DNA from: an uncultured cyanobacterium | GTDB lineage: Bacteria; Cyanobacteriota; Cyanobacteriia; Cyanobacteriales; Microcystaceae | Direction of reading: 5' to 3' | Length of the DNA stretch: 64,000 nt | Assembly (NCBI GenBank): GCA_963807635.1 | Contig: CAWEDJ010000073.1 | Coordinates: 1 to 64,000 of the forward strand | Shown: piece by piece, positions 1 to 64,000 of the stretch | Layout of the letters: every line of letters begins with the position of its first letter | Numbering within the stretch: the stretch's first letter is position 1 | Notes under the pieces: model-generated | Database searches by the model: none | What the model was told of the DNA's origin: nothing | Seen by the model: the letters and a program-made list of their open reading frames with translations, nothing else | Translations under genes and position numbers: made by a program

Positions 1-733
1 TACTTACTGCTCCCTCTTCTTCTGATAGTAAATCTGTTGCTAGTCGGAATTCAGTTCTTTCTTCTAGGTCACAAAACATTACCACTCTCACTTCTATTGC
101 ACCTTCTTTCCCAACTTTACACTTTCCATTTTCTAACATTTCTAGGGTTACATTGTTTTTTATTCTTAACACAAAATGCTTCTCTTTATTTCCCAATAAT
201 TCTTCAATTCTTTTAATTGATGAAAATCCTCTATCCATTACTCCTACTGAGTTTTCTGGAATTGATTCTATCGTCTTTTTTCCTTCTTTAGAGTCATGGC
301 CTTGACCAAAATTGATCACTATTCCTCCCACTTCGCTTGTTATGCTATTTAGTCCACAAAATAATTTTACTTGATGCCATTTTTCTTTCCATAATAGTTT
401 ACTTGTTAACGTGATTACTGTTGAATCAATTGGAAATAAGGCTCTTGCTTTTTCTACTCCTTTTTTAATTGACAATCTTTTGTTTAGGTCAGCAATAATT
501 TTCTTAAATACTCCTATTTCTCTAATCTTACTCGCCTTGGAAAATGTCGATAGTTGTACATTTATTCCTTGGAGATTCATCCTCGTACATAAGTCTCTCA
601 TGCTCACTAGACTTTTATCTAATGCAAATCCTATCCAACACGACACAAATAAAAATGTATTTAGGACGGGATAATCATTTTTGGGCAATGGCTTCAGAAT
701 TTCTTTGATCAGTTTGGGAAATTTTATTGACAT
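1..733 (-). CDS. IS4-family DDE transposase, N-terminal part (open at window edge)
   Basis: Manual translation from ATG 733: MSIKFPKLIKEILKPLPKNDYPVLNTFLFVSCWIGFALD...LSTFSKASK...FPIDSTVITLTSKLLW...GVMDRGFSS, typical of cyanobacterial IS4 transposases. Confidence 0.85.
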   Translation of the reverse strand, partial: MSIKFPKLIKEILKPLPKNDYPVLNTFLFVSCWIGFALDKSLVSMRDLCTRMNLQGINVQLSTFSKASKIREIGVFKKIIADLNKRLSIKKGVEKARALFPIDSTVITLTSKLLWKEKWHQVKLFCGLNSITSEVGGIVINFGQGHDSKEGKKTIESIPENSVGVMDRGFSSIKRIEELLGNKEKHFVLRIKNNVTLEMLENGKCKVGKEGAIEVRVVMFCDLEERTEFRLATDLLSEEEGAVS

Positions 734-825
734 AGCTTTAACTCCTTGTTTATTCTTACTTTAGCTTTTTATGCTATCTATAATACTCGATTTTCTTGGA
801 ATTTTTTCAACGTTCAACACTTCTG
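1..825 (-). mobile_element. IS4-family insertion sequence (partial, runs off window start)
   Basis: Terminal sequence CAGAAGTGTTGAACGTTGAAAAAA read on the minus strand from 825, followed by a transposase ORF; interrupts the upstream SIR2 gene. The other end lies outside the window. Confidence 0.8.
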
Positions 826-1631
826 GTTTTAGGGTTAACTATTTGCTCTAAAATTTTTGCAATTTTTTTGCTTTTTTCTGATAAATTTTCTCCTTCTATT
901 TCTATTTTATTTTCGTCAGTTAATATAGGATATATTCCTTTACTCTTAAGATAATTATGTTCCGATAATGTAATTTTATCATCAGTTAATATAGTAAAAG
1001 ATGGGGGTGCATCTTCTGTTCTATTTTTAATCCAACTTATAATTTGATTTAAATTATAATCACTGATACTATATCCAATAAAAAGTACGATATGCGTAGA
1101 GAATAAACTCTTTACAAAATTTTCTATCAAGGGAAAATTGTCAGAATATGATAAGTAATCAGACTCTTTAAAAACAATGTTTCTATGAAATAGATCTCCA
1201 TGCATTTTGATCAAGAGTTGAGAGCTTGGAGATGATGCTAATTCATGATCTGTCGCCACTTTAAAATACATATCACATCTCTTGTTGATAGCTTTTTCAA
1301 GTAAATCATCCCAATTAGTTGTGATTAGATGTTGAGGCTTGAGAGATAATATGAAATCATGAAGTTTATTTGGTTGAGAGTTTGCAGGAAAAAAATCATT
1401 TATTTTATTAAAATAAGTATGTTGTCCATATTGAATATAATAATGTTCTGCAATTTTTAAAAAGTTTTCTTCCCTTTTTACTTCTAAAGAACTCTTCATC
1501 TCTTTGATCAGATCACTCCATGATGGTAATTTAGAATCAAAAGAAACACCAGAACCAATAAAAACCGCCAATTTATTATTTTCAATTGCTTTTCTTATTG
1601 TCTTAAAATGTTCATCATTAATAGAATTCAT
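807..1631 (-). pseudogene. SIR2-domain protein (DSR2-like defence sirtuin), truncated by IS4 insertion
   Basis: Motifs FIGSGVS, LITTNWDDL, LIKMHGD, VLFIGYSISDYN; the last residues RSVER* are encoded by the IS terminus (807-825). Confidence 0.8.
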
Positions 1632-1654
1632 TGATAGTCTCCAAAAACAAAAAT

Positions 1655-1921
1655 TTATTTAAATTGTGAAGATGGAGCAGGCGCACCTCTTAACAATCCT
1701 TCCGTACTCAAATCTTCATCAATCCCCTCCCAATGAATTCCAAAACCACCACCACAAACTTCCCATTGAGAACGTTGCTCGGTTGTTGCATTCAATAATC
1801 GAGGATACCAAACCAACGGAACCGTAATAGTCCGACCATCCATCAAATCAACACAAATCGTTTCCTCCGTAAAATGAACATTACTAACTTTTTCATCTAC
1901 TTTGACTTTTAAAACATTCAT
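1655..1921 (-). CDS. DUF2442-family protein (putative antitoxin-like)
   Basis: DGRTITVPLVWYPRLLNAT...GIHWEGIDEDLSTEGLL pattern. Confidence 0.8.
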   Translation of the reverse strand: MNVLKVKVDEKVSNVHFTEETICVDLMDGRTITVPLVWYPRLLNATTEQRSQWEVCGGGFGIHWEGIDEDLSTEGLLRGAPAPSSQFK

Positions 1922-1946
1922 ACTAAAATTAATTTAAGCTTGATAT

Positions 1947-2141
1947 CTAGATTTTGTAGCCACGTTTTTTTAAATACTCTAAATCCTCTTCAATATCAAT
2001 GTCTTCACCTGCTTTAACAAGGGTAATCCATTGACTCGGATCATCTTCATCTTTCAATCGAGCGATCGCCAAGGCTTCAGCAGAAAGTTTTGGAGGAGAA
2101 ATTGGGATAGATTCAGTAGAGTTCGTCATGTGAATAGCCAT
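1947..2141 (-). CDS. small acidic hypothetical protein
   Basis: 64-aa ORF co-oriented between the CruE-like gene and DUF2442; start uncertain. Confidence 0.45.
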   Translation of the reverse strand: MAIHMTNSTESIPISPPKLSAEALAIARLKDEDDPSQWITLVKAGEDIDIEEDLEYLKKRGYKI

Positions 2142-2200
2142 AACTTTTTTCTATTCTACCGCTTTTAGATCTTTAACTGATTTAGACTTTTATCAAAACT

Positions 2201-4137
2201 TTAAATTTGTAAAACGCCCTCTGGCATAACCGTTAACAAATCGCGACGCTGTAAACTTTCTTGATGACAAATCCCATTGGCCGCTAAAAGTCCACTACTC
2301 ACCGCCCGCTCCATTAAACCACAGGGAAACGGCATTTTTACCCAATCTCCCGCAAAAAGAAGATTACTCATTGTTGTTTGCGTTGTAGGTCGGTCTTGGT
2401 AACTATTGGGCGGATAACCTGAAAAATTCTTTTGATTCACTAACTCACGATGGAGCAGGGTTGCAGAGGCTAAACTAGGGACAATTTCGTATAATTCTTG
2501 CTCAAAAGTCGATAATAAAACTTCTTGGGTCGGAAATTCCTTTTCTTTATAGCAATAGGCGTGTAACTCCACCACACTGCCTCCTGTGCGTTCTGACCAG
2601 TCGATAAATTGCTGTTGAATGCGGTGATAAAGGGTAATACTATCGGTCAAGGCATAACCCGAAAGAGAGGCAAAATTACTGTGTTCCCAGTCAAAATCTT
2701 TGTCAAACCAAAATCTGGCAACCGCAAAGGGATCGGCGATCGCCAATTTACTCACATTTTCTTTCAGAATTGGGTCAACTTCTCCCGTCATTAGGTTAAA
2801 TAAATGTTGGGTTCCAGGCACATCAGTTGCTAACACATAATAATCCGCTTTGAGGGTCACGGGTTTAGCAGAAGATTCAGGATTAGCCGCCACAAGTTGA
2901 ACTTGATCGGGTTGGGATTGAGCCACTTTATAACGGGATAAATTGCGTTTAGCGGGCCTGAAATCACTCGACCTTCGGCATCATAAATGGCTCCATGACA
3001 GGGACAATGTAATTTTCCATCAGCTTGTTTAGCGACGGTACAACCTTGATGAGTGCAAGTCAGAGAAACTGCTTCTTTTTGATTTTCTGACGCTAGAAAA
3101 ACGCGATCGCCTGCGCCGTAATAATGATTCTTTTCATCACTGATTAACGAATTCTCTGTTACCCAAAAAGGAACGTTGGTTTGGGCATTTCCCTGTTGAT
3201 AACTTAAGGACTTGATCTGATTTTGTTCACATTCAATTTGACTGACCGTTGCTTCGGTAATAATCTTTCCACCGTTGGCTTCAATGGCCGCAATCATGGG
3301 TTTGACAATGCTTGTTACCATGTCATCTTTTGTTCCGTTAAAAGCTAACCCTTCAGGATTTCCAAAGAAGTAAAAATGAAAAAATTGCATCAATTCTCCC
3401 GCACTTAAAATATCAGGCGCATTGAGACTAGATTTAGCAAAGGGGAGAAAATAAAGGTCGTATAAACCCTGGGGAAAGCCCCTAGAAACCCATTCGGTAA
3501 CGGAAATATTATCCAGTTCATTATAACTTTTAGGGATTTGAAAGCCTGTAATCGCTCGAAATACCTGTAAATGGGAGATTTTAGTGAGATTAATCCCCCA
3601 GCGTAAACGATTAGGGGAAGAAATGGTTAAATCGACAATATTCCAAGGAAAAGCAGAATGACTAGGGCGAAAAACTTCGGGCTGATAGGTATTATTCCGA
3701 AAAACCAGGGAATAGAAACCCAAGGATTTAAAGTTATCAGTAATGGCTAATTCTTTAACTAAACTTTTGAGATTATAATATTGCGGAAAAAAGCCATGAA
3801 AACCGTGTTCCATCAAAAATTCTTCATCTCCCACTTGGATTTTCCAATTGGCAATTTTGCCGCCTAAGTTGGGAGATTTTTCCAATAACGTGACCGCAAA
3901 ACCCCGTTGACTGAGTTCATAGGCACAGGCTAACCCCGCTAAACCTGCTCCCACGATCGCCACCGATTTGGATTCATTTAATAGTTTAGGAAGAATAATT
4001 TTATCTAATTGATAAACATTTGGCTGGGGTTTACTGAAGCGGGAATATCCCAAGGCTCCGCCAACGGAACCAACACCGAGAAGTTTTAAGGCTGTGCGAC
4101 GGGAAACAGTAGGGGACAAATTGGACGGTGAATTCAT
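2201..4137 (-). CDS. FAD-dependent carotenoid oxidoreductase with Rieske insert (CruE/CrtU-like), split by a 1-bp frameshift at ~2955
   Basis: Tat-like SRRTALK, GAGLAG FAD motif, [11 protein letters not shown], Rieske CTHQGC...CPCHGAIY, C-terminal AGDWV...LMERAV; the two ORFs join as ...[16 protein letters not shown] if one base is added. Confidence 0.75.
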
Positions 4138-4283
4138 GCGATCGCGTTTAATGATTGATGGTACTTTCTTATTTGGTAGAGTGCAGATATAAGAATTTAA
4201 TTATTGAAGTTCCGAAGAAAAATTTAGGCTTTTCCAAAAAGTATGGACAAGCTTATTAACGTAGTATAACGACAAGCTGTTAT

Positions 4284-5918
4284 TTAAGCAACTTTAGCTA
4301 GTAAAGGGGCAGCTTTTAGTAGTTTTTTTGTATATTCGTTTTGAGGATTAGTAAAAATGCTTTCGGTGTCACCAATTTCGACAATTTTTCCTTTATTCAT
4401 TACGGCAATTCTGTCACAAAAGAAACGAGACACCCACAGATCATGGGTAATAAATAAATAGGTCAAATTAAAAACCGATTTCAACTCTAACATCAGTTCT
4501 AAAACTTGACTTTGCACACTGGCATCCAACATACTGACGGGTTCATCACAAATCACCAATTTGGGTTTAGTAATTAATGCCCGTGCGATCGCCACCCGTT
4601 GCTGTTGTCCCCCCGATAAATCCTTGGGATAACGATCATAATAATCTTCTACAGGCGTTAATCTGACCCGTTCTAGCATGGCTTTAACTTGTTCTTCGGC
4701 TTCTGCGGGTGTGGCCAATTGATGAATAAATAGGGGATCAGCAATGCTTTGGCCAATGGTCATCATCGGGTTAAGACAAGCGTGGGGATCTTGAAAAATC
4801 ATTTGAATCTGACGACGTTGAACACGCATTTCTGATTCGGATAATTGACTCAGATCAATTCCTCCAAATTCAACCTGCCCAGAAGTCGGTTTGAGTAATT
4901 GCAAAATTGTTCGAGAAAGGGTACTTTTGCCACAGCCCGATTCTCCGACTAAGCCTAAATTTTCTCCTGCATAAATTTCAAAATTAATGTCATCAACGGC
5001 CTTGATAAATTTCTTTTCTTTGGTAAACAATTGCTGAATTAAATTACCTTCCAAACTAAAATATTGTTTGAGGTTACTAATTTTCAATAAGGGCTTAATT
5101 TCGCTATTTCTTTCTGTTAATTCTATCGGCTCATTTTGATGGTGAATATGCAAGGCCGCTTCCAATAAAGATTGGGTATATTCATGTTGAGGATGATACA
5201 AAATCGAATTAATTTCACCCATTTCTACAATTTCCCCCTGATTCATGACCGCCAGGCGATCGCAATATTCCCCCACCATCGCCAAATCATGGGAAATCAG
5301 AATTAAACCCATATCATCTTCCGCGCAAAGACGAGTTAATTCCTGTAAAATTTCTGCTGCCACCGTCACATCTAAACTGGTCGTCGGTTCATCGGCTACA
5401 ATCATTTTCGGTTTTAATAACAACGCCAAAGCCATCGCTACCCGTTGACGCATCCCACCACTAAATTCATGGGGATACTGACTCCAGCGATCGCCCGTAA
5501 TTTTCACCCGTTCCAGGGTTTGCAAAACCAGGACTTTAGCTTCAGCACGGGATAATTGGGGTTGATGCGCCCTTAAAGTTTCTAAACAATGATCGCCAAT
5601 GGTCATCAAAGGATCAAGGCGAGTCATGGGATCTTGAAAAACCAGAGCAACCACCTCTCCCCGAAATTGTCTAAGTTCTGAATTATTCAGATCCAAAACT
5701 GACTTACCTTCAAACAAAATCTGTCCCTGATGGCGAGACTCGGCTGGCAATAACCGCATAATCATCCGCCCAAGGGTCGTTTTTCCACAGCCCGATTCCC
5801 CCACCAAACCCAACTTTTCTCCCCGATCCAGCGAAAAAGAAACATTATTCACCGCCCAACTGTCGCTATGGGGATAGGCAACGGATAAATTTTTTACAGA
5901 AAACAGGCTCTCAGTCAT
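4284..5918 (-). CDS. peptide/nickel ABC transporter ATP-binding protein (two fused ATPase domains)
   Basis: Two GESGCGK Walker A motifs, SGGMRQR and SGGQQQR signatures. Confidence 0.9.
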
Positions 5919-6005
5919 CCGTTATTTCGTCCTCAGTAAGCGTAACTATTCTGTATTATCGTAGAATTGTGGAAAAATTAAAGGGGTTATCCTAAAAAAA
6001 AGCCG

Positions 6006-6824
6006 ATGAAACGAAGAGATTTAATTCGCTACACAGGAGCAAGTGTACTGGCCACCCTGGGAACAATGGGAACATCTGCCTTTCGTGCAACCCTTGCCCA
6101 ATCCGCTAATCAATCCCTATCGGTGCAATGGTTAGGCCATAGTGCTTTTCTTTTTTCGGGTAGCGGCATGAAAATTTTGGTCAATCCCTTTCGGACGTTG
6201 GGCTGTACGGCGGGTTATCGCTTACCCAAGGTCAAAGCAGATTTAGTGCTAATTAGTAGTCAACTTTGGGACGAAGGAGCGGCAGAAGGTTTACCTGGTA
6301 ATCCTAAAGTTTTGTTTGAGCCAGGGGTTTATGAAATTAATGGACTAAAAATCCAAGGGGTGCCTTCTCCTCACGATCGCGTTAGTGGAAACCGTTTTGG
6401 CACAAATGTCGCCTGGCGTTGGACTCAGGGCGGTATTCGGGTGGTTCACATGGGAGGAGCGGCTTCCCCGATTTCCGATGAAGCGAAAATTCTGTTGGGA
6501 ACTCCTGATCTGGCCCTCATTCCCGTTGGTGGTGGCCCGAAAACCTATACTCCCGAAGAAGCCAAGCAAGCCATGTTGACCCTGAATCCTAGAGTCATGA
6601 TTCCGACTCAGTATCAAACTGTTGCTTCCGACAAAAAGACCTGTGATTTAGCCCCCGTCAAGAGCTTTTTAGATCTGGTGAAAGAAATGAATCTGAGCTT
6701 TATTAAGGGTAACGAAATGGTACTAAGCCGCAATAATTTACCGAAAAGTGGCACATTAATTCGGGTTTTTAATGAAAAAAGTGTCCTGAAAACGGCAGAA
6801 ATTCCTTCTCCCCCCAAGGCTTAG
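6006..6824 (+). CDS. MBL-fold metallohydrolase-like protein with Tat signal
   Basis: MKRRDLI twin-arginine signal; WLGHSAF, HMGG, IPVGGG and MIPTQY motifs. Confidence 0.8.
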   Translation: MKRRDLIRYTGASVLATLGTMGTSAFRATLAQSANQSLSVQWLGHSAFLFSGSGMKILVNPFRTLGCTAGYRLPKVKADLVLISSQLWDEGAAEGLPGNPKVLFEPGVYEINGLKIQGVPSPHDRVSGNRFGTNVAWRWTQGGIRVVHMGGAASPISDEAKILLGTPDLALIPVGGGPKTYTPEEAKQAMLTLNPRVMIPTQYQTVASDKKTCDLAPVKSFLDLVKEMNLSFIKGNEMVLSRNNLPKSGTLIRVFNEKSVLKTAEIPSPPKA

Positions 6825-6878
6825 TCCCGATTATCGTCAGCGATCGCGGTTTTCAATGGATAATGGACAATTATTTCC

Positions 6879-6955
6879 TAAGCTGTCACAAATTTAGATT
6901 GCATCATCATTTTGCTGAAAGTCTTGTAACAAGGGGCTTAAGCCCCTTGCCTGTA
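6879..6955. repeat. MITE/REP-like family A copy (partial) with palindrome CAAGGGGCTTAAGCCCCTTG
   Basis: Starts TAAGCTGT, palindrome at 6930-6949; homologous to 48030-48131 and 49239-49340. Confidence 0.7.
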
Positions 6956-6995
6956 TAAGTAAAAATCACTCCATAACTAGATAAAAGCACTGCTT

Positions 6996-7787
6996 ATGTG
7001 TCGTTTGTTAGGATATTTAGGAAAAACAGTTCAATTAGAAGACTTATTATATAAACCAGAACATTCCTTGATTGTCCAGAGTTATCAACCTCAGGAAATG
7101 ACAGCAGGAATTTTAAATGCAGACGGGTTTGGAGTCGGTTGGTATGATGCAAAAAAAGAAGTTGCGCCCTATCTTTATAAAAATATTTTACCTATCTGGA
7201 GCGATATTAATCTGCCCCATCTCAGTCGTTATGCCGAATCGGATTGTATTCTCAGTTATGTTCGGAGTGCGACACCGCCCCTTGCTGTCGATTTAGGTAA
7301 TTGTCAACCTTTTACCCAGGAAAAATTATTATTTATTCATAACGGATTTATTAACCATTTTCGGAAAACTCTTTATCGTCCGATTCGTAATTTATTAAGT
7401 GATGAAAGCTATCAATTCATTCATGGAACAACGGATTCTGAACATATTTTTGCTCTTTTAATTAATGAGTTACAAACCAATCCAGAGATTAGCCTAACAA
7501 CCGCTTTAAAAAATACGCTCATTAAATTAACTCAATTAGCGAAATCACTACACACCTATTTTTCAGCGAATATTATTATTAGTGATGGCAAACAATTAAT
7601 TGCTTCTCGTTATGCTAATCGGAAACCCGTGCCTAGTCTGTATTGGCTGGAAAATGATTCTCGCTATTCGGATGGGGTGATTATTGCTTCGGAACCGCTA
7701 TTTCAAGGGAATTGGCAAGCTTTTCCTGAAAATAGTATGATTAATGTCAGCAAAAATCTGGAAGTCATTTTGACTCCGATTGAATAA
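6996..7787 (+). CDS. egtC: ergothioneine biosynthesis class II glutamine amidotransferase
   Basis: N-terminal [38 protein letters not shown]. Confidence 0.85.
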
Positions 7788-7860
7788 CGTTTGAGTTGAA
7801 AATTGCGGGTTCCCAACCTGTGGATACTATTTTTGACGAACTGACGTTTTAGCTCTGGGA

Positions 7861-10443
7861 TCAGCGAGTCTGAGCTTCGAGTTTAGCCAAACGACTCTTG
7901 AGGTCTTGATTTTCCTGCTTGATTTGATCGATTTCTTCTCGTAATTCCTTGACCGCCTTATCGGAACCGAGATTTTTCTGGACTTTGGCGATCGCTTCTT
8001 CTGCCAAACGACGCACTCGACCATCGGGGGTTTGATCCGCCAGGGATTGCAAAATATTAATCGCTTTGGAGGTTTCCATTTGACCGAGAGCATTGGCAAC
8101 AGCGACCTGGGTTAAAAAGAAGGATTCCTGGGCGATCGCGGCTAAACGGTCTAAAATTTCGGTCAATTTATCAGGCGTTTGACCCGTAGAGACTCCTCCG
8201 AGTGCGCGAATAGCCCCTAATCGTAAGGGTTGGGGAACACCGAGAGCCGTATAGGACAGGATAATATCCACCGCAGTTCCAGAAGTTTTGAGTTGGCTCA
8301 AACCATTGATCGCACCACAGCGAACCACTTCATTCCAGCCCGATCGCTCTTCTAAAACAGTTTTTAATAAGGCGATCGCGTCTTCTTCCTCGTATTTGAG
8401 ATTGCCTGAAATGAGTGAACCCAATCCCGATGCCGCCGCCGCCTCTGCATAGTAACTCGTTTCGCCCGTTTCTAGGCACTGCTTGAGGGTGTCATAACTG
8501 GCTTGGGTTTTCATCTTGCTCAAGCTACTAATAATGGCACGACGAACCTTCGGATTTTCGTTACTGAGTCCCGCAATCAGGGCATCCCCCGCCTGGTCTA
8601 GTTTAATATTGGCCAACTGATCCGCCACTTCTACCCGCACTCCCCAAAAAGGATCTTGGGTTAAACTTTCTTTCAAAGCTTCCACCACTTCTAAGCCGCC
8701 TTTTTTGGCCAACGCGATCGCGGCATAAATACGAGAAACAGGGTCGCGATCGTGTTTCAACTGGGCTTTTAATTCGGTAACAGGATAATCTAGCTCAACG
8801 GTTTTGAGGAAATAATTTTCGGCATCAAAACTGATAAAATCGGGCTTAACTTCGAGGGGAAGATAAAAGCTTTGTTCCCGTTCGTGGATGCGTAGATTAA
8901 AGATTTTAGATTGAACTTGACCTGCTTGTAAATAATTAAAAGCAATGGGAATTTTGAGGTCAAATAAATTCTTGAAATCACTTTTTTCGTCTTCTTTAAC
9001 CTGGGTTTGAATCACGGTTAATTTGGCTAAATGATTATCCTGATCCCAACTATAGGAAATCTTATATTCAGGATGCCCGCCCCGAAAAACATATTGATCA
9101 AATAACCATAATAAATTAAAGCCCGTTGATTTTTCTATCGCCCTTAATAAATCAATGGTTTCAACGGTTTTATGGGCATTATCTTGGACAAAGGTATGAA
9201 TGGCTTTCGTAAATAATTGTTCACCCAAAATACTGCGGATCATGTGATAAACACAGGCTCCTTTTTCGTATAAATGACGATCATATAATTCGATCGCTTC
9301 CCGATAGATATTCGTAACAATAGGACGACGATAACGGGAGGAATCTTCCTCTAAATAGTTTCGCGCCTCTCCTAACATATAGTAGACCGCATCTGAGGAA
9401 CCATATTCCATTGCTGTCCATAAAACTTCAGAATAGGAAGCCATACCTTCTTTGATCCAGGCGTGTGACCAATGTTTAATGACGACCAAATCGCCAAACC
9501 ATTGATGGGCTAATTCGTGGGCAACGAGGCTTTCTGTGTTGCGATTATCTAAGGCCGCTCGTTCGTCTAATAAACAGCGATCGGTTAATAACGTCGTCGA
9601 AGTATTTTCCATTCCTCCAAAGATAAAATCATCCACACAAACCTGAGCATATTTTGGGAAAGGATAGGGATAGCCAAAGGTTTCTGCGAAAAATTCAATC
9701 ATTTTAGGGGTTTTTCCCATGCTCCTCAATCCATCAGCTTCTCGTCCTTTTTCCACATAATAAGTAACAGGAATATTCTGATAATGATCGGTTAATTCGG
9801 CAAAATTTCCCACCGCGAGAGTCATTAAATAAGTGGGATGGATTTGTTTTTGTGACCAATGATAAATTTGTTCCGTTCCTTTATCTTCTAATTGAATTAA
9901 TTCTCCATTAGAAACGGCGATCAAGGGTTTAGGAATTTGTACCCTAATTTCGGAGGTGGCGAGTTGTCCTGGGTAGTCAAAACAGGGAAACCAAAAACGA
10001 GAGTCTTCATCTTCTCCTTGCGTCCAAACTTGTACGGGTTTATGGGGATAATGTTCGTCGGGTTCAATAAAATAAAGTCCTCTTTGCGGTTGATTAACTT
10101 GATAATGGATTTCGATTTCTGTTTTTGCTTCTGGTAGTTTTTGGAGTAGATGAATAATTAATTTTTCACCGTCATAATCAAAGGGTTGACTAATATTTTT
10201 TATTAATACAGATTTAATGCCTAAGTTCATGGCATCTAGGGTTAATTCTTTAATGTCATTCCGAATAGGGGTGAGGGTGATTTTACAAATTCCTTGGAAA
10301 GATTTGTTGGGGATATCGAGTTTTAGGTCTAAAAAGATATGATTCACTTGTCCAGGGCGATCGGGGTTGTAGTGGGGTTTCGCGCCTGGGAGTTCAAAGG
10401 ATTTACGTTGATTATTTTCGGTATCAAAATTAAGGTGAGACAT
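7861..10443 (-). CDS. pepN: M1 aminopeptidase N with C-terminal HEAT repeats
   Basis: GGMEN, HELAHQWFG...E zinc motif, YEKGA; HEAT-like repeats and a coiled-coil tail. Confidence 0.9.
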   Translation of the reverse strand: MSHLNFDTENNQRKSFELPGAKPHYNPDRPGQVNHIFLDLKLDIPNKSFQGICKITLTPIRNDIKELTLDAMNLGIKSVLIKNISQPFDYDGEKLIIHLLQKLPEAKTEIEIHYQVNQPQRGLYFIEPDEHYPHKPVQVWTQGEDEDSRFWFPCFDYPGQLATSEIRVQIPKPLIAVSNGELIQLEDKGTEQIYHWSQKQIHPTYLMTLAVGNFAELTDHYQNIPVTYYVEKGREADGLRSMGKTPKMIEFFAETFGYPYPFPKYAQVCVDDFIFGGMENTSTTLLTDRCLLDERAALDNRNTESLVAHELAHQWFGDLVVIKHWSHAWIKEGMASYSEVLWTAMEYGSSDAVYYMLGEARNYLEEDSSRYRRPIVTNIYREAIELYDRHLYEKGACVYHMIRSILGEQLFTKAIHTFVQDNAHKTVETIDLLRAIEKSTGFNLLWLFDQYVFRGGHPEYKISYSWDQDNHLAKLTVIQTQVKEDEKSDFKNLFDLKIPIAFNYLQAGQVQSKIFNLRIHEREQSFYLPLEVKPDFISFDAENYFLKTVELDYPVTELKAQLKHDRDPVSRIYAAIALAKKGGLEVVEALKESLTQDPFWGVRVEVADQLANIKLDQAGDALIAGLSNENPKVRRAIISSLSKMKTQASYDTLKQCLETGETSYYAEAAAASGLGSLISGNLKYEEEDAIALLKTVLEERSGWNEVVRCGAINGLSQLKTSGTAVDIILSYTALGVPQPLRLGAIRALGGVSTGQTPDKLTEILDRLAAIAQESFFLTQVAVANALGQMETSKAINILQSLADQTPDGRVRRLAEEAIAKVQKNLGSDKAVKELREEIDQIKQENQDLKSRLAKLEAQTR

Positions 10444-10530
10444 AATAAAAAATTGGTAATTATAGAAAAATAGCAGTTAATTTAATGAAGTATTCTTGAC
10501 TTATATTCGTAATTTTTCTTTTGCTGTTTC

Positions 10531-10621
10531 TCACAATACAGCACTTTGTCGTTAAATTCTTACAGGATAAGGACATAATATATTATGTCCCTACAAAATT
10601 TGGTCTGTCATCACAATGCAA
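10531..10621. repeat. REP/MITE-like family B insertion with palindrome GGACATAATATATTATGTCC(CTACA)
   Basis: Core at 10571-10595, bounded by the 11-bp direct repeat TTTGCTGTTTC (10520-10530, 10622-10632). Confidence 0.7.
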
Positions 10622-10866
10622 TTTGCTGTTTCCCAAGAGACGGTTTCGCCGCGTTTAACCTGCTCGATACTTTCTTTTAATTTTTGACTAAAGGTTTGAT
10701 CAGCAAGAATATCTAGGGTTTCCATTAAGGATTCAAATTTTTGATAGCTCATGGCTGTCATTATGGGTTGACCTTCTTGGGTAATGATTAGAGGTTCTTC
10801 TGTGATGTCTTTGGCAAGATCTAGAAGGCTTTGGTTTGCTTCGGTAAGGGGGATATATTTTGTCAT
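10591..10866 (-). CDS. Phd/YefM-family antitoxin (no adjacent toxin seen; C-terminus altered by repeat insertion)
   Basis: IPLTEANQSL...PLIITQEGQP...MSYQKFESLMETLDIL pattern. Confidence 0.8.
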   Translation of the reverse strand: MTKYIPLTEANQSLLDLAKDITEEPLIITQEGQPIMTAMSYQKFESLMETLDILADQTFSQKLKESIEQVKRGETVSWETANCIVMTDQIL

Positions 10867-11060
10867 TTTTTTATTGCAATTAATTTAGGTTTCATTTTAA
10901 CACAGAGGTTTTGAATAGTCAGCGATCGCGTTTTGAGGTTTGTTTAAGGAAATTGTGGAATTTTCTTGACATTTAACACTTTTCAAGAGAGACGTGTTGT
11001 ATTATGATGAACTCCAAATCTCGTAGATTAATGAAAACTAAGCATTAGGAGTAAAATCGA

Positions 11061-11423
11061 ATGGAAATTATTTTAGCGGCGTTGATTGCTGGCGCGACTG
11101 CGGCGGCGAAGGATACGGCAACTGTAGCGGTTAAGGATGCCTATGAGGGATTGAAGACTTTGCTTAAGAAAAAGTTTGAAAAGGATGCTTTAGCCCAAGC
11201 AATGATTGATGCTAAACCTGAAGATATTAAACAAGCAGAAGGTTTACTAAAAACGAAGATTACCGAAGCTGGGATTGCTCAAGATGATGCAATTGTAAAG
11301 GCGGCCCAAACAATAATGAAACAAGAAGACCCTGAAGGTGCTTCCACTGGAAAGTATGATTTACGAGGTGCGCAAGGAGTTCAACTCGGCGATTATAGTA
11401 CACAAACAAATACTTTTAATTAA
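11061..11423 (+). CDS. Bell-like helical effector with C-terminal RHIM-like amyloid (BASS-type) motif
   Basis: N-terminal IILAALIAGATAAAKDTATVAVKDAYEGLKTLLKKKF; C-terminal YDLRGAQGVQLGDYSTQTNTFN; AGGAG RBS upstream. Confidence 0.75.
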   Translation: MEIILAALIAGATAAAKDTATVAVKDAYEGLKTLLKKKFEKDALAQAMIDAKPEDIKQAEGLLKTKITEAGIAQDDAIVKAAQTIMKQEDPEGASTGKYDLRGAQGVQLGDYSTQTNTFN

Positions 11424-11471
11424 AAATTTAGCTGAGATTTACACCTTGTTTGATTAAGGAGATTTTAGACA

Positions 11472-14400
11472 ATGGAAAACCTAACAGATAATCAAAACAC
11501 CATAGACTTTAAGTATAGTCAAGGGGTTCAGCAGGGTGATAATAACGTCCAAATGAATACCTTTAAGGGAGTTCAGCATGGCGATCATAATACCTAAACG
11601 AATATCTTTTTTGGGGATGATCCTGAAGAGGAAAAACTTAGTGCAACTCTCAATTAAATTTCGCCCTATCTAGGATTAGCCCCGTTTACAGCCAGTAACG
11701 CCAAGGTTTTCTATGGACGAAAAAACTTAATTAATAGTTTATCGAAAGAATTAGAAAAAGATTGTCTAATTTTTCTCTTAGGGGCTTCGGGTAGTGGGAA
11801 ATCTTCAGTGGTTCAGGCGGGCTTAATCCCCAAATTATCTGCTAATTACAAAAGTAATTTTGTTAGCTTTAGCCTAGTTCCTAACAAAAATCCTTTTTTC
11901 TCTTTTCATCCTAAGTTTTCCGATTTTAATTATTCTGAAGAAACTGGTGAAGAAATAGTAGCAAAACCTGATAAAAATCAAGAAAATTATAAACAGACTG
12001 CGGTAGAATATCTAGAAAAAGTTGTCACAACACTGAAGACAAATCCAGAATCTTATTGGTTAATTGTCATTGATCAGTTTGAAGAAATTTTGACGAGAAC
12101 TGAAGCTGAGGAGAGGTTTTTATTTATTCAGTCTTTGGGTAATTTAATTAGTTATCTCAGAAGGTCTGACAATAAATTGGTTAAGGTAATCTTGACTATG
12201 AGGATTGACTTTTTAGACTCTTTTATGCAAGAGTTTCCTGATTTTGTAAATATAATAAACAGCGATGAGAAAAAGCCTTTTAGTTATATTACTCCAATGA
12301 CGGATCGAGAATTGAAGTTAGTCATTAAAAATCCTGCGGCGACTCATGGGGTGCATGTTGATCTAGATTTGATCGAAGAAATTATTAATGATTTTCGGGG
12401 AGAAGCTCGATCTTTACCTTTGTTGCAATATACCTTAGATTTATTGTGGCAGAAGGATGATTTATCGGATAAGCTACTGAATAAAGAAACCTATGAAGGT
12501 TTGGGGAAAGTTGGGGGAGCTTTGCAACAACAGGCCGAAAAAATTTATCAAGATTTTAAAGCTAAGGAGCAAGGAAAACTAGTTGAAGATATTTTTATTC
12601 AGTTAGTTACTATTACGGCGGATGGGACGAGAGTTAGCAAACGAGAAAGTAAGTCTAAATTTACAGGAGAAACAGGAAAAGTTGTTGATGAATTAGTTAA
12701 AAAACATCGTCTCTTAGTTGCTGGTCGTCAGGAAGGCATGGTAGAAATTGCCCATGAAGCTTTAATTGGATCATGGCAAACGTTACAGGACTGGATTACT
12801 AAATATGAAAAGGAACTGATTTTAGAGAGACAATTAAAAGAAGCGGCTCAATCCTGGAAAAAAGATAAAGCGGATGAGAAAAAAACAATTAGTGAGCTTT
12901 GGACTGGCCCTAAGTTGATGCAAGTAAAAGAGGTATTACGGGCAAAATTGGTGACTAAATCAGAGGAGGCTTTAAGGGCTTATTACGGGGATGTAACGGC
13001 TGATTTTATTAAAGAAAGTTGGAAAGAGCATCAACGACGCAAAAAAGCTGAAGCCAAACGTAAACAACGGGAAATTGAATCTGATCTGAGTTTGGCTAAT
13101 TCTCTGGGGCGTTATGCTTTGTCTATCTTTAAACCAGATCGTTCCTTCAATGCCTTAATTGAAGCGATTAAGGCGGGAAAAATTCTCCAGGAACACAACG
13201 CCAAGGATTTGGCAGTGGTTTCAGCCTTGCATAAATCTCTAACTCAAGGAATGGAACGCAATCGGTTAGTAGGACATGAAAATGCTGTTTTGAGCGTGAG
13301 TTTTAGTCCCGACGGTCAGACCGTAGCTAGTGCTAGTGCGGACAAGACAATCAAACTGTGGAAGGTAGAGACGGGGAAAGAACTCCTCACCCTCACGGGA
13401 CATGATAGTTCTGTCCGTAGCGTGAGTTTTAGTCCCGACGGTCAGACCGTAGCTAGTGCCAGTAACGACAGCACAATCAAACTATGGAAGGTAGAGACGA
13501 GGGAAGAACTTCTCACCCTCACGGGAGAAGATGGTGGTTTTAGCGTGAGTTTTAGTCCCGACGGTCAGACCGTAGCTAGTGCTAGTGCGGACAAGACAAT
13601 CAAACTGTGGAAGGTAGAGACAGGGGAAGAACTCCTCACACTCAAGGGACATGAAGATTTTGTCTATAGCGTGAGTTTTAGCCCCGACGGTCAGACCTTA
13701 GCTAGTGGCAGTGGCGACGGCACAATCAAACTATGGAAGGTAGAGACGGGGAAAGAATTCCTTACCCTCACGGGAGAAGCTGGTGTTGCTAGCGTGAGTT
13801 TTAGTCCCGACGGTCAGACCTTAGCTAGTGCTAGTGCGGACAAGACAATCAAACTGTGGAAGGTAGAGACAGGGGAAGAACTCCTCACACTCAAGGGACA
13901 TGAAGATTTTGTCTATAGCGTGAGTTTTAGCCCCGACGGTCAGACCTTAGCCAGTGCCAGTAATGATAGCACAATCAAACTGTGGAAAGTAGAGACGGGG
14001 GAAGAACTCCTCACACTCACGGGACATGAAAATAGTGTCTATAGCGTAATTTTTAGTCTCGACGGTCAGACCTTAGCCAGTGCTAGTGAGGATAGAACAA
14101 TCAAACTGTGGAAAGTAGAGACGGGTACCCTCACCCTCACGGGACATAGATATCATGTCAATAGCGTGGGTTTTAGTCCCGACGGCAAGACCCTCGCTAG
14201 TGGCAGTTCGGACAACACAATCAAACTGTGGAAGGTAGAGACAGGGGAAGAACGCTTCACCCTCACGGGACAGGACTGCCCTGTCTTGAGCGTGAGTTTT
14301 AGTCCCGACAGTCAGACCTTAGCCAGTGTCGGTAATAACAGAACAATCAAACTGTGGAAAGTAGAGACAGGGGAAGAACTCCTCACCCTCACCCTCACGG

Positions 14401-15116
14401 GACATCGTATTCCTGTCAATACTGTGAGTTTTAGTCCCGACAGTCAGACCTTAGCCAGCGTCAGTGAAGACGAGACGATCAAACTGTGGAAGGTAGAGAC
14501 GGGGGAAGAACCCCTCACCCTCACGGGACATGACAGTCTTGTTAATGGTGTGAGTTTTAGTCCCGACAGTCAGACCTTAGCTAGTGCTAGTGATGACAGA
14601 ACAATTAAACTGTGGAATGTGGAGACAGGAGAAGAACTCCTCACCCTCACGGGACATGAAAATAGTGTCAATAGCGTGAGTTTTAGTCCCGACGGTCAGA
14701 CCTTAGCCAGTGCCAGTGCCGACAACACAATCAAACTGTGGAAGGTAGAGACAGGGGAAGAACTCCTCACCCTCACGAGACATGACAGTCCTATCAAGAG
14801 CGTGAGTTTTAGTCCCGACGGTCAGACCTTAGCCAGTACCAGTGAGGACAGCACAATTAAACTGTGGAAGGTAGAGACAGGGGAAGAACTCCTCACCCTC
14901 ACGGGACATGAAGATTTTGTCTATAGCGTGAGTTTCAGTCCCGACAGTCAGACCTTAGCCAGTGCCAGTGCTGACAACACAATCAAACTGTGGGATTTAA
15001 ATTTAGATTCTTTAATGGCGAAGAGTTGTGATTGGGTACGCGGTTATTTAACCAATAATCCCAAGGTCAGCGAAAGCGACAGACACCTCTGCGATGGCAT
15101 TGGCACTAAACAATAA
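11472..15116 (+). pseudogene. NLR-like receptor: tandem amyloid motif + nSTAND1-type NTPase + 14 WD40 repeats; two in-frame TAA (11595, 11655)
   Basis: ATG 11472 with AAGGAG RBS is in frame with ORF 11808; the upstream part encodes SPYLGLAPF...FYGR and Walker A GASGSGKSS; Walker B LIVIDQFEE, LPLLQYTL and EIAHEALI follow. Confidence 0.8.
13258..14997 (+). repeat. 14 highly similar ~126-bp WD40-coding tandem repeats
   Basis: Recurrent GTGAGTTTTAGTCCCGAC...ACAATCAAACTGTGGAAGGTAGAGAC; 14 TIKLW motifs counted. Confidence 0.9.
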
Positions 15117-15154
15117 TTCTCCCCACTTTTTAAGGGGGGCTGGGGGGGATCAAA
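15116..15154. repeat. left arm of 39-bp inverted repeat flanking the DUF559 gene
   Basis: ATTCTCCCCACTTTTTAAGGGGGGCTGGGGGGGATCAAA; 38/39 match to the reverse complement of 15530-15568. Confidence 0.85.
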
Positions 15155-15513
15155 CCTCCAATCGCCTCACAAACACTCTCAAAATTTTCTAACACTTGCT
15201 GATTGGTAAATCGGATAACCTTAAGCCCATAGCTGACTAATCTTTGACTTCTTTCTTGAGCATAATCTTGGCCCTGTTCAGTATAGTGACTGTCCCCATC
15301 TATTTCAATCACGAGTTTAAGCGTTGGACAATAAAAATCAACAATAAAGTGATCAATCGGTCTTTGTCGGAAGACTCTACATTCAAAAGTTCTGAGATAT
15401 TGATGCCACAGTTTTCTTTCGGCGGCAGTCATGTTTTTTCGCAGTTCTTTGGCTCTGGGGATGAGGGCGCGATCGTAGGGTAGATGAAAGTCGCTGTCGT
15501 TGAGGTGTTGCAT
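15130..15513 (-). CDS. DUF559 (Vsr-like) endonuclease-domain protein
   Basis: RAKELRKNMTAAERKLW...FRQRPIDHFIVDFYCP.LKLVIEIDGDSH...GLKVIRFTN. Confidence 0.9.
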   Translation of the reverse strand: MQHLNDSDFHLPYDRALIPRAKELRKNMTAAERKLWHQYLRTFECRVFRQRPIDHFIVDFYCPTLKLVIEIDGDSHYTEQGQDYAQERSQRLVSYGLKVIRFTNQQVLENFESVCEAIGGLIPPSPP

Positions 15514-15529
15514 GATTAATTCCTATGGC

Positions 15530-15568
15530 TTTGATCCCCCCCAGCCCCCCTTAAAAAGGGGGGAGAAT
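15530..15568. repeat. right arm of 39-bp inverted repeat flanking the DUF559 gene
   Basis: TTTGATCCCCCCCAGCCCCCCTTAAAAAGGGGGGAGAAT, with an internal hairpin. Confidence 0.85.
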
Positions 15569-15621
15569 GATAGATGGCGATCGCTTTTTAAAATGGGGAA
15601 GAATTGGAGAGCGATCGCAGA

Positions 15622-15987
15622 TTAAGAAATCGGAAGCCAACCAAAAAGTTTAGCCGCACCCGCGATCAGAGCCACAATCAGAGCCGCTAGAATACCTCTA
15701 TTGAGAAATTCTTGATTTTCCAGACGTTTACCGATACCTGTTACTTTCTCGTCAAGGGTTTTAACCTGTCCTGAGAGTTTTTCATCAAGCGTTTTAACTT
15801 GTCCTGAAAATTTTTCATCAAGAGCTTTAACTTGTCCTGAAAGTTTTTCATCAAGAGCTTTAATCTCTCCCTTGATTTCTACCTGGGATACTTTGAGGTC
15901 GGTTAAGTCGTCTCGAATATCCTTAAGGTCTTTCTGGATACTGACTAAAATATCTTCTAGCTTAATTTCAACGGTAGGGTTCGGCAT
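15622..15987 (-). CDS. small coiled-coil protein with 11-aa repeats and C-terminal TM anchor
   Basis: K(A/T)LDEK(L/F)SGQV repeated about 4 times (33-bp tandem repeat); hydrophobic C-terminus. Confidence 0.75.
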   Translation of the reverse strand: MPNPTVEIKLEDILVSIQKDLKDIRDDLTDLKVSQVEIKGEIKALDEKLSGQVKALDEKFSGQVKTLDEKLSGQVKTLDEKVTGIGKRLENQEFLNRGILAALIVALIAGAAKLFGWLPIS

Positions 15988-16256
15988 AGGTTAAGCTTTC
16001 GTTGGATTTGTGAATAGATGAGGAGAAGTTAGCCGCTTGTCTCTTTATGCTTTCTAGGATAACGGATTATTTAGACGCGATCGCTTTTAAACAATGAAGA
16101 AAATAGAGATAGGAAACGCTTTTCCCTAGCCCAATTGGGTGATGAGTAAAACGCGATCGCCGAATTTTATTCAAACGTCCCCAGTAAGAACAGCAACTCT
16201 TAGAAAAATTATTAGACACCGAAACTTAAATTATCCCAAAGCCAAAAATTAATATA

Positions 16257-16775
16257 TCACTCCGTTTTTTTAAAATTTCCCACCTTAACCCAGCCTTCCT
16301 GTCCTCCATCTACCGATCGCACCTTTGCCCAAACCCCATCCGCACTGGTTTCGAGAATAATCAACTCCTGATCATAGTCCACCCCACTGACCCGCTCCGA
16401 GTCCTTACTAGGATTAGACCGTAAACTCAGCCCTCCCGACCAAGTAACCTTTGCTTTATAGGCTCCCTTCGGCAAATCTTCCTTAGCTTCAGGCGATGGA
16501 GAAGGAGACGGACTCACTTCAGGAGAGGGGGATTCAGTAGCCGCCTTGGGACTAGGGGAAACTTCGGGTTTAGCCGCAGATTTGTCAGAGGCTTTTTTAT
16601 CAGGAGTCGTTGCTTTGACTTTAGATTTATTTTCTTCAGAAAAAACAGGTTTATTCGGAGTCGCCGCCAAACGGGAAAACATCAAATAGCCAAGGGCTGA
16701 GGTTAAACCGACTAAAATCGTGATTCCCAGAAAAAAACCTAAAATAAATTGTAATAAACCAGAAAAACGTTTCAT
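16257..16775 (-). CDS. SH3-domain membrane-anchored protein
   Basis: N-terminal TM, Pro/Ser linker, GLSLRSNPS...W...EGWVK. Confidence 0.8.
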   Translation of the reverse strand: MKRFSGLLQFILGFFLGITILVGLTSALGYLMFSRLAATPNKPVFSEENKSKVKATTPDKKASDKSAAKPEVSPSPKAATESPSPEVSPSPSPSPEAKEDLPKGAYKAKVTWSGGLSLRSNPSKDSERVSGVDYDQELIILETSADGVWAKVRSVDGGQEGWVKVGNFKKTE

Positions 16776-16805
16776 ATTTTTTTAATTAAGAATGATAGAA
16801 AAAAA

Positions 16806-18317
16806 TTAACTGAGTGAGTTTTGAATCCTTCCAAAACGACTATCACGGGATGCCAATCGAGCTTTACCCGCAGCCGCCCAGTCTTGTAAAAATTGAATTT
16901 GTTCTTGTGCTGTGCGTGCTAGAGGAATGATTTGACTAGCGGCTTCTAGGATGTCATCGGTGAAAAAATCCCGATTTTGACTAAACCCAATGTGCATTGC
17001 TTCGATTAAAGTCTGCTCTATTTCTGCCCCTGAAAAATCAGGCGTTTCGTAGGCAAGACGTTTAATATCATAATCTTTAATATTATGCAAACGTAATCGA
17101 GATAAATGGACGTTAAAAATGGCTTCTCGTTCCTCCTGGGAGGGTAAACCGACAAAGAATATTTCGTCGAAACGACCTTTTCGGAGCATTTCTGGCGGTA
17201 AAGCCTGAATATTATTGGCAGTTGCCACCACAAACACAGGAGTCGTTTTTTCGGCTAACCAGTTAATAAAGGTTCCAAAAACCCGACTAGTAGTTCCTCC
17301 GTCCCCTTTTCCCTCGATTCCTGCAAAGGCTTTGTCAATTTCATCAATCCAGAGAACACAGGGAGCCAAGGCTTCGGCTAGACTAATCATTTGTCGTGTG
17401 CGAGATTCCGATTCTCCCACTAATCCTGCAAACAATCGCCCCACATCTAAACGCAATAGGGGTAAGTGCCAGTGGTGAGAAATAGCTTTGGCGGTCAGAG
17501 ATTTACCTGTTCCCTGAATACCGACTAAGAGAAGTCCGCGTGGATGGGGTAAACCGTAGGCCCTTGCTTTTTCGCTAAAGGCACTGCCTCGACGCAATAA
17601 CCAGTCTTTAAGATTATCCAAACCCCCAATATCGGTGATTTGTTCCGTCGCAGGGTGAAAATCTAAAATTTGGGTCTGGCGGATGGATTGGCGTTTTTCT
17701 TCGAGAATCAGCTCTACGTCTTCGGGTTCAATTTGTCCATGACTGGCGAGGCAACGGGTGAGGACGCGGCGAATTCGTTCTAAAGATAATCCCTGGGCCG
17801 ATCGCGTGAGTTCGTCTAATAATTTATTGTCGAGAGATTGACCCATTGAGGCGATCAGTCGTTGAATTTCAGTTTTAATTTCGTTACCACTAGGCAGGGG
17901 AAAGTCAACAACGGTCAGGACTTCGGTTAATTCGGTCGGGATTTGGAGATGGGGCGCGATAATAATCAGATTTTTGGGTTGGGATTTAAGCTTGCGGGCT
18001 AGATTTCGCAGTTTACGGGAAACAGATACATCTTCCAAGAAACGGTGAAAGTCCCGCAAAATGAAGACTCCACCGACTTTATCAGGCAGTTTTTCGATAA
18101 ATTCTAGGGCTTGTAAGGGGTTACGTTTACCGACATTTTCGTTGTTGGGGTTATCCTGATAGCCTTCGACAAAATCCCAGAGATAGACAGCCCGATCGCC
18201 TAATCGTTTGGCACAGTCTGCGATCGCCCTTTCAACCCGTTCTTCTTCGGGGGTAGGGATATAAATCAGGGGATAACAGGCTCTCAGGAGTAATTCAAAC
18301 TCGCTACTAAAACTCAT
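16806..18317 (-). CDS. ycf46: Ycf46-family AAA ATPase
   Basis: YPLIYI...EEERVE, GIQGTGKS, WIDEIDK, LRKGRFDEIFF; likely start MSFSSEF. Confidence 0.85.
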   Translation of the reverse strand: MSFSSEFELLLRACYPLIYIPTPEEERVERAIADCAKRLGDRAVYLWDFVEGYQDNPNNENVGKRNPLQALEFIEKLPDKVGGVFILRDFHRFLEDVSVSRKLRNLARKLKSQPKNLIIIAPHLQIPTELTEVLTVVDFPLPSGNEIKTEIQRLIASMGQSLDNKLLDELTRSAQGLSLERIRRVLTRCLASHGQIEPEDVELILEEKRQSIRQTQILDFHPATEQITDIGGLDNLKDWLLRRGSAFSEKARAYGLPHPRGLLLVGIQGTGKSLTAKAISHHWHLPLLRLDVGRLFAGLVGESESRTRQMISLAEALAPCVLWIDEIDKAFAGIEGKGDGGTTSRVFGTFINWLAEKTTPVFVVATANNIQALPPEMLRKGRFDEIFFVGLPSQEEREAIFNVHLSRLRLHNIKDYDIKRLAYETPDFSGAEIEQTLIEAMHIGFSQNRDFFTDDILEAASQIIPLARTAQEQIQFLQDWAAAGKARLASRDSRFGRIQNSLS

Positions 18318-18613
18318 TTGTTCAGGGGAAATGCGGCTCTTTCTAGGGTACAACAGATGGAGAAAGTCCTGGTTTCTTTCAATAATGATTAATGATTTGG
18401 GGCAGAGGAAAAGATTTTTTGCTCATAACCTAAAGAGCCATAGGGGTGATCGCGAACAGGCTTCCATGTTAGATGATATTTATTCCCTTTATTTCGATGT
18501 AGAAGTCATAAAGAGAATGGCTGAAACCCTTGAAACGACACGTTTTTTGGGACTGACATCCCTTATGTCTCGACCTATTCTAAAGATAGCAAGAGAAAAG
18601 GAGAGCAAACACC

Positions 18614-18820
18614 ATGTTATCAACCACCACCACAACCCCTACAACCCAAGTTATCCGCAACTACGCGATCGCCGCCGTTTCCGTCATGCTTCTCAGCCTT
18701 GGCATTGGTGAACTCGTCAATAACCCCAGCCGCATCGCCCAACAAAACAAATTAGACGGCTACGGTTATTACGTCAGTGCAGGTTTGGTGAACTACGCCC
18801 AGTCTTCCTTAAAACCATAG
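18614..18820 (+). CDS. small single-TM hypothetical protein
   Basis: AAGGAG RBS, hydrophobic segment, downstream terminator-like hairpin. Confidence 0.55.
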   Translation: MLSTTTTTPTTQVIRNYAIAAVSVMLLSLGIGELVNNPSRIAQQNKLDGYGYYVSAGLVNYAQSSLKP

Positions 18821-18852
18821 GGAAGTTGATAACGATTACCTCTTGCTTTAAT

Positions 18853-18877
18853 GCCCCGTCTTGTGCGGGGTTTTTTA
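18853..18877 (+). terminator. putative intrinsic terminator
   Basis: GCCCCG-TCTTGTG-CGGGGT hairpin followed by a T run. Confidence 0.55.
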
Positions 18878-18904
18878 TTGATAAAATACATAGGATTTCG
18901 CTAT

Positions 18905-19026
18905 TAAGTAGCTGGTTGCAATTAAACTGACAATAAGTTTCTGCGCTCGATCTCCCCTGCCCTCCTTGATAAGTGGGGTGTCCGTAGGACGGGGGGATCT
19001 TATAAATTTTAAGACCCATCTACTTA
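18905..19026. repeat. MITE-like family C (TAAGTAG...CTACTTA) with GC-rich palindromic core
   Basis: 7-bp terminal inverted repeat; the core GATCTCCCCTGCCCTCCTTGATAAGTGGGG...GGGGGGATC resembles the DUF559-flanking repeat. Confidence 0.6.
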
Positions 19027-19065
19027 GCCAAAATCTTCAAAATTTCTTCAATATAAACCCCATTT

Positions 19066-20061
19066 ATGAAAATCTTTTTTTTCGGCACTCCCGAATTTGC
19101 TGTTCCGACCCTAGAAAAATTATTAAATAATCCCAATTTTGAAATCCTGGGCATCATCACCCAACCTGATAAAAGACGGGGACGGGGCAATCAATTAACG
19201 CCTTCTGCTGTCAAACAAGTTGCCTTAGCCAACAATCTCCCCATCTGGCAACCCAAGCGACTCAAGAAATCTCCTAAAACCCTAGAAATTCTCAAAAATT
19301 CGGGTGCAGATGCTTTTGTTGTGATAGCCTACGGTCAATTACTCTCTCCTGAAATTTTAGCCATGCCCAAATTAGGCTGTATTAATGTTCACGGTTCTAT
19401 TTTGCCCAAATATCGGGGTGCGGCTCCTCTGCAATGGAGTTTGGTTAATGGAGAAACGGAAACGGGCATTACGACGATGTTGATGGATGAAGGAATGGAT
19501 ACAGGCGCAATGTTATTAAAGGCTTATACTCCCATTCAACTATTGGATAATGTAGATCAAATTGCTAAAATTTTAGCCCAAAAAGGAGCCGATTTATTAA
19601 TCGAAACCCTAGAAAAATTAGCTAATCAAGAAGTTCAACCGATTCCCCAAAATCCCGACGAAGCAAGCCATGCTCCCCTCATTCAAAAAGCCGATTTTGC
19701 CATAGATTGGTCACGTTCTGCCTGGCAAATTCATAATCAAGTACGGGGCTTTTTTCCCCATTGTTTTACCCAATTTCGAGGACAAGCTTTAAAAGTTTTT
19801 GCCACTATTCCCCTCGGCGATCGCTATTGGCCCCAATTACCACCTGAATTTAAAAAACTAGAATCCCAGGCTCCTAATCTTGTTGGATTAACAGGGAAAT
19901 CAGGAGAAATCGTTAAAATCCTGAAAAACTTCGGCCCAGTGGTACAAACAGGAGATGGATTATTGTTATTAAAAGAGGTTCAATTAGCGGGAAAACCGCC
20001 GCGATCGGGTTGGGATTTTGTGAATGGAATGCGATTATCGGTAGGGGAAATGTTAGTTTAA
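19066..20061 (+). CDS. fmt: methionyl-tRNA formyltransferase
   Basis: [42 protein letters not shown]. Confidence 0.95.
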
Positions 20062-20298
20062 GGCTGAATTATTTCTATTTTAGTCAGCAAGATCAAAATA
20101 AAGACATAAAAATAGTCGCTCAATGTTGGATAAGTCGCGATCGCATTCTGAATACTTAACCATCACGGCGATCGCGTTTATCTTCAGTTTTTAAATGAAA
20201 AATAACCCCAATTTATTTAAAAAAATTAGGGTTGTAGAATTTTAAAAAGAGTTATTTACTCATTTTAAAGGGTGTTGTCGATAAAGACGAGTAAAATT

Positions 20299-20457
20299 TT
20301 AATCACTTTCATGAGAAGCGCAACTATAACAAAAGTCATCACCTGGAATTGGCGAATGATTACAGTCAAAGGCAAGGCAAGTTTTCGGATAGAATTTTAC
20401 CGAGACGCTTTGAACTTCTTTAAGACAGCTAGGACGCTTTTTTTTCATTTTATTCAT
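20299..20457 (-). CDS. putative 52-aa Cys-rich (zinc-finger-like) protein
   Basis: Manual translation MNKMKKKRPSCLKEVQSVSVKFYPKTCLAFDCNHSPIPGDDFCYSCASHESD; co-oriented with neighbouring small ORFs. Confidence 0.4.
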   Translation of the reverse strand: MNKMKKKRPSCLKEVQSVSVKFYPKTCLAFDCNHSPIPGDDFCYSCASHESD

Positions 20458-20599
20458 AATCGTTAATTAGGTAAGAAAATAAGGCAAGTTTAAGAAGAAT
20501 TTTTTTGTTGTTTAGATAGCTTTAGAAACTGACAATACTTATTAAATAATGAGTAAAAAGAGATAGGTTCTCATTTTATTCAAGGTAATTTTTAATGTT

Positions 20600-20848
20600 T
20601 TAAATATCTTCTATTTTAACCAGTTTGCTTTCTCCCCAGTTGCTAGAGAATATGCCCATTGTAGGTGGAGAAATAATACAGTTTCCTTGAGAGTCAAAGA
20701 CTACACCATCATTGTTATAAATGGTTACACGTCCATCAGAATCAACATTTTTAACTACATAAATCTTTGGGATTGGGCTACTTTTGTAACTTTTTTCAGG
20801 TTTGCCATTTTTGAGGAGTTTAACGCATTTATCGTATTTTTTAAGCAT
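20600..20848 (-). CDS. hypothetical protein
   Basis: 82-aa ORF with GAAAGG RBS-like sequence upstream. Confidence 0.5.
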   Translation of the reverse strand: MLKKYDKCVKLLKNGKPEKSYKSSPIPKIYVVKNVDSDGRVTIYNNDGVVFDSQGNCIISPPTMGIFSSNWGESKLVKIEDI

Positions 20849-20941
20849 TATTTTACCTTTCTATGTGTTTTTGGGATTCGTTATCTATACGGTTAAGGCT
20901 GGAGAAAAATTTGATTGAAATACTCCACAGTCGAACGGTGG

Positions 20942-21233
20942 TTAGTGAATTCGCTGTTTGGTTTCGTTATGCCAATAGGCGGTAATAATTTCGGGCGTGG
21001 GGAATTCTTGGGAACAGACGACTCGTAATCCCCGCAAGGCATCCATTACTTTGGCGTAGGGGGTATGGTTCAAACTGCGATCGGTTAGGGTATATCGCAA
21101 TGCGCCCTCACTATATTCTTTTCGTCCGTAGGTTAGAGCGATTTTTATCATGTCGTCATTGATCGCTCGTTGCTGTTTGCGTTGTTTGCTGTGTTTAGAT
21201 TCGTTTAGGGGCCAAGTTTTGAGATGTTGGCAT
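20942..21233 (-). CDS. DUF4258-like small protein, probable frameshift at ~21210
   Basis: In-frame extension upstream of ORF 21151 reads NESKHSKQRKQQRAINDDMIKIALTYG, matching the xSxHAxxRMxxRxI pattern. Confidence 0.5.
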
Positions 21234-21473
21234 CTTCTTGAACGATTTGATAGATTTGGGTTTGTTTGCTCATGTTATGAATCTCAAAAGTCGTTGTTGT
21301 TTTTGTCGATAATTTGAGAATAGTCCGAATTTTCCGAGAAAACCAGTGATAATACGTGAACTTAAGCCAGTCTTTAACAGCACTTATCTTCACTAAATTT
21401 CACTAAACAAGTTTTGTTTCTTTTGCTAGAGTTTGTTAAAGTTATGGATATATGAAATTCTCCTCAAATATCT

Positions 21474-24400
21474 ATGACTACGACTCCCAAAAAGCGCAAA
21501 CGCGGTTTGCCCGTTAAACCAGAGGCATTACGTCTGATGGAAGAAAAAATGCGAGAAAAAGGTTTTAAATTTACTACTCAAGAGAGGATGTATGAAGAGC
21601 TTGCAGAAAAAGCTGGTTTATCTCCAGATACGATCAAAAATGTTTTCAACCCTCACCATGAACGAAATCCTGAAAAAAATACAGTTCAATTAATAGCAAG
21701 TGCATTGGATCTTTATCCTTGGGATATTGTTGAGGATTGGAATCCGCCTGAATCTTCAAGTCGCGTTAAATATACAAGTTCAAAAGTTTATATTCTTAAT
21801 CGTCAAATTTTCCAAGAGATGTTAGATAAACAACGAAGTTTAACTGCCAATCCCTTAGTTAATAAGAATTTTGAAGTATCTAGGTTGTATGTTCCATTAG
21901 GTTTAGTGGAAAGTAAAAAGCAAGAGCGGAGAAAAGATGTTAGTCCTGAAATGGGTTCTCGTTTATATCGTCCTGAAGAATATGAAGTTACTCGGCAATT
22001 TGAAAATGATGAATTTTTAACTGAAGTTTTATTACAGGGGAATAGTCCTAAAAGTCAAGGAAAACGAATTGCTATTATTGGTGAGCCAGGATCGGGAAAA
22101 ACAACTCGGTTACAGCAAATTGCGGACAGACTTTTTAAGGAAAATAACGATAATTTAGTAATTTTGATATCTTTAGCTGATTTACAGGATAAAAACCTAG
22201 ATGATTTTTTATTGAATACTTGGTTGAAAATTGCTCTAAAACAAAAAGAGGCTAGTAAAGAAAGTCAAAATGAATTAATTGAGAAATTTAATAAAGGTAA
22301 TGTCTGGTTATTATTAGATGGACTAGATGAAATTGTGATTGATAGTAATCCTTTATTCTGGGTTAATTCCCAAATTAAGGGATGGATTGAATCAGCAAAA
22401 GTTATTTTGACTTGTCGGGTTAATGTCTGGGAGTCGGGGAATAATTATCTGAGTAATTTTGATATTTATCGGAATTTAGATTTTTCTGAACCGCAACGAG
22501 ATGAGTTTATTTATAAATGGTTTACTGATCGTAATTTAGCAGATCAATTGATTACTGAACTTAATCGGGATGGAAAAGAAAGAATCAGAGATTTAGTTAA
22601 AAATCCATTACGATTAACGCTTGTTTGTTATTCCTGGGAAAATCATCAGGGTTCATTACCTGAAACAAAAGCAGGGCTTTATCAAGAATGTGTAGAAGCT
22701 TTTTACCAATGGAAAGAGGTCTATTTTAAAACGACTATTGCTCAAAGAAAGGCGTTAAATCAAGCACTAGGAGAATTAGCAAAACAGGCCTTAGAACAGG
22801 AATCATCAAAATTCCGTTTAACGAAAAGTTTTATCTCTGACGTTTTAGGAGAATCGGATGAGGGATTATTTAAGCTGGCTTTAGATTTGGGCTGGTTAAA
22901 TCGAGTTGGGGTGGCAGAAGAAAATCCTAATGAACAGGTTTATGCTTTCTTTCATCCTAGTTTTCAGGAATATTTTGTAGCTTATTCAATAACAGATTGG
23001 GATTTCTTTTTACCCCGTGATCACATCGATCAACCTGTAGAAGGAAAAGTCTATCGAATTTTTCAATTTCAGTGGAAGCAGATATTTTTATTATGGCTTG
23101 GTAGATCAGACAGAGAAATCACTAATTTAGAAAAAGATAAATTTATTGAAAAATTAGTAAATTTTGAAGATCACACTTGCGATTTTTATAGTGCTAAAAC
23201 TTATTTCCTTGCTGCAAGTGGTATTGCCGAATTCCGTAATTGTTTGATTGCAGATCAAATAATAAATAACTTAATCATTTTTAGCTTTGGTAGTTTTGAA
23301 GGTAAGGCAATAGCACCAATAGCTGATAATGCAAAGAAAACTTTGCTAGAAACGGATAGTCTTAGATTAGCTCCCTGTTTAAAAGAGTTTTTATGTTCTT
23401 TAGTAGAAAAGTATAATGAAAATAAATCATCTACAGTTTTCTCTTTAATAACAGAGGTTGCTTTTTTTTTAGCACAAATTGATTATACTGATGAATATCC
23501 AATTGACATTTTAATAGATTTCCCAAATGAGAAAAGTATAAAATATTTAACAATAATTGCTCAACGGAATCCTCGAATAATTGAGAATAGCAGATTAAAG
23601 GATTTATTTGAAAATTCGAGAAATGAGTTTTGGCAACCAGCAGCAGCATTAATATTTAGTGAAATTAAAAAATATCAGCAAAAAGCTGTCGAAAAATTAC
23701 AGATTTTAAGAACATCTGTTGATATTGATGAATCAATACGGGAATGGATAAGCATTTTATTGTCTGAGAAGAATTACAACACTAATAGTATTAACAAGAA
23801 TTCACAATCTAGATTTTCATTCGTTAGAGAGACTAATCCAATTAAGTTAATTAATCTAATGAAATTAAGTACAAATCATGTTGGATTTTTTGCTGCATTT
23901 ATGAATTTCAAAGAAATCATTTCTAGATCATCCGTTAAATATCAATTAAAAAAGAAAATATTTATTTTTGCTATTCAATCAGTAAAATCTAATTTTAACA
24001 GTAACTCTTATAAGTTGATGAGTTTAAATTCAAAATTAGTATATGAACTTCTTTGGTATTGTTCAGAAAATTTAAGCTATCCCGAATTTTATAAGGCATG
24101 GCATAATCAGCACAAAATTATCCATCCTGAAATTATAGAAATTTCTCCTTTAGGCAACACAACGATCGCCCAAAACCTAAACCAACAAATACTTGATCTT
24201 CCTTCCCAACTTCAACCCACCGAAAAAACCTATCCTCTCATCATCAACGCCCAATCTCTAGAAGACGAAAACGACAACAGCAGTATTGCCCAAGAACTCT
24301 GCAATCAAATCTATGCGATCGCGTTTCCCGATGACAATATTCCTGAAATTAACAACGCTCCCCAACTCAAACGCCTAATTCCTACCATCAAAAAACAGCT

Positions 24401-24587
24401 AAAAACTAAAAACTTAGCCCTAATTTTTTACAACGGAGAACCCAACGAAACCCTAATCAAATTCTGTAAAAAATTAACTGCTCCAATCCATATCAAATGG
24501 ATTACAGAACAATCTATTAAAATCGGTATTCCTCCCCAAGAAAATTTAGTCAACATTCTACAAAACTGGATCAACCAACTCGACTAA
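21474..24587 (+). CDS. HTH + NACHT NTPase + helical region + C-terminal alpha/beta domain (bacterial NLR-related)
   Basis: N-terminal XRE-like HTH (ELAEKAGLSPDTIKN), YVPLGLVE, GEPGSGKTT, LLLDGLDE, LTCR, NPLRL, FFHPSFQEYF. Confidence 0.85.
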   Translation: MTTTPKKRKRGLPVKPEALRLMEEKMREKGFKFTTQERMYEELAEKAGLSPDTIKNVFNPHHERNPEKNTVQLIASALDLYPWDIVEDWNPPESSSRVKYTSSKVYILNRQIFQEMLDKQRSLTANPLVNKNFEVSRLYVPLGLVESKKQERRKDVSPEMGSRLYRPEEYEVTRQFENDEFLTEVLLQGNSPKSQGKRIAIIGEPGSGKTTRLQQIADRLFKENNDNLVILISLADLQDKNLDDFLLNTWLKIALKQKEASKESQNELIEKFNKGNVWLLLDGLDEIVIDSNPLFWVNSQIKGWIESAKVILTCRVNVWESGNNYLSNFDIYRNLDFSEPQRDEFIYKWFTDRNLADQLITELNRDGKERIRDLVKNPLRLTLVCYSWENHQGSLPETKAGLYQECVEAFYQWKEVYFKTTIAQRKALNQALGELAKQALEQESSKFRLTKSFISDVLGESDEGLFKLALDLGWLNRVGVAEENPNEQVYAFFHPSFQEYFVAYSITDWDFFLPRDHIDQPVEGKVYRIFQFQWKQIFLLWLGRSDREITNLEKDKFIEKLVNFEDHTCDFYSAKTYFLAASGIAEFRNCLIADQIINNLIIFSFGSFEGKAIAPIADNAKKTLLETDSLRLAPCLKEFLCSLVEKYNENKSSTVFSLITEVAFFLAQIDYTDEYPIDILIDFPNEKSIKYLTIIAQRNPRIIENSRLKDLFENSRNEFWQPAAALIFSEIKKYQQKAVEKLQILRTSVDIDESIREWISILLSEKNYNTNSINKNSQSRFSFVRETNPIKLINLMKLSTNHVGFFAAFMNFKEIISRSSVKYQLKKKIFIFAIQSVKSNFNSNSYKLMSLNSKLVYELLWYCSENLSYPEFYKAWHNQHKIIHPEIIEISPLGNTTIAQNLNQQILDLPSQLQPTEKTYPLIINAQSLEDENDNSSIAQELCNQIYAIAFPDDNIPEINNAPQLKRLIPTIKKQLKTKNLALIFYNGEPNETLIKFCKKLTAPIHIKWITEQSIKIGIPPQENLVNILQNWINQLD

Positions 24588-24649
24588 ACTCAATATCGGC
24601 GATCGCAAAGTAATACAAAATAAATGATAATAATCCCTGAGAGAAACTT

Positions 24650-24949
24650 ATGAATAGACTAGAAATTCTCAAAAATCGCCTAACAGAACAGAAACTTCAC
24701 CTAGAAAAACAATTTCATGTTAGAAAATTAGGAATATTCGGCTCCTATGTCAGAGGAGAAGAAACCGCCATCAGCGATCTCGATATCTTAATTGAATTTG
24801 AATCAGGATATCGCTTTGGTTTATTAACCTTTTGCCACCTAGAAAACTATCTCAGCGATCTATTAGAAGTTAACGTCGATCTCGTCATGAAAGATAGCCT
24901 TAAACCCAAAATTGGGCAACAAATTCTCTCTGAAGTTATTTATATATGA
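24650..24949 (+). CDS. MNT minimal nucleotidyltransferase antitoxin
   Basis: GIFGSYVRGE...SDLDILIEF, VDLV. Confidence 0.9.
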   Translation: MNRLEILKNRLTEQKLHLEKQFHVRKLGIFGSYVRGEETAISDLDILIEFESGYRFGLLTFCHLENYLSDLLEVNVDLVMKDSLKPKIGQQILSEVIYI

Positions 24950-25293
24950 CCAAACGATATAGTCAAGATTATCTTAAAGATATAGAAGAAGCCATTCGTT
25001 TAGCCCTTGAATTTACTCAAGATATGGATTTTGATTCATTTTGTCAGGACACAAAAACTATTTTTGCTGTTACCAGAGCCATTCAAATTGTCGGCGAAGC
25101 AGTCAAGAAAATACCTGATAATATTAGACAACAATATCCTCAAATTCCTTGGAAAGACGTTGCTAAAATGAGAGACAAAGTAACTCATCAATATTTTGCT
25201 GTCAAATTGGATGTCGTTTGGGATACGGTTAAACAGGACTTTCCTCTGCTACAAACCTTAATTGCCGACATCTTAGAAAACTTCTCTGAATAG
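24946..25293 (+). CDS. HEPN (DUF86) RNase toxin
   Basis: IVGEAVK, IPWKDVAKMRDKVTHQYF (R-x4-H-x-Y); ATGA overlap with the MNT gene. Confidence 0.9.
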   Translation: MTKRYSQDYLKDIEEAIRLALEFTQDMDFDSFCQDTKTIFAVTRAIQIVGEAVKKIPDNIRQQYPQIPWKDVAKMRDKVTHQYFAVKLDVVWDTVKQDFPLLQTLIADILENFSE

Positions 25294-25455
25294 CTGAATT
25301 CTCGTTACCCCATTTAGCCAAAGAGCAATTATCAAAATTCATCGCTTTTTAAAATTCACAACTATCAACGATGGGCGATCACGTTTAGAGTTTCCCATTG
25401 ATCGGGATTTCTAGAGATACAATGAAAAAGACTGTCAAAAATCCTCTAGAATCTC

Positions 25456-27377
25456 ATGACCCTTTTTACCCTGCGATCGCTAAAAAAAGACTTTGGCATC
25501 AAAGAAATCCTCAAAGATGCCAACTTTAGCCTAGAAGAAGGCGATAAAGTCGGATTGATCGGGCGCAATGGCTCAGGTAAATCGACCCTATTAAAAATGA
25601 TTGCAGGGCTAGAATCCATCGATAGCGGTGAATTTTGGGTAAATGGGGGCGCGAAAATCGTCTATCTGCCCCAACAACCCGAAATGGACGATGAACATAC
25701 CGTCCTAGAACAGGTTTTTGTGGATAGTAACGAAAAAATGTCCTTAGTGCGAGAATATGAAGAAATTTCCGAAAAATTGTCCCATAGTCAGGGCGATACG
25801 GATAAATTAATGGCTCGGCTTTCGGTAGTGTCTGAACAAATGGATGCCTTGGGAGCCTGGGAACTGGAAAATAATGCCAAAATTATCCTCAATCAATTAG
25901 GAATCAACGATTTAGAAGCCAAAGTTGGTTCTCTCTCTGGCGGGTATCGTAAACGAATCGCGATCGCCTTTGCCCTTTTATTAGAACCCGATGTTTTATT
26001 AATGGATGAGCCGACCAATCACCTTGATGCCCTTTCGGTGGAATGGTTGCAGAGTTATCTCAAACGCTATCGGGGTGCATTATTACTGATTACCCATGAC
26101 CGTTATTTTTTAGATCAAGTCACCAATCGCATTCTAGAAATTGATCAGGCAGATTTGTTTTCCTATAGCGGCAATTATGCCTATTATTTAACCAAAAAAG
26201 CCGAAGCAGAGGAATCAGGGCAAAGCACTCAGCGCAAATTTGCAGGGGTTTTACGGCGAGAACTGGAATGGTTATCACGGGGGCCAAAAGCTCGTAGCAC
26301 CAAGCAAAAAGCCCGCATCGATCGCATTCGAGATATGCAGGCCCAAGAATTCAAACAAGATCAGGGCAAAGTCGAAATCACCACCGTTGGCCGTCGCATT
26401 GGCAAAAAAGTGATTGAGCTAGAAAATATTAGCAAATCCTACGGCGATCGCACCTTAATCGAAGATTTTACCTATATTTTTAATCCCGAAGACCGCATTG
26501 GCATTGTTGGCCCCAACGGTGCGGGCAAATCCACCCTGATGAATATCATTACGGGACGAGTGCAACCCGATCGCGGCTCTGTTAGTATTGGCTCGACCAT
26601 TCATTTTGGCTATTTTGACCAACATTCCGACGATTTAATGCCCAACGGGAGTCAACGGGTAATTGAATATCTCAAGGAAGTGGCGGAACTGGTGAAAACC
26701 TCCGACGGCACAGTGATCACCGCATCCCAAATGTTAGAACGCTTTTTGTTTCCGCCCGATCAACAGTATGCACCGATCAGCAAATTATCAGGAGGCGAAA
26801 AACGTCGCTTATTTTTATTACGAGTATTAATGGGTGCGCCCAATGTGTTAATTCTTGACGAACCGACTAATGATTTGGATGTGCAAACGTTAGGAGTTTT
26901 AGAAGATTATTTAGAAGATTTTAATGGTTGCGTGATTGTCGTTTCCCATGATCGCTATTTTCTAGACCGCACAGTGGATACTATTTTTGCTTTTGAAGAA
27001 GGGGGAAAACTGCGTCAATATCCAGGTAATTATTCTATTTATATAGAATACAAAAAAACAGAAGAAAATGCGGCTAAAAATTCAGACAATCTATCTACCA
27101 ATACCAGTAAATCGGTAACATCTAATATACCTGTTGCGACCGTTGATAAATCTGATAAATCTCGTAAATTATCTTTTAAAGAAAAAAAAGAATACGAAAC
27201 AATGGAAGCAAAGATCGCGAAACTAGAAGCTGAAAAAGAAACCATTGAGAAAACACTTTATAGCAATCCTTCTTCTGATTTTACTAAGGTACAAAAATTA
27301 ACGGAAAAGTTAGCCGAATTAACAGATGCGATCGATGCCGCAACGGAACGTTGGTTAGAGTTGCCGAAAGAGTTTAA
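25456..27377 (+). CDS. ABC-F family ATPase (Uup-like); true stop probably 27375-27377 after a 1-bp frameshift
   Basis: Two ABC domains (GRNGSGKS, GPNGAGKS) and DEPTN motifs; adding one base at ~27363 gives ...RWLELAERV*. Confidence 0.85.
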
Positions 27378-27461
27378 ACTTTTGATCAAGTTTTTGATCT
27401 TAAGGATATTTATGAATACTGAACCGAGTCTTTGGATTATTACCCGCGATCGCGAATTTCC

Positions 27462-28115
27462 TTAAAAATCTAAACCATCAAGTTCAGCATGAATTTTGCG
27501 TAAATTCTCCAAATATTTGATCGAACCAAAAGCAATATAAATAATCCCCCCTAATTCTAAAATCCAATTGATTTTAAAGCCCAATAAATGAACATGAAGT
27601 AACTGATCAACATGGTGAAAAGACGTTGCTCGAATCACAATAAAAGCACTTAAAAAAGCTAACCCATATAAAATAAACTTAAACTCTTTTCCCATTCCTC
27701 TAAAATATTTTTTGAACCAGGCTAAAAAAGCGGATAATCCAAAAATCAACCAGCCAATAAATAATAATTGAAATAAACGGCGATCGCCATACCAGCCGCT
27801 TGTTAATGCGAATTTTTTAGCCGTAATGGTGAACCAGGTTTGTAAATCTAATTGCTTATTAATTCCTAATAATAAAAAAATCAGAGCGAGTCCCCACCAG
27901 AGGCAATGGTAGTGATGGAGTTGATACCTATCGGGAATCCGAAAAGTTTGCTTTGCACAAATAATACACAGTACACCAGTCGCTAAATAAGCAAGTACCG
28001 TCAACCATCCCATAAAAGTCGGATCGCCAATGCCTGGTTGCCATTCGCCGTTGATGGTCGTGACTGCTGGAAAAGGTGAATTTTGAGCATCAAAAAAATA
28101 AAACAGCATGATCAA
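27462..28115 (-). CDS. multi-pass membrane protein of unknown function
   Basis: About 5 hydrophobic segments; WQPGIGDPT and INKQLDLQT motifs. Confidence 0.65.
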   Translation of the reverse strand: MIMLFYFFDAQNSPFPAVTTINGEWQPGIGDPTFMGWLTVLAYLATGVLCIICAKQTFRIPDRYQLHHYHCLWWGLALIFLLLGINKQLDLQTWFTITAKKFALTSGWYGDRRLFQLLFIGWLIFGLSAFLAWFKKYFRGMGKEFKFILYGLAFLSAFIVIRATSFHHVDQLLHVHLLGFKINWILELGGIIYIAFGSIKYLENLRKIHAELDGLDF

Positions 28116-28130
28116 AAGTGATTTCTGATC

Positions 28131-29085
28131 TTAATCCATTTCTAATAAAACCTTGAGAACTCCCCGTTGTTGGGCGTGTTTAAAAGCCGTTAAACCTTCG
28201 TTCAAAGGATACTTTGCTTGAATCAAGTTATCAACTTTAACCTTATTTTCTACTAGTAATTTTAAGGCTTTAGAAAAAAGGGCCACAACGGGAACCAATT
28301 AACGTAATTTCATCTACCACAATCGAAGAAATATCTAAGCTTAATTGATTGGCATAGGTACTCTTTAAAACCAAAATTCCCCTCGGTCTCAAGGCACGGC
28401 GGGCGATCGCAAACCCATCGGGATTACCTGTACATTCTACGGCAATATCAAATGCTCGGTCTGTCACCACTTCGGCAAAACCTGTGGCAATATTTTGGGC
28501 CGTTAAATTAGCCAACTTTTCCCCATGACGACCGATCGCTAATAAATCACAACCCGTTAAGGCGAGAGTTTGAGCGACTAATTGACCTAATTTACCGTCT
28601 CCGACCACTAAAACCTTCGTTTGGGGAGTGATAGTCACTTGTTCTTGGATTTCTAGGGCGGCGGCGATCGGCTCGGTAAAAGTCGCGGCATCGGTGCTAA
28701 CGGAGTCGGGGACGGGATATAAATTTTTCACGGGGAGCGCGAGATATTCGGCAAAGGCTCCATTGCGATTGACAATCCCCAATACGGTGCGATTTTCACA
28801 ATGAGTGGCTTGACCTGTCTGGCAATAACGACAATGGCCGCAGGTGGCGTTGATTTCTCCGACAACACGCTGATTAATCAAATCATCTGGCCCTTGCTCA
28901 ACAATGCCGACAAATTCATGGCCCAAAACTCCTTGATAGGGATAATAACCCCGCAACAATTCCAAGTCAGTGTTACAAATGCCCGCCCTTAACACTTTCA
29001 CTAAAGCTTCATCGGCGGCGATCGCGGGAAGAGGGATATCGTTACGCAATTCGAGGTGTTGATTTTCGAGCCAAATTCCTTTCAT
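28131..29085 (-). CDS. zinc-dependent alcohol dehydrogenase (MDR family), frameshift at ~28275
   Basis: GICNTD, GHEFVG, CGHCRYC, GDGKLG; the alternative frame continues GPFSKALKLL...GVLKVLLEMD*. Confidence 0.85.
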
Positions 29086-29184
29086 AATCAGAGAGTCAGA
29101 GAAATAATGTTAAAACCTGATTTTCAGATTACCGCAAAGATTGAGATTTGTCGCTAAAGTTATAGATTTTTAACAAATTTCCCC

Positions 29185-31830
29185 CTAAATTTTTTGAAGA
29201 AAAGATCTTTTTTGACTCATCTGGCTATCCTTAATCAGTTCTGTCGCTGCTTCGAGATTGAGCGGTTTTGCAAATAAATAGCCTTGACCAAATTCACAGC
29301 CCAAATTCTTTAACGTATCCTGTTCTAAAATAGTTTCAATTCCCTCTGCAACCACATCCATTTGCAAGTTATGGGCAAGCGTGACGATCGCATTAATAAT
29401 GCTAGATCCTGCTTTTTCTAATTGAATACGAGTCACAAAGGAACGGTCAATTTTCAAGGTATCAATCGGGAAACGATACAAACGACTGAGGGAAGAATAA
29501 CCCGTGCCAAAATCATCCAGAGATAATTTTAAATTAAGTTTTTTCAGATTTTCTAAAATTTCCACTTGAATGACGCTATCCATCAATGCATTTTCAGTAA
29601 TTTCTAACTTTAAATCCCAGCAGTCAAAGGAATATTTTTGAACGATATTCTCTACCACTTCTACAATATTTTGCTGTATTAATTCAATTGGTGAAAAATT
29701 AACACTCATACTCAAGATTTGATTAAACGGAATTTGCTCTTGCCATTGGGACATTTGTTGACAGGCAGCCTCTAAAACCCAGAGATCTAATACTTTAATT
29801 AAACCCGTTTCTTCGGCAATAGGAATAAATTCTCCTGGACTAATTAAGCCGTGAATTGGATGTTTCCAACGGATAAGAGCTTCAAATCCAGATAATTCTC
29901 CTGTTTTTAGGCAAATAATCGGTTGATAAAAAAGACAAAATTCTCCTTTTTTTAAAGCATCTCTTAATTCTCGCTCTAACTGAAATCTTCGCATAGCCGC
30001 TATCTGTAGGGAGCTAGTCATAACTTGATAGCGCGATTTCCCTTGTTGCTTTGCGTAATACATGGCAATGTCTGCATCTCGCAGAATATCTTCAGGTTTA
30101 GAATAGCCGATACTGCTGATTGTAATGCCAATACTAACGGTCACAAAAAGTTGATGATTTTCTAGATTAAAAGGATGATTGAGTTGGGTTAAAATTCGTT
30201 GGGCAATTTTATCAATATTGGCAATTTCATCAATATTTTCAACTAAGATGACAAACTCATCTCCTCCAAATCTGGCCACACAATCTGAGGGACGAACACA
30301 GGTGCGGATGCGATGGCTGACCTGTTTTAATAATTCATCTCCGACTAAATGACCTAAACTATCATTAACGACTTTAAAATCATCTAAGTCCAAAAAAAAC
30401 AAGGCAAAGTTTAAATTAGAATTACGTTGAGATTGCTCCAAGGATTCGGCTAATCTTTCCATTAATTGCACTCGATTGGATAATCCTGTTAAATAATCAT
30501 GAAGCGTTTTAAATTCTAATTCTTGAAAAACTTGCTTCAATTTAGCAGCCATTTGGTTAAAGGAATTTGCTAAATCGCCAATTTCATTGTTGTAGTATAA
30601 ATTAACTTTTTGGTCTAATTCTCCCGCCGCGATCGCCTTACTGGCTTGGTTAATCTTAAGAATCGGATCGGTGATCCAACGAGCAGTAAAAATACCAACT
30701 CCGATCGCCACAAACAGGGCAATCATGGAGACAATTAGGGTTAATCGACTGTTAGCCCAAATAATTTCCATAAAGTCTTTTTCGGGAATCACTACGCCAA
30801 TTAACCAATCAATACCCCCGCGATCGCGAAAGGGAATTACCCGAACAAAATTGCGTTGATTCTGTCCTTGAAAAGCAAAACTAAGAGGAGATTTTATCTC
30901 GGATAAATTGGGATATTTTTTAGTTAGATAGGCCGCTGTTTCTCGAATAATACTATCTTTACCGTGAGCAGCCAGTAATTTTTTCAAAGATGGATTTTTG
31001 ATTTGGGAATCTAATTTAAACTCAGAACTTGCAATAATTGATCCTGTGCCATCTAAAATAAAACTTTTTCCCGATGGACTAATTTCTAATTGACTCAAAA
31101 AATCACTAATATTAGAAAGGGTAATCGGTGTGTCCAAAACGCCTAGCTTTTTTCCCTGGGCATCATGGATTGGTAAAACCGTATCCAGGGCGATCCGAGA
31201 AGAATCAAACCACAAATAAATGGGAGTCCAGGTTGCTTCTTGGGCTTTCACTGCCTGCTGATACCAAGGACGAAGACGGGGATCATAGTTGGGAAAAACC
31301 TTCAATAATTTTCCCCTAGTGCCATCAGGGTTTAATTGATAGGTTTGATATTCTCCTTTCGTCGCTTTACTGACTATTTCAACTTGATATTGATTATCAT
31401 GGGTTCTGGCAATGCCTACATAATCGCCTGTTTCACTTCCCCAAGCAGTATAGGGAACAGAGCGAAAGGATCGCATTTGTTGGTATAAAAAATTCTCAAT
31501 TTTCGACAAATCGGTTACCGTAACGTCACTTTGAATCAGATAATTTTTATTAACTTGATTCATTAATTGGGCATTGTCGAGGAAATTTTTAACATGATTT
31601 TGAATCCGATTGCCGACTTCACTCCGCCATTGTTCGGCTATATTATTGATAGCAATTTGGCTAAATTTATTAGATAAAAAACTAATAATTCCGACAGCAA
31701 TAAAAATTTCAAAAGCAAAAGAAAAAATGAGAACCTGACGAATCGGTAACTTCATTAAAAATACTATAATAGAAAATCTTAAACTAAAATCAAAAACACG
31801 TGGAAATAGGTTTTGTTCATGATTTTGCAT
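29185..31830 (-). CDS. membrane Cache-HAMP-GGDEF-EAL c-di-GMP enzyme
   Basis: YDPRLRPWY Cache, NEIGDLANSFNQM HAMP, ARFGGDEF, GFEALIRW, DDFGTGYSS. Confidence 0.9.
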   Translation of the reverse strand: MQNHEQNLFPRVFDFSLRFSIIVFLMKLPIRQVLIFSFAFEIFIAVGIISFLSNKFSQIAINNIAEQWRSEVGNRIQNHVKNFLDNAQLMNQVNKNYLIQSDVTVTDLSKIENFLYQQMRSFRSVPYTAWGSETGDYVGIARTHDNQYQVEIVSKATKGEYQTYQLNPDGTRGKLLKVFPNYDPRLRPWYQQAVKAQEATWTPIYLWFDSSRIALDTVLPIHDAQGKKLGVLDTPITLSNISDFLSQLEISPSGKSFILDGTGSIIASSEFKLDSQIKNPSLKKLLAAHGKDSIIRETAAYLTKKYPNLSEIKSPLSFAFQGQNQRNFVRVIPFRDRGGIDWLIGVVIPEKDFMEIIWANSRLTLIVSMIALFVAIGVGIFTARWITDPILKINQASKAIAAGELDQKVNLYYNNEIGDLANSFNQMAAKLKQVFQELEFKTLHDYLTGLSNRVQLMERLAESLEQSQRNSNLNFALFFLDLDDFKVVNDSLGHLVGDELLKQVSHRIRTCVRPSDCVARFGGDEFVILVENIDEIANIDKIAQRILTQLNHPFNLENHQLFVTVSIGITISSIGYSKPEDILRDADIAMYYAKQQGKSRYQVMTSSLQIAAMRRFQLERELRDALKKGEFCLFYQPIICLKTGELSGFEALIRWKHPIHGLISPGEFIPIAEETGLIKVLDLWVLEAACQQMSQWQEQIPFNQILSMSVNFSPIELIQQNIVEVVENIVQKYSFDCWDLKLEITENALMDSVIQVEILENLKKLNLKLSLDDFGTGYSSLSRLYRFPIDTLKIDRSFVTRIQLEKAGSSIINAIVTLAHNLQMDVVAEGIETILEQDTLKNLGCEFGQGYLFAKPLNLEAATELIKDSQMSQKRSFLQKI

Positions 31831-31996
31831 TTGATTTTAGACTATTATGGTTAGATTATCTTTTTTGTAATCTCCTATACGAATTGCAAAAACATGAGTT
31901 CGTTATTATTTTTATTAGGTAAAATAATCCAAAAACAGGTGAATTCATTAAAGTGGCGATCGCGACTAAACCCACTTTAACGATCAATTCGCGTGA

Positions 31997-32506
31997 TTAA
32001 CTTGTTTTTTTAGGTAACTTAGCAAAACTTTTCTTGAAAATTTCAATGTCCATGCCGCCTTCTTTTTCAATCCCCAAGGCACTCTTAGCTTGACCTAAAT
32101 AAATAGGCTGAGAAATACCAGGTTTAGGATGTAGCATGGTTCGCGCTCGGACGGTTAAATTTTTATCTCCTGCTCTTGCACCACGACCATAGGAAAAATA
32201 ATCATTCGATGCCTGTAATAAAGTTGCTCGTAATTCCGTCTCGGTAATGGTCGGAGGCACGGAAATTACCACCTGATTTGCACCATTATCATAAACCCGA
32301 ATAAAACGAACCGCCCCTGGAACATCCGTGCGACTGAACAAACCTAGACTTAGCCCAAATAATCCGATAGTCAGAACCGCCATAAAACCCGTAATTCCCA
32401 CAAACCGAAAACGGAATCCCCACTTTAAAGCAAAAGCCAGAATAGTTAAAATCAGAGTGGCAATTGTTAGATAACCCGACCACTGTGTGTAAATTAAAAA
32501 GTCCAT
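31997..32506 (-). CDS. ycf51: Ycf51/DUF2518-family protein
   Basis: WGFRFRFVGITGF...YDNGANQVVI...LHPKPGISQPIYLG. Confidence 0.75.
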   Translation of the reverse strand: MDFLIYTQWSGYLTIATLILTILAFALKWGFRFRFVGITGFMAVLTIGLFGLSLGLFSRTDVPGAVRFIRVYDNGANQVVISVPPTITETELRATLLQASNDYFSYGRGARAGDKNLTVRARTMLHPKPGISQPIYLGQAKSALGIEKEGGMDIEIFKKSFAKLPKKTS

Positions 32507-32557
32507 AAAGTCAAGTTAAAGATTTAAATTCAAATATTAGAAACGACAACATAAACG

Positions 32558-33803
32558 CTAAATACTCATTCCTAAATATTTAGCAACGGTTTGCACATCC
32601 TTATCACCCCGTCCTGAGCAATTAATCACAATCCGAGGACTGCCCGTTAATTGGGGACAAAGTATGTCTAAATAGGCGATCGCGTGGGACGTTTCCAGGG
32701 CGGGAATAATGCCTTCCAATTCCGATAACCGTTGCAGAGCTTCTATCGCTTCTACATCGGTAATACTGTAATATTCTGCCCGTCCCGCATCTTTCAGATA
32801 ACTATGTTCGGGGCCAACGCCAGGATAATCTAACCCTGCACTGATGGAATGAGCCTCGACTACTTGACCTTCCTCGTCTTGCAATAAATAGCTCATGGCT
32901 CCGTGCAAAACCCCTGGACGGCCTTTGGTGAGAGTTGCTGCGTGTTTACCAGAAATAATACTTTCTCCTGCGGCTTCTACCCCAATAATCCGCACAGAAG
33001 AATCTTTGAGGAACTCATAAAACAAACCCATTGCATTAGAGCCACCGCCCACACAGGCTAACAAAATATCGGGTAAACCGCCCCATTTTTCTAAACACTG
33101 TTCACGGGTTTCTAGACCAATGACATGATGAAAATCGCGCACCATCATGGGGTAAGGATGGGGGCCAGCGACCGACCCCAAAATGTAATGGGTGGTTTCT
33201 ACGTTTGTGACCCAATCTCGAATGGCTTCTGAGGTGGCATCCTTCAGCGTCCCTGTTCCTGCTACGACGGGTTGAACTTTTGCGCCTAAAAGATTCATGC
33301 GAAAAACATTCAATTTCTGACGTTCCATATCTTGAACGCCCATATAAATGATACATTCCAAGCCAAAACGAGCGCAGACGGTGGCAGTGGCCACACCATG
33401 CTGTCCTGCTCCTGTTTCTGCAATAATCCGCTTTTTACCCATGCGTTTGGCTAATAAGACCTGACCCAGGGCATTATTAATTTTGTGCGCTCCTGTATGG
33501 TTCAAATCTTCTCGTTTCAGGTAAATTTGGGGGCCACTGCCATCGGGTTTGGCGTAATGTTCCGTTAGTCTTTCGGCAAAATAAAGCGGGCTGGGTCTGC
33601 CGACGTAATCTTTTAATAATCCCTGGAGTTCTTTGAGAAAAGCGGGATCATCTTTGTATTGACTGTAGGCCGTTTTCTAGCTCACTCAGGGCGGGCATGA
33701 GGGTTTCAGGGACATATTTGCCACCATAGCGGCCAAAACGACCAAAGGCATCGGGATACTGAGTATTAACGGAAGGGACGGTCGCGAGGGGTGTAGTGGT
33801 CAC
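32558..33803 (-). CDS. trpB: tryptophan synthase beta chain, 1-bp frameshift at ~33675
   Basis: [15 protein letters not shown] upstream of the break; [31 protein letters not shown]. Confidence 0.92.
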
Positions 33804-34026
33804 GATGGCTATTAGGAAAGATTGAAGAGTTAGGTGGTTAGCTTTTTATTATCGTCAATTCTGAGAGGGAATGGAACGACTCAAAAATGCTTTTGTCTTA
33901 TTGGCATTATAAAACACGGACATACCATCTCAGAAGCGATTTGAGAAGATAATTTTACCTGTATTTTGATGAACAATGGAATAAACGATAAAATATAATC
34001 CAATCCCTGCTCCTTATGCTACCCCT

Positions 34027-34692
34027 ATGTTGATTCTCCGCCCCGAAGAACGCACGAAGCTCGATCGCACCAATGATACGGATTTCTATGCTTTTCCCCG
34101 TTTTGTTACCCATGTAGATGCTAATTTTATTGACCAACTGACCAATCTTTATCGCGATCGCCTCAAACCCCAGACCCGAATTTTAGACCTGATGAGTAGT
34201 TGGGTGTCCCATTTGCCCGAAGAGATGGAATTTGCTCACGTAGAAGGTCACGGAATGAATGCCGAAGAATTAGCTAAAAATTCTCGACTAAATCATTATT
34301 TTCTGCAAAATCTCAATCAATCGCCCCAGATTCCCCTAAAAGATGAAGATTTTGATGCGGTTTTAATAGCGGTTTCTGTGCAGTATTTGGAATATCCCGA
34401 AGCGATTTTTAGTGAAATTCATCGTATTTTAAAACCCGATGGCATCGTGATTATTAGTTTTTCTAATCGGATGTTTTACCAAAAGGCGATCGCAACCTGG
34501 CGAGAAGGAACGGATCTGAGTCATCTTCAATTGGTAAAATCCTATTTCCAAGGTGTTCCTGGCTTTAGTTCACCCGAAATTATTAGTAAATCTAATCCTT
34601 TGCCTGGCTTTTTACAACTCTTAGGAATCGCTAGTCCCGATCCCTTCTATGCGGTTATTGCGTCAAAAGTTTCAATAAATAAGGAAAAATAA
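34027..34692 (+). CDS. class I SAM-dependent methyltransferase
   Basis: PRFVTHVD, ILDLMSSWVSHLP, SFSNRMF. Confidence 0.8.
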   Translation: MLILRPEERTKLDRTNDTDFYAFPRFVTHVDANFIDQLTNLYRDRLKPQTRILDLMSSWVSHLPEEMEFAHVEGHGMNAEELAKNSRLNHYFLQNLNQSPQIPLKDEDFDAVLIAVSVQYLEYPEAIFSEIHRILKPDGIVIISFSNRMFYQKAIATWREGTDLSHLQLVKSYFQGVPGFSSPEIISKSNPLPGFLQLLGIASPDPFYAVIASKVSINKEK

Positions 34693-34711
34693 TCTAGCAA
34701 AATTTAGCGAA

Positions 34712-34849
34712 TACAGCCTTTTGTGTCTAAATTTTATTTAAGATTCAAGACATAATATTGTGGATAAATTTTGTAAAAAATCAAGGACATAATATATTAT
34801 GTCCCTACAAGTATTTTTGTTTGTCATCCCAACTTAAATAAGCTGCTGT
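34712..34849. repeat. REP/MITE-like family B copy
   Basis: TACAGC...GCTGT ends, core GGACATAATATATTATGTCCCTACA at 34785-34809, between convergent genes. Confidence 0.65.
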
Positions 34850-34877
34850 CAATAGATTGGGAGAATTGAATTTAGGA

Positions 34878-36653
34878 TTATTTATTCAAGCTAAATTGAG
34901 CAGAATTTTCTGTTAATCGTTTGCTTTCCGAACTGCTGATGGATTTTAATTTTTGAGTCATTTCTCCACTTATTAAGACAATCAAAATCCATTGTCCCAA
35001 TAAAGCCATTACGGAACCAATTCCAAAGATTAATTGTCCCCCAACCATCGGCATAAAGGTCAAAAACCAAATACTAGAAATGGAGGTAAATCTGGCTCCA
35101 ACAATCACGACAGCAATTAAAGGAAAAATTGTTAGCATCGCGAGGACTGAAACGGCTCCTATTAGTCTGTTTGAAGTTTTGAGTAATAACAATCGCTGAA
35201 AAATCAGGGCATAAAATAGATTAATACTTAATCCTAATAGTAACCCCATCATCACGGCTAATCGATAATTTTCTAAGGGAAAAATCAGAGTAGCAGGTAG
35301 AGTATATAAAAAGACAATTCCCCCATTGACAGCGATCGCCACACTCGAAGGGCTTTGTTCACCCCAAATCAAATCTTTAATAAGAGAACGCGGGGTTTGA
35401 CTAAGTTGATGGCGATGACGCGCCCAATCCTGAAGGGTTTGTCGTTGGGGACTCAAGGCTCCTGTCAACACCATAAAGCAAGCAAAGATTAAAAATTGCA
35501 GAATGACAAAATTGTAGTACAAAGGTGTGGAAGATGTTGATTGGGGGACAAAACCCAAGGTAATAACAATAAAACTGAGGGTTAAACCGTAACTCTGTTT
35601 TTTACTCAGCCACACACTATGGGGACGGCGAAAACGGCGATTAATTGCTTGGGTAATGCCATACGTCCAGATTCCGTAATTGATCAACATAAAGGCGATC
35701 GCACTCCAGGCATAGTTAAAAATCGGCTGGCCATACCAGAGTAATTGAGTTAAATTAGCATCTCCTAAATAGGTGACGGTTTTAAAGGGTAAAAAGGTAG
35801 ATTGGGCCAAATAAACTAATGCTTTACCTGGGTAAAACAAGCCCGCCCAATCCAGAGGACTATGGGAACCGCCGTGATCGCCCCAGAGAGTCATTCCCAT
35901 CATAATCATTAGATAAAATAACAATCCACCACTGACGGCAAAAGAATGGAAAGAGACAGATTTAGAATTAATTAATCCTATTAATAAAGCTAGGTGAAAA
36001 AAGAAGGCACAACTAGCAATCAGTACACCATAGAAAGCCAGAATTAAAAGGATAGGAATATTCGCCAGGATTCCCGCAACAAAATGAAGTGGAATAGTTA
36101 AAAAAGTTAACCAATAGAGTAAAGCAGGAACACCTAAAAGTTTACCCAAAAAAATGGTTTTGACGGATTGGGGACTCAGGCGAATAAAGTTCAAAGTTCC
36201 CCGTCTTTGCTCTTTAGCGAGATCCGCAATCAACAGATAGGTTCCTACCACCAATAAAATCGTAATACCAATAACGCTGACGGTTGTAAATAAATCTAGC
36301 CACCAGAGTTGCCAATTAATGACCGCCTGACCCAAAAGATCTTTTGTGCAGAAATGCTCAGTAATATAGTTATTTGAAGGATCATAGTTATTCCAATCTG
36401 GCGGTGGACTGCCTAAGCAATAACGGTCATAGGAACGTCTTGAATCTAAGGGTAGAGAACTGACAAACAGAAAACAAAGGGCAATTTGTCCTAAAATTCC
36501 TATTGCCGATACCAGTAAAACATTACGAAGATTGAAGCGACTCTTTAATTCTCGAAAGAGTTGGGGGTTAAAGTCTCCTGCCCTTTCAATGAATTGGTCA
36601 ATAAATTTGTTTAAGATAGAAACCATTAAGGTAATACTCTCCTGAATTGACAT
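34878..36653 (-). CDS. ABC-2-type transporter permease-like membrane protein
   Basis: NPQLFRELK, EQRRGTLNFIRLSP...GKLLGVP, many TMs; downstream of an ABC ATPase. Confidence 0.75.
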   Translation of the reverse strand: MSIQESITLMVSILNKFIDQFIERAGDFNPQLFRELKSRFNLRNVLLVSAIGILGQIALCFLFVSSLPLDSRRSYDRYCLGSPPPDWNNYDPSNNYITEHFCTKDLLGQAVINWQLWWLDLFTTVSVIGITILLVVGTYLLIADLAKEQRRGTLNFIRLSPQSVKTIFLGKLLGVPALLYWLTFLTIPLHFVAGILANIPILLILAFYGVLIASCAFFFHLALLIGLINSKSVSFHSFAVSGGLLFYLMIMMGMTLWGDHGGSHSPLDWAGLFYPGKALVYLAQSTFLPFKTVTYLGDANLTQLLWYGQPIFNYAWSAIAFMLINYGIWTYGITQAINRRFRRPHSVWLSKKQSYGLTLSFIVITLGFVPQSTSSTPLYYNFVILQFLIFACFMVLTGALSPQRQTLQDWARHRHQLSQTPRSLIKDLIWGEQSPSSVAIAVNGGIVFLYTLPATLIFPLENYRLAVMMGLLLGLSINLFYALIFQRLLLLKTSNRLIGAVSVLAMLTIFPLIAVVIVGARFTSISSIWFLTFMPMVGGQLIFGIGSVMALLGQWILIVLISGEMTQKLKSISSSESKRLTENSAQFSLNK

Positions 36654-36673
36654 AAATTTAAAATAAACTTTTT

Positions 36674-37623
36674 TTAGGACGCTTGTTGATGTCCTAGCTT
36701 TAAGAAAATCGTTTCTAAGTCCTCTTGACTGGTATGAAATTCTGTAATCGGTAATCCTGCTAAAATCAGCGATCGCAGTAAATTAGCACTGTCCTCTAGG
36801 TTTCCTGTAAAATCAACTTTAACTTGCTGAGAGTCGGGAATTATTTCACAGTTTTCTACCCAGGAATATTGTTTTAATTCTTGAATTAATGCCTGGGGAT
36901 TATTTAAAATACCAATATGAATTTGTTGATGGGACAATCGTTCGTACAACGTTTTGAGAGAGGCACTTTCAACCAAAGATCCTAATTCCATAATACCAAT
37001 TGAAGTACAAAGTTCTGCTAAATCACTAAGAACATGGGACGAAATTAAAATTGTCATCCCCGCACTTTGTAACACCTTAATAATTTCTCTAAACTGCATC
37101 CGAGCAATGGGATCTAAACCCGATACGGGTTCATCAAGTAATAATAAAATTGGTTCATGAATAATGGTTCTGGCTAAACTTAACCGTTGTTTCATTCCCC
37201 TCGATAACGTGGCAATAATACTATGTCTTTTACTGGTTAATTGGACTAATTCTAAAACTTCCTCTAAACGGCGGCGACGATGGGGCGTTTGTAAAAAATA
37301 TAAGCGAGCAAAATAATCCAAATAATCCCAGACGGTTAATTCTTCATAGAGGGGAAAATCGTCGGGCAAATAGCCAATATACTGCTTAAGCCGTAGATTG
37401 CTGTCTTCTTTAATAATACGATCGCCGTATAGATAAATTTCTCCCACTGTAGCCTCTTCGGCCATTGCCAAAAGACGGATCAAAGTGGTTTTGCCCGCAC
37501 CATTGGGCCAATTAATCCGTAAACTTCGCCTTCAGCCACTTCTAGGTCGATATTTTTAACGGCAATATGGCGTTCAAACTGCTTGGTTAATCCATCGGTT
37601 GCGATCGCGTTGGTGTCTCCCAT
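36674..37623 (-). CDS. ABC transporter ATP-binding protein, frameshift at ~37506
   Basis: ATG 37623 ...EVYGLIGP/NGAGKTT after a 1-bp correction; LSRGMKQR, LLDEP. Confidence 0.85.
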
Positions 37624-37830
37624 CAGGTCACTCCCTCATTGTGACTATCGTTAGCTTAACCCGTCTTTTTGAATTTTGTGAAATCGGCGATCGGTTCCGC
37701 AATATTTTGAAATGAAGTTAAATAATCCTGATGCCGTCTCAAAAGACTAGGGATAGATCAATTATAATCATTAACAGAATTGCCATTGTTAGTTTGTAAA
37801 TCTTCTGTATTTTATTAATTGATTTGATTT

Positions 37831-38205
37831 ATGTTATTTTTAACTTCCCAGGAAATCGCCCAATATCGTTCCCAACTAGCTCTGTTTCCCGATGCCCTAT
37901 TAGCTCTAGATTGTATTGAAGATTGTGAAGGAAATATTGAAGATGCGGCCCTAACGTTAGCGATCCAAGTTGGTCAACAGCCTGATCGCACCGATTGGTT
38001 AGATGGATTAGCAAAACGTTGTCGTGTGGAGATTTGTCGCTCAGAGTTTCGCGATAAATTATTAGCAGGAAATATTACTACCGCAGTTGAATGTTTAATC
38101 GAAACAAAAATCTGTCCTAAAGTATTAGTAACACCAGTTATTTTATATGTCTTAAAATCAGGTATCGAAAGCTTTTGTGAACCCTTAACTTTTAAATTAG
38201 TTTAG
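37831..38205 (+). CDS. conserved cyanobacterial hypothetical protein
   Basis: ALDCIEDCEGNIEDAA motif; upstream of pilD. Confidence 0.65.
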   Translation: MLFLTSQEIAQYRSQLALFPDALLALDCIEDCEGNIEDAALTLAIQVGQQPDRTDWLDGLAKRCRVEICRSEFRDKLLAGNITTAVECLIETKICPKVLVTPVILYVLKSGIESFCEPLTFKLV

Positions 38206-38217
38206 GAATAAAAAACT

Positions 38218-39030
38218 TTGATGGATAATATTCTTTTTCTTTTTACATACATTTTTGTTTTTATCTTTGGAGCCTCCATTGGTAGTTTTTTAAATGTTGT
38301 TATTTATCGAATTCCTGCGAATATTTCTCTAATTTATCCCCCTTCCCGTTGTCCCAGTTGTTATCATACCTTGGGGAAAACTGAAAATGTCCCCGTCTTT
38401 GGATGGCTCTGGTTAAAGGGAAAATGTCGTTGGTGTCAGACTTCTATTTCTGCTCGTTATCCCACCATAGAAGCGATTACAGGTTTAATCTTTTGTCTGG
38501 TATTCTGGCAGTTTGGTTTCACCTTAAACACCCTGGGAAATTGGATTTTAATTAGTTGGTTGTTGGCGTTGTCACTAATTGACTGGGATACGATGACGTT
38601 GCCAGGGAGTTTAACGAAATCAGGTTTAGTGGTAGGCGTTGTTTTCCAAGGAATTCAGGGTTGGCAAACAGGGACTTTTCCCCAATCTTTTGTTTTGGCG
38701 ATCGCGAGTGCGGTTTTAGGATTATGGTTATTTGATCTAATTCGATTAATTGGAACGCTTTTTTTAGGACAAGTGGCAATGGGAGACGGTGATCCCAAAT
38801 TAGCCGCAATGATCGGAGCTTGGTTAGGCTGGAAATACCTTTTATTAACGGCATTATTAGCCTGTGGATTAGGGGCTATGGTGGGAGGAGGCGCGATCGC
38901 GTTAGGACTCTTAAAAAAAAGACAGGGGTTTCCCTTTGGCCCTTTTTTAGCAGGAGGAGCATTATTAAGTATTTTTTTCGGACAGGCAATAATTACAGCG
39001 TATATTCAATTCTTTTTACCGATTTTTTAA
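38218..39030 (+). CDS. pilD: prepilin peptidase
   Basis: GSFLNVVIYRIP, CPSC...CRWC, MGDGDPKL, PFGPFL. Confidence 0.93.
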   Translation: MMDNILFLFTYIFVFIFGASIGSFLNVVIYRIPANISLIYPPSRCPSCYHTLGKTENVPVFGWLWLKGKCRWCQTSISARYPTIEAITGLIFCLVFWQFGFTLNTLGNWILISWLLALSLIDWDTMTLPGSLTKSGLVVGVVFQGIQGWQTGTFPQSFVLAIASAVLGLWLFDLIRLIGTLFLGQVAMGDGDPKLAAMIGAWLGWKYLLLTALLACGLGAMVGGGAIALGLLKKRQGFPFGPFLAGGALLSIFFGQAIITAYIQFFLPIF

Positions 39031-39448
39031 GTGATTTTCATTGCCTAAGTCTGAAATGGGCAAAATAAGGGCGATTACCACTTCAATTTTTTCGGATTAG
39101 ACGCGATCGCAATCCATTTTTTGATTGCATATTTAGGGAGAGGTGATCGCATTTAGTGCCAGTGTTGAAGTCTTCTAGTAATTTTTATTGCTTAAGGATT
39201 GAGACAAAAAAGGGCGATCGCTTTTTTAAATCTAGGAGAGGGTTATTTCTTTCTTCTAAAATCATCTATATCTCATATCTTAATACAATCAGGTGAATGA
39301 CATTACTAACTTGTTCAAGTAGTTTTTGGGCATTTTTTCTATCGGGAATTATTCAGAATATTTCTGCTTTTTGTTCTTTAGGAGGTGACTAGGCGGAAAA
39401 TGTCGGTACAATAAATAGTTATACCTCTCTTACTACTAAATATTAATT

Positions 39449-40678
39449 ATGCTTGAACCTCAAGAAAACAATATAGAAACCTTGGCAAAGACTTTTTTAC
39501 AAAAATTAGTGGCTATCTACCATGATCCTCTTTATAAATATCTTAAAAAGAATACGCAATTAATACAAACATTTCCAGGATTTTTGTTAAATCCTGAATC
39601 AGTAATTGTTTATATAGGTAGAACCCATATAGCCATAGAATATGTTGGCCCAGAAACAGTAGAAATTTTAAAAACTGCTGGGCAAATAAATATGCAATAT
39701 TACGATTATACTAGTGAAGATTGTAATTTATTAGAAAAAATAATTGGCTTTGAATACGATAGTACTTATGGACTCGATATACCTTTGTCAGTTGATATTT
39801 ATGAGAACTTCCTCTTACCAACCAACAAAGGATGGGTTAAACTATCAGAACTTAAATGGAATCTTGATGCGCAGGATAGTATTATGTTAATGAATGCTCC
39901 CTGTCCGAAGGTGATGTCTGGAGATTTTGTTCGTATAATTAATGGGATGTTTTTCGACAGTAACTCAAGTGGACTAGTGACGAGACGAATAAAATGGTTG
40001 GACTTTTTTCCAATAAATTTCACTGACAAAGGAGAAACATTTTCTATTGAATTTAAGTTAGAATACATGAAAAAATTTATAAAAAATGATGCTCATTACG
40101 AATTTCCAATGCCTAAAGAATTTAGAAACATAAAACTTCCAAAAATTAATAGGTTTATTGAGATTTGGGGGAATAATAATAGTTCTGAGCCTGACATTAC
40201 TTCTTTTCTTGCAAATAAAAATAATGAGTTTATTTTGACCATGAAATTTGGTGCCATTGCGTGCCACGATGAGTTAACCTGTGAATGGCAAAGCGAAAAA
40301 AGAGATAATATACGACCCGATTTCTTTGTCGTTCAACCAAATGGATATGCTGATATAGTTGAGTTTAAATTACCAGAGATTAAAGGGAATGCTATCGTAG
40401 GGAAACAAAATAGAGAATCATTTTCTTCTACTATCAACTCATACATTTCTCAAACAAGATGTTACTCGACATATTTTGAAGACCCAAATAACAGGAAATG
40501 GTTTGAAAACAAATACGGTTTTAAGGTTTATTCCCCAAAAAGATGGTTGGTAATCGGAAGAAGAAGTGACTTTTCATCAGATGTATGGCGAGAAATAATT
40601 AGTGGTTATAAAGACATTGAAATCTTAACTTTCGACGACCTTATTGATGGTGTTTGTATTCAGTTTTACAAAAGTTGA
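39449..40678 (+). CDS. Shedu (SduA/DUF4263)-like PD-(D/E)xK nuclease with uncharacterised N-terminal domain
   Basis: EPDITSFL...RPDFFV...IVEFKLP...SQTRCY...WLVIGRR...IEILTFDDL; AT-rich, no HIP1. Confidence 0.7.
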   Translation: MLEPQENNIETLAKTFLQKLVAIYHDPLYKYLKKNTQLIQTFPGFLLNPESVIVYIGRTHIAIEYVGPETVEILKTAGQINMQYYDYTSEDCNLLEKIIGFEYDSTYGLDIPLSVDIYENFLLPTNKGWVKLSELKWNLDAQDSIMLMNAPCPKVMSGDFVRIINGMFFDSNSSGLVTRRIKWLDFFPINFTDKGETFSIEFKLEYMKKFIKNDAHYEFPMPKEFRNIKLPKINRFIEIWGNNNSSEPDITSFLANKNNEFILTMKFGAIACHDELTCEWQSEKRDNIRPDFFVVQPNGYADIVEFKLPEIKGNAIVGKQNRESFSSTINSYISQTRCYSTYFEDPNNRKWFENKYGFKVYSPKRWLVIGRRSDFSSDVWREIISGYKDIEILTFDDLIDGVCIQFYKS

Positions 40679-41117
40679 ACGTACAGGGATATTGATATAA
40701 AAAATAAATACTACGGATGCGTAAATAGTAAATACGCCGCAGATTTTGAGGAATTAGATCTACGCCAATGTCGTCGAGATAATCGAAAGCTTCAAGCATA
40801 ATCGTTGATCTGTAGACTGAATTGACAATAGTAAACCTAATATCCCACGAAAAATCAAATTTATTAAAGCGATCGCCCTTTGGGAATGAGACTTTTTAAA
40901 ACGCGATCGCATTTTCCAGATTATTTATAACCGCGATCGCAGTTTTTGCTTGAAATTATAAAAAATAGAACTTTCTTATTGGTCTTTTTACCAAAATCTA
41001 TCACTGAATAATATTTCTACCTCGTTAGGAAACGGACAATAATCAGGAAAAATAACACTGAGATAAATAGCTTTAACGTTTTCGGTTAAAGTCCGCTTCC
41101 ATTCACTTAGGTTAGAT

Positions 41118-42054
41118 TTACAATTTCACTAAACCATGAATCAGGGGCAAACTATCAATAATCATCGCAAGACACAATAACATCATATAAAAGATAGAAA
41201 ACTTGAACAGCGATCTCGCTTTTTCCTTATCCATCGGTTCTTGTTTTAATTGCCAAGCCTTATAAATAAATTGATAACCCAAAATAGCGGCGGCTAGGGC
41301 GTAAAAAATGCCTGATTGATGCAAAGGATAAACTAACAGAAAACTGAAGGGAACAACGATCAGAGTATAAATCCAAATTTGCTTAACCGTTGCTTCTTCC
41401 CCTTCAATCACGGGTAACATGGGGACATTGACCTGGGCATAATCATCCTTGATCATCAACGCCAAGGCCCAGAAATGGGGAGGAGTCCAGAGAAAAATAA
41501 GCGTAAATAAGATCCAGGGAGTCCAACTCAGATCACCCGTTACCGCCGCCCAACCGACGAGGGGAGGAATCGCACCCGCCGCGCCACCAATGACAATATT
41601 TTGGGTACTATGACGTTTGAGAAAATGGGTATAAATCAGCATATAGAAGCCAATACCCGATAGAGCCAGTAACGCACTAAAAACATTGATAAAAACGGCT
41701 AATAGGCTAAAGGAAAGCATTCCCAAGACTAATCCGAAAATCAGCGCGTGACTGGGTTGAACCCGACCAGATGGCAGGGGACGTTCTCTCGTCCGTAACA
41801 TTTCATAATCAATGTCCTGGTCATACACACAGTTAAAGGTTTGGGCAAAGGCCTGCGGCGAGGGTTCCTCCCATTAGGGTAATAACCAGTTGCAAAGGAT
41901 CAATCCGTCCTTGGGATGCGATCCACATTGAAGCCGCCGTTGTAATCAATAGGAGGGGAATAATACGAGGTTTGGTCAATTGATAATAGCTTTTTACCAC
42001 TTCTAGAAAATTTTCGTGGTGACGGTCAACTTTCGTAATAATAACCATTGTCAA
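41118..42054 (-). CDS. ctaB: protoheme IX farnesyltransferase (heme O synthase), frameshift at ~41851
   Basis: LTKPRII, DQDID...[38 protein letters not shown]. Confidence 0.9.
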
Positions 42055-42077
42055 TTTTAAAAATTATGGATTTTGGA

Positions 42078-43037
42078 TTATAACTGATTACTTGTTAGCA
42101 AAGACTGTTCATGGGGAACCGTCAAGCGATCGCGGACAGCCAGGGTGGAAAAAGCAATGAGGGTTCCAAACAGGGATGCTCCGACTAAATGATGGGCAAC
42201 GGTCAGAGGTTCGACCTGTAAATGTAAGCGGAGAGTCGCCACCCCTAGTAGGATTTGCACCAGCAGTAATCCACCCGTCGTTAACGCGATTTTTCGGAAA
42301 ATGAGATTTAAATTCGGACTGCGTAAAGCGATAAAAACTAGGGTTACAGTTGCCAGGGTTGCAGGAACAACTCCGATCAAATGATTATTCATCACGTTAC
42401 ACAGTTCAGATAAGGTCACATTGAGACACTGATGAACGGCCCAACGGGAGCCGACTAATCCCCCTAATAAACATTGAGCATAGACTAAACTTGTTGCGAC
42501 GATGCCTATTCCTGTTAATTGTCCACTGATAGGGGTTGATGGATGAGGGGTTGCACTCGGCATTAAACAAAGGGCGATCGCGATCAAACTTGCGAAAAAA
42601 ATCAACGCTGTCCCCAGATGGGCGGTGACAATATCAAAACGCAGTAATTGAGTGACGGTTAATCCCCCTAAAACCCCTTGGAATAAAATTAAGGTTAGTG
42701 AACCAAAAGCCGCCCAGGGTAGCCAGTTCGGGAGCGATCGCCGAAACCAAAGACTTAAACCGACTAAAGCTAGGGTACTCAAACCAATCAACGCCGCGTC
42801 CAGTCGATGAAACCATTCCAAAAAGACCTGAAGATTCATTTGCTGACTGGGGATCAGTTGTCCATAGCACAGGGGCCAATCGGGACAGGCTAAACCCGCA
42901 TTCATCACCCTCGTCGCGCTACCAACCGCCATTAACAGCAAAGTCGCGATCGCAATTTTCCAGACCAGACGGCGCATCCAGGTCTGAATCGAAGAGGACG
43001 AGTCATTTTCTTGACGGGGAAGAATAGATTCTGTCAT
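42078..43037 (-). CDS. ctaA: heme A synthase (COX15/CtaA)
   Basis: AGLACPDWPLCYG, EWFHRL, VTAHLG, VAHHLVG. Confidence 0.9.
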   Translation of the reverse strand: MTESILPRQENDSSSSIQTWMRRLVWKIAIATLLLMAVGSATRVMNAGLACPDWPLCYGQLIPSQQMNLQVFLEWFHRLDAALIGLSTLALVGLSLWFRRSLPNWLPWAAFGSLTLILFQGVLGGLTVTQLLRFDIVTAHLGTALIFFASLIAIALCLMPSATPHPSTPISGQLTGIGIVATSLVYAQCLLGGLVGSRWAVHQCLNVTLSELCNVMNNHLIGVVPATLATVTLVFIALRSPNLNLIFRKIALTTGGLLLVQILLGVATLRLHLQVEPLTVAHHLVGASLFGTLIAFSTLAVRDRLTVPHEQSLLTSNQL

Positions 43038-43365
43038 GGGCGTTTTGCGGTAGCGAGAAATTATAGTGTAGGAGCATTAATGTTTTTACACTGTCCGATT
43101 TTAACGGAGTCTATTCAAATTAGGTACAAATACTAGTCATCATTCTAAAAATCTTTAGATTTTCCCTGGGATCACGGGCCAAATTGCGATCAATTATGCA
43201 GTTTCTATTTGGGTCGGAACCCATTGCGTAGACTTTTAAAACTCAGTGCTTCAGAATTGTGTCTTCCCACTGGGGATAGATGATGCGATCGCTCCTCATC
43301 GTTTATTATTGTAACAAAACGGTAATTTTAAATCATTCTTCGACTCAAGAAACCAATTAAAAATT

Positions 43366-43572
43366 ATGTTATTAAAAGATAAGCGTGATGGAACCTTAAT
43401 CGCCATTGAAGATCCCATCAGTTTAATGAATCCATTTAAAAATAGTGTTGATGGTCGCATACAAGCAGGTGAAGAAGAACAACTCACTGAGGAATTTGCT
43501 AAGGATACGCTCATTTTTTTATCGGGAGAAAGTTTGCCCCGTTGTTGGGTAGATCCCCATTATCACAAGTAG
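43366..43572 (+). CDS. conserved small hypothetical protein
   Basis: AGEEEQ...F.SGESLPRCWVDPHY motif. Confidence 0.7.
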   Translation: MLLKDKRDGTLIAIEDPISLMNPFKNSVDGRIQAGEEEQLTEEFAKDTLIFLSGESLPRCWVDPHYHK

Positions 43573-43635
43573 AAGGTAATCGAGGGTTGTCAATTTTTAT
43601 GGGAGAAGATCTCGCAAATTTGGGGACTTAATTTT

Positions 43636-44476
43636 TCAAAATAACTCTTTATTTTTCGTCCTCACACGCTGATATAACTCTTCCATAACTTCTAAAAAAG
43701 AAAGATCTTTATGCCAAAAGGGTGGAAAATCTCCGCCTTTTTTGACGATCAGGGCAGGGATATTCACATTCAGAAGCCGTTTCAATTTCCTGGGGTAATC
43801 GCTTTTCTCCTAACCAAAATTCTCTCGGAGAAGCCAGGGTTGTCGGGACTATTTTTTTAGGTCGAGTGTAATAGGAATCAAGGGCGACGGGGGCAATTTC
43901 TTCAGAATTTAAGGCAGAAGAAAGGGCTTTTCCTAAAGGCGATCGCGCCAATTCTTCTTGTAATTCGGTGCGAGAAATTCCTCGTAATTCAAATAACAAA
44001 AAAGGATCTTGGTCTAATTCCGAAGCCACTAGATAGTAAACGCCTGCAATATGTTTACAGGGATTTTCCCAATCGGGGCAGGAACATTTGGTTTCAAAAT
44101 CTGCGTGGCTGTTGGGTAATAGGTGTAAATTGAGTTCAGCAAAGGTCTCTTCAATATTGTCAGGAACTTCATTCATCAACAGTTTGGAAATCAAACTCGC
44201 CTTTGATCCCAAATGGGAAATCACCTTTGACCAATCTCCAGGGGCGATCGCGGCAATTTCTATCGTTGTTTTATAGAGTGGTTCTTTATAAACGCCAAAA
44301 TAGGGATTAACTGATCCTCTAACCTTGGCCGTGATTTTACCGCCATTAATTTGATATTCCTTAATTTTGCCATTACGAGCATAGGAACGTCCCCGTCCTA
44401 ACCTGCCCGAATCCGTAAAGTCTTCTAAGGCTTCAATGAAGCGTTTTCCCCACCAAGTTCTGCTGAATTGTGACAT
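43636..44476 (-). CDS. SWIM zinc-finger protein, frameshift at ~43770
   Basis: TWWGKRFI, GRSYAR, CSCPDWENPCKH, DPFLLFELRG; the alternative frame ends KKGGDFPPFW...KNKELF*. Confidence 0.8.
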
Positions 44477-44569
44477 ATTTTTAGGTATTTCCTCCGCACG
44501 TTTCCCTAGTTAGTGCTAGTTTATCCTCATTACTTATAAATATATCAATAGAACAAAAAAATTAATCCT

Positions 44570-46090
44570 ATGATTTTACCGTTAGGAAAAGTCTATCTCA
44601 TCGGGGCAGGGATAGGCGCGATCGCCTATTTAACGATTCGAGGACAGCAAATTTTAAGCCAAGCAGAGGTCTTAATTTATGATGCTTTGGTGGATGAATC
44701 CCTATTAAATCTAGTTCCAACGAATTGCTTACTCATTAACGTCGGAAAAAGGGGAGGTTTACCCAGTTGCTCCCAAACTGAAATTAATCAATTATTAGTG
44801 ACTCATGTTTTGCAAGGTAAACGGGTCATCAGACTCAAAAGCGGTGATCCCTTTATTTTTGGGCGTGCTAATCCCGAAATTCAAGCATTAAAAGAAAATA
44901 ATTGTTCCTTTGAGGTGATTCCAGGAATATCTTCGGCGATCGCGGCTCCGTTATTAGCGGGTATTCCTTTGACGGATAAAGATTTGAGCCAATGTTTTGT
45001 CGTCCTCACGGGGCATGATCCCGAAAGCTTGAATTGGCAAGCCCTAGCCCAGATTGATACCTTAGTCATTTTAATGGGAGGAAAAACCCTACCGCGAATT
45101 ATTGCCTTGTTAGTAGAAAATTTGCGATCGCCTGAAACGCCTATTGCCATCATCAAAAATAGCGGCAGACCCGATCAACAGTTTTGGATCGGAACCTTAG
45201 CTGATATCGTAGAAAAAACCGATGGAATTAATCTTTCACCATCCGTTATCGTCATCGGAGCGGTGATTAATTTACGAACTATGGCCACGTCTTCTTACCC
45301 TTTAGCGGGAAAAACGGTTTTAATTACCCGTGCGGCGGAGCAATCCAGTCATTTTACTGAATTACTCACTGAACAGGGTGCTAATGTCCTAGAAATGCCC
45401 GCTTTAGTAATTCAACCGCCCTCTAGTTGGCAAGCCTTGGATGACGCGATCGCCGATTTATCTCGATTTCAATGGTTGATTTTGACTTCAGCGAATGGCG
45501 TAGAATATTTTTTTCAACGTTTACAAAAATCAGGCAAAGATAGCAGAGCTTTAGCAGGATTAAAAATTGCAGTTGTCGGTAAAAAAACGGCAATAACGTT
45601 AAAACAATATGGTATCAATGCGGATTTTATTCCCCCGAATTTTGTGGCTGATTCCCTGATCGAAACTTTTCCTGAAAACTTGCTTGATCAAACCATTCTT
45701 TTTCCCAGGGTAGAAACAGGGGGCAGAGATGTTTTAGTTAAACAATTACAGGAAAAAGGCGCGAATATAACCGAAGTTCCTGCCTATCAATCGGGCTGTC
45801 CTGAGTCTATGGCTCCCGACATTTGGCAAGCTTTAGTCAATCAAAAAATTGATATTATTACCTTTGCGAGTTCCAAAACCGTCCAGAATTTTTATACTCT
45901 CGTTAAACAAGCATTAAATCCCAATTCTCCAGAAGATTTATTAAAATTATTAGAACCGATTTGTTTAGCCTCTATTGGCCCTCAAACAACCCAAACTTGC
46001 CAACAACTTTTCGGTAGAGTCACCCTAGAATCCGAAGAATATACCCTAGAGGGATTAATCGCAGTATTAATAAATTGGTGTTTGAATTAG
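44570..46090 (+). CDS. cobA/hemD: uroporphyrinogen-III C-methyltransferase / uroporphyrinogen-III synthase fusion
   Basis: VYLIGAG, RLKSGDPFIFGR; second domain VLITRA, LTSANGV, FASSKTV. Confidence 0.9.
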   Translation: MILPLGKVYLIGAGIGAIAYLTIRGQQILSQAEVLIYDALVDESLLNLVPTNCLLINVGKRGGLPSCSQTEINQLLVTHVLQGKRVIRLKSGDPFIFGRANPEIQALKENNCSFEVIPGISSAIAAPLLAGIPLTDKDLSQCFVVLTGHDPESLNWQALAQIDTLVILMGGKTLPRIIALLVENLRSPETPIAIIKNSGRPDQQFWIGTLADIVEKTDGINLSPSVIVIGAVINLRTMATSSYPLAGKTVLITRAAEQSSHFTELLTEQGANVLEMPALVIQPPSSWQALDDAIADLSRFQWLILTSANGVEYFFQRLQKSGKDSRALAGLKIAVVGKKTAITLKQYGINADFIPPNFVADSLIETFPENLLDQTILFPRVETGGRDVLVKQLQEKGANITEVPAYQSGCPESMAPDIWQALVNQKIDIITFASSKTVQNFYTLVKQALNPNSPEDLLKLLEPICLASIGPQTTQTCQQLFGRVTLESEEYTLEGLIAVLINWCLN

Positions 46091-46152
46091 ATTTTTTGAA
46101 CTCCAATGGTACAATGCAGATTACCTATAAACGATGCAATTGGTAGGCCAAC

Positions 46153-47268
46153 GTGGTTTTAACAACTCTTTCTTCCCCCCATCCGATTTCAACCGTCGAA
46201 AATAATCTTTTTCCCCTCACACCGCCCCAGGACACACCAGCTTTAAAAATTTGGCTTGCTCAATGGGTTGAACGGATTATTGCGGGAGAACGAATCGATA
46301 AGGAAACCGCGATCGCTCTAAGCCAGATTGAAGGTCAGGAAAATATTTTGGCATTGTGTGAAGCCGCCGATGGAATTCGCCATGCCTGTTGTGGCAATGT
46401 GGTTGATCTCTGTAGCATTATCAACGTTAAATCGGGAAATTGCTCGGAAAATTGCGGTTACTGTTCCCAATCCTCCCACCACCAAAGCCCCGATGCTCCC
46501 GTTTATGGACTAAAAACCTCAGAAGAAATTCTTGCCCAGGCCAAAGCCGCAGCAGCAGCAGGAGCTAAACGCTTTTGTTTAGTGAGTCAGGGACGCGGCC
46601 CCAAGTATAATAGCCCCAAATCCCAGGAATTTGAAGAAATTTTAGCCACTGTCCGCCAAATCATTACCGAAACCCAGATCAAACCCTGTTGCGCCTTGGG
46701 AGAAGTTACCCTAGAACAGGCAGAAGAACTGAAAAAAGCGGGTGTCACTCGCTATAACCATAATTTAGAAGCATCAGAAAGTTTTTACCCTGAAGTTGTT
46801 ACCACTCACACCTGGCAAGACCGCGTAAATACCATTAAAAATCTCAAATCCGTCGGTATTCAAGCTTGCACGGGGGGGATTTTAGGCATGGGAGAAAGTT
46901 GGGAAGACCGCATTGATTTGGCCCTATCCTTAAGAGAATTAGAAGTCGAGTCCGTTCCCCTAAATTTACTCAATGCCCGCGAAGGAACCCCCTTAGAAGA
47001 CCGCCACAAACTTGATCCCTACGAGGCATTACAGGCGATCGCGATTTTCCGTTTTATTCTGCCGCAACAGATTATTCGTTATGCAGGGGGACGGGAAGCC
47101 GTCATGGGAAGCCTACAAAATCTGGGCTTAAAAGCGGGAATTAATGCTATGCTGGTGGGTCATTATCTGACCACCCTGGGGCAGCCGCCAGAACAGGATC
47201 AAGCCATGTTGCAATCTTTAGGATTAGAGGGGGGTGAAGCTCCAATTCCCGGTGAATATCCATCCTAA
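46153..47268 (+). CDS. bioB: biotin synthase
   Basis: CSENCGYCSQ radical-SAM motif, YNHNLE. Confidence 0.95.
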   Translation: MVLTTLSSPHPISTVENNLFPLTPPQDTPALKIWLAQWVERIIAGERIDKETAIALSQIEGQENILALCEAADGIRHACCGNVVDLCSIINVKSGNCSENCGYCSQSSHHQSPDAPVYGLKTSEEILAQAKAAAAAGAKRFCLVSQGRGPKYNSPKSQEFEEILATVRQIITETQIKPCCALGEVTLEQAEELKKAGVTRYNHNLEASESFYPEVVTTHTWQDRVNTIKNLKSVGIQACTGGILGMGESWEDRIDLALSLRELEVESVPLNLLNAREGTPLEDRHKLDPYEALQAIAIFRFILPQQIIRYAGGREAVMGSLQNLGLKAGINAMLVGHYLTTLGQPPEQDQAMLQSLGLEGGEAPIPGEYPS

Positions 47269-47910
47269 TTCCGACCAATCCGAGCAAACAAACGAATTGC
47301 CGACTGAAACCGTCAAACTCTCTTTGTTAACTGAGGTTTTGTTGTCAGTAATTGGTTTATTGCTGACTATTTTTAGTACATTTGCCGAAGCGTTCATTAC
47401 AAATCCGCCCTGGGAATGGATGTCGAAAGGGGTTTATTCCCACTCCCTTGGTATCACCTATCAGATTGGTGCGGTTCTTTTGACAGGCTGTTTGGGGGGA
47501 AAAATGTGGGGATTATCTCCCAGGTCAGCTATATTTTGCTCGGTTTAGCTTGGTTGCCGATTTTTGCTCATGGTGGCGGTTGGGATTATTGGAAAGAACC
47601 GAGTTTTGGCTACGTTTTAGGCTTTATTCCAGGAGCTTGGGTTTGTGGGATGATGGCTTTTCGTTCCAGAGCAAAAATTGAAAGCCTTGCCCTGAGTGCT
47701 TTGTTGGGTTTGGGAGTCATCCATCTTTCGGGAATTCTCTACCTGTTTATGTTAACAGGGCTTAAACTCAGCAATCCTCCTCTTTTAACCTGGGCGAATC
47801 TGTCCCAAGCTGTCCTCAACTATTCTATTTTGGCGTTACCTGGTCAAGGGATTTTGGTTTGCATGGTTGCTGTATTGGCATTTTTTATTCGTAAGGCTCT
47901 TTTTTATTGA
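47252..47910 (+). CDS. bioY: biotin transporter BioY, frameshift at ~47500
   Basis: YQIGAVLLTGCLGG then SQVSYILLGL.WLPIFAHGGG..Y..PSFGYVLGF; follows bioB. Confidence 0.85.
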
Positions 47911-48029
47911 TTCTAATTTTTTTTAACAGTAACGTAAATCCTGGTTTTTTCTGTCAGTATAAAAACAGCTAAATCAACTCTAAATTCTCCATACCTTAAT
48001 AAGTCAGCGATCGCTGATTTAATTCTTGA

Positions 48030-48131
48030 TAAACTGTTCATTATCTAAAATACATACAGATAAGGGGCTTAAGCCCCTTGTTACAAGACTTGCAATAAAA
48101 TCGTTATGCAATCTAAATTTGTGACAGATTA
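48030..48131. repeat. MITE-like family A copy
   Basis: TAAACTGTT...ACAGATTA with AAGGGGCTTAAGCCCCTTG core; inverted relative to 49239-49340. Confidence 0.7.
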
Positions 48132-48438
48132 GGAACGCCAAAATACAGTTTCTGTTCAGTATTAATGATTGCAAAACTTAACTTAAAAAAAGACCTTGAA
48201 AAGAGATTAGAGTCTAGCGATCAGCAAGTTCTTTTTTAGAGCGATAGAACAGCAATACATCAAAAAATAGCCAATAAAATCTATCTTTAGGGTTAAGTAT
48301 GACAAGTTCCTGTATGATTTATAAGTTAGCTGAAATTTGTTGAAAAAAATAGTACCTGGGAATCCTATTGATTATCGTAAAAGTTAATCATTTTCGCAAT
48401 TAATACTTTCGTGTTATCGTTTAATCTATGGAAAATTT

Positions 48439-49257
48439 ATGTGGCTGAGAAATTCACTCTATTCAATTGCGTATCTAAACTTACTCGTTTCCCATCTGGG
48501 TGCAATCTACTGTTTGGTCGTTAGTATATCTTTTAACGCTGCACTTTATTTATTAGTGACTTACATAGTAAGAATGCTTGCAACGACGGTTTTTTTTCAT
48601 CGATTCATTTCTCATAAAAGCTTTTGTCCCGCCAATAGGTGGGTTACCTATATAGGGTGTTTCATCGCTTGCTCTGCTGGTCAGATGGGGCCGAGTTGGT
48701 GGAAAGTGCATCATCTTAATCACCACAAATATACAGATACTAATGAAGATCCCCATAGTCCTATCGCTCCTCATAAAGGAATCATCGGTTTGTTGTATGC
48801 TGAATTTGCCTGGGTATTGGTTCCCAAGTATGCTTATCCCGATGAATTACCCATAGATATTGAAAATGATCCTATTTTAAAGCTAATGGATAGGCTTCAT
48901 TTTATTCCGTCCTTAAGTCTTGCGTATCTGTCTCTATTAATGGGGGGAATGGACTTTTTTTTGGCTCTGTGTTTAAGTACAACTTTGCTATTTCATTCTA
49001 ATGGTTTTCTGAACTCCATCGGTCATCTGTATGGAAAACAAGATTTCATGACTAAAAATAGTAGCCGAAATAATTCTTTTGTTGCCGTTCTGACTCTAGG
49101 AGATGGATGGCACAATAGTCATCATGCTTTTCCAAAATCTGCGAGACACGGATATCAAGTTCGTCATGGTCGCATTGCGAAAGTGCCTGATCCAACATTT
49201 TGGTTAATTCAGTTAATGGGAAAATTGAAATTGTGTCATAAGCTGTTGTCCATTTAG
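48439..49257 (+). CDS. membrane fatty-acid desaturase (delta-9/acyl-CoA desaturase-like); C-terminus replaced by a MITE
   Basis: His boxes HRFISH, HLNHH, HNSHH; DPHSP and SARHG motifs. Confidence 0.85.
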   Translation: MWLRNSLYSIAYLNLLVSHLGAIYCLVVSISFNAALYLLVTYIVRMLATTVFFHRFISHKSFCPANRWVTYIGCFIACSAGQMGPSWWKVHHLNHHKYTDTNEDPHSPIAPHKGIIGLLYAEFAWVLVPKYAYPDELPIDIENDPILKLMDRLHFIPSLSLAYLSLLMGGMDFFLALCLSTTLLFHSNGFLNSIGHLYGKQDFMTKNSSRNNSFVAVLTLGDGWHNSHHAFPKSARHGYQVRHGRIAKVPDPTFWLIQLMGKLKLCHKLLSI

Positions 49258-49338
49258 ATTGCGTAGCGATTTTTCTGAAAGCTCTGTAACAAGGGGCTTA
49301 AGCCCCTTGCCTTTATGCAATTTAGATGATTAACAGCT
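49241..49338. mobile_element. 98-bp MITE (family A) with AGCTGTT/AACAGCT ends and TA duplication
   Basis: TA at 49239-40 and 49339-40; removing it restores the desaturase reading frame. Confidence 0.8.
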
Positions 49339-49619
49339 TAGTATCATTGAGTATAGTGATGATTTTTTAGAAACCAAAATCAAACAAAAATAATCACAGG
49401 TATTTTTAATGATCAATATTTCTCGATTATCCCTCAATAATCCTTCTCTACTCTATGGTGATCAAAGCATGAATACATTCGATGATCCTAATACTGAAAT
49501 AGGGGTTCCTAAAAAGGTTTATTGGGGATATTGAGATAATCCAGAGCTTATACAAATAACCCCAGAGGATTTTGTTAATGTATCTACTTGATTATTTTTA
49601 AGTAATTCTTATACCCGAT

Positions 49620-50111
49620 TTGATAATGAAAAAAAATGCTATTTTTTGGATAGCGGCGATCGCGGGCATCCTGTTAGACCAACTGAGTAAATCTTTAATT
49701 GCCTATCTCCTCCATCCTCCCGTAACAACCTTACCGATTCTACCCAATATTTTTCATTTAACCTATGTGGTCAATACAGGGGCCGCTTTTAGTCTTTTTC
49801 GAGGGGGAGCGGGTTGGCTAAAATGGCTATCGTTGGGAGTGAGTTTGGGGTTAATTTTTCTGGCTTGGCGATCGCCGCGAATGCCAAAACTTGAGCAGTG
49901 TGGCTATGGATTCATTTTGGCGGGGGCAGTCGGCAACGGCATTGATCGTTTTTGGTTGGGTCATGTTATTGATTTTTTGGATGTTCGTCTCATTAATTTT
50001 CCGATTTTTAATTTAGCAGATGTCTTTATTAATATCGGAATTTTTTGTTTGGTGTTAGCTAACTTTTCTCCCAATAGTGTCTCCAAAAAAAGAAATTCCT
50101 CCCCAAAATAA
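49620..50111 (+). CDS. lspA: lipoprotein signal peptidase
   Basis: DQLSK, NTGAAFS, GNGIDR, VIDFL, FNLAD. Confidence 0.95.
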   Translation: MIMKKNAIFWIAAIAGILLDQLSKSLIAYLLHPPVTTLPILPNIFHLTYVVNTGAAFSLFRGGAGWLKWLSLGVSLGLIFLAWRSPRMPKLEQCGYGFILAGAVGNGIDRFWLGHVIDFLDVRLINFPIFNLADVFINIGIFCLVLANFSPNSVSKKRNSSPK

Positions 50112-50130
50112 ATATTGTCCGAGTTTTCTT

Positions 50131-52135
50131 TTAATAAAAATTACAAGTTTTCTTTTCTTGGCCATTGATCGAGATGGGAAAGTGCATGGGATGGGATAGC
50201 TTTCCGCTTAATAGCCATTCTTGCAAATCCTCTGTTTTTTGAACTTGTTTTAATTGGGATTTTAACCAATCTCCTTCTAAACTTTCTTGATCTAATAAAA
50301 CTTTTGCGATCGCCTTTAACAAATCTTTATTTTTATCGAGGGTTAACAGAGCAATTTGGTGTGCTCCCTCAACAAGTTCTCGAATTTCCTGGTCAATCTC
50401 TTCGGCAACTTTTGGGCTGACAGAACGACGGGGACTGGCGATCGGGTCTAGAAATTGGGATTGAGTTTTTTCAAAGGCGATGGGGCTAAACGGTCACTCA
50501 TGCCGTACAAAGTTACAAACCGTTCGGCTAATTCCGTCACTTTTTGGATATCATCCCCCGCCCCCGTCGAAACTTTACCAAACATCAATTCTTCTGCTGC
50601 CCTTCCGCCCAATAGAGTGACAATTCGCCCCCGAATTTCATCTTCTAACATCAAAAACCGATCTTCTTCGGGTAATTGCAACGTATAGCCCAAGGCTCCC
50701 AAACCCCTCGGTACAATGGAAATTTTTTCCACAATACCCGCCCAGGCATCAAGGCTCCAATGATAGCGTGGCCAACTTCATGGTAAGCAACGGTTTTTTT
50801 CTCGACTTCATTTAAAACCCGTGATTTTCGCTCTCGGCCCGTGAGTAAACGTTCGATCGCCTCATTCAGGTCTTCCATTGACACCAGTAGATGATTTTTT
50901 CTAGCCGCTAACAGGGCCGCTTCATTAATGAGGTTAGCGAGATCGGCACCCGCAAAACCAGGGGTTCGGGCGGCGAGTTTATCTAAATCTACGTTATTTG
51001 CCAGTTTGACATCCTTGGCATGGACTCGCAAAATGGCTTCCCGTCCGCTCTTGTCGGGCCGATCCACTAAAACCTGACGGTCAAATCGACCAGGACGCAA
51101 TAGAGCAGGATCTAGCACTTCGGGGCGATTAGTTGCAGCCAGGAGAATTACCCCCGCATTCGGTTCAAAACCGTCCATTTCCGCTAAAAGTTGATTGAGG
51201 GTTTGTTCCCGTTCGTCGTTGCCGCCCATCATCGGGTTTGCCCCGACTCGCGATCGCCCCAGGGCATCCAGTTCATCAATAAAAACAATACAGGGAGCCT
51301 GAAGTTTTGCCTGCTCAAACAAATCCCTCACCCGCGAAGCTCCAATACCGACAAATAATTCAATAAATTCTGACCCAGAAATCGAGAAAAACGGAACCCC
51401 TGCTTCACCCGCGATCGCTTTCGCCAGGAGTGTTTTACCCGTTCCTGGTGGGCCGATTAATAAAACCCCTTTAGGAATTTTCGCGCCTAAATTAACGTAT
51501 TTGAAGGCATTTTTCAAAAATTCAACGATTTCTTGTAATTCAGCCTTGGCCTCATCTACCCCAGCTACATCATCAAAGGTGACTCCTGTACTGCCATTGG
51601 CATAAATACGAGCCTTACTTTTTCCCACATTAAAGGGAGCGGGATTATTCATTTGGCTACGACCGAGAAACCAGATCCAAATTGCCATGAAAATCAGGGG
51701 AGGAATGACCCAACCCAGGAGCGTCGAGAACCAACCACCCGCATCGTCGGGAAAGGCTGAAAATTTTATGTGTTTTGCTCGTAACAACTGGGATAACTCT
51801 TTATCCTGGGCGATCGCAAGAGTCCGCAAAATTTTGGGTTTTTCTGGCTGATCTGATGGGGGTTTATTAGTAGAAAAACTGGGTTTCAGGGCATATTCAA
51901 TTATTTTTGTGCCAATTTGTACTTCGGATACCTGATTAGCGTCGATTTGGTCTAAAAATTGACTATAGGGAACGAAAGGAGACTCTGCTCCCCGAAACAC
52001 AAACAAATTTAAAAATAAGAGCCACAGTAATAAAATCAGAAGATTGCGACCCACTCCGCCACGATTCGATTCATCGGGGACTTGTTTAGGCGATTGATAA
52101 TTAAGATTGTCATTCATAGGGATGGGGGCCAACAA
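50131..52135 (-). CDS. ftsH: ATP-dependent zinc metalloprotease FtsH, two frameshifts (~50742, ~50486)
   Basis: [27 protein letters not shown]; the fragments join as ...[10 protein letters not shown]...LGPIAFEK. Confidence 0.9.
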
Positions 52136-52163
52136 AGGCTGAATGAAAAATCGGCGGTCATGA

Positions 52164-52835
52164 CTAACGGATCGGAGAGAGACTCTTCAATTGCTTGGCG
52201 GATTCTGCTAGACAGTCCCGTACTTCCTGGTCACTGGTTTGGGCAAAATTGAGATACCAACGACCGATCGCGTCTAAGGATTCGGGTTGGAGTAAACAAA
52301 CCACTTGGTCAACTTCTGCTTGAATTTTTGTACAGATATCAGGGGACGCAAGGGGAACAGCAACAATAATTTCTTTAGGTTGATGGGGTTTGAGGGAAGC
52401 GATCGCGGCTTGCATAGTTGCTCCTGTCGCAATGCCATCATCGACCAGGATAACCGTCTGTCCTGTCAAGCTCGGCCAGGGTTTGCCTTGTCGATAAAGT
52501 TGATCTCGTCTTTGCAGTTCCTCAGTTTCTTCTTTGACCACTCGTTCAATGGTTTCTGGTGAAATATGGGACAATCTCACCACGTCCGAATTCATTACCC
52601 TTTCCCCTGAAGCCGCGATCGCGCCCATCGCCAATTCCTTGTGATAGGGAACACCGAGTTTGCGGACAATCCAAACATCTAGGGGAAGATGGAGACGGGT
52701 CGAAATTTCAAAGCCCACAGGAACGCCTCCCCTCGGTAGGGCCAAAACAATCGCTTCTGCACAATCCTGATAGGCATTGAGTTTAGAGGCTAGGCGTTTT
52801 CCTGCTTCTCGGCGATCGGCAAATTGTCTATCCAT
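52164..52835 (-). CDS. phosphoribosyltransferase-domain protein
   Basis: [23 protein letters not shown]. Confidence 0.85.
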
Positions 52836-53170
52836 TCGGTTAATCCTCCTTTTCTTTCGCCCTACTTTAAAATCAATAATTTTTTCAAGGATTCGAGAAC
52901 TAAGTCATCCAATTAGCGATCAAACCAGACAAAATACCTTTAAATTTCTTTTTTTTAATGATTTTCCTAAAATACAATAATAAATTGATTTTTTTAGATT
53001 GACTTTAAGCTGTTAAAGTTCACAAAAATGATCAAAAATGTTAAGCGAGTATTTTTTCTCAAGTCTTGTTCTACATCCTTATTTCTAGGATAACAATTAT
53101 TTTTGTAAACAAATGTTACAAAATGAATGGGGTTAATTAATCTCAGATTTTATTATTATGTCAAATCTGC

Positions 53171-53480
53171 TGTAGGGACATAATAATATTATGTCCTCAA
53201 GATTATGTCTTCAAGGCAAATTTTGTCAACAAAAGAACCCGAATAAACTGATTATAAAATTCAAGAAATAATCCTAATTTTTAACAGTTATTTTTCTAAA
53301 TTAACTATATTTTTTCAAGAAATTTTTCTCTTCTTTCCGATACAAGGACATAATATATTATGTCCCTACAGAGATTTTGTATATTGGTTGTTTGTAATGT
53401 GTTATCCTCAAAATTTTAGAAAATTATTATAATAGAAAATAAAGTCCTATAAGGTATAGGCAAGGGGCTTAAGCCCCTTG
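53171..53480. repeat. cluster of REP-like palindromes (two family B cores in opposite orientation, one family A core)
   Basis: TGTAGGGACATAATAATATTATGTCC at 53171-53196; GGACATAATATATTATGTCCCTACA at 53346-53370; CAAGGGGCTTAAGCCCCTTG at 53461-53480. Confidence 0.7.
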
Positions 53481-53543
53481 TTAATCAAGCTTTGACCATA
53501 CCTTAGTTGTATGAATACCGCTATAAAATCATAAATACCAGTT

Positions 53544-56500
53544 ATGCAACGCATTGTTATTATTACGGGTTTTGAATCCTTTAACTCCAATCTTTACCGT
53601 GAAGCGGCCCAATTAGCCCGTTCCCGTTGTCCAGACTTAGAAATTCTTGCCTTTAGCGATCGCAGTCTCACCACCGAACCCGAAGCGGTTGCCCAGGCGT
53701 TAGAAACAGCCCAGGTCTTTTTTGCCAGCTTGATTTTTGACTATGAACAGGTGATTTGGCTACGGGAAAGGGTGAAAAATATTCCTATCCGCCTAATCTT
53801 TGAGTCAGCATTGGAACTCATGAGCCTCACCCAATTAGGGAAATTTGCGATCGGCGATCAGCCCAAGGGAATGCCCAAACCGATTCAATTTATTCTGAGT
53901 AAATTTTCCAGTGGCAAGGAAGAAGATAAACTAGCAGGTTATTTAAGTTTCTTGAAAACAGGGCCAAAACTACTTAAATTTATTCCCGCTAAAAAAGTTC
54001 AAGATCTCCGTAATTGGTTAATTATTTACGGTTATTGGAATGCGGGGGGATTAGAAAATGTCGCGGCTATGTATTGGGCGATCGCGGATAAATATTTAGG
54101 ATTAAAGGTGGGAGAAATTCCTGAGCCGATTGAAACGCCGAATATGGGGTTATTGCATCCCGATTATTCAGGTTATTTTACGTCTCCTCAAACCTATTTA
54201 ATTTGGTATTTAGAACAATTTAAAATCCAAGATTCAAGCACTAAATCTGGGGTAGTAGCTATCCTAATTTATCGTAAGCACGTTATTACAAAACTTAAAT
54301 ATATTGCCAAATTAATTCGTTATTTTGAAGCTGAAAATTTAATTCCTATCCCCATTTTTATTAACGGGGTAGAAGGTCATGTCGTCGTTCGAGATTGGCT
54401 GACAACCCGTTATGAAACCCAACAACGACAGCAGGGAAAGATTGAAACCCCTTCCCTCAATAAAGATGCCATAGAAGTGGATGCGATCGTTTCTACTATC
54501 GGTTTTCCCCTCGTCGGTGGCCCTGCTGGATCGATGGAAGCGGGGCGACAGGTTGAAGTGGCTAAACGCATTTTAACCGCGAAAAATATTCCCTATTTTA
54601 TTGCCGCACCTTTACTCATTCAAGACATTCATTCCTGGACGAGACAGGGCATTGGCGGTTTACAAAGTGTGGTTCTCTATGCCTTACCTGAACTCGATGG
54701 TGCGATCGATACGGTTGCTTTGGGGGGATTAGTGGGGGAAGAAATCTATCTCATTCCTGAACGGGTGAAACGATTAACAGGAAGATTAAAAAATTGGATT
54801 CAATTACGCAAAAAAAATCCCCAAGATCGTAAAATTGCTATTATTTTATACGGGTTTCCGCCAGGCTATGGAGCCACAGGAACTGCCGCCTTATTAAATG
54901 TGCCTCGCAGTTTATTAAAGGTGTTACAAGCATTAAAACAACAGGGTTATTTTATCGGAGAATTACCCGAAAAGGGAGAGATTTTAATTGAACAAATTAA
55001 ACAAATTGATGAAAGTGTTAGTCGGTCAGAAATTGAAGAAAAAAGTGTCACGGTTCGTACCCTAGAGAAATGGTTAGGCTATTTGCTCACTAGTCGCATT
55101 GAAAAACATTGGAAATCCCTAACCAGTGCGGGGATTAAAACCTATGAAGATAAATTATATTTAGGCGGTTTGCAATTAGGAAATATTTGGATCGGGGTAC
55201 AACCCCCTTTAGGAGTATCAGGTGATCCGATGCGTTTGATGTTTGAAAAAGATTTAACGCCCCATCCCCAATATGCCGCTTTTTATCAATGGTTAACGAA
55301 AGAATTTCAAGCAGATGCGATCGTTCATTTTGGGATGCACGGAACGGTTGAGTGGTTGCCTGGCTCTCCCTTGGGTAATACGGGCTATTCCTGGCCTGAT
55401 ATCTTATTAGGAAATTTACCTAATCTCTATCTTTATGCGGCCAATAATCCTTCGGAATCAATGTTAGCTAAACGTCGGGGTTATGGTGTTTTAATTTCCC
55501 ATAATGTGCCTCCCTACGGGCGAGCAGGTTTATATAAAGAATTGATGATGTTGCAAGATTTAATTACGGAATTTCGAGAAGATTCAGAGAAAAATCAATC
55601 GCTTTTACCGATCATTTGTCAAAAAATTGTCGATACGGGTCTAGAAGCCGATTGTCAATTTACCGAGGGTAAAAAGTTAGGGATTGAATTTACGGTAGAG
55701 AATGCCCGTTTATTTAGTAAATACGCTCTCTATGATTATTTTTTACAGGTTTATGAGTATTTACAAATTCTTGCCCAACGCCTTTTTTCTTCAGGATTAC
55801 ATATTTTAGGACAGCCTCCTAATTCAGAACAATTCAAAACCTATTTAGATGCCTATTTTGGCGATCAATTAAGCGAGTGGGAACAAAATGCGATCGCCCA
55901 AGAAAATCAAACCGATGAGTATCTTTTATCGCTTGCCAATGGACGGAAAGCAATTGTCAAGGAAGCCTTACAAATTCGGGATTTATTAAAACAAAATACG
56001 GATGAATTAACAAATTTATTGCGGGGTTTAAATGGGGAATATATTTTACCTGCACCAGGAGGCGATTTATTACGGGATGGAACAGGGGTTTTACCCACAG
56101 GACGGAATATTCATGCTCTCGATCCCTATCGAATGCCATCCCCAGGCGCCTATGAACGGGGTCGGGAAATTGCCCAAAAAATCATTGCTCAACATTTAGA
56201 AGAAACGGGAAATTATCCTGAAACGATCGCCGTGATGTTGTGGGGTCTAGATATTATTAAAACTAAGGGAGAATCTTTGGGAATTTTATTAGAATTAGTC
56301 GGGGCAGAACCCATCAAAGAAGGCACGGGAAGAATTGTCCGTTATGAACTCAAACCCTTAGAAAACGTCGGCCATCCGCGTATTGATGTTTTAGCCAATT
56401 TATCAGGAATTTTTCGCGATACCTTTGTTAATATTATTGAGTTATTAGATGATTTATTCCAACGTTGCGCGATCGCCGAAGAACCCGAAGATCAGAATTT

Positions 56501-57272
56501 TATTCGGAAACATTATTTAACGCTCCAAGAACAGGGAATTGCGAATGCGTCGGCTCGACTGTTTTCTAATCCCGCAGGAGATTTTGGTTCCTTAGTCAAT
56601 GATCAAGTTGTTGATGGAAATTGGGAAAATGATTCAGAACTCGCCAATACCTGGCAAAAACGCAATAGTTTTAGTTACGGTAAACAGGATAAAGGTCAGG
56701 CACGGCCAGAAATTTTGCAACATTTACTGCAAACCAGCGATCGCATTGTCCAGGAAATTGATTCGGTGGAGTATGGTTTAACGGATATTCAGGAATATTA
56801 CGGCAATACGGGCGGTTTGAAGCTGGCCGCCGAAAAACAAAGCGGTCGAAAAGTCACAGCGAATTTTATTGAAAGTTTCTCTAAAGATACGACACCCCGT
56901 AAATTAGAAGATTTATTGCGTTTGGAATATCGGACGAAGTTACTCAATCCTAAATGGGCTGATGCGATGGTTAATCAGGGTTCGGGGGGAGCCTACGAAA
57001 TTTCTCAACGAATGACGGCTTTGGTGGGATGGAGCGGCACAGTCAGTTTTACGGATAATTGGGTTTATGATCAGGCGGCCCAAACCTATGCCTTAGATGC
57101 AGAGATGTCACGGAAATTACAGGAAGCGAATCCCGAAGCTTTTCGTAATATTGTAGGACGAATGTTAGAGGCCAATGGTCGCGGTTTTTGGCGGGCAGAT
57201 GAGGAAAAGTTAGACAAGTTACGCAGTCTCTATGGGTTAACGGAGGAAGAATTGGAAGGGATTAATCCTTAA
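53544..57272 (+). CDS. magnesium chelatase subunit H family (BchH/ChlH-like paralogue)
   Basis: GFPLVGGPA, HFGMHGTVEWLPG, AANNPSE, LPTGRNIHALDP, LEYRTKLLNPKW. Confidence 0.85.
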   Translation: MQRIVIITGFESFNSNLYREAAQLARSRCPDLEILAFSDRSLTTEPEAVAQALETAQVFFASLIFDYEQVIWLRERVKNIPIRLIFESALELMSLTQLGKFAIGDQPKGMPKPIQFILSKFSSGKEEDKLAGYLSFLKTGPKLLKFIPAKKVQDLRNWLIIYGYWNAGGLENVAAMYWAIADKYLGLKVGEIPEPIETPNMGLLHPDYSGYFTSPQTYLIWYLEQFKIQDSSTKSGVVAILIYRKHVITKLKYIAKLIRYFEAENLIPIPIFINGVEGHVVVRDWLTTRYETQQRQQGKIETPSLNKDAIEVDAIVSTIGFPLVGGPAGSMEAGRQVEVAKRILTAKNIPYFIAAPLLIQDIHSWTRQGIGGLQSVVLYALPELDGAIDTVALGGLVGEEIYLIPERVKRLTGRLKNWIQLRKKNPQDRKIAIILYGFPPGYGATGTAALLNVPRSLLKVLQALKQQGYFIGELPEKGEILIEQIKQIDESVSRSEIEEKSVTVRTLEKWLGYLLTSRIEKHWKSLTSAGIKTYEDKLYLGGLQLGNIWIGVQPPLGVSGDPMRLMFEKDLTPHPQYAAFYQWLTKEFQADAIVHFGMHGTVEWLPGSPLGNTGYSWPDILLGNLPNLYLYAANNPSESMLAKRRGYGVLISHNVPPYGRAGLYKELMMLQDLITEFREDSEKNQSLLPIICQKIVDTGLEADCQFTEGKKLGIEFTVENARLFSKYALYDYFLQVYEYLQILAQRLFSSGLHILGQPPNSEQFKTYLDAYFGDQLSEWEQNAIAQENQTDEYLLSLANGRKAIVKEALQIRDLLKQNTDELTNLLRGLNGEYILPAPGGDLLRDGTGVLPTGRNIHALDPYRMPSPGAYERGREIAQKIIAQHLEETGNYPETIAVMLWGLDIIKTKGESLGILLELVGAEPIKEGTGRIVRYELKPLENVGHPRIDVLANLSGIFRDTFVNIIELLDDLFQRCAIAEEPEDQNFIRKHYLTLQEQGIANASARLFSNPAGDFGSLVNDQVVDGNWENDSELANTWQKRNSFSYGKQDKGQARPEILQHLLQTSDRIVQEIDSVEYGLTDIQEYYGNTGGLKLAAEKQSGRKVTANFIESFSKDTTPRKLEDLLRLEYRTKLLNPKWADAMVNQGSGGAYEISQRMTALVGWSGTVSFTDNWVYDQAAQTYALDAEMSRKLQEANPEAFRNIVGRMLEANGRGFWRADEEKLDKLRSLYGLTEEELEGINP

Positions 57273-57322
57273 TCGAATATTTTTGAATAAAAACAACTTG
57301 TATCCCAAAAATTTTATTCAGG

Positions 57323-58990
57323 ATGGTTGCATCAATGAAATTAATAAGAAAAAATCCAATTCTTTTATTTCCCTTAATCGTTTTGGCGATCGCGATTTTA
57401 TTTTCCGCTTGTCAAGCGATCGGTCAACGGGTCAATAGGTTACCTCAAGATCCCTTAATTCAAGTTTATTTTAATCATAACCCGAAAGCTCATTACACTG
57501 ATCCCTATCGCCAAATTAAACGCGAGGGAGATAATTTAGAAAAAATCATCATTGACACCATTAATTCAGCTAAAGTGAGTGTGGATCTCGCAGTTCAGGA
57601 ATTACGTTTACCCCTGGTAGCTCAGGCATTGGCAAAAAAGCAGAAAACGGGGGTTAAGATTAGAGTAATTTTAGAAAATATTTATAATCAACCCATTGGC
57701 AATGGTTCCCCTATAAAAACAAATAAGAAAAATGAAAGAGAGCAAAGTCGCAGAGAAGATTATATTGCCTTTGTTGATCTCAATCATGATGGCCGATTAA
57801 GTGAAGAAGAAATGAACCAACGGGACGCTATTACCATTTTAAATAATGCTCAAGTACCCATTATTGATGATACCGAAGATGGTTCTCAAGGATCAGGACT
57901 AATGCACCATAAATTCATGGTAATAGATGGAAAAACGGTTATTGTCACCTCAGCCAATTTCACCCTCAGTGATCAACATGGAGACTATACCCGCTCAAAA
58001 ACTAGGGGTAATGCTAATAATTTATTAGTCATCCAATCTTCAGAATTAGCAAGTTATTTTACAGAAGAATTTAATCTGATGTGGGGCGATGGAGCGGGCG
58101 GAACAAAGAATAGTTTGTTTGGAACCAATAAACCGTTTCGGCAAGCCCAAACATTTGCGATCGGGAAAACCAAGGTATCTGTTAAATTTTCTCCTGATAC
58201 GAATAAAATTAACTGGTTTGATACTACCAATGGTCTGATTGCCCAAACTCTCAGCCAAGCTCAAAAGAGTGTTTCCCTAGCTCTTTTCGTTTTGAGCGAA
58301 CAGCAGTTAGCTGATTTATTAGAAAATCAACAAAAACAGGGAGTTACTATCAAAGCTCTAATTGATCCTGAATTCGCCTATCGTCCCTATAGTGAGGGTT
58401 TAGATTTATTAGGGATTGAAGTAACCGAAAAGTGTCGCGCTGAACCGAATAATAATCCGTGGTCAGTTCCTCTAAAAACGGTGGGTGTTCCTAAGTTAGC
58501 GAACGGGGATAAATTGCATCATAAAACGGGAATTGTGGATAACAATTTAGTGATTACGGGTTCTCATAATTGGTCAGATGCCGCTAATCGTCTCAATGAT
58601 GAAACCTTATTAATCTTAAATAATCCTGTCATTAATGCCCACTACCAACGGGAATTTGAGCAATTGTATAAAAATGCAAATTTAGGAGTTCCAGAATTTG
58701 TTCAGAAGGCGATCGCCCAAGAAAAACAAAAATGTGCCGTTTACTCACCTCAACCCGCGCCAGTTACCAGTCCAGTTTTTAATCCCACCGCCAGTCCTAG
58801 CCCGCTTATCAATCTAAACACGGCAACGAAAGAAGAACTAGACAGTTTGCCTGGGGTTGGCCCCAAATTAAGCGATCGCATTCTTCAGGCGCGACAATCA
58901 AAACCCTTTACCTCCCTAGAGGATTTAAAACGAGTTTCGGGAATCGGTGAGAGCAAATTGCGGAAATTAGCAGGAAAAGTGACTTGGTAA
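57323..58990 (+). CDS. PLD-family nuclease with C-terminal helix-hairpin-helix (cyanobacterial ComA-like competence protein)
   Basis: Two HKD motifs (HHKFMVID, HHKTGIVD); INLNTAT..ELDSLPGVGP HhH; lipobox-like FSAC. Confidence 0.8.
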   Translation: MVASMKLIRKNPILLFPLIVLAIAILFSACQAIGQRVNRLPQDPLIQVYFNHNPKAHYTDPYRQIKREGDNLEKIIIDTINSAKVSVDLAVQELRLPLVAQALAKKQKTGVKIRVILENIYNQPIGNGSPIKTNKKNEREQSRREDYIAFVDLNHDGRLSEEEMNQRDAITILNNAQVPIIDDTEDGSQGSGLMHHKFMVIDGKTVIVTSANFTLSDQHGDYTRSKTRGNANNLLVIQSSELASYFTEEFNLMWGDGAGGTKNSLFGTNKPFRQAQTFAIGKTKVSVKFSPDTNKINWFDTTNGLIAQTLSQAQKSVSLALFVLSEQQLADLLENQQKQGVTIKALIDPEFAYRPYSEGLDLLGIEVTEKCRAEPNNNPWSVPLKTVGVPKLANGDKLHHKTGIVDNNLVITGSHNWSDAANRLNDETLLILNNPVINAHYQREFEQLYKNANLGVPEFVQKAIAQEKQKCAVYSPQPAPVTSPVFNPTASPSPLINLNTATKEELDSLPGVGPKLSDRILQARQSKPFTSLEDLKRVSGIGESKLRKLAGKVTW

Positions 58991-59140
58991 ATGAATTTCC
59001 CCCATTAAGAATTATTAACGAGAAAAAAGAAGCAAAATAACCCATAAGCACAAAATCGAAAAAATAATATTCAGATCAGTCATTCTTGTCCTATCGTCTC
59101 GACTTACAAGATATGTTAGGATCAAAAAACTGATTTTCCA

Positions 59141-59214
59141 CGGGATGTGGCGCAGCTTGGTAGCGCACTTCGTTCGGGACGAAGGGGCCGCAGGTTCAAA
59201 TCCTGTCATCCCGA
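59141..59214 (+). tRNA. trnP: tRNA-Pro (anticodon CGG)
   Basis: CGGGATG acceptor pairs with CATCCCG; anticodon arm CTTCG-TTCGGGA-CGAAG; T arm GGTTCAAATCC. Confidence 0.95.
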
Positions 59215-59330
59215 TTTCTGATTAGGTTAGTTTTATTACGGCGCGGCCGTTGTGCTAACTCAGAAAAAGATTGTATGATAGAGGATCGTGATTATCAGTT
59301 GTAATTTTTAGAATTGGAAAAGCCAAGATT

Positions 59331-59789
59331 ATGTCTAAACGAGTACAAGTAATTTTAAGTAAAACTGTCGATAAATTGGGCAGAAATGGCGATTTATTAG
59401 AAGTAGCCCCTGGTTATGCCCGCAATTATCTCATTCCCCAAGGAATGGCTGTTGCCGCCACTCCTGGGCTTCTCCGTCAAGTCGAGCAACGTAGAGCCAA
59501 GGATCAAGAGCGTCTCCTTGCCGAAAAAGAAGCGGCTGAAGCCCGTAAGACTGCGTTGCAGACCGTTGGTCGCTTTATTATCCAAAAACAAGTGGGAGAA
59601 GCAGAAGCCATTTTCGGGACGGTCACAACTCAAGATGTGGCGGATGCGATCAAAGCAGCTACAAGTCAAGAGGTTGATCGTCGGGGTATTACCTTGCCTG
59701 AAATTAGTAAAGTTGGATTCTACAAAGCTCAAATTAAAATTCATCCTGAAGTGACTGCCGAAGTTGAAATTCAAGTTGCTTCTCTTTAA
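59331..59789 (+). CDS. rplI: 50S ribosomal protein L9
   Basis: [27 protein letters not shown]. Confidence 0.95.
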
Positions 59790-60024
59790 GCATTAATAAG
59801 CTTGAAAATGTTGAAATTCGGTGAACAAAATAGAATTCATTTAGTTTGAAGTTTATAAATGATAATAACTGAAAATTGTTCACTGAATTTCTGCGATTTT
59901 AATTTTATCAGTATATAAGGTTGAAACAAAATTATTTTCAGCAAAATTATCACGGTTGATTCTCTCCAACTTCAATCTAGTTGATACACTTTCTTAGTGG
60001 GTTTAAATTCGGGAAGGATAAGTC

Positions 60025-61323
60025 GTGACCACAGAGGACAGCGAAAATAATCGAAATACTAGCTTTAGATCGAAACGAAAAAAACTTGTTTTTCTGCTGG
60101 GTTTAGGGCTTTTGGGGGGAGCAGCATTTTTAGGTCTTCAGATTATTCGGGGTCACAGTTTCCATACCATATTATTTTTGCCCAATGCAAGGGGAATTAC
60201 GCGGGGAATGCCTGTAACCTATTGGGGCGCAAAAGTTGGAGAGGTCATGGGCTTTGAGCCAGAGCCGAAAGGAGTGGCTGTTGAGATAAAAATTTGGCCA
60301 GCCGATCGCCTAATTCCCAGGGATTCTTTATTTAAGTTGTCACGAGTTGAAGGGGAAAATAGTCTTGATATTCAGCCCCGCAGTTCGTTGCCTCCCGAAG
60401 CGGATAAAATGACTCCCAAAAGTCCGAATTGCGACCCTAAAATTATTTTTTGTAATACTAAGAGAATTTCTAGTATCAGTAGGCTCTACTGGGGAAATCT
60501 GGTTTATTCATTGAATTCTATCCAGGATATTAATTCTGGAGTACAATCAATGGAAACAAACGTGGGAGATGTCAGTTCAGATGTGCGGGAAATGAAAGGC
60601 ACGGTGCAGGAGTTGGGTCAGTTGGGACAGGAGGTTCAAGGACTTTTAAAAATAGATAAAATAGACAAAACACTGAATAAATTGGATAAAACATTAACTT
60701 CCGTAGAACAAGCCGCGAATAATATCAGCTTGGTTGCCCAAAAAGCAGGAAAATTGAGTGATCAAGGGACAGGATTAATCGAAACCGTAAGACAAACCCA
60801 AACCATTAATCGTTTGAATGCTACCCTGGGATCAGTGGGAAGTGCGGCGGATCAGGTTCAGGTTTTTATGCAAATCAATCAAAATAATCTGAGGAATACT
60901 CTCATTAGTATTGAACAATTGAGTAAACAAGTAACGCTAACAGTGCGAAAGTTAGACCCTCTCTCAGAACAGATTCAAGAAAAAAATTTACTGGAAAATC
61001 TAGAAATTATTTCTCGCAATGCGGCCCAACTAACGACTAATCTCAACGAGGTTTCTACTCAGCTTAAAGATCCGCGATCACACCTCCAGATTCAACAAAT
61101 TATGGATTCAGCCCAATCCCTTTTAAATAATCTCAATAAAATTACTTCCGATGTGGATGAACTAACGGGTAATCCTAGTTTACGGCGAGATATACTGCGA
61201 TTAATTCAGGGTCTTACTAATTTACTCTCTTCAACCCAACTCCTTCAACAACAGGTCGCCTACGACAAAGTATTGAATCAAATTGCAATGGGCAGCGATC
61301 GCCCGAAGTCGCTTCAACCTTAA
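60025..61323 (+). CDS. MlaD/MCE-family protein
   Basis: N-terminal TM, A.GITRGMPVTYWGAKVGEV, long coiled-coil region. Confidence 0.8.
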   Translation: MTTEDSENNRNTSFRSKRKKLVFLLGLGLLGGAAFLGLQIIRGHSFHTILFLPNARGITRGMPVTYWGAKVGEVMGFEPEPKGVAVEIKIWPADRLIPRDSLFKLSRVEGENSLDIQPRSSLPPEADKMTPKSPNCDPKIIFCNTKRISSISRLYWGNLVYSLNSIQDINSGVQSMETNVGDVSSDVREMKGTVQELGQLGQEVQGLLKIDKIDKTLNKLDKTLTSVEQAANNISLVAQKAGKLSDQGTGLIETVRQTQTINRLNATLGSVGSAADQVQVFMQINQNNLRNTLISIEQLSKQVTLTVRKLDPLSEQIQEKNLLENLEIISRNAAQLTTNLNEVSTQLKDPRSHLQIQQIMDSAQSLLNNLNKITSDVDELTGNPSLRRDILRLIQGLTNLLSSTQLLQQQVAYDKVLNQIAMGSDRPKSLQP

Positions 61324-61396
61324 TTTAGCCTTGTCTAAATACCTAACATTTTTGACTAAATTTGATGAATCATCTTTAACATTCAATGACAAACAG

Positions 61397-62086
61397 ATGA
61401 AACTCCAACATTGGTATGATAAGATTTCCCCCCACTGGCAACGATTTATTCTTAGCCCCTATGAACATCTATTTTGGTCATTAATCATACTATTTTTTTC
61501 TTTTGCATTTATAAATGAAGATAATATTTTCGGACGAATCAGTTTAACCTTCTTTTTTCTGATGACCGTTTTATTTGTCATTGAAACGTTTAGATTACGA
61601 CAAAAGTTTTTAAATATTTTTAGAGCGATCGCTGTTTTATCTTTTATTTTTAGTTTATTTGCAATCATTTTTGATTATCAAGATAACAAAATAGTTTATC
61701 TTTTGGGTCAAGTTATTGATTTGATTTTTATCGCGATCGCCGTTTTAGTGATTATCAAAAAAATATTTTCTGACACCAAAGTAACGGGGGATACGCTACG
61801 CGGGGGAATTAGTGTTTATTTAATGTTGGGCATTGTCTGGTTTCAAATTTATCAAATTATTTTGACAATTGTTCCCCAAGCCTTTGAAGGCGAATTGAGT
61901 GGTTATCAAGTCTTTTATTTTAGTTTTGTGACGTTAACAACCGTCGGTTATGGAGATATTTTACCCGTCCATAGAGCAACGATGATCATGGCAAACCTAG
62001 AGGCGATCGCGGGTCAACTTTATCCCGCCATTATTATTGCCAGATTAGTGAGTTTATATACCGTTGAAAGCTCCAATAAAAATTAA
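61397..62086 (+). CDS. potassium channel family protein
   Basis: YFSFVTLTTVGYGDI selectivity filter; start uncertain. Confidence 0.85.
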   Translation: MKLQHWYDKISPHWQRFILSPYEHLFWSLIILFFSFAFINEDNIFGRISLTFFFLMTVLFVIETFRLRQKFLNIFRAIAVLSFIFSLFAIIFDYQDNKIVYLLGQVIDLIFIAIAVLVIIKKIFSDTKVTGDTLRGGISVYLMLGIVWFQIYQIILTIVPQAFEGELSGYQVFYFSFVTLTTVGYGDILPVHRATMIMANLEAIAGQLYPAIIIARLVSLYTVESSNKN

Positions 62087-62383
62087 ATCAAGATCAAAAA
62101 TTAAAAACCGAAACAGGCGATCGCTTTTTGTGGGGATGGAACTGGAAGAGTTGGTTATATTGAGATCTTTAAATAACTAAGGGTCTTTAATAACTAAGGG
62201 AAAAAGAGGATATTGATTAATAATAACCGTAGAAATACGGTCTCAAAATTAAGTTTTACTAAATTTTAAAACGATCATCTCCCTGATTTATGATTGTGTC
62301 CGATAATAAATGGTATAAGACATTACTGAATTTTTCGCCTCATTCTTTCAACTACTGGTTCAGATCGATATTCGGAGATTTTT

Positions 62384-64000
62384 ATGGTGTTATCCGTTTC
62401 GCCCTCTAGCAATACCGCGCTGCTGTTACGGGAAATGTTGAGAACCTCCCTGATGGGGATTCAACAGTTTTTAACGGCTGATCGGGTTATTGTGGCTAAA
62501 ATAATGCCGAAGGGAGAAATCACCGTTATTGAAGAAGTCCGAAACCCTAGTTATAAAACTATGCTGAATGTCCGCTTGAGTCAATTTTGGGGATCTCAAG
62601 ATTTGAATTATTTTCATCAGGGCAAGCTCCAGGTTATTGAGGACGTGAATGAAGAGGGATATCGAGAACAATTAATGGCCACGATGGATCATTTATTTGG
62701 GACTCAAGCCCATGTCATTGTCCCCATTTGGCATTATTCCTGTGATGAAAATTTGTCAGACGACTTCCCTAAAAAGCCTCAACTCTGGGGTTTGTTGATG
62801 GTACATCAATGTAGCGGGCCTCGCCAATGGCAACCGACGGAGATTGGATTGTTATCCTTTTTTGCAACGCAAATTAGTATGACCATTCAACAAAACCAAT
62901 TTGCCCATCAACTGAGTCAGAATAATCTTCATTTGAAAGAATTGGCCTATTGGGATGATTTGACAAAGGTAGCGAATCGTCGGTATTTTGACCAGTATCT
63001 TGCTCAGGAATGGCGGCGTATGGCACGGGACAAACAACCGTTATCTTTGATTTTGCTGGATATTGATTGTTTTAAAAAGTTTAATGATACCTTCGGTCAT
63101 GTGGCGGGAGATCGCTGTTTACAGAAAGTTGCAAATGCGATTGGGGTGGCAGTCAGTCGTCCAGGGGATTTGGTCGCACGCTATGGGGGAGAAGAATTTG
63201 CCATAATTCTACCGAATACCCATCTGTCAGGGGCGAGTTACCTAGCGGAAAGAGTGCGATCGCAGATAGAAAATTTACAGATCCAAGCGGCTCCCAATGC
63301 GCCCTGTCGCTATGTCAGCATTAGTGCAGGAGTGGCGACGATGATTCCTGAAGCGAGTCGTTTACCCGTTCAGTTGGTTGCCGATGCGGATCATTTACTT
63401 TATAAGGCCAAAGAACAAGGACGCGATCGCGTTGTCAGTAATCTCTTGGTTATGCAGCCGATCAAAAAAAATTACCGTAATACCTTACCCCCTTCCGCCA
63501 CCTTTGCCCTGCCTTCCCTTTCTGAACAAGATTTATTACAAAACTATATTGCCTATTTCGTTAGTCGGGGTGCGTCTGTCCACAGTGCGATCGATGGGAA
63601 ACTCCTATTTTCCCAGCCCGTGTATGAATACGAAGGTTATAGTCCCGCTTTTTTAGAATATTGGCATCAACTTTCTGGGCGTAGTGATTTTGCCGAACTG
63701 TCTCTGGAAGGAGATGTCCACAATTTCCATGATTTTTCGGTGAATCAATACACGGTACAGGAATGTTCTCGGTGTAGTCTGCCGATCGCGGTACAGTCGG
63801 GACAAGCCTACGATGTGCCGAATTGTAACCTTTGTTTAGTAGAAGAAGGAGCCAATGGGCCTGAACAGGAAAACTTGACCACAGAACAGGGCAAAACGGG
63901 AATCTTAGTGATCGGAGAACTGCCCAGGGATACAAACCCAACCCAGGAATGGCTCGCCAATAATGGCTTTGAAGTTTATTTTTCCCCCGATCCCCAAGCG
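62384..64000 (+). CDS. GAF-GGDEF diguanylate cyclase with extra Cys-rich C-terminal domain (open at window end)
   Basis: Manual translation: ADRVIV...LWGLLMVHQC..PRQW (GAF); DDLTKVANRR, RPGDLVARYGGEEF; then CSRC...CNLC. Confidence 0.85.
   Translation, partial: MVLSVSPSSNTALLLREMLRTSLMGIQQFLTADRVIVAKIMPKGEITVIEEVRNPSYKTMLNVRLSQFWGSQDLNYFHQGKLQVIEDVNEEGYREQLMATMDHLFGTQAHVIVPIWHYSCDENLSDDFPKKPQLWGLLMVHQCSGPRQWQPTEIGLLSFFATQISMTIQQNQFAHQLSQNNLHLKELAYWDDLTKVANRRYFDQYLAQEWRRMARDKQPLSLILLDIDCFKKFNDTFGHVAGDRCLQKVANAIGVAVSRPGDLVARYGGEEFAIILPNTHLSGASYLAERVRSQIENLQIQAAPNAPCRYVSISAGVATMIPEASRLPVQLVADADHLLYKAKEQGRDRVVSNLLVMQPIKKNYRNTLPPSATFALPSLSEQDLLQNYIAYFVSRGASVHSAIDGKLLFSQPVYEYEGYSPAFLEYWHQLSGRSDFAELSLEGDVHNFHDFSVNQYTVQECSRCSLPIAVQSGQAYDVPNCNLCLVEEGANGPEQENLTTEQGKTGILVIGELPRDTNPTQEWLANNGFEVYFSPDPQA

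Follow-up and report, generated by a model that had tools for sequence, protein, structure and literature searches.

A probable Bell/BASS3 effector-receptor pair with an interrupted receptor gene in an uncultured cyanobacterium

The locus described here is probably (at about 0.8) a cyanobacterial Bell/BASS3 effector-receptor pair of the kind reported by Dyrka et al. 2020, in which the receptor gene is broken. It lies in a window of 64,000 nucleotides, the whole stretch of DNA that was analysed (GCA_963807635.1, contig CAWEDJ010000073.1, an uncultured member of the Microcystaceae). Bell/BASS3 NLR pairs are reported from filamentous and colonial bacteria (Dyrka et al. 2020, bioRxiv 10.1101/2020.01.06.895854; J Mol Biol 432:6005 as cited in PMC8086366). 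The architecture is already published, and our locus adds one more example of it. An initial annotation had proposed a Bell-type effector and a STAND-WD40 receptor that share an RHIM-like motif, which is supported in kind, the motif being BASS3. It had also proposed that the receptor acts through this motif; in the present genome, as assembled, this does not hold, since two in-frame TAA codons sever the motif from the NTPase.

The effector gene and the receptor frame lie on the same strand, 48 bp apart (Table 1). The promoter/terminator scan finds no terminator-like site between them and returns 9 promoter-like sites against 6.8 ± 3.1 expected, neither of which is informative. The product of the effector ORF ends in ...YDLRGAQGVQLGDYSTQTNTFN. 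The receptor frame runs from ATG 11472, in frame with the listed ORF that opens at GTG 11808, to 15116, and translates as MENLTDNQNTIDFKYSQGVQQGDNNVQMNTFKGVQHGDHNT*TNIFFGDDPEEEKLSATLN*ISPYLGL..., with asterisks for stops. Inspection of the sequence confirms that the 120-aa ORF ends in the motif GVQLGDYSTQTNTF and that this motif stands twice in tandem in the frame opened by ATG 11472, and Pfam likewise recovers the nSTAND1-type NTPase and the 14 WD40 repeats that had been annotated. The nSTAND1 match covers profile positions 1-378 of 379 (E 7.8e-95) and sets in directly after the second stop; an nSTAND1 NTPase followed by sensor repeats, as here, is the layout of an nSTAND1-WD40 NLR-like receptor.

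Table 1. Features of the putative Bell/BASS3 locus, in positions of the window
Feature	Position	Strand	Basis or remark
Shine-Dalgarno-like AGGAG	11047..11051	+	9 nt before effector start; read from sequence
Bell-type effector gene, intact, 120 aa	11061..11423	+	ORF
Effector N-terminal hydrophobic helix MEIILAALIAGATAAA, residues 1-16, Glu at position 2	11061..11108	+	alignment consensus; helix 2-16 in model
Effector-side BASS3 motif GVQLGDYSTQTNTF	11376..11417	+	in tail predicted disordered; near published BASS3 members
Shine-Dalgarno-like AAGGAG	11456..11461	+	10 nt before ATG 11472; read from sequence
Remnant 41-aa ORF, receptor N-terminus to first in-frame TAA	11472..11597	+	translation
Receptor motif copy 1, QGVQQGDNNVQMNTF	11520..11564	+	tail match, tandem repeat, codon comparison
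Receptor motif copy 2, KGVQHGDHNT*TNIF	11565..11609	+	tandem repeat, relatives' layout
In-frame TAA no. 1, at conserved Q of motif	11595..11597	+	CAA in copy 1 and effector tail
In-frame TAA no. 2, two codons before SPYLGL (nSTAND1 onset)	11655..11657	+	translation
Open remainder of receptor frame, 1152 codons without stop	11658..15116	+	translation
nSTAND1 NTPase domain	11664..12878	+	Pfam
Walker A GASGSGKS	11781..11804	+	5' of GTG 11808, sole canonical start left past the stops
Array of highly similar WD40 repeats	13272..14993	+	126-bp unit x 13.7, 81% matches; 14 Pfam WD40 stretches

The effector starts MEIILAALIAGA, a hydrophobic helix with an acidic residue, which in Bell domains stands at position 2 or 3, and its 120 residues agree with the size of the class, an all-alpha domain of about 100 aa in a protein of 120-140 aa. 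Its AF2 model is all-alpha (mean pLDDT 75), with helices at residues 2-16, 22-38, 43-49, 53-58, 60-70 and 76-89, and predicts a tail that is disordered around the motif, with pLDDT below 50 for residues 103-120. At E ≤ 0.001 the effector has 188 homologs of 66-210 aa. The aligned family has the N-terminal consensus MEPISLILAALxAGATAAAKD and tails that vary; in the alignment, MEIILAALIAGATAAA is the counterpart of the 'MEPIS' region of these relatives, a motif described in Ibarlosa et al. 2024. Pfam HetE-N (PF20701) reaches 13.8 bits with the effector (E 0.075), below its cut-off of 25, and matches 0 of 30 aligned family members at E ≤ 0.001; PF20701.5 is the precomputed family for most of the 120 matches listed. 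The effector model finds no PDB match at E ≤ 0.001 with Foldseek and only generic helical bundles among 48,161 chains with VIA-align (best Z 5.5), and a profile search of PDB sequences gives one chance match (E 1.8); none of these stands above background, and they are neutral on a Bell, HeLo or Babybell fold. PADLOC has no match for the effector and only repeat-driven or weak ones for the receptor. EACC1 was considered as the effector family and rejected, having no Pfam match here and a partner logic that is protease-based.

What joins the two genes is the motif. The last 30 residues of the effector align with the 62-residue receptor N-terminus at a Smith-Waterman score of 56, reached by none of 20,000 shuffles (mean 20.7, sd 4.3), and motif copy 2 alone scores 48 against the effector tail (0/500 shuffles). 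The BASS3 signature is G-φ-Q-φ-G, a core common to RHIM, PP and BASS3 according to the Discussion of Dyrka et al. 2020. The effector core, GVQLG, fits it, and the receptor cores GVQQG and GVQHG fit in part, their fourth position being polar where BASS3 has a hydrophobic residue. The placement of the motif, at the effector C-terminus and at the N-terminus of the adjacent collinear NLR, is also that of BASS3. Judged by eye, the effector tail is near C03_s044 and other entries of cluster C03 (supplement of PMC8086366), a cluster that we take as BASS3 because its numbering goes up to s145 and the BASS3 set has 145 members (their Table 1). The comparison with the RHIM profile, suggested by the initial annotation, stays below threshold: Pfam RHIM (PF12721) gives 10.4 bits against a cut-off of 20 for the receptor peptide (E 0.51) and no match in the effector at E ≤ 1. 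A predicted complex of the 41-aa receptor peptide and two copies of the effector tail (residues 86-120) scores 0.02 against a mark of 0.34, which counts neither for nor against an interaction.

The pairing is kept among relatives. From 78 loci with effector relatives we retained the 60, cyanobacterial and other, in which an effector of 100-200 aa precedes a same-strand ORF that is 300 aa or longer. The match between the effector tail and the start of that ORF's product exceeds all 300 shuffles in 57 of the 60. The downstream proteins comprise 47 with nSTAND1, 9 with NACHT, 2 with NB-ARC, 1 with AAA_35 and 1 without a match. Two of the nSTAND1 pairs, L004 and L042, encode proteins that match the window effector over residues 1-120 (tblastn E 3e-37 and 5e-22), and their tails occur verbatim, as C03_s056 and C03_s077, in the published BASS set, which was compiled from the C-termini of Bell proteins. 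Scanning metagenomes with the NTPase domain adds an intact pair at 54% identity (L091) and a receptor at 87% identity (L092), which is spread over three frames and whose contig ends before the N-terminus.

On the nucleotide evidence, the doubled receptor motif is a diverged 45-bp tandem duplication. Tandem Repeats Finder reports 2.0 copies of a 45-bp unit at 11521-11609 with 77% matches; the copies differ at 12 of 45 nt, yet agree in all 8 motif-defining residues, of which 3 are encoded by synonymous codons. Copy 2 holds the ancestral position, adjoining the linker FGDDPEEEK, as in the relatives, where a single copy is followed by TNIFYGDDPEEEK. The doubling on the receptor side had been singled out as noteworthy, and rightly so: it occurs in none of the 60 neighbouring receptors and in none of 26 full-length relatives.

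The receptor N-terminus is interrupted twice. The first stop had been shown in the initial annotation and stands; the second, the TAA at 11655, had been missed. In relatives the first of these codons reads Q, and the other reads A, T, E or K. Both stops fall within the first 62 of 1214 receptor codons, and the first ATG, GTG or TTG past them is GTG 11808, 3' of Walker A; with TAA at 11595 and 11655, no single ORF holds the N-terminal motif, the P-loop and the repeats. Because of the two TAAs and the lack of a canonical start before Walker A, the receptor as assembled would be a pseudogene or uncoupled from its motif, and the module is probably disarmed in the present genome. The openness of the remaining 1152 codons fits very recent decay and also selection for a receptor body that is still made somehow. 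An exact 47-nt pattern, used to trace the stops in other strains, has no match in metagenome contigs. Among 41 genomes, the window's own included, none is alike in the receptor N-terminus at the DNA level, and the best DNA match to the effector is 83% identical. The read-through N-terminus, used as a protein query, finds only P0121, with a different motif.

Drawing on the literature, we propose the following mechanism for the intact form of the pair. A trigger would be sensed by the WD40 propellers of the nSTAND1 receptor, whose NTPase would then oligomerise and cluster the N-terminal BASS3 motifs into an amyloid nucleus. This nucleus would template the identical C-terminal motif of the 120-aa Bell protein, and the refolding of the latter would free its hydrophobic N-terminal helix to damage the membrane and kill the cell, by abortive infection or another regulated cell death. 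In the present genome this chain is most likely broken, as a ribosome starting at ATG 11472 would stop after 41 residues, with the second TAA beyond. Given two stops and no start before the P-loop, the effector would therefore be intact but orphaned, and the sensor body untranslated or inactive. Firing of the effector in trans by another receptor was considered and rejected. No other BASS3-like motif occurs in the six-frame translation of the genome, which also holds no other Bell gene, and the N-terminal region encoded by the second nSTAND1 gene (contig C69) is unrelated. As to its history, the receptor motif would first have been doubled by the 45-bp tandem duplication and then held for some time under motif constraint, until a later CAA-to-TAA change at its key glutamine disabled it.

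It is unlikely that the pair is instead fully functional, the TAAs being artefacts of assembly or consensus calling, or else variants that only a minority of cells carry, and the receptor a protein of 1214 aa with a two-rung N-terminal motif. The 1152 open codons past the second stop and the end-to-end nSTAND1 match argue for such a receptor, as does a dN/dS of 0.24 against the 87%-identical L092, measured over the 130 codons alignable in one frame; moreover, the stops are read from one draft assembly of 107 contigs, 93.7% complete and with 3% contamination. However, two independent TAA substitutions within 60 bp are atypical of short-read assembly error, and both stops fit one read length and would therefore come from real molecules. 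Nor does a near-identical strain provide sense codons at the stop sites among the sequences compared. Related-strain contigs from four public runs cover 11595 and 11655 (X1 record 4, X4 record 18); neither position is among the differences from the window that are listed, a listing that leaves out 38 rows, and these strains may or may not carry the stops. If the stops are real, they may also have been selected, a possibility that we entertain only tentatively. The module would have been disarmed in its trigger motif owing to the cost of a self-nucleating doubled motif, or of a suicide module in itself, with the intact effector and the 41-aa peptide left as a remnant or taking a new role. Both lesions indeed lie within the 62 codons of the motif region, the other 1152 being free of any, the genome has no further BASS3-like motif or Bell gene, and at a second locus, L047, an exact 86-bp tandem duplication throws the receptor motif region out of frame. 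With 61 loci, two cases are nevertheless no trend, and a ribosome-binding site is the one sign in favour of the 41-aa ORF.

A bolder and quite improbable extension is that the doubled motif forms a two-rung, self-complementary nucleus that lowers the barrier to spontaneous firing, likened to the two pseudo-repeats that HET-s has on the effector side, and that the nonsense mutation at the key glutamine was the lineage's way out of autoimmunity. Besides its own ribosome-binding site, the 41-aa ORF contains a whole motif and the greater part of another, and its product may persist as a free BASS3 peptide, capping or seeding the orphaned effector. If true, and taken with the L047 duplication and the motif swap in P0121, the receptor motif cassette would be a hot spot of gain, exchange and loss, and such changes would tune the firing threshold of bacterial NLRs. 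Very unlikely, in our view, is a role of the shared motif as an ordinary homotypic adaptor or docking peptide, by which the oligomerised receptor would draw in the effector and no cross-beta templating would take place. Effector-associated domains common to neighbouring genes are described as general in conflict systems (Kaur et al. 2020), and the amyloid state of the motif is here a prediction; against docking, BASS3 pairs, one of them from Nostoc punctiforme, are reported to form prions and fibrils, with cross-seeding in which the NLR side converts the Bell side (Dyrka et al. 2020), and the motif of our locus is short, G/N/Q-rich and disordered in the monomer model.

Under the favoured reading, a Bell/BASS3 pair with a broken receptor, the doubled NLR-side motif would be a natural receptor allele with no counterpart in 86 relatives. 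In the window locus and in L047, natural loss-of-function lesions would sit precisely within the trigger motif, and the two alleles would together be material on how motif copy number relates to the nucleation threshold and on how suicide modules are disarmed. The survey of relatives also indicates that most cyanobacterial partners of this effector family are Pfam nSTAND1 proteins (47/60).

Several known systems resemble the locus to different degrees. The EACC1-caspase pairs (Kaur et al. 2020, PMC7159879; bioRxiv 10.1101/2025.11.14.688446) also place a small membrane-active effector 5' of a large sensor, and some EACC1 systems are said to contain nSTAND1 (PMC8195603); as these sources present it, however, EACC1 is triggered by proteolysis by its caspase-like partner, whereas our locus has no protease or EACC1 match. 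Bab/Agp (BASS11) of E. coli ECOR25 is described as an abortive-infection antiphage system with a Bell-related amyloid-motif effector (Ibarlosa et al. 2024, bioRxiv 10.1101/2024.11.07.622273). It shares with our locus a small helical effector, an N-terminal 'MEPIS'-type helix and a C-terminal amyloid motif that recurs at the N-terminus of the adjacent sensor; Bab differs in its shorter 'Babybell' domain (about 80 aa) and its BASS11 motif, and the searches run match the window effector to no solved structure, by sequence or by fold. In the fungal pairs NWD2/HET-S and HELLP/PNT1 (PP-motif), too, an N-terminal NLR motif templates the C-terminal motif of a pore-forming helical effector, and the G-φ-Q-φ-G core is common to the PP-motif pairs, the mammalian RHIM (RIPK1/RIPK3) and BASS3. 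Unlike these, the window proteins show no detectable homology to the fungal or mammalian globular domains, and Pfam RHIM stays below threshold. In HET-S, the two pseudo-repeats are on the effector and not on the receptor. Compared with the Bell/BASS3 pairs, our locus differs in that the receptor carries two tandem motif copies, repeats being described on the Bell side only in the accessible text of Dyrka et al. 2020, in that the receptor is interrupted by two stops, and in that the NTPase is nSTAND1 in current Pfam and not NACHT or NB-ARC. It has in common with them a helical protein of about 120 aa whose N-terminal helix is hydrophobic and whose residue 2 is acidic, a C-terminal G-V-Q-L-G...Q.N.F that recurs at the N-terminus of a collinear downstream STAND-WD40 gene, WD40 repeats of high internal similarity, and a cyanobacterial host.

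The 120-aa effector ends in ...GKYDLRGAQGVQLGDYSTQTNTFN, and the motif in this tail recurs twice at the N-terminus of the receptor. The frame that opens at ATG 11472, which is that of the listed GTG-11808 ORF ending at 15116, reads MENLTDNQNTIDFKYS-QGVQQGDNNVQMNTF-KGVQHGDHNT*TNIF-FGDDPEEEKLSATLN*ISPYLGL..., with a complete nSTAND1 NTPase immediately 3' of the second stop (Pfam; E 7.8e-95, profile 1-378 of 379) and 14 WD40 stretches after it (Pfam). Smith-Waterman alignment of the effector's last 30 residues with the receptor's first 62 gave a score of 56, against 20.7 +/- 4.3 for 20000 shuffles of the tail, none of which reached 56. Copy 2 alone scores 48 once copy 1 is masked (0 of 500 shuffles). 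The tail motif and its two receptor-side copies, as described in the initial annotation, are thus confirmed. GTG 11808 is the first ATG, GTG or TTG past both stops and lies downstream of the Walker A motif, so that the ORF called by an ORF finder would be devoid of its P-loop.

Features of the effector-receptor locus and its surroundings
Feature	Position	Strand	Remarks
Phd/YefM-type antitoxin gene	10591-10866	-	lone; Pfam E 9.8e-13
AGGAG	9 nt upstream of effector ORF	+	sequence reading
Effector ORF	11061-11423	+	120 aa
AAGGAG	10 nt upstream of ATG 11472	+	sequence reading
Receptor start ATG	11472	+	48 bases past effector ORF
In-frame TAA no. 1	11595-11597	+	receptor frame
In-frame TAA no. 2	11655-11657	+	receptor frame
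Walker A GASGSGKS	11781-11804	+	upstream of GTG 11808
DUF559 (endonuclease-like) gene	15130-15513	-	convergent with receptor gene, 13 bp from receptor stop codon
Second NLR-like gene (NACHT, NCC-H, NCAB1)	21474-24587	+	1037 aa; 6 kb downstream of pair

The pairing is conserved in relatives. A scan at one genome per species yielded 78 loci with relatives of the effector; we kept the 60 in which an effector ORF of 100-200 aa precedes a same-strand ORF of at least 300 aa and dropped 18 that lay at contig ends, had a fused or truncated effector, or lacked such a neighbour. In 57 of the 60 loci, none of 300 shuffles scores as well as the true alignment of effector tail and neighbour N-terminus; L027, L047 and L075 are the exceptions. 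This result bears out the co-occurrence in related genomes that the initial annotation had proposed to check. By current Pfam, the 60 neighbours (loci L003-L080) comprise 47 nSTAND1, 9 NACHT, 2 NB-ARC and 1 AAA_35 proteins and 1 protein with no match. The tails within this single effector family belong to several unrelated types of motif, each type having its match in the neighbouring receptor. The receptor clade nearest to that of the window can be recognised by the linker ...QTNIFYGDDPEEEKV...SPYLGL, and its members (L006, L012, L091 and 26 full-length database proteins) all have one motif copy. P0121, a 101-aa receptor fragment from a 1601-bp contig, is 91% identical to the window receptor over the shared part (linker and NTPase start), and yet begins with a different motif (..VGGDLIFAPVQ..) ahead of a remnant TQTNIF. 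Since this motif matches the tails in L010, L011, L014 and L017, receptors that are otherwise near-identical seem to exchange their motif cassettes.

The effector core at the window locus, GVQLG, is of the type that Dyrka et al. describe for BASS3, an RHIM-like family with a G-phi-Q-phi-G core present in both Actinobacteria and Cyanobacteria; the receptor cores, GVQQG and GVQHG, are polar at the fourth position and fit this signature only in part. The supplementary motif sets of Dyrka et al. 2021 (PMC8086366) include a cluster, C03, that is rich in the ..KYDV....AKGVQIGDYNTQTNTFN type and has entries identical, letter for letter, to the tails of the L042 and L004 effectors. We infer that C03 is BASS3, because its members carry the signature and its numbering runs up to s145, which is the size given for the BASS3 set in Table 1 of that paper. 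The neighbours at L004 and L042 are nSTAND1 proteins, and nSTAND1 pairs are therefore already inside these published sets, where they were classed as NACHT or NB-ARC. The RHIM profile search suggested in the initial annotation gave no match between the Pfam RHIM model and the motif (E 0.51).

At E<=0.001 the effector matches 188 proteins 66-210 aa in length; those with a named source are almost all cyanobacterial. Alignment of 30 of these homologs reveals a conserved N-terminal domain (consensus MEPISLILAALxAGATAAAKD...) followed by C-terminal tails of several unrelated types; the window effector, like a few relatives, begins three residues later (MEIILAAL...). The region is called 'MEPIS' in Ibarlosa et al. 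2024. An AlphaFold2 model built from the 30-member alignment is all-helical (mean pLDDT 75), with a predicted first helix at residues 2-16 and disorder at residues 103-120 (pLDDT <50). Dyrka et al. 2020 describe the Bell domain as helical and ~100 aa long; its hydrophobic N-terminal helix has an acidic second or third residue, and the proteins that contain the domain are 120-140 aa in size and bear a BASS motif at the C-terminus. Curated profiles are of little help in placing the family: Pfam HetE-N scores 13.8 bits against the effector (cut-off 25) and matches none of the 30 aligned members at E<=0.001 in a local copy of Pfam, while a newer HetE-N version is precomputed for most of the matches listed in the homolog search. 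An effector domain shared with fungal HetE proteins, described as uncharacterised by Kaur et al. 2021, could conceivably be that of this family.

The doubling of the receptor motif, singled out in the initial annotation, is indeed unusual, as it was found in none of the 60 neighbours by the masking test and in none of the 26 full-length relatives by inspection of their N-termini. In the DNA, the doubled stretch is picked up by Tandem Repeats Finder as a 45-bp unit (2.0 copies, 11521-11609, 77% matches). Compared codon by codon, copy 1 (11520-11564) and copy 2 (11565-11609) differ at 12 of 45 bases; the eight residues that define the motif (G, V, Q, G, D, N, N, F) are the same in both copies, although three of them are encoded by different, synonymous codons, and seven differences fall at variable positions, in addition to a Q-to-stop change (CAA to TAA). 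We read this pattern as a duplication that was kept for a time under motif constraint, with the nonsense change arising later. Instead of duplication, recombination with a diverged allele could conceivably have produced the doubled motif.

As assembled, translation from ATG 11472 ends after 41 residues, and the receptor frame has no canonical start between the second stop and the P-loop; the window receptor is therefore most likely non-functional. Of the two stops, the initial annotation had shown only the first, at 11595, and not the second, at 11655. The first stop occupies a position that is Q in relatives and in copy 1 (CAA), and the second a position that is A, T, E or K in relatives. Both fall within the first 62 of 1214 codons, the other 1152 being open, and dN/dS is 0.24 over the 130 codons alignable in one frame with L092 (11.7 synonymous and 11.3 non-synonymous differences), which suggests that the decay, if real, is recent. 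L092 (2-2468), the closest receptor relative found (87% identical), is itself split into three frames on a metagenome contig of ~5.7-fold coverage, which may reflect sequencing error or decay. At L047 (6387-6560), in a Nostoc genome bin, the receptor motif region is duplicated exactly in tandem (86 bp, 2.0 copies, 100% identical), which shifts the frame such that the nSTAND1 ORF begins only at LFHFGPND. Trigger-motif lesions at 2 of 61 loci, the window and L047, are at most suggestive.

The window's genome holds one Bell gene, and no other BASS3-like motif was found in it. Its only other strong nSTAND1 gene (G000:C69:69796-72900, a 1040-codon open frame on another contig) has, joined directly to the NTPase, a ~250-aa N-terminal region that differs in kind from that of the window receptor and is unrelated to it. 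Nothing else in this 93.7%-complete assembly thus appears placed to fire the effector. The pair is flanked by housekeeping-type genes (M1 aminopeptidase, formyltransferase, AAA ATPase), and no mobile-element genes were seen adjoining it. Only 148 bp separate the antitoxin and aminopeptidase genes, leaving no room for a toxin gene. The downstream NACHT protein has an uncharacterised N-terminal region of ~190 aa and no BASS3-like motif.

The common motif, conserved collinear pairing, domain make-up and broken frame are seen here directly. For the Bell/BASS3 family, the WD40 array would sense a ligand, nSTAND1 would oligomerise the receptor, the receptor motif would template that of the effector, and effector residues 1-16 would attack the membrane. 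In Dyrka 2020, BASS3 motifs formed both fibrils and prions, those of a Nostoc punctiforme pair among them, and the NLR side converted the Bell side. Ibarlosa 2024 describes a Bell-related effector that bears an amyloid motif, needs its helix 1 and carries out abortive infection once phage has triggered amyloid signalling. The initial interpretation as an NLR-amyloid pair was correct in kind, with the tail match at 57/60 loci, but describes a class already published by Dyrka et al. The window locus is an additional member of that Bell/BASS3-NLR class, with an unusual doubled motif on a receptor that is probably disabled. The size of its effector, the predicted helices, the N-terminal helix and the C-terminal motif all correspond to features published for Bell (Dyrka et al. 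2020).
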